This document shows, one piece after another, positions 1 through 23,681 of a stretch of 23,681 nucleotides of DNA. A program made the translations under genes and the position numbers. Within the stretch, counting starts at the first letter, position 1; every line of letters starts with the position of its first letter. Source of the stretch: Prasinococcaceae sp. CCMP 1430 (Eukaryota; Plantae; Prasinodermophyta); assembly GCA_013416795.1 (NCBI GenBank), contig RQSC01000028.1:795057-818737 (forward strand). Direction: 5' to 3'. Under the pieces are notes generated by a model. That model made no database searches and had not been told where the DNA came from. It worked only from the letters and a program-made list of their open reading frames with translations.

Positions 1-1684
1 GCGAGGCGGCCGGTCGGCGCGCGGGCGAAGCCGAGCGCCGCGCGGCGGCGGCCGAGCAGCGCGCGCTCGAGGCCGAGGCACGGCTTGCCGCCGTCGCCGC
101 CGAGAAGAAGCGCGTTGAGGGGGAGCTGGAGCGATCCACGGTGGGCCACCGCGCGGCCCTGAGCCGGGCGCTGCTGCGCGAGGCCGCGCTGGAGCGCGAC
201 GCGCAGCGCGCCGCGCTGCAGGCCGAGGCGCCGCGCGTTGGGCGCGTCAGTGTGCAGCGGCAGGGCGCGTCGCTCGTCGAGGTGTGGGAAGAGGGCACCG
301 CGCATCGCGCGCTCGAGGCGAGGACGGCGGCTCTTGCAGATGAACGTGCGGCCATCGAGCGCGCGCGCAAGGCGCTGAGGAAGCGCCACCTGCCACCCCC
401 GGCTGCCGGCGCGTCCTCCGGGGCCGCCGCGGCCGCCGCTGCGGCCGAGAAGGCCGCGAGCGGCGAGACAGCACTGCGCGACGCCGAATTCTTGGCAGCG
501 GATGCGCTGGTGACGGCGCGCCTGGAGACGCTGCGCAAGCAGGAGACCGCGCTCGCACGCGAAAAGGAGCGGCTAGAGGCAGAGAAAGTCGCGCACATTC
601 GTGAGCTGCGCCGGCAGCGCGACGAGGATGCGAGCAGGCTGGGAAGCCTTGGGCACGCCCTCGGTGCGGACCCGGCGAGCCCGCGGTACGTGCTGAACCG
701 GTTGCTCGGCAAGGGTGGCTTTTCGGAGGTTTTCAAGGCGTACGATCTCGCGAGCCTTGGCGACGTCGCGGTGAAGGTCCACCAACTCGATGCCAACTGG
801 TCCGAGGAGCGCAAGTCCTCGTACGTGCGGCACGCCGTGCGCGAGTATCACATACACAAGGCCATGGAGCATCCGAACATTTGCGAGCTGCGCGACATCT
901 TTGAGGTGGATGCAAACACATTTGCCACCGTGCTGGAGCACTGCCCCGGTGGCGATCTCGATAGCCATCTGAAGGCTTCGGCCGGTGGGGTCCTGCCCGA
1001 GCGCGAAGCGCGCGCGATTATCGTCGCGGTCTTCTCCGGGTTGCTCTACCTCGCCGACCGGGAGAAGCCCATCATCCACTACGATTTGGTACGATGCGAG
1101 CTGCCCGCTTGCGCACGCACCGCATCGATGCACAAGCACGTCCTGAGCGACCGCGCACTGCCTGGTGTGCTAATCGTCGCCCGCCCGCCCCAATCCCATG
1201 CCGTCGCCGCCACCCACAGAAACCCGGAAACATCCTCTTCAGCGCCGATGGACAGGTCAAAATCACAGACTTTGGTCTGTCAAAGATCATCGAGGACAGC
1301 AGCGCCACCAGCATGGAGCTCACCTCGCAGGGCGCGGGGACTTACTGGTACCTGCCGCCGGAGTGCTTTGACACGGCGCGCAGACCCAAAGTCTCGTCCA
1401 AGGTGGACGTGTGGTCCGCGGGCGTCATCCTGTATCAGATGCTCTTTGGCCGACGGCCTTTTGCGCACAGCATGAGCCAGGAAAGCATCCTCCGTGACGA
1501 TGCCATACGCAAGGCCGGGTCCCTCGAGTTTCCCGACACTCCAAAGGTGTCACAGGCCGCGAAGGACCTCATCACGCGATGTCTGATCCGCGACCAGACA
1601 GCTCGCCCAGACATGAAGATGGTGGTCACAGATCCTTACCTCGATTACTCAAAACTTTCGGCCTCGCAGCTGAAGAGCAAGTGA
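1..1684 (+). CDS. TLK: Tousled-like Ser/Thr kinase, 5'-truncated; exons <3..1088 and 1220..1684
   Basis: The frame is open from the window start and encodes a coiled coil. Kinase motifs: LLGKGGFSEVFKA, VAVKVHQL, HAVREY. Splicing 1088 to 1220 restores HYDL|KPGNILF, followed by ITDFGLSK and the TLK-type GAGTYWYLPPECF and SSKVDVWS. Stop TGA at 1682-1684. Confidence 0.95.
1089..1219 (+). other. Spliceosomal intron (131 nt, phase 0) in TLK
   Basis: GTACGA donor, CTAAT branch site at 1170-1174, CACAG acceptor. It joins ORFs 141..1475 and 1094..1684 inside the catalytic loop. Confidence 0.92.
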
Positions 1685-1783
1685 CACGAAGCGGCTGGGG
1701 CCGCGTGGCACTTGTAGCGGGAGTGGGCAGGTTCGCAGCTTCTGCCTCTAGCGCGTGCGCGCGGCACGCGCGCTCGCATTCAT

Positions 1784-1788
1784 TGTAA
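1784..1788 (+). promoter_or_regulatory. Candidate TGTAA polyadenylation signal of TLK (second copy at 1889-1893)
   Basis: TGTAA lies 100 nt after the stop. UGUAA is the established chlorophyte poly(A) signal. The motif also follows the bromodomain gene (12048-12052) and CWF19L2 (22571-22575). Confidence 0.5.
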
Positions 1789-1948
1789 TCTGGGGAAAGG
1801 AGTCAAAGAAGCGGCGCATGGCTTGCGCGAGTGTGCGTCGTGCAACGCGTGCAGCGCTTGCCAGTGATAAGTAGGAGTGCAACTCGTGTGTAAATGTATT
1901 GCAGGCCCATGCTCAACTCATTCATTCCTGCAGCCGGGCGCTGCTTGC

Positions 1949-4911
1949 TCAGCCTTGCCACTCGTGGCCCGCGGCAGCCGCGGCAGCTTCCGCTGCGGCC
2001 AGGGCGTCTCGGGCGGCCCGCTCAGCGGCGCGCCCGCGACGCGACGCCGATCGGGACGCCGATCTGGACGCCGATCGGGACGCTTGACGCGCGACCGCGG
2101 GCGATCGTCCATTCGACATCGACGTATCAGACGACACCACCGATGGTGATAAAAGCCCGCGCTGTGTGCCGTCAGGCGTAGTGGTCTGCTGCGCTGCGAG
2201 TTCGGCGCGCAGCTTGCCTGCCTCGTCCTCCGCAGACTTCGCCCTGTCGGTGGCTGCTTGTGCGTCGCGTTGCGCGAGCTCTGCCTGGACGGTTGCGGCT
2301 TCTAGCTGAAGCCTCAAGTTGGACGCGTCCGATTCGCCCTCGGTGACCAGAGAGCGCGCTTCCTCGAGCTCTGACTTCAGCTCTGCCATCGCTTCCGCAG
2401 CTGCGGCTGCGGCTGCCTCGCGCGCTGTTTCGACACACGCAAGTTCCCTGCGGAGCAGATCAAGCTCCTCCTCCATGGCCGCGGTCGCTGCAGCGGAAGT
2501 TGCAGCCACAGCGATCATCGCGTCAGAGCTATCGTATGTGTCAGGGACAGTTCCACGCGAGCTGTCACTGTCCCAGTCGGGGCCCATGGCCTTGCCATTT
2601 GAGGCACGAGGCTCGGCTGCCTCAGCTACTCCTCCGTCGCCCGTCGCTGGGTTGATCTGGTGCTGGTGGGGGGCGCGGGGCGATTCAAAATCCGTCGCCA
2701 GCGCTACAACGTGATCGTGTGAGACAGATACGTCCTCTCCGCCGCGATCGCCCAGTTGGTCGAGGGTGCTGCGAGCGCGGTACCTCGTAGCGCGGTCGAT
2801 GACGGTTTTGAATGGCACACCTTGCTTGCGCGCGATCGCGCTGAGCTCGCTGGTTGTGCGCGCATCCTCGTCATCGCCTTCGTCGGAATCCGACGAGGAG
2901 CCTGCGAGAGCGCGATCGGTCGGCGCATCATACTCTTCCTCAATGCCGTTCGTCGCGCAGTCGTATAGGTGCTCGAAGTCTGCAAGCAGGCGCAGCGCCT
3001 CGCTGTGCTCGGCATCCACGGCGCCAACGGCCCACGCGGGCACCATCCCTTCGGCACCATCTGGCAGCCGCACGCAGGTCCATGTATCCTCGCCTTTGCT
3101 CACGTACGAGGCTCCAGTATGACCTATAGCGGTCTCGGCTTCATTAACGCCGAGTCGGCGCACGCGCTGATAGCACAGTCCGACGCTGATGGGCACTGTT
3201 CTGGAGATGGCACTGCGCTCCTTGCTTTTCCTGCGCGGCAGAGCGCCCTCGGGCGCGGGCGACACGCAGTCGGCAGGCACCTCACCGCCGAACGTCGCGC
3301 CCGCTGCGTCGCGAAGCATGACCCACTTGGGGTCGTCGGTGCTCCACATGGCGTAGAGCTGGCCAGGGAGGACCGACATCTCAGCGGCGTGCGCCGGGCT
3401 GTAGTCACCCTTGCCCACGACCCAGGTTGCGCCGTATGGCGGCGGGCCAAGCTCACCGCCCTCCTCTGAGTCGCCCTCGTCATCAGGCAGGGCGGACAAG
3501 CCGCTCAGCCGGGCGTTGTCAGCGGGATTAAAGTCCTGCAGACCGACCAGCCATTCCGATCCGCCCCCGCTCTCTTCTGCCAATGAGGAAGCAGCGGCAG
3601 GGCCGGCGGCGGCGGCTCCTCCTGACTTCGCGCCGTCTTCTCCGAGTCTACCGGGAGCGGCGTCGGTGCCACGCCCCTTTCCTGCTGTGGCAGTATCCGT
3701 CGCAGTGAAAGGCGCCACGCCGGCCACGGCCGCAGGCTGTGCTCCTTCGGGAACAGCGTCCGGAGGAGTTGCCTCGAGTGCCGCGGCAGAAATATCACCG
3801 GTACTGGTGCCAGCGTCGGAGGCCGCAATCTGCGTGCTACCTGCACGCGAGGCGACAGTCGTTGGTCTGGCGCCAGCTATCGCTCTTCCGTTCGCTCCCT
3901 CGTCGATGCTCCACACCGCCGCGCTCGCGTGTGTGAGGGACCCGCTCATCACGTGCATGGACAGCAGCGCCTGTTCAGAGCCGGAGGCGACCGAACGAAA
4001 GGCCGGGTAGATCATGAGCGGCACGCGAACGTGCGTGTGGCTGCGGCGCACTGATGCATACTGCGCGAGATCGACTTGGACCTTGGCGAAGGTACGCAGC
4101 ACACGCCGCTCCTCGTCCACTGCCTGGAGCTTGAGCTTGACGGTGACGCCCGCGAGCGCGGCGCCCGCGGGCCCCCGGCGTCGCATCTCGGACACATAAT
4201 GCAGCGACGAGCCCTCCGCGCCGAAGTCGACAAGGCCGCCCGCATCCACCACGCGCGAGGGCGTCTGCGTCGTCGCCGACGAGGAGTCCAGTCCGCGCAT
4301 TACAGCAGGAACAGGGTAGTGAGATGCAGGGGTCAGCAACGACGCCAATCATGCGCACAAATCAGTGCTGCCACTGGCAGCCGCTGACGACGGACGGGAT
4401 AGAGTGTCACGGTGAGTGTGAGCGCGAACGCGTGCATACTGATGCCGCACAATAATGCGTGCTATTGGGCGCTTCCCATCATGCCTTCCACGACACCCAA
4501 TATGCGCAGTCGGCGCCTGCCATCAAGGATGTTGGCATGCATCGCGTGATCGTGCCCGCGCGCACGGCGGCCACCAGCGGGAGCGTTCGCGAGGCGAACG
4601 CATCCGTGCGCGGTGAACGCACGGATGCGCGCTCGCCCGCGATCGAGGACGCCACGCATGCGCCCTACCGCGCGCAGGAAGTATTTCGTTCGCTGTTGGT
4701 AAATGCTAACGAATGTGACGCACCGTTTGCACGAGCGATCCTCGAGAATCGTACAGTGAGACCGCCACGCGCTGGACCCCCACGGGCGCGCCCTCGAGCG
4801 CGGCCGGCGTCAGCTGGAAGAGGAAGCGCTCGGACGAGGCCGCGCCATCGCCGCCGCCCACGCCCGCGCCGTCCCCGCCCCCCCCGTTACTGCCGCCGCC
4901 GCCGCCGCCAT
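1949..4911 (-). CDS. NT-C2 (EEIG1/EHBP1-type C2) plus SH3-like domain(s) plus C-terminal coiled-coil protein; exons ~4911..4724 and 4264..1949; start uncertain
   Basis: Exon 1 RFLFQLTPAALEGAP...VAVSLYDSRGSLVQT splices to TPSRVVDAGGLVDFG...VKLKLQAVDEERRVLRTFAKVQVDLAQYA, resembling the NT-C2 pattern. SH3-like KGDYSPAHAAEMSVLPGQ...DPKWVMLRD...GEVPADCV (~3263-3427) and a second partial WTCVRLPDGAEGMVPAWAV (~3025-3082). A heptad-rich region follows. The start is either ATG 4911 with a 1-nt error in the G8 run, or an in-frame ATG at 5119, 5068 or 5062. Confidence 0.65.
2043..2083 (+). repeat. 12-bp tandem repeat GACGCCGATCGG x3.4, encoding (ASRS)n on the minus strand
   Basis: Seen directly; it lies in the C-terminal tail of the NT-C2/SH3 ORF. 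Confidence 0.85.
4265..4723 (-). other. Spliceosomal intron (459 nt, phase 0) splitting the NT-C2 domain
   Basis: GTGCGT donor at 4723, GCTGAC branch site at 4337-4332, ACGCAG acceptor at 4265. The join is in frame. Confidence 0.7.
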
Positions 4912-5137
4912 TGCCGCCGTGCGATGGGCCGGGGCAGACGCAGCTGCGCCCCGCCGCGGCGCGCGCGCCGAGTGGGCCCCGCGGCGCGCGAATAAATCCT
5001 CGCCGGCCGAAACGAGCGATGTATTTTTGTGTGTGTCTGCACAGTACGACGTGCGTGCACATTACCATTACGTTGCCGGGCGCGCGGCCTCGGGGCGCGG
5101 CAGGCGGCGGCGCAAGCATGGCTTGGGGGGCGCGCGA

Positions 5138-8100
5138 TCACACGCCGAGCCTCGCGAGCGCCGCGGCGGCGGCCTCCTCCGGCGAGCGCTTGGGGTTGAG
5201 CGCGCCCCGGCCGAAGTGGTCCGCGATGACGGAGAAGGCCGCCTGGCCGTCAGAGGCGTTGGCGAGCTGCTGGAAGAACTTGTCGTGGTCACCCGCCTCG
5301 GCCTGCAGCGCGCGCTGCACCTCGCGCACGGTGCGGTGCGCTGGGGCGCACAGCGGGCATTCGTCCGCTTCAGCGATGCCGAAGCCGCCGCCTCCAGCGC
5401 CGCCGCCCAAACAGCGCGCGTGGTACGAGTGGCCGCACACGAAATGCGTCGCAGGCAAGTCGAGCGCGCCCTGGCAGGACGCGCAAGACGCGTTCTGAAA
5501 GATGCGCGCACGCCCGCGTAGCTCCGCCACCTCGGCGCGCATGGCGGTCGCCTCGTCGCGGTAGCGACGTGTGGCCGCAATGTCCTCCGCCGCCGCTGCC
5601 GACTGGCGCTCCAACAGGCCGCTCAGAAATGGGCGCACAGCGCCGAGAGTAATGAGCTTGTTTCCCGACAGCAGGCGCAGCGCCTCGAGCGGCGGCACCG
5701 CGCCGCTGGACTCCGCGCTGGCCAGCGCCTCCGCCGCAGCGTCCTCGCACGCTCCCGCACCTGGGCTGCCCAGGTACTGCAGAACGGCGCGCCACACTGC
5801 CGCCACGGCCGATTCCGTGGCCGACGCGGCCGACGCAGCACGCTTGGCGTAGTCAACCACCGCCTGCGGCCCGTGGTGGGGCGCTGGCGAGGCGATGATG
5901 ACCGCCAGCGCCTCGGAGAACAATCCCATGCGCTCACACAGTAGTACCGAGCCCTCGACGAATCCATGCAGACGACAGAGCACCAACGCCGCCTCGGCAT
6001 CGTACCGCGGCTTGCCACCGGGCGGCCAGCTTGAGCGAAGTAGGGTTGTCACCTTGGCGAGACGTTCCTCCGTCCTCCCGAGCCCGTCGTTTCTGCCCGT
6101 CCTACGCTCCGACTCCTTATCCGCCATTTCCTCCGCTGCGTCCTCATCGCCAGTACCGCCCAAGTAGAGCTCCAGCAAGGTGTTGTACACGGCAGGGGGT
6201 TGAGCAGGCTGATCCTCGCCGCCCTCGCCGGCGGAGGCCGCACTATTCACGACAAACTCGTAAAAGAACATGAGCGCGCGCGGCTGCTCGACGAAGAGGT
6301 GGGCAAACTCCTCCGGCGAGGCGCGCCCATCGCCTGAGCCCGTGCAGAGCGAGGCCAACGCGGCGGTGGCGGCCTCGGGCCGCGCGTCCACCAGGGCCTT
6401 GCCGTAGCGCTTCACGGCTCCCACTGCGTCCACGAGGTCGAGACGCGCGATGAAGGCAAGCGCCTCGTCGTAGTGCTCGAGGTCCTCGAGTAAGATGCGC
6501 AGCTGCCATTGGGCTTCTCCCGCAGACGCGGCGACCTGAAGCGCGTGCTCGTGATAGCCTGCGGTACTGAGCACGCCGATGGCCGTTTCGTGGTCGAAGC
6601 CAAACGGCGCACCCGGTGCGGTGGCACGGTCGACAAAGGCGCTCAGCTTCTCGGCGTCGCGCAGTTTCGTGTAGCAATTCAGCAGCAAAGTGGTGTGGTC
6701 AGGCGTGGCAAGCTCACCACCAACCTCGTGCAGGCGTTCGAGATAGGTCGTCAGAGCGTGGATGCGTTGCGCCTCGAGGTACTTTCTGATGACGTACGAT
6801 GGCGCTAGGTGGCCGATGGTCTTCTCGTACTGCGTCATGGCGCCGTCGTAGTCGCGCCGGCCATAAAGGTAGTCACCATAGCGGCGATAGACCGTCGCGG
6901 TGGCGGCTGTGGGCTCCCCCACCTCGTCGAGCGTTAGCGGCACGGCGTGCGTATACTTGTGCCGCCGGCACAAACCCTCGATGCGCGATGCGACGTCCAT
7001 CTCCTCCGAGGGTGCACGGGGCCTTGCGGGCGAGCCCGTAGGACCAGCGGCGCCGTCATGGGCATTGGCACTCCCCGCCACGATGCTCCGCGCGGGCGAG
7101 GCCGTCGCCGCCGGTGCCGGTGCCAGTCCTAGGTCGACGCCGACGAGGTTTCCCGCCGTCGGGGCGGCGGCCGTTGCGAGCGTCGAAAGAAGCGAGGCCA
7201 CCGGTGTGGCGTATGCGCCGCTCAGCGGCGCGCCCGCGGAGTCGACGGCAATCTTCCCGCCCGTCACTGGCGTCCGCCTTGCCAGCGGCGACGTAAAGAG
7301 CTGCCTCGGGCACTGGCCGAACTCGCTGATCTGTGCCTCCATGCCCGTCCGCTCCACCGGATCAGACACGGCATCCAAGTTGACGCTGCCGTCGTACGTC
7401 AGCGGATGAAAGAGGTTGTCCGCCCGCATAGCTGCCTCGCCACGCTGCTTGTGGCCGAAGATGAGGTCAATCCACTCATGCAAGTGCGCGCTCACGTGCT
7501 CACTCTCGAGAGCCTCCCTATTTTTCGCGATGAAGTCCGAGGGTGAGTCTGCCCACGGCGGCAGCACGACGTCGCCCACGGCCTCACCATTCTGCCGACG
7601 GCCGAGCGGCAGCGCCGCCGAGTTGAGCAGAAATGCGCCCGGCGCCGCTGCTCCGACGGCCGCGGTCGCACCTGAGCCTGTCGAGGGTGCCGCGGCAGCG
7701 AAAAACTCGGGCACCAGCTCCTTCAGGTCGGCGGGATTGGACAGCACGGAGCGCCAGCTCTCCGCAACCGAGCAGAAGAGTCGGTCAGGCGCATCAAAGC
7801 GACCGTTCTGAAGGCGCAGCATGTGCGCCGGCGCGCTGCGAACCATCCAGTAGAGCACGTAGCCTGGCGTGCTGTAGTGAGTGCCGTACAAATACGGCGC
7901 CGTGCGCACGCCGGGCCCGCTGCCTCGCGGCATCTGTTCCATGCGACGGCGCAATGTCGCGAGCCGCTGCTGGTTGAGCGCGCCAACTGGCTTGCTCAGG
8001 TCGCGAAAAGTCGCTTTGTTTGTCGTGTCGAGTGTGGACGATTCGTAGTCAGCGACCACCCAGGGAAACACCGGCCACTGCGACAGGTCGTTCGTCGAGC

Positions 8101-9259
8101 GCCCCGCCACCAAGTTCAGGTAGCTCAGAAAGTCGAAGTTCGAGATGGCGCCAGCACGCCACGCAGCGACGGTCCGCGTGAGCCACTGGTCCCCGCCCGC
8201 TGGGTCAAAGACTGCCGCAGCGGCTCGCGAGCCAAGTGGCGAGTCCTTGGCAAGCGCTCCCGCGGCGGCACGCTCGGCGAGCGCTGCGAGCGCCGCGGCG
8301 GCGTCCCCAGCTGAGCGGAACTCGAACAGCGCGCTCGCTCCGAATGCCTCGCCAGGCGCCGCCGTCAGGAAGTACGCTTCGAGCGCGCGCGGCCGGTGGC
8401 AGACGCGGCGCGGCGCAACAGCGCCGACGGCCCCCAGTGGGCGGCAGCGCGCCGGAGATGACTCTGCGAGATTGTGCAGCGGCTGGAAGTACATGTTTTT
8501 GTCGGTGATCACCAGGATGCCGGGCTCGCGCACGAGCGGCGTCAACTGCGCAATCACCAGGACGCGATGGCGCGCAGGCACACATGCGCATCAGAGTCAG
8601 CATTGGCATGAGCGAGCGCCCGGGCGCTCGCAACGGCGCAACGTCTACACGCGCCGCACCCCGACGCGGCGCGGTTTGCGCACCTGCACCGCGCGGCTCT
8701 GCAGCAGGATCCGCTCTGAGAACGATCGCAGCTGCGACATGTCAAAGGTCGCGGCTTCCTCGACGGCATCGGCAACGGCCGCGACGTCGGCCTCGCGCTG
8801 CGCCGGCTCGTCCTGCGCCCAAGCGTCCACCAGCGCGCGCAGCTTGCCAAGGAGCTGCGCCGGTTGCGCGTACGCGAGCGCCACGCGGTAGCGGCTTGGT
8901 GAGGAGTCGGTTTCGTACGGCGAAGCGCGCCCCTTGCCCCCACCCGCGGAGATGCGGGTGGCTCGTCGCGCGGTGAACTCGATCGCGCCATCGGCCGCCT
9001 CTTGCAGGTCGCCCACGGCGCGCAGTGACACCTTGAGAACCGCCTGCGACGGCGCGGCCGCCTCGGGCTCGAAGAAGAGGTTGTGTGTGCCCAGGCGCAC
9101 GCGCCCCTTGCAGCGCTGCGCTGCGGGCGCACCCGCGCCCGCACCCGCCCGCGTGACGTCGAGCTGCGCGATGAAGTCCGTCAGGTAGCGCTCACCCTCG
9201 TCGAGGCATAGGTAGGTGAAGCTGCGGCCCTGTGGGCGCGCAAGCGTCGACGACGCCAT
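5138..9259 (-). CDS. VPS11: FAN/NSMAF-type PH(GRAM)-BEACH module fused to the VPS11 C-terminal alpha-solenoid, RING-H2 and Vps11_C; exons 9259..8684 and 8545..5138 (~1327 aa)
   Basis: The N-terminus RSFTYLCLDEGERY...GRVRLGTHNLFFEP and LTPLVREPGILVITDKNMYFQPL resemble NSMAF. BEACH motifs: ISNFDFLSYLN, GRSTNDLSQWPVFPWV, RDLSKPVGALN, YGTHYSTPG, GRFDAPDRLF, DLKELVPEFF, LHEWIDLIFG, FGQCPRQLF. From ~7000 the VPS11 motifs are YGDYLYGRRDYDGAMTQYEKTIGHLAPSYVIRKYLEAQRIHALTTYLE, HTTLLLNCYTKL, RING-H2 CASC...CGHSYHARC...CPLC and HDKFFQQL...FSVIADHFGRG. Confidence 0.9.
8546..8683 (-). other. Spliceosomal intron (138 nt, phase 0) in the BEACH-VPS11 gene
   Basis: GTGCGC donor, GCTGAC branch site at 8601-8596, GCGCAG acceptor. 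It joins ...SRAVQ|LTPLV... Confidence 0.88.
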
Positions 9260-9413
9260 CGGCCCCGCCGGCGTGCCCACGTTCCCCCCACCCCCAACAC
9301 CTTTCCCCCCACCACCCCCACCACCCACACCCGCACCACGCGGAACCGCCGCCGCCGGCCCCGCGCCCGACGAGGACAGGGCCACCAGCAGCAAGCCCCG
9401 CCCGGCGTTCGTC

Positions 9414-10223
9414 ATGATGAGCTCGCAGTGCGACCAGGCCAAGGTGCGCCGCTCGGAGGCGCTCGGCGCGCTGCGCTTCCTGTCCAAGCCGGTGGCCGCC
9501 GCCGACCTGCAGAAGGTCTTCGCCCAGCTGGCGGCCGGCGGCATGGACACGCGCGCCGTCGCCGAGGCGGCCGCCGCGGCGGGCGTGGAGATGGTGCCCA
9601 TCAAGCGCTGCCACTCGAGCGAGGACGTGACCGTGTCGCTGCCGCTCGCCGTGTCGCGGCTGGCGCCGACGAGCGCCATCGACGCGGCGGCGCCCACCGC
9701 CGGCCGCGGCGCGTTCCACGCCTTCACGCAGCCCAAACCCGTCGTCAGCGGCCCGCCGCCCATGGGTGCGCCGCAGGCGCTCACCGCGGAGCAGGTCGCG
9801 GCGCTCGTGTGCTACCACCAGCAGCAGAGCAAGCAACGGAATCACGCGCAGCCGCAGGCGCCGGTGGGGCACCTGCAGCAGCAGCAGCAGCGCGCCGGCG
9901 CGTGCTCCACGGGCACCGCCAGCGCGAGCACGGCGCCGAGCTCGGCGTGCGCCGGCCCGTTCATGGCGCGCATCAGCTGCAACCCGGTGCCCCAGAGCCA
10001 GCGGCGCGCGGTCGCGCTCGAGAAGTACAGGCAGAAGCGCAAGACGCGCTGCTGGGACAAGAAGGTGCGCTACGAGAGCAGGCAGCGCGTGGCGGTCAAC
10101 CGCCCGCGCGTGACGGGCCGCTTCGCCAAGCGCAGCGGCTCGGACTCGGACACCACGGACGTCACGCCGGCCCCCGCCGAGGCCGCCGCCACCGCGGGGC
10201 CGGAGCCAGCAACGAAGGAGTAG
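9414..10223 (+). CDS. CCT-domain protein with the C-terminal half of a (pseudo-)receiver domain, PRR-like; true start uncertain
   Basis: CCT motif RAVALEKYRQKRKTRCWDKKVRYESRQRVAVNRPRVTGRFAKR. The N-terminal FVMMSS...GALRFLSKPVAAADLQKVFAQL matches receiver beta4-alpha4-beta5-alpha5. The first in-frame ATG is at 9414. Confidence 0.8.
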   Translation: MMSSQCDQAKVRRSEALGALRFLSKPVAAADLQKVFAQLAAGGMDTRAVAEAAAAAGVEMVPIKRCHSSEDVTVSLPLAVSRLAPTSAIDAAAPTAGRGAFHAFTQPKPVVSGPPPMGAPQALTAEQVAALVCYHQQQSKQRNHAQPQAPVGHLQQQQQRAGACSTGTASASTAPSSACAGPFMARISCNPVPQSQRRAVALEKYRQKRKTRCWDKKVRYESRQRVAVNRPRVTGRFAKRSGSDSDTTDVTPAPAEAAATAGPEPATKE

Positions 10224-10619
10224 GGACGCCCCGCCGCCCCTCCCGTGTACCATAGCAAACGACAGGCGCACGCGAGAGCCCGCCGCGGCCGCGCAGTGCC
10301 GCGAGCGAAGCCGCCCTCTTTTAACATACGTAGCACGAGATCAACGCAGTCGCCGCGGCCGCCCGCGGCCGGCGCCGCCGGGCGCGTTGCATGTCCGAGG
10401 GCGGGCTGAGTCCTGCTCTGCTTCATGGACTCTACTAGCGCGGCGGGGTGCTGCCTCGGGCGTGCGGTCTTGCGAGCGTGCGAACGTGCCCTTGCGAGTG
10501 CCCAGCGACTTGCTCGGGGCGGTCCCTCGCCCTCCCCTCCCCCGCGCCGCGCCGCGCCGCACCGCGTTGCCCAGCTCGCACTCCCTCGCCCGCTCCTCAA
10601 GCTCCCACTCCCGCTCGCG

Positions 10620-12034
10620 ATGGTGTTCACGCTCAAGCTCAAGCTCGGCAAGCGCAAGGCGGGCGACGACGGCGCGCCGCCGGCCGCCGGGGCGGCGCCC
10701 GCGGCGTCGCGCGCCCGGCGGTGCCGTCGGTGGACGCGGCGCTGAGCGCGGCCGAGCAGCAGCGCCAGTTCTACATGCAGGCGAACCGCGACGCGGAGGA
10801 GCGGCAGCGGGCGGAGGCCGAGCGCCTCGCGCGCGAGCAGGAGGAGGTGCTGAGGCGGGCCGCTGCGGCGGCCGCCGAGCCGGAGGTCTCAGAGCAGACC
10901 TCGCAGAAAGCGAGGGGGCGGTCGGGGGGGCGCCGCGGACCTCGGGCGCGCCCCGCGCCCTCGCCGGCGCCGAGGGCGCCCGCTGCGCCCAAGCCGCAGC
11001 GCGACCGCGGCTTCAAGGCTGAGCGCGCCGCCGCCGTCATCGCGTCGCTCGCACGCAAGGACAAGTCGTCGGTGTTCCTCAAGGAGGTGCGCGCTGAGGA
11101 CGTGCCGGGGTACTACGACGTCATCAAGGAGGCGATGAGCTTCGATACGATTCGTGCCAAGTTCAAGAAGGACGCCTACACGACGTGGCAGGAGGTGAAG
11201 GACGACGTGGATCTCATGTGCAACAACGCGATGTACTTCAACGCGCCCAGCACTTTCTACCACACCGCGGCGAAGACCATCTATGAGGCAGCGCAGAGCC
11301 AGTTCAAGAACTGTGCCGGCAGGGCGCTGCCTGTGCGCCGGGGCGCGTGCCTGTGGGCGGGGGATCACACGCCCGCGCCCAATCCGCTCGCGGCAGAGGT
11401 GGGGACGGGAGCGGCGGGGGTGACGGCCACTGGCGATGACAGTGTGACCGAGCCGCTCGATGCTGGGGCGACCGGCGGCGGCAGCGACCGGCCGCAGGCG
11501 GCAACGCCGGAGCCGTCCACGATGGGTCCGGCGATGTCACAAGACACAATGGCAGCTGATGCTCAGGGCGGCGGGGCGGCGGGCTCGGCAGCCATCGACG
11601 GCGAGGGCGGTGCCAGGCAGCAGAATGCCGACGGCGCCCCGAGTGCGGCTGCCGCAGCGACGGCCGTGCCGCTCGTGTTCCGCTCGAGCAAAGCTGGCAC
11701 TGCCATCGATTTCCGCACAAGGCTCGACAAGCGAGAAAACCGGCGCCGCACGTACCCCAAGCCACCGAGTGTCTTGAGGACCAAGGCGCCCACCAACAAG
11801 GGGCCCGCCGCAGCCGAGCAGATGCGCGTGCACCAGGCGGAGAAGGCTGAGAAAGCGGCGCTCGAGCGCGCATTGTCCGGAGAACGCGTGGCTGCGCCCG
11901 ACCCCGCGGCGCGCGCGGCGCTAGCGCGAGTCGAGGTGTACGAGCATTCGCTCATGCGCTTCGCGCGAGGGATGGGAAGCGTCGTGCAACGAGTAGCGGA
12001 GGAGATGAGGGCCCGCGTGGCAGGGGCGAAATGA
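10620..12034 (+). CDS. Bromodomain protein of the plant BRD1/2/13 (BRD7/9-like SWI/SNF subunit) type; apparent 1-nt frameshift near 10660-10745
   Basis: Bromodomain KDKSSVFLKEV...PGYYDVIKEAMSFDTIRAK...DLMCNNAMYFNAPSTFY with the acetyl-lysine-binding Asn. C-terminal ENRRRTY and YEHSLMRFARGMG motifs recall the plant BRD family. ATG 10620 (MVFTLKLKLGKRK) is out of frame with the main ORF by one base. Confidence 0.85.
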
Positions 12035-12334
12035 GTATGGTAATGTGTGTAATTATGGATGCCTGAGCGCGTCAGATCATTCGTTCATGCGTACAGTGTC
12101 AGTCCCAGGAAGTTGCTGTGCACGCACTGTTGTAGTTGGGCTGTGCGTGCAAGAGGAGTCGATTCCAACATCATATGTGTATCATTGCGTCGGGTTGTTC
12201 TTCATTCGCATCGTGTCGTTCGTCGGTAGCAATGTGGCGGAGCGACATGATGATTTGTGCCGCCGTCCATCAGCACGCGCGCCAGTGGGCACTGCCACTC
12301 GAAATGGCGAGTAGGTGCTAGTGGCTCTACCGGC

Positions 12335-13720
12335 TCACATTCGCGAGCACTGCGAACACGATGGTGATGCGTGCGCAGCGGCAGCGGCATGTGCATTGCT
12401 GACATTTCCGGCTTGAGGCCGACCGCGTGATCCAGGCACGAGACAGCTGCCGTCAGGGTCACTGTCGCCGCGTTCTCCGGAGCATGCCGCGTGCTGCTCC
12501 CAAGGGTGGGCAATTCCAGAGGTGATCAGAGACTGCCCTCTTGCTCCTTTGCCTCCGCTGCCACCGGCAGCGGCAGCACCATCTCTATCGCCATTGGCGG
12601 GCGTGAGAGTTATTTCGAGCACACATTTGGCAAGGGCACTGATGTCGTGGACCTCGGCGCCTATCTCCTTGGCGAGCCATCCCGTGATGCTGAAACGCCG
12701 CGGGACGGGAGGGCGCAGGCGCACGATGACGAACGCAGCCGCGAGCACCGCTGCGGCATGCAGCTCGGTGTGCAGGGCCGCGAGCGTGGCAAACGAGGAG
12801 AGCTCGTCGTAGAGGGCATACACCTGCATGACACAGAAAAGAGCACAGTCGGGCAAAATAGATTGTACGTAAGTGTCAGATGAGGGATCGATGACGGACG
12901 GATGCGCACACACATCACGGCACGCACTTTGGCAAAACTTTGGCGCAGGCTATCACGCACGTACCAAAAGTTCTCCGAACTCTGCTATCTCGCCGAGGTC
13001 ACAAGAGGCGACAGACATGGCGTCGCCGTCGGCGCCGAGCGCCGCAAGGAGGGCCTCCAGTCTCGAGCCGATGAGCGCGCACTCAGGGAGCCAGCAAGCT
13101 CCGCAGGCGCCACCCCCTCCACCGCCGACGCCGGCGACCGCCACAAGTGTCGCGAGCTCTGCCGCCCGCGCGTCGCTCGGGCAGAGGGGATACGTGCACG
13201 CTCCCTGCGTTGAAGTGTGCATGAGGCGCAGAATGTCGTTGCATCCCAGCGCACGAAACGCGCCCGGCTGGCCACGCTCGCCGTCACTGAAGACCATCTT
13301 GGACGCCAACTGGACGCACGCGCCCGCGGCCGCAAGTGCGGCCCGCGGCCGCGCCAACGGCGTCGACGCGCCAAATCCGCCATCGCCGCCGGGCACCGCG
13401 GAGGCGATGCGGTCCCTTCCAGCTGCTCCTTCAGCACCACTCGCCAATCGTGACTTGATCCTCATGCTGCGCCTCAAGGTACCGAAAGTATGCCACGACT
13501 CGAGGGGAGCGCTGTCAGGGCACACTGCTGCTGGCAGGTAGCCGACATCATCCTGGCCGTGCGGGGGGACGGGTGCCGCCAGGGCCTGCGTTGCCGCGGC
13601 GCGGGCGTACAGCTCTGCGAAGAGGTGCAGCGCGCGCCGCGTGACTGCCCGCGGCGCACCGCTCGCCGCGGCGCAGGCGACCACGAGGCGCACGCCCTCG
13701 CGTCGCGTGGCGTCATCCAT
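12335..13720 (-). CDS. CNTD1: CNTD1/COSA-1-like atypical cyclin; exons 13720..12965 and 12823..12335 (~414 aa)
   Basis: Cyclin-box helix TRREGVRLVVACAA...RALHLFAELY. ACVQLASKMVF matches human CNTD1 SCVQLASKLSF as recalled. LEALLAALGADG matches VETLLEVLGYNG. After splicing, ELL|VYALYDEL matches DLVYLLHE, and HAAAVLAAAFVI matches AVGIIAASAFI. Confidence 0.72.
12824..12964 (-). other. Spliceosomal intron (141 nt, phase 0) in the CNTD1-like gene
   Basis: GTACGT donor, TCTGAC branch site at 12880-12875, pyrimidine-rich tract and ATGCAG acceptor. Confidence 0.8.
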
Positions 13721-14040
13721 GGCGCTTTTTCTTCTTTGCAGCGACAGGCGGGACAGGGGGCGCCACGCCGCCCGCCGCCGCACGCGACCAACCGGCGCCC
13801 CAACCCCCCACCCCCCCGCCCGCGCGGCGCGGCGCCTCTTCCAACCCCCCAACCGACCGCGACGCGACAATGGCGCCCGCGCGCGCGTGGGCTGGGGTGG
13901 CTTCGGAGGGGGCGCCGGCGGCGCGCGCTGTGGTGCGCGCGCGCGCCTGCTTTTTCTCGCGCGAGCGAGCGAGCCCCCCGCCAGAACACGGTTCGAAAGC
14001 GTGCCGCGCGCGCGGCTGCCGCCACACTGCGCGCGAGTGC

Positions 14041-14096
14041 TCGCTCGCTCGCTCGCTCGCTCGCTCGCTCGCTCGCTCGCTCGCTCGCTCGCTCGC
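14041..14096 (+). repeat. (TCGC)14 microsatellite in the divergent intergenic region
   Basis: Fourteen perfect TCGC units counted. Confidence 0.95.
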
Positions 14097-14158
14097 GCGT
14101 GTGTACGTCGTTCGCGTGCGTGCGTGTCGTGCGTGTCGTGCGTGCTCGCTTGCGCGCT

Positions 14159-14213
14159 CGCGCGCGCGCGTGTGTGTGCGCGCGCGCGCGCGCGTGTGTA
14201 CGTACGTGTGCGC
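14159..14213. repeat. 55-nt perfectly alternating pyrimidine-purine tract (CG/TG/TA units) with Z-DNA potential
   Basis: cgcgcgcgcgcgtgtgtgtgcgcgcgcgcgcgcgcgtgtgtacgtacgtgtgcgc read directly. Confidence 0.8.
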
Positions 14214-14295
14214 TCGCTCGCGCGCGCGTGTGTGTGCGCGGCGGTAGTGGGTGTGTGGGTGGGTGTGGTGGTGGTGGTGGTGGTGGGACGGGACG

Positions 14296-15495
14296 ATGAG
14301 CGCGCAGGAGGCGCTCTCCGCGGGCGCGCTCCTCGCGTCGGGCACGGTCAACACGCTGCTGAACGCGCGCGTGCTCGGGCTGGGCTGCTACGCGGCCGAG
14401 AGCCTGCTGCAGACGGCGGCCAAGCTGGCCGCGCAGAGCGCCGTCGTGGGGGTGCGCGCGCTGCGCTCCCGCGGCGCGGCGCGCGCGCGCTCGCAACGTC
14501 ATCTGCCTCCGCCGCGCGAGCGGCGGCGGCGGCGGCGGCGGCGGCGCGTCATGGCGCACGCGCGCGCAACTCGTGGGCTCGGCGGTGTGCGACCTCGTTG
14601 GCTTCCTGCTGTATCAACAGGGGCTCGTGCGGTGCGGCCCGGCGCTCTATCAGGTGGCGTGCAGCGCGCAGGTGGTATTTGGCGTCGCCTTCTCGGCGGC
14701 GTTTGTCGGTGCCCGGTACTCGCTCGGGCAGCTGGTCGCAGTGGCGTGGGTCGTGGGGTCAATCGCAGCTAGGGGCGCGCTCGCGGCGAGAAAGGCGGGC
14801 GCTGCGGACGAGGGCGACGCTGGGGCAGTCACTTTCGGCATCCTCATGGTGCTGCTCGGCTGCGCGGTCTATTCGGCCGGGGCGGTGCTCGTAACGCGCA
14901 TGAACAGGGACTGCGTGCGAGCCGGGGAGACGCCGCCCAGCGGGTCCGACGTGTCTGCGGCGAATGGCGTCGTAGGCCTTTGCTTCATTCTCGTGTACCT
15001 CGCGGCCTACACCGTGCCCCGCTGGACTGAGCTCGTGACCGACGTCCAGGCAGCGTCCGGCGTGACCCCATGGGAGGTGCTGAGCACCCACGCCATCTAC
15101 CTGGCGTGCTACGTCGTGCACAACGCGGTGAGTGCGCGCGCGACCGCGCGCACGCACGCGATTGTGCGTGCGCGCACGTGTGCGCCTGCGTGTGTGCGTC
15201 CTCCTGACTCGCACACCCGCCCTGTGCCGGCGATTGCACGTGCGTGCAGAACTATTGGAACTGCGTCGCGAGCGCCGGCGTCACGACCGCACAGTGCGCG
15301 AACGCCGTCCGCACTGTTTCCGTCGCCCTCGTCTCCGCCGCGGTCATGTGCCGCGGCGACACGCCTGCGGAGTGCCTGGACGCCGGATCGATGGCGTGCG
15401 CTCTGGCGACAGCAGGTGGCGGCGCGATGTACGCGCTCGCGACCTCCCGCGCGAGCGCGACCAAGGCCACGCTCGTCGCGAAGAAGGAAAAGTAG
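14296..15495 (+). CDS. DMT-superfamily transporter, SLC35F6/nucleotide-sugar-transporter-like; intron 15128..15249; apparent frameshift at the (GC)n run ~14479-14490
   Basis: N-terminal LLASGTVNTLL resembles SLC35F6 LVTGSINTL. Multiple hydrophobic helices follow, including LYQVACSAQVVFGVAFS...RYSLGQL. A GTGAGT...CCTGAC...GTGCAG intron joins HNA|NYWNCV, followed by AVRTVSVALVS. Stop TAG at 15493-15495. Confidence 0.65.
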
Positions 15496-15669
15496 CAGGG
15501 CACGCCCCAGCCACCAGCAGAACGCGTGAAATCAAGAGACGCAACGGCCCAACGCACATACGCGCACGCAAGCGCGCGCACGCGCACGCGCACGCGCGTG
15601 CCCACGTGCATATCTCGCAATGATAATACAGGCATGATACACACTCTGCGCGCGAGGGCGCCGGCATTC

Positions 15670-17985
15670 TCAACGGCCGCCCACGCCCGCCGCGCTGACG
15701 GCGGCCATGGCAGCGATGACACCGAGGTCTGTGCGCGCGCGGAGTGCTCGGAGGGCGCTCGGATCGACTGTGGCGGGTGCGTCGAGCGTTGCCGCTGTCG
15801 CCACGGCCTCCTCGTCGGCGGCAGCCTCGTCGGCGGCACGCATGGCCGCGGCGCGCAGCGAGAGGATGGCGGAGCGCACGTCGCGCCCGTCCTCGCCTTG
15901 GGAAGTGGCTGGCTGGCGCTGCTCTTTGTCGGCGTCTGTCGTTGCTGCCATTTGTTGTTGTTGCGCTGCACCGTTTGGCACGCGGTCTGGCGAGCCCGGA
16001 GAGCGGCAGCGCTTGCGCGAGATAGCAGCCGCATCGATGTCGCCCACGTGCTGGAGTACGCGCGCCGCACCTGGGCTGTACGCCGCAGCGCCCCACCGGG
16101 CGCGAGCCCGCTCGGCCGCCCCCCGCCAGCCAATTGCGGCGATAGGATCTGCGCACGCACCCTGGGGAGCGCTGTCCGCGGCGCAGATGTACACCTCGTA
16201 CCTGTACGCGCCCTCGCCCAGCTCGTCGCCCGCCGCGCGCTCCGCAGCCACCTCGGCTCGCCAATCGTCGATGACGGCGTGCAGATCCGCTTTGGCGTGG
16301 GGCGCAAGGTCGTGGACGACGTTTCCTGACGCAGAGACGAGGTCGATCTCTTCCCCGTCGAGGTCCGAGGCGGGCGCAAGCATCAGCAAGCGCACGTCAC
16401 GTAGCGCGCGGGCTGCGGCGACGACCCGGGCGCGTACGACAATCCTCCCGTCGGCGCCGCGGGTGGCGATGACGTCGGCGCGGACGCGGTGCTCCTCCGT
16501 CAGCTGCTGTCGTGCGACGTCGTCTCCGCTCGCGCTGTCCTTGCTCGCCTCGCCTGACTGCGGCGAGCCCCCTTTTTCAGCATCTGCACCGACATGTTCG
16601 CCGCTTCGCTCACCGTCGCACATGGACGCGAGCAACGACGCGGCGTCGGCAAGCATGGCCTTCTTCGCCGCCGCCTGCTTCTCGCCCTCCCAGAGCTCCC
16701 GCGTGAGCTCCTCCCTTCGCTCTTCGAGCGCAGCGGAAAAGAGGGCCTCGCCGGCCGCGGCACGCGCGGCGGCAGCGCTAACCCCGGTGCCGCCCACGCC
16801 GACACTGGCGCCGCCGGGCTGCGGGCCACGCGCGCCAGTCAGGTCGACGAGCGTGACCGCCGGCAGAGCCTCGTCCTGGGAGCGCGCCTCGCCCTTCGCA
16901 CCCCTGAGCACAAGCAATTGCTGCGTGCCGTCACCCGCGGGCGCCCTGAAGTCGCCTGGGAGCAGGGCCGCCACGCGTTCGCCGAGCGCCATCAGCGGCA
17001 CCAGCGCCTCCGCGCAGTAGAGCGTCGCCGTCGAGTGCATGTCGTCGTGCGCGGCGGCGACCACACGCGCCCTGCCGCCCAGCAGCGCCGCCGCGAGCGA
17101 AGCGGGGCGCGGCACTGACCCCGGTCGCGCGCGTGCGAGCTCGCGTCCAGCGCCGTAGCGCGTGACAGCATTGCCCTCGCCGTCCGCGATGACCACTTCC
17201 ATCGTGTCCGCGCCGGGACCCGCCCCTGCGCGCGGCGGCAGGACGCACGCCACGGCGCCCTCTGCGGTAGCGGCAGCTGCGAGGCCGTCGCCGCCGACTG
17301 CGAGCGCGGCGCGCCGCCAGCACGCATCATCACCGCCCTCGTTGAGGACGACCGCAGCGATCGGAACGGCGAGCGCTCCTGGCGTAGCGCCGGCGCTGCG
17401 AGCGCGCGTGGCTACGAGCGCCACGGGCGGGGCACCTGTGCACCCGCCGCCCGCGCAGAGCACGCGCGCGCCGCGCCCAAGCTGCACTACGAACGACTGC
17501 CAGCGACCGCGCGCGCCGCGCGCGATGACCAGGAGGGACACGGACGCGTCCGCATCCGTCTCGCCCGCCTCGTCCCCTTTCGCCTCGTGACCGCCCTCGA
17601 ACACGACGGCGGCCGCTGGCCCATCGAGCACGAACGCCCTCACCGCACGCGCCCCTGGCGGGGCTGCGGCGATCGCGACTGACTCCCAGCGCACGCCGCC
17701 GCATCGCGCGTCGTCGGAGCGCGCTTCGGCGCGCACGGCGCCCAGGACGAGCTCTCCGGTGCGCTTGTCGAGCGCAACGCCGTACGGCGCCTCCACCCAG
17801 CTCTGGCCGTCCTCGACGACGGCCGCCGCGAGCAGCGACAAACTCTCCGGGCACACGCGCGCTCCGTACTCGGGGCGGCCGCCGCTCACCTCAACCAGCG
17901 ACTCCGACGCCTCACTCACGCACGCCGCCACGCCCGTCCGCGCGTCCACGACGCGCGCTCCGCCGGCGTGCACGAAGCGCGCCAT
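15670..17985 (-). CDS. FANCB: FANCB-like protein (771 aa), starting at the ATG in the repeat spacer (MARFVHAGG...)
   Basis: FVLDGP (FANCB RVLNGP as recalled), LLPGDFRAPAGDGTQQLLVL (FANCB LIDDFIGSGTEQVLLL) and VTLVDL (FKITDL), then a coiled coil and a beta-rich segment. This matches the propeller, coiled-coil, beta-sandwich order of FANCB/FAAP100. Confidence 0.6.
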   Translation of the reverse strand: MARFVHAGGARVVDARTGVAACVSEASESLVEVSGGRPEYGARVCPESLSLLAAAVVEDGQSWVEAPYGVALDKRTGELVLGAVRAEARSDDARCGGVRWESVAIAAAPPGARAVRAFVLDGPAAAVVFEGGHEAKGDEAGETDADASVSLLVIARGARGRWQSFVVQLGRGARVLCAGGGCTGAPPVALVATRARSAGATPGALAVPIAAVVLNEGGDDACWRRAALAVGGDGLAAAATAEGAVACVLPPRAGAGPGADTMEVVIADGEGNAVTRYGAGRELARARPGSVPRPASLAAALLGGRARVVAAAHDDMHSTATLYCAEALVPLMALGERVAALLPGDFRAPAGDGTQQLLVLRGAKGEARSQDEALPAVTLVDLTGARGPQPGGASVGVGGTGVSAAAARAAAGEALFSAALEERREELTRELWEGEKQAAAKKAMLADAASLLASMCDGERSGEHVGADAEKGGSPQSGEASKDSASGDDVARQQLTEEHRVRADVIATRGADGRIVVRARVVAAARALRDVRLLMLAPASDLDGEEIDLVSASGNVVHDLAPHAKADLHAVIDDWRAEVAAERAAGDELGEGAYRYEVYICAADSAPQGACADPIAAIGWRGAAERARARWGAAAYSPGAARVLQHVGDIDAAAISRKRCRSPGSPDRVPNGAAQQQQMAATTDADKEQRQPATSQGEDGRDVRSAILSLRAAAMRAADEAAADEEAVATAATLDAPATVDPSALRALRARTDLGVIAAMAAVSAAGVGGR

Positions 17986-18000
17986 GCGCTCGCTCGCAAC

Positions 18001-20260
18001 GGCGGCGTGCGTGAGTGAGGCGTCGGAGTCGCTGGTTGAGGTGAGCGGCGGCCGCCCCGAGTACGGAGCGCGCGTGTGCCCGGAGAGTTTGTCGCTGCTC
18101 GCGGCGGCCGTCGTCGAGGACGGCCAGAGCTGGGTGGAGGCGCCGTACGGCGTTGCGCTCGACAAGCGCACCGGAGAGCTCGTCCTGGGCGCCGTGCGCG
18201 CCGAAGCGCGCTCCGACGACGCGCGATGCGGCGGCGTGCGCTGGGAGTCAGTCGCGATCGCCGCAGCCCCGCCAGGGGCGCGTGCGGTGAGGGCGTTCGT
18301 GCTCGATGGGCCAGCGGCCGCCGTCGTGTTCGAGGGCGGTCACGAGGCGAAAGGGGACGAGGCGGGCGAGACGGATGCGGACGCGTCCGTGTCCCTCCTG
18401 GTCATCGCGCGCGGCGCGCGCGGTCGCTGGCAGTCGTTCGTAGTGCAGCTTGGGCGCGGCGCGCGCGTGCTCTGCGCGGGCGGCGGGTGCACAGGTGCCC
18501 CGCCCGTGGCGCTCGTAGCCACGCGCGCTCGCAGCGCCGGCGCTACGCCAGGAGCGCTCGCCGTTCCGATCGCTGCGGTCGTCCTCAACGAGGGCGGTGA
18601 TGATGCGTGCTGGCGGCGCGCCGCGCTCGCAGTCGGCGGCGACGGCCTCGCAGCTGCCGCTACCGCAGAGGGCGCCGTGGCGTGCGTCCTGCCGCCGCGC
18701 GCAGGGGCGGGTCCCGGCGCGGACACGATGGAAGTGGTCATCGCGGACGGCGAGGGCAATGCTGTCACGCGCTACGGCGCTGGACGCGAGCTCGCACGCG
18801 CGCGACCGGGGTCAGTGCCGCGCCCCGCTTCGCTCGCGGCGGCGCTGCTGGGCGGCAGGGCGCGTGTGGTCGCCGCCGCGCACGACGACATGCACTCGAC
18901 GGCGACGCTCTACTGCGCGGAGGCGCTGGTGCCGCTGATGGCGCTCGGCGAACGCGTGGCGGCCCTGCTCCCAGGCGACTTCAGGGCGCCCGCGGGTGAC
19001 GGCACGCAGCAATTGCTTGTGCTCAGGGGTGCGAAGGGCGAGGCGCGCTCCCAGGACGAGGCTCTGCCGGCGGTCACGCTCGTCGACCTGACTGGCGCGC
19101 GTGGCCCGCAGCCCGGCGGCGCCAGTGTCGGCGTGGGCGGCACCGGGGTTAGCGCTGCCGCCGCGCGTGCCGCGGCCGGCGAGGCCCTCTTTTCCGCTGC
19201 GCTCGAAGAGCGAAGGGAGGAGCTCACGCGGGAGCTCTGGGAGGGCGAGAAGCAGGCGGCGGCGAAGAAGGCCATGCTTGCCGACGCCGCGTCGTTGCTC
19301 GCGTCCATGTGCGACGGTGAGCGAAGCGGCGAACATGTCGGTGCAGATGCTGAAAAAGGGGGCTCGCCGCAGTCAGGCGAGGCGAGCAAGGACAGCGCGA
19401 GCGGAGACGACGTCGCACGACAGCAGCTGACGGAGGAGCACCGCGTCCGCGCCGACGTCATCGCCACCCGCGGCGCCGACGGGAGGATTGTCGTACGCGC
19501 CCGGGTCGTCGCCGCAGCCCGCGCGCTACGTGACGTGCGCTTGCTGATGCTTGCGCCCGCCTCGGACCTCGACGGGGAAGAGATCGACCTCGTCTCTGCG
19601 TCAGGAAACGTCGTCCACGACCTTGCGCCCCACGCCAAAGCGGATCTGCACGCCGTCATCGACGATTGGCGAGCCGAGGTGGCTGCGGAGCGCGCGGCGG
19701 GCGACGAGCTGGGCGAGGGCGCGTACAGGTACGAGGTGTACATCTGCGCCGCGGACAGCGCTCCCCAGGGTGCGTGCGCAGATCCTATCGCCGCAATTGG
19801 CTGGCGGGGGGCGGCCGAGCGGGCTCGCGCCCGGTGGGGCGCTGCGGCGTACAGCCCAGGTGCGGCGCGCGTACTCCAGCACGTGGGCGACATCGATGCG
19901 GCTGCTATCTCGCGCAAGCGCTGCCGCTCTCCGGGCTCGCCAGACCGCGTGCCAAACGGTGCAGCGCAACAACAACAAATGGCAGCAACGACAGACGCCG
20001 ACAAAGAGCAGCGCCAGCCAGCCACTTCCCAAGGCGAGGACGGGCGCGACGTGCGCTCCGCCATCCTCTCGCTGCGCGCCGCGGCCATGCGTGCCGCCGA
20101 CGAGGCTGCCGCCGACGAGGAGGCCGTGGCGACAGCGGCAACGCTCGACGCACCCGCCACAGTCGATCCGAGCGCCCTCCGAGCACTCCGCGCGCGCACA
20201 GACCTCGGTGTCATCGCTGCCATGGCCGCCGTCAGCGCGGCGGGCGTGGGCGGCCGTTGA
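18001..20260 (+). pseudogene. 5'-truncated inverted copy of the FANCB-like gene (right arm), probably an assembly fold-back artefact
   Basis: Identical to the left copy but lacks the first ~19 codons, including the ATG, which exist only in the spacer on the minus strand. Confidence 0.75.
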
Positions 20261-20625
20261 GAATGCCGGCGCCCTCGCGCGCAGAGTGTGTATCATGCCT
20301 GTATTATCATTGCGAGATATGCACGTGGGCACGCGCGTGCGCGTGCGCGTGCGCGCGCTTGCGTGCGCGTATGTGCGTTGGGCCGTTGCGTCTCTTGATT
20401 TCACGCGTTCTGCTGGTGGCTGGGGCGTGCCCTGCTACTTTTCCTTCTTCGCGACGAGCGTGGCCTTGGTCGCGCTCGCGCGGGAGGTCGCGAGCGCGTA
20501 CATCGCGCCGCCACCTGCTGTCGCCAGAGCGCACGCCATCGATCCGGCGTCCAGGCACTCCGCAGGCGTGTCGCCGCGGCACATGACCGCGGCGGAGACG
20601 AGGGCGACGGAAACAGTGCGGACGG

Positions 20626-20626
20626 N
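20626..20626. other. Single N marking a probable contig/scaffold junction
   Basis: It is the only ambiguous base and coincides exactly with the end of the inverted repeat and the truncated start of the CWF19L2 frame. Confidence 0.85.
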
Positions 20627-22531
20627 GCGAGCGGCTCTTGGCGGCGGGCAGAGCGCCCGCGGGGCGGCGAGCGACGCGACGACGACCGCGGTGGACGAAA
20701 TCGCGCGCGCGATGACGATCGGCGCGTGCCCGACGGAGACAGGCGCGAGCGGGGTGGCGGCGGGGGGCGCGGCGCGGAGCTGCGCAGCAGGCCCGGGCTA
20801 GGGGCGAAGCCCCTGTCCGAGGAGGAGCAGTGGGAGCGCGACCAGCAGCCGCGTCCACGCAGTGGCGGCGTGGCAGCAAACGCATTCGCGAGCGATGGGT
20901 CGTTCATGGCGCGCTTCACCGCGGCGGCGGGGGGTGGCGGCAAGGATCAGGGCGCTGCGGCAGGGGAGAACGCGAAGGCCTCCGCCGCCTTGCCAGCCAC
21001 TGCACCAGGGGAGGAAGCACGCAGCGCCCTGGCGGCGCTCGCTGCCCTCGCACCGGGCGGGGCGGGAGTGGGCTCGGCCGGGACCGTGCCAGGCCCGACC
21101 CCGGCCGCCAAGGCGACAGAGCGAACGGCCCCTGTCCCCGCCCCTGCGCCCGCCCCTGCGCCCGCTCCCGTGCCCGTGCCCTCGCCCGCGCCCAGTGCCA
21201 CTCCCGCGTCTGCTCCGGCCGCGAGTGGCAACGCGTCCGTCGCCGCCATGCTGCGCGCCAAGCTCGGTGGCAGGCCGATGGCCAAACCGGCGGCGCCTGC
21301 ACAGCTCCCCGCGGCGCCGGCGCAGCCGAAGGTCACGCCTGTGGCGGCACCCGCGGCTGTCGCCCCGGGCCCGCAGGAGCGACAACCCAAGCAGCTCCCC
21401 GTCATCGACAACAGCGGCCGCATGGCCGACTACTCGGGCGCCGCGCAGGGGGGCGTGAACGCCGCCACAGGCCGCGCGCAGCCTAAGCGCGTAGAACGCT
21501 ACGGCGAGGACGGACACAAAGCGCGATACTTTGCCTCGGATGACGCCGAGGGCAAGGATCTGGCCACACTGCGGGCGGCTGAGCACAAACGCCGCGCTGG
21601 AGATCTCGACGAGAACATGGCGCGCAACATCGTCCGCGGACACCAGCGCTACAAGGGGCCGACGTCCGCCGACGACGAGTACGACTACGACATGGGCGTG
21701 GAGGCAGGCGACCCGCGCACGTCCAAGCGCGCGCGCCGCGACGGCAACTTTGCTGCATCAGCCGCGCGCGCGCGCGGCATTGCCGACGCACGTTCGCTGG
21801 AACGCGCGGCGGCGAGCGACTGGCTGCGCGCGACGCCGCATCTGGTGCTCGCCGCGAGCGAGCGCGCGTACCTCATGCTTGCGCCGGCGACCGACCGCGT
21901 TGTGGAGAACCACTGCTACGTAGTGCCGATGGAGCACTCCGGCGCGACGCGCTCTCTGGACGACGGCACGTGGGAAGACATGCGAAACTTCAAGAAATGC
22001 CTCATGCGTATGTGGGGCGAGCGTGGCAGGCAGGTGGTCTTCTTGGAGACTGCGATGAAACTCGACAAGAAGGGCGCGCCGCCGAGGTGCTACGTGGAGT
22101 GTGTGCCTGTCTCCGCGGAGGCGTTTAGCCTCGCACCAATGCATTTCAAGCGTGCCATCGACGAGGCGGAGGACGAGTGGTCGACACATGCCGCCAAGCG
22201 CCTCATTGATACGAGCGGCAGGGGGCTGCGCGCGAGCGTGCCGGTGGGTTTCGCGTACTTCCACGTCGAGTTCGGCCTGCGGCAAGGCTACGCGCACGTG
22301 ATCGATGACGAGCTGCGCTGGAAGAGGTCGTTCGGCCGCGACGTGCTCAAGGGTGCGATGGGCATCGAGGACAGGGGCGGGCGCAGGCCGAAGCCGAATC
22401 CTGCGCTCGACGCCCAAGCCGCCGCCAAACTCAAAGCGGTCTACGCCAAGTACGACTGGGTGCCGCAGCTGGCCGACGCCGCGAGGGCACGGGCGGGCGG
22501 CGCTCAGGCAGGTGGCAGCGGTGGTCCCTAG
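20627..22531 (+). CDS. CWF19L2: CWF19-like protein 2 (CwfJ C1/C2 domains, intron-lariat spliceosome factor), 5'-truncated at the N
   Basis: The frame is open from 20627 (ASGSWRRAER...RD-rich) with no ATG. Motifs: DGSFMARF, YFASDD, DLDENMARNI, DDEYDY, HCYVVPMEH, WEDMRNFKKCLMRMW, VVFLET, ECVP, FKRAIDEAEDEWSTH, YFHVEFG, GYAHVIDD. Confidence 0.92.
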   Translation, partial: ASGSWRRAERPRGGERRDDDRGGRNRARDDDRRVPDGDRRERGGGGGRGAELRSRPGLGAKPLSEEEQWERDQQPRPRSGGVAANAFASDGSFMARFTAAAGGGGKDQGAAAGENAKASAALPATAPGEEARSALAALAALAPGGAGVGSAGTVPGPTPAAKATERTAPVPAPAPAPAPAPVPVPSPAPSATPASAPAASGNASVAAMLRAKLGGRPMAKPAAPAQLPAAPAQPKVTPVAAPAAVAPGPQERQPKQLPVIDNSGRMADYSGAAQGGVNAATGRAQPKRVERYGEDGHKARYFASDDAEGKDLATLRAAEHKRRAGDLDENMARNIVRGHQRYKGPTSADDEYDYDMGVEAGDPRTSKRARRDGNFAASAARARGIADARSLERAAASDWLRATPHLVLAASERAYLMLAPATDRVVENHCYVVPMEHSGATRSLDDGTWEDMRNFKKCLMRMWGERGRQVVFLETAMKLDKKGAPPRCYVECVPVSAEAFSLAPMHFKRAIDEAEDEWSTHAAKRLIDTSGRGLRASVPVGFAYFHVEFGLRQGYAHVIDDELRWKRSFGRDVLKGAMGIEDRGGRRPKPNPALDAQAAAKLKAVYAKYDWVPQLADAARARAGGAQAGGSGGP

Positions 22532-22728
22532 CAAAGTAGCGAGGGCCAGCAGCGGGGCCGTGCGCAGCGGTGTAAGAATGCGCATGTACAGTACCATACG
22601 AGGGCGCGCAATCCGCGCGGCCCACGCGCGCACGTGCACCCTCTACGCCCTACAAATTGTTGTGTGGTTGCTCAAGTGTGTTTGTTGTGTAGTCGGTCGT
22701 GCCAGGGGAGCTCTGGCCGGGCGTCCGG

Positions 22729-23681
22729 CTAGGCGACGCACTCGGCGATGGCCACCGAGAGCGAGTCCATTGCGTCCACGAGTGGCACCCCGCACGCGTC
22801 GCGCGGGCAGTAAGTGCCAATGTCGGTGCAGCCCAGCACGATCGCCTGGGCGCCTGCCGCCTCGAGCTCGCGCGCGGCGGCAGCGAGCACCTCGACCGCC
22901 TTGGTGCCGTCGGCAAGCACGCCCGTCTTTCCGGTGCCCACGCTCTCCACCGCCTCTTGGATGCGCGCCTGCGTGGTCTCCGTGGGGATGACCATCTCCT
23001 TCCCCCACAGCTCCATCTTGACTGTCAGCGTGGTCGCGAGGAGGCCGAGCGGCTTGCGGCCGTCGCTCTCGCATTTCTCGATGGTCTTGTTGACCATGTG
23101 GATGGTCTCCAGCTCGGGCACGTCCTCGCTCAGCTTGTCGAACCATTGGTGTGCGGTGCAGCACGGAAAGCAGACGTGCGTGCACCCATGCTCGTCGCGG
23201 AGGGCCTTCGTCCCGCGTAGCATGCTCACGTAGCACCCCTCGGGGTCGACGGAGCAGCGCGGCATCTCAAGGTCCGCCCACATCACCACGCGATCGGGGT
23301 CGGCGGCGTTGCCACCCAGCTTCGGGGCGCGCGCATCGTGCGCGAGTGCACCAGGGAGCCAGGGTGCGAGCGCGCCGCGGGAGCCCGCCGGGAGGGCAGG
23401 TAGCGTCAGCGCTTGGACGTGGGACGCGAGGGGTGGGGTGGGGGGTGGGTGGGGGGGACTCCTCAGGGAGAGGGGGCGGGTCGACCAATGCGCGCGCGCG
23501 ATGCAGATGCGCCACGGGAAGGGGATGCGTGCGTGGCGTCGTGGCTAACGCACCGCGGCAAGCCTCGCCATGAAGTCATCGTTGGTCACTGGGAACGCCC
23601 CGCCGAGCACGCCGACCTTGGGCACGCCCGCGCCCGCGCCCGCCGCCGTCGCCTCCGCCCCGCGCGGCAGGCAGCGCGCCG
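22729..23681 (-). CDS. Aspartate/glutamate racemase-family protein with an N-terminal extension; exons >23681..23554 and 23319..22729
   Basis: KVGVLGGAFPVTNDDFMARL matches the IGILGGMGP motif. The two catalytic Cys motifs are FPCCTAH and VLGCTDI. LGLLAT and LVDAMDSL are also present. Intron 23320..23553 has a GTGCGT donor, GCTGAC branch site and GAAG acceptor. Confidence 0.88.

Follow-up and report, generated by a model that had tools for sequence, protein, structure and literature searches.

A transcribed and conserved gene of Prasinoderma coloniale fuses a FAN-type PH-BEACH module with the assembly half of VPS11

In the endolysosomal system HOPS and CORVET serve as the central tethers, and VPS11 is one of their core subunits. 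The BEACH-domain proteins (LYST, LRBA, NBEAL2 and FAN) are linked to disease and regulate organelles of this system by a molecular action that is still unclear. Proteins of the FAN type (FAN/NSMAF is the smallest BEACH-domain protein) end in WD40 repeats, VPS11 starts with a β-propeller that braces Vps8 in CORVET, and both families act in endolysosomal/vacuolar trafficking. A locus within the window (the whole stretch of 23,681 nt analysed here; contig RQSC01000028.1, positions 795,057–818,737) raises the question of whether a FAN-type PH-BEACH module and the propeller-less remainder of VPS11 are encoded as one protein and, if so, what such a protein would do.

P. coloniale is a marine green picoalga; its gene has two exons on the minus strand and encodes a product of 1327 aa, and the spliced model equals the public protein PRCOL_00006472. 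From N- to C-terminus the product consists of the FAN N-terminal PH domain, the PH of PH-BEACH, BEACH, a linker of 95 aa, the VPS11 α-solenoid, RING-H2 and VPS11_C. The features in window coordinates are:

5138..9259, minus strand: all coding sequence of PRCOL_00006472, the fusion gene (ORF, Pfam, transcripts, public protein)
8684..9259, minus strand: exon 1, residues 1–192, ATG at 9259 (transcript joint at 8684; translation equal to the public protein N-terminus)
8807..9232, minus strand: N-terminal PH_FAN domain, PH/GRAM-like (Pfam PF25400, E 7e-11; AF2 β-sandwich and helix, residues 25–147)
8546..8683, minus strand: intron of 138 nt, GT-AG (skipped in two transcript assemblies; splice-site sequence)
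5138..8545, minus strand: exon 2, residues 193–1327, stop codon 5138–5140, unbroken across both halves (ORF, transcripts)
8264..8545, minus strand: second PH-like domain, the PH of PH-BEACH, residues 184–286 (AF2 β-sandwich and helix; contiguous Marchantia FAN alignment)
7280..8164, minus strand: BEACH domain, residues 320–614 (Pfam Beach; PDB match; dN/dS 0.10)
7166..7204, minus strand: post-BEACH helix within the linker, residues 640–652, motif ATPVASLL (AF2 helix; conserved in both lineages)
7004..7165, minus strand: Ala/Pro/Gly-rich junction linker, residues 653–706 (predicted disorder from residue 657)
5513..7003, minus strand: VPS11 α-solenoid and long C-terminal helix, residues 707–1203 (Pfam TPR_PEP5_VPS11; Musa VPS11 alignment; AF2; dN/dS 0.11)
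5348..5485, minus strand: RING-H2 finger, residues 1213–1258 (ligand pattern against Musa and Sphagnum; weak Pfam match)
5195..5338, minus strand: VPS11_C domain, residues 1262–1309 (Pfam PF12451, E 2e-9; PDB 7zu0_A PEP5, E 1.5e-10)

In the open reading frame listing of the window the locus appears as an ORF of 1147 aa (5138..8581, minus strand), and the PH_FAN match falls in the ORF upstream of it. An earlier sequence-only reading had described one uninterrupted exon from 8545 to 5138, and the boundary at 8545 is exactly the splice acceptor in the transcript contigs. The reading frame is kept at the splice, as exon 1 closes on a full codon and exon 2 opens at codon position 1. A spliced transcript contig of 3966 nt covers 5125–8545 and 8684–9228 with 0 differences, a second contig covers 5477–7903, also with 0 differences, and the linker is crossed without a break.

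The N-terminal half aligns with residues 11–603 of Marchantia FAN at 47% identity. The Pfam Beach match spans residues 140–434 of the 1147-aa ORF (E 8e-103), and in the PDB the BEACH region matches the neurobeachin PH-BEACH structure 1mi1 (E 9e-81). AF2 models the second β-sandwich (184–286) together with the BEACH domain (pTM 0.80); the first 9 residues of this second PH-like domain are encoded by exon 1 (8684–8710). FAN/NSMAF (e.g. Dictyostelium LvsF) shares PH_FAN, the PH-BEACH pair and the post-BEACH helix with the fusion, whereas its C-terminus is a WD40 propeller (∼400–540 aa in plant and algal FAN) at the place where the fusion has the VPS11 solenoid and RING.

The C-terminal half opens at EMDVASRIEGL, the onset proposed from the sequence, which aligns to residue 335 of Musa VPS11 (alignment spanning Musa 335–945), i.e. 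the position right after the propeller in canonical VPS11. TPR_PEP5_VPS11 (PF23356) matches residues 573–889 of the 1147-aa ORF (E 5e-47) and VPS11_C matches residues 1082–1129 (E 2e-9). The zf-C3H2C3 match (residues 1033–1057) scores 23.9 bits, under the Pfam cutoff of 27 bits, and thus the RING assignment rests on the ligand pattern C-x2-C...C-x-H-x2-H-x2-C...C-x2-C, which is intact with all eight Zn ligands present. The joining of a FAN-type BEACH domain to the VPS11 helical repeat, RING-H2 and Vps11_C in one ORF, as first read, is therefore confirmed by Pfam, the ligand pattern and the Marchantia and Musa alignments. In the AF2 model the VPS11 part is an all-helical solenoid with a 45-residue helix (pLDDT 85), and the best Foldseek matches of the model are 7zu0_A (E 7e-13) and 8qx8_A, yeast Vps11 in HOPS and CORVET. 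The shared elements with VPS11/PEP5 (7ZU0 chain A, 8QX8 chain A) are the α-solenoid, the long C-terminal helix, the eight-ligand RING-H2 and VPS11_C, whereas the canonical propeller (PF23341/PF23266, ∼335 aa) is exchanged for FAN PH-PH-BEACH and the linker, the second loop of the RING-H2 holds a 10-residue Gly-rich insert, and the stem branch is long (1.37 changes per column in a quick tree). The same tree places the VPS11 half within the Viridiplantae VPS11 clade (SH-aLRT 99), and identity to plant VPS11 is 39–42% from residue 335 to the end; in a word search that reached as far as Anaeramoeba, the closest matches among those listed were to Sphagnum VPS11 (42%).

Both propellers are absent from the product, as had been claimed. 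There is no Pfam match in the fusion to the VPS11 N-terminal β-propeller (PF23341 PEP5_VPS11_N / PF23266 VPS11_N) or to the FAN C-terminal WD40 repeats, the Marchantia FAN alignment stops at residue 603 of 1142, and tblastn with VPS11 N-termini and FAN C-termini gave no propeller remnant in the window or in the homologous contig of a wild relative. Among the 120 VPS11 matches listed, the two fusion clusters aside, all carry PF23341 except one partial Volvox entry. Of five short VPS11 matches considered as natural propeller-less forms, four were rejected, being fragments truncated at the N-terminus whose ends still lie within propeller sequence; P0310 (714 aa), the fifth, has no propeller match. 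The Ala/Pro linker, estimated at ∼95 aa, counts exactly 95 aa (residues 612–706, window 7288–7004) with 25 Ala, 12 Pro and 11 Gly. Within it the post-BEACH helix is modelled with a mean pLDDT of ∼87 for the 10-residue block 641–650, and pLDDT is <50 for residues 657–720.

The wild relative encodes a protein of identical architecture (P0002 on contig L001), 79% identical over 1129 aa, so the fusion is found in a related alga as well. At the position of the 138-nt intron this relative reads straight through RAVQLTPL and has no intron. Exon by exon, dN/dS between the two is 0.10 for BEACH, 0.11 for the solenoid and 0.13 for RING and C-terminus, at a dS of ∼1, compared with 0.37 for the whole linker, which is 52% identical. 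The same ORF is present on independent TARA Oceans metagenome scaffolds and other wild contigs, and the frame is intact in each of the 11 protein variants drawn from wild metagenome and Logan assemblies; the population substitutions are concentrated in the linker, with no frameshift. When 1.84 billion cluster representatives were scanned exhaustively with HMMER, the two halves occurred together in no other 50%-identity cluster than the fusion gene's own (2541 bits; next 488 bits for BEACH only and 446 bits for VPS11 only), so the architecture is not widely catalogued. The fusion is common to P. coloniale and a relative diverged to dS ∼1, and was found in no other lineage. The suggestion that the architecture may be undescribed holds in that our literature search found no paper describing the protein, nor one combining Prasinoderma with VPS11 or CORVET, and the supplements of the P. 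coloniale genome paper make no mention of VPS11, BEACH or the gene id; it does not hold for the protein itself, which UniProt and EukProt already list, unnamed, as a "RING-type domain-containing protein". Origin through a single deletion across tandem FAN-VPS11 neighbours is unsupported; two other picoalgal contigs lack FAN-VPS11 adjacency, with no shared synteny.

As the VPS11 half would retain the parts for Vps18 pairing and Vps39/Vps3 anchoring, the most likely role, to which we assign a probability of roughly 0.6, is that of the VPS11 subunit in the class C core of HOPS, CORVET or both, with the PH-BEACH module at the propeller site. The VPS11 half would keep all that yeast Vps11 needs, namely antiparallel pairing with Vps18 and anchoring of Vps39/Vps3 via the C-terminal helix and RING. 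The flexible tether would position the FAN-type PH-BEACH module at the distal tip, the usual site of the VPS11 propeller, where it may supply membrane or cargo recognition on endosomes, and the fusion would be a Rosetta stone for a pair of proteins that cooperate in other organisms without being joined. A natural, selected fusion of this kind is classic Rosetta-stone evidence of a functional link, and yields the hypothesis that FAN contacts CORVET/HOPS at the N-terminal end of VPS11. That the protein is a HOPS/CORVET scaffold which brings along a targeting module and links BEACH to class C Vps is a plausible reading, in agreement with published work (PMC9592082, PMC11187117, PMC12306165, PMC12011295, PMC11554844). 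Vps39 is anchored by the Vps11 C-terminal helix and RING (PMC9592082), and on early/sorting endosomes human NSMAF is found together with RAB5A (PMC11554844). The closest engineered counterpart is yeast Vps11 deleted for its propeller (residues 1–335), a truncation point that matches the VPS11 onset of the fusion; the HOPS and CORVET complexes still assemble, purify as hexamers and tether (PMC9592082, PMC11187117). The yeast protein was truncated in the laboratory and received no other part in exchange, and its HOPS complex tethers without driving fusion (PMC9592082), whereas the algal protein is natural and carries another globular module on a flexible linker. As cited in two reports, a Toxoplasma gondii BEACH protein, BDCP (TGME49_263000), interacts with TgVps11, and a Plasmodium homologue lies in the PfVps16 interactome (PMC12306165, PMC12011295); these are physical ties to the class C Vps core (Vps11/Vps16), made by separate polypeptides of a distant lineage that are likened to the fusion as BEACH proteins and not as FAN-type proteins. 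The gene is also a natural experiment in which the VPS11 propeller is dispensable or exchangeable, in scope limited to one obscure algal lineage.

At 70% GC, chance long frames are easy and many overlapping ORFs are present in the window, which speaks for a misassembly, a read-through of neighbouring genes or a decaying, functionless chimera. The same junction, however, recurs in spliced RNA contigs, a culture DNA contig, TARA scaffolds and the 79%-identical relative, tblastn finds no DNA that codes for a propeller, whether between the halves or next to them, and both halves are under strong purifying selection. Spanning transcripts, independent DNA assemblies, the conserved relative and dN/dS rule out misassembly or two-gene read-through, and leave an artefact or dead gene extremely improbable; the fusion is a single genuine transcribed gene of P. 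coloniale, retained by selection. It is also rather improbable that this gene gives rise to two proteins, a FAN-like one and an N-terminally truncated VPS11, either because a promoter or start lies internally, close to the linker, or by proteolysis of the linker. The linker is predicted to be disordered, transcript contigs cannot show transcript starts, and the VPS11 part has a conserved Met where it starts (junction SEEMDVAS), but canonical VPS11 likewise has a Met beside this position and hence the junction Met is not special. Moreover, the frame is kept over 95 poorly conserved codons in the two lineages and throughout the 11 wild variants, and the linker is near-constant in length (equal within a few residues between the two lineages) with a dN/dS still at 0.37.

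What kind of VPS11 this protein is depends on the remaining complement of the organism. The statement that PH-BEACH replaces the VPS11 propeller stands as far as position is concerned, as the module lies where the propeller would; 'replaces' also presumes that the fusion is the organism's sole VPS11, and this is weakly supported. No second Prasinoderma VPS11 is present among the 120 matches listed of the 174 VPS11 relatives found by word search with the VPS11 half, with the Prasinoderma proteome included. A word search with a VPS11 propeller (length window of 330–1050 aa) returned 10 VPS11 proteins overall and is too insensitive to bear on the matter. Three high-GC VPS11 matches (P0083, P0131 and P0351) were rejected as a second P. 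coloniale copy, since one lies on a contig of 78% GC and the rest belong to other JGI samples, i.e. to other samples or organisms. It is rather unlikely that P. coloniale has a canonical VPS11, perhaps along with a FAN of the usual form, at another locus, with the fusion as an extra copy serving as an alternative or regulatory core subunit of a specialised HOPS/CORVET-like complex, or as a competitor for VPS18. The VPS11 half has a long stem branch, which implies that its function may have shifted and fits a functional change after duplication, and yeast HOPS fusion activity needs the Vps11 propeller (PMC9592082), so that a propeller-less sole VPS11 would need compensation; yet the VPS11 half branches where the species tree predicts the orthologue, and its dN/dS of 0.11 indicates constraint as strong as that on BEACH. 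Tentative, and less likely than not, is the broader proposal that the fusion is both the sole VPS11 and the sole FAN of Prasinoderma, and records a general and hitherto unrecognised docking of FAN PH-BEACH at the distal end of the CORVET/HOPS VPS11-VPS18 core, where the propeller lies, that would confer membrane or cargo specificity on Rab5-type endosomes. If true, such docking would give the BEACH domain a concrete partner and site of action across eukaryotes. As a single polypeptide, the product has a predicted size of ∼140 kDa.

An ORF scan of the window (70% GC) gives a 1147-aa open frame in which Pfam recognises domains of two protein families, with residues numbered within this frame:

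5138..8581, minus strand, 1147-aa open frame (ORF scan)
residues 140-434, Beach (Pfam, E 8e-103)
residues 573-889, TPR_PEP5_VPS11 (Pfam, E 5e-47)
residues 1033-1057, zf-C3H2C3 (Pfam, 23.9 bits, under the 27-bit cutoff)
residues 1082-1129, VPS11_C (Pfam, E 2e-9)

A FAN-type BEACH domain, a linker and a VPS11 part, as described by the sequence-only reading, are thus indeed held in one frame, and Pfam places the FAN N-terminal PH domain (PF25400) in the next ORF upstream. When aligned to 5000-9900, contigs from two public runs share a joint that omits 8546-8683, a 138-nt intron of the fusion gene with GT..AG ends on the minus strand, which indicates that both runs are RNA-derived. A 3966-nt contig comprises 5125-8545 and 8684-9228, and a second RNA contig covers 5477-7903; both have 0 differences and are unbroken through the linker at 7004-7288, which is also crossed by a DNA contig from a third run spanning 5000-9366. 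Translation from the ATG at 9259, with exon 1 ending in a complete codon and exon 2 starting at codon position 1, gives a spliced model identical to P0088, the public 1327-aa protein of Prasinoderma coloniale (UniRef100_A0A7R9TPT2, 'RING-type domain-containing protein'; EukProt PRCOL_00006472-RA). As assembled contigs are uninformative on transcript starts or ends, an internal transcription start may exist in the gene. The fusion sequence is deposited yet unnamed; a literature search gave no paper joining Prasinoderma with VPS11 or CORVET, and the supplements of the P. coloniale genome paper do not mention the gene.

Residues 12-611 of P0088 align with Marchantia FAN 11-603 at 47% identity, the match stopping at FAN 603 whereas the Marchantia protein runs on to residue 1142 with WD40 repeats. 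Residues 707-1314 align with Musa VPS11 335-945 at 39% identity, whereas Musa residues 1-334, the propeller, lie outside the alignment. These limits, together with the lack of any tblastn match in the window to VPS11 propeller and FAN WD40 queries, bear out the claim that both propellers are absent. Between the two parts lies a 95-aa linker with 25 Ala, 12 Pro and 11 Gly. Solved structures matched by sequence are the PH-BEACH modules of neurobeachin and LRBA, and yeast PEP5/Vps11 of HOPS. In AlphaFold2 models built with alignments, the N-terminal half (pTM 0.80) is predicted to form two PH-like sandwiches and a BEACH domain, followed by a helix at 640-652 carrying a conserved ATPVASLL motif (10-residue block 641-650, mean pLDDT ∼87), with residues 657-706 predicted to be disordered. 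The VPS11 half (mean pLDDT 85) is modelled as an all-helical solenoid, a 45-residue helix, the RING and C-terminal helices, its best structural matches being yeast Vps11 in HOPS (7zu0_A, E 7e-13) and in CORVET (8qx8_A), with Vps18 next. Given the Pfam score below cutoff, the RING assignment leans on the ligand pattern, in which 8/8 RING-H2 ligands are kept. The second RING-H2 loop contains a 10-residue Gly-rich insert (GGGAGGGGFG...; window 5348-5485, P0088 1238-1252) that is kept in both Prasinoderma-level lineages, whereas plant VPS11 has no insert.

The fusion ORF recurs on metagenome scaffolds from TARA Oceans and on further contigs from ENA and Logan, and 11 protein variants from wild assemblies show few substitutions each, several in the linker, with 0 frame breaks. 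A wild relative's protein, P0002 (1290 aa, in a separate 90%-identity cluster, encoded on the 68% GC metagenome contig L001), has the same architecture with 79% identity over 1129 aa, and both share the junction motif SPARPRAPSEEMDVASR; the fusion is thus found in a related alga. In codon comparisons, where exons were handled separately, dS between the two is ∼1, and dN/dS is lower in the domains (BEACH 0.10, solenoid 0.11, RING plus C-terminus 0.13) than in the linker (0.37). We therefore reject misassembly, read-through and a pseudogene in view of the RNA and DNA contigs, the wild scaffolds, the intact frames, the relative's identical architecture and the low dN/dS. The 138-nt intron is missing at the matching codon position of the relative, whose 5′ structure apparently differs, the first 26 called residues being unmatched.

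In an exhaustive phmmer scan over 1.84 billion 50%-identity cluster representatives, the fusion's own cluster scored 2541 bits, followed by a Cymbomonas FAN at 488 bits (BEACH half only) and a canonical VPS11 at 446 bits. Among the 150 matches listed, only the own cluster spans both halves; as a distant fusion would outscore either single half, this absence is informative and argues against a widely catalogued architecture. Outside the two fusion clusters, the 120 matches listed by a VPS11-half word search carry propeller PF23341 in every case except a partial Volvox entry. Short VPS11 matches were considered as natural propeller-less forms, but four of the five checked prove to be truncated fragments that break off within propeller sequence; in the fifth, P0310 (714 aa), there is no propeller match. 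In a quick maximum-likelihood tree the VPS11 half falls within the Viridiplantae VPS11 clade (SH-aLRT 99), and its stem is long (1.37). This is what one would expect of an orthologue from a deep-branching green lineage with fast change after the fusion. The canonical VPS11 of an uncultured photosynthetic eukaryote (L002; ENA ERZ27247687, 111.6-kb contig) has a very long branch; its surroundings, as far as sampled, have 78% GC, and genes for violaxanthin de-epoxidase and a globin lie next to the VPS11 gene.

The domain architecture of the fusion is new, restricted to this lineage and made up of two well-known families, and to this extent the sequence-only reading stands; its functional part, that a PH-BEACH module replaces the VPS11 propeller and hints at BEACH proteins acting with class C Vps complexes, would be a credible Rosetta-stone implication that we infer from the fusion. 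The VPS11 half would give the Prasinoderma protein entry into the class C core, a flexible tether would hold the FAN PH-BEACH module at the usual propeller position, and the fusion may hard-wire a partnership found elsewhere between separate proteins. In yeast HOPS, the Vps11 and Vps18 solenoids pair antiparallel, Vps39 is anchored by the Vps11 C-terminal helix and RING, and a complex without the Vps11 propeller can tether but fails to drive fusion (PMC9592082). CORVET whose Vps11 lacks residues 1-335 behaves like wild type in purification and keeps tethering, the propeller normally bracing Vps8 (PMC11187117). TgVps11 interacts with a BEACH protein, and one also occurs in the PfVps16 interactome (as cited in PMC12306165, PMC12011295); human NSMAF, called an early/sorting endosomal protein, strongly colocalises with RAB5A (PMC11554844). 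Alternatively, the fusion could be an accessory paralogue rather than the organism's only VPS11, which we regard as rather unlikely: no second Prasinoderma VPS11 appears among the relatives listed by the VPS11-half word search, a weak argument against it. A propeller-based search returned 10 proteins in all, too insensitive to bear on the question. The PH-BEACH module may thus replace the propeller of the organism's only VPS11. Two other picoalgal contigs lend no support to the idea that the fusion arose when one deletion ran across adjacent tandem FAN and VPS11 genes.

The neighbourhood has been rearranged around the conserved fusion gene, since a protein-kinase gene (window 123-1675, plus strand; L001 800-2230, minus strand; ∼80% identical) adjoins it in each lineage, though on the other side in the relative, and the window's 799-aa ORF (1949-4348, minus strand; no Pfam family) and CCT gene are absent from L001. 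In TARA contigs, the counterpart of this ORF, a 782-aa called gene, lies directly downstream of the fusion gene. An inverted repeat at 15305-17929 and 18001-20625 (2625 nt, 100% perfect, 71-nt spacer), with mirrored 833-aa ORFs lacking a Pfam match, could be a genuine palindrome or else an artefact of assembly or of a long-read hairpin. The CCT-motif gene (9216-10223, plus strand) is head-to-head with the fusion gene and covered by marine metatranscriptome contigs, the first of which begins at 9346, ∼90 nt from the fusion ATG.
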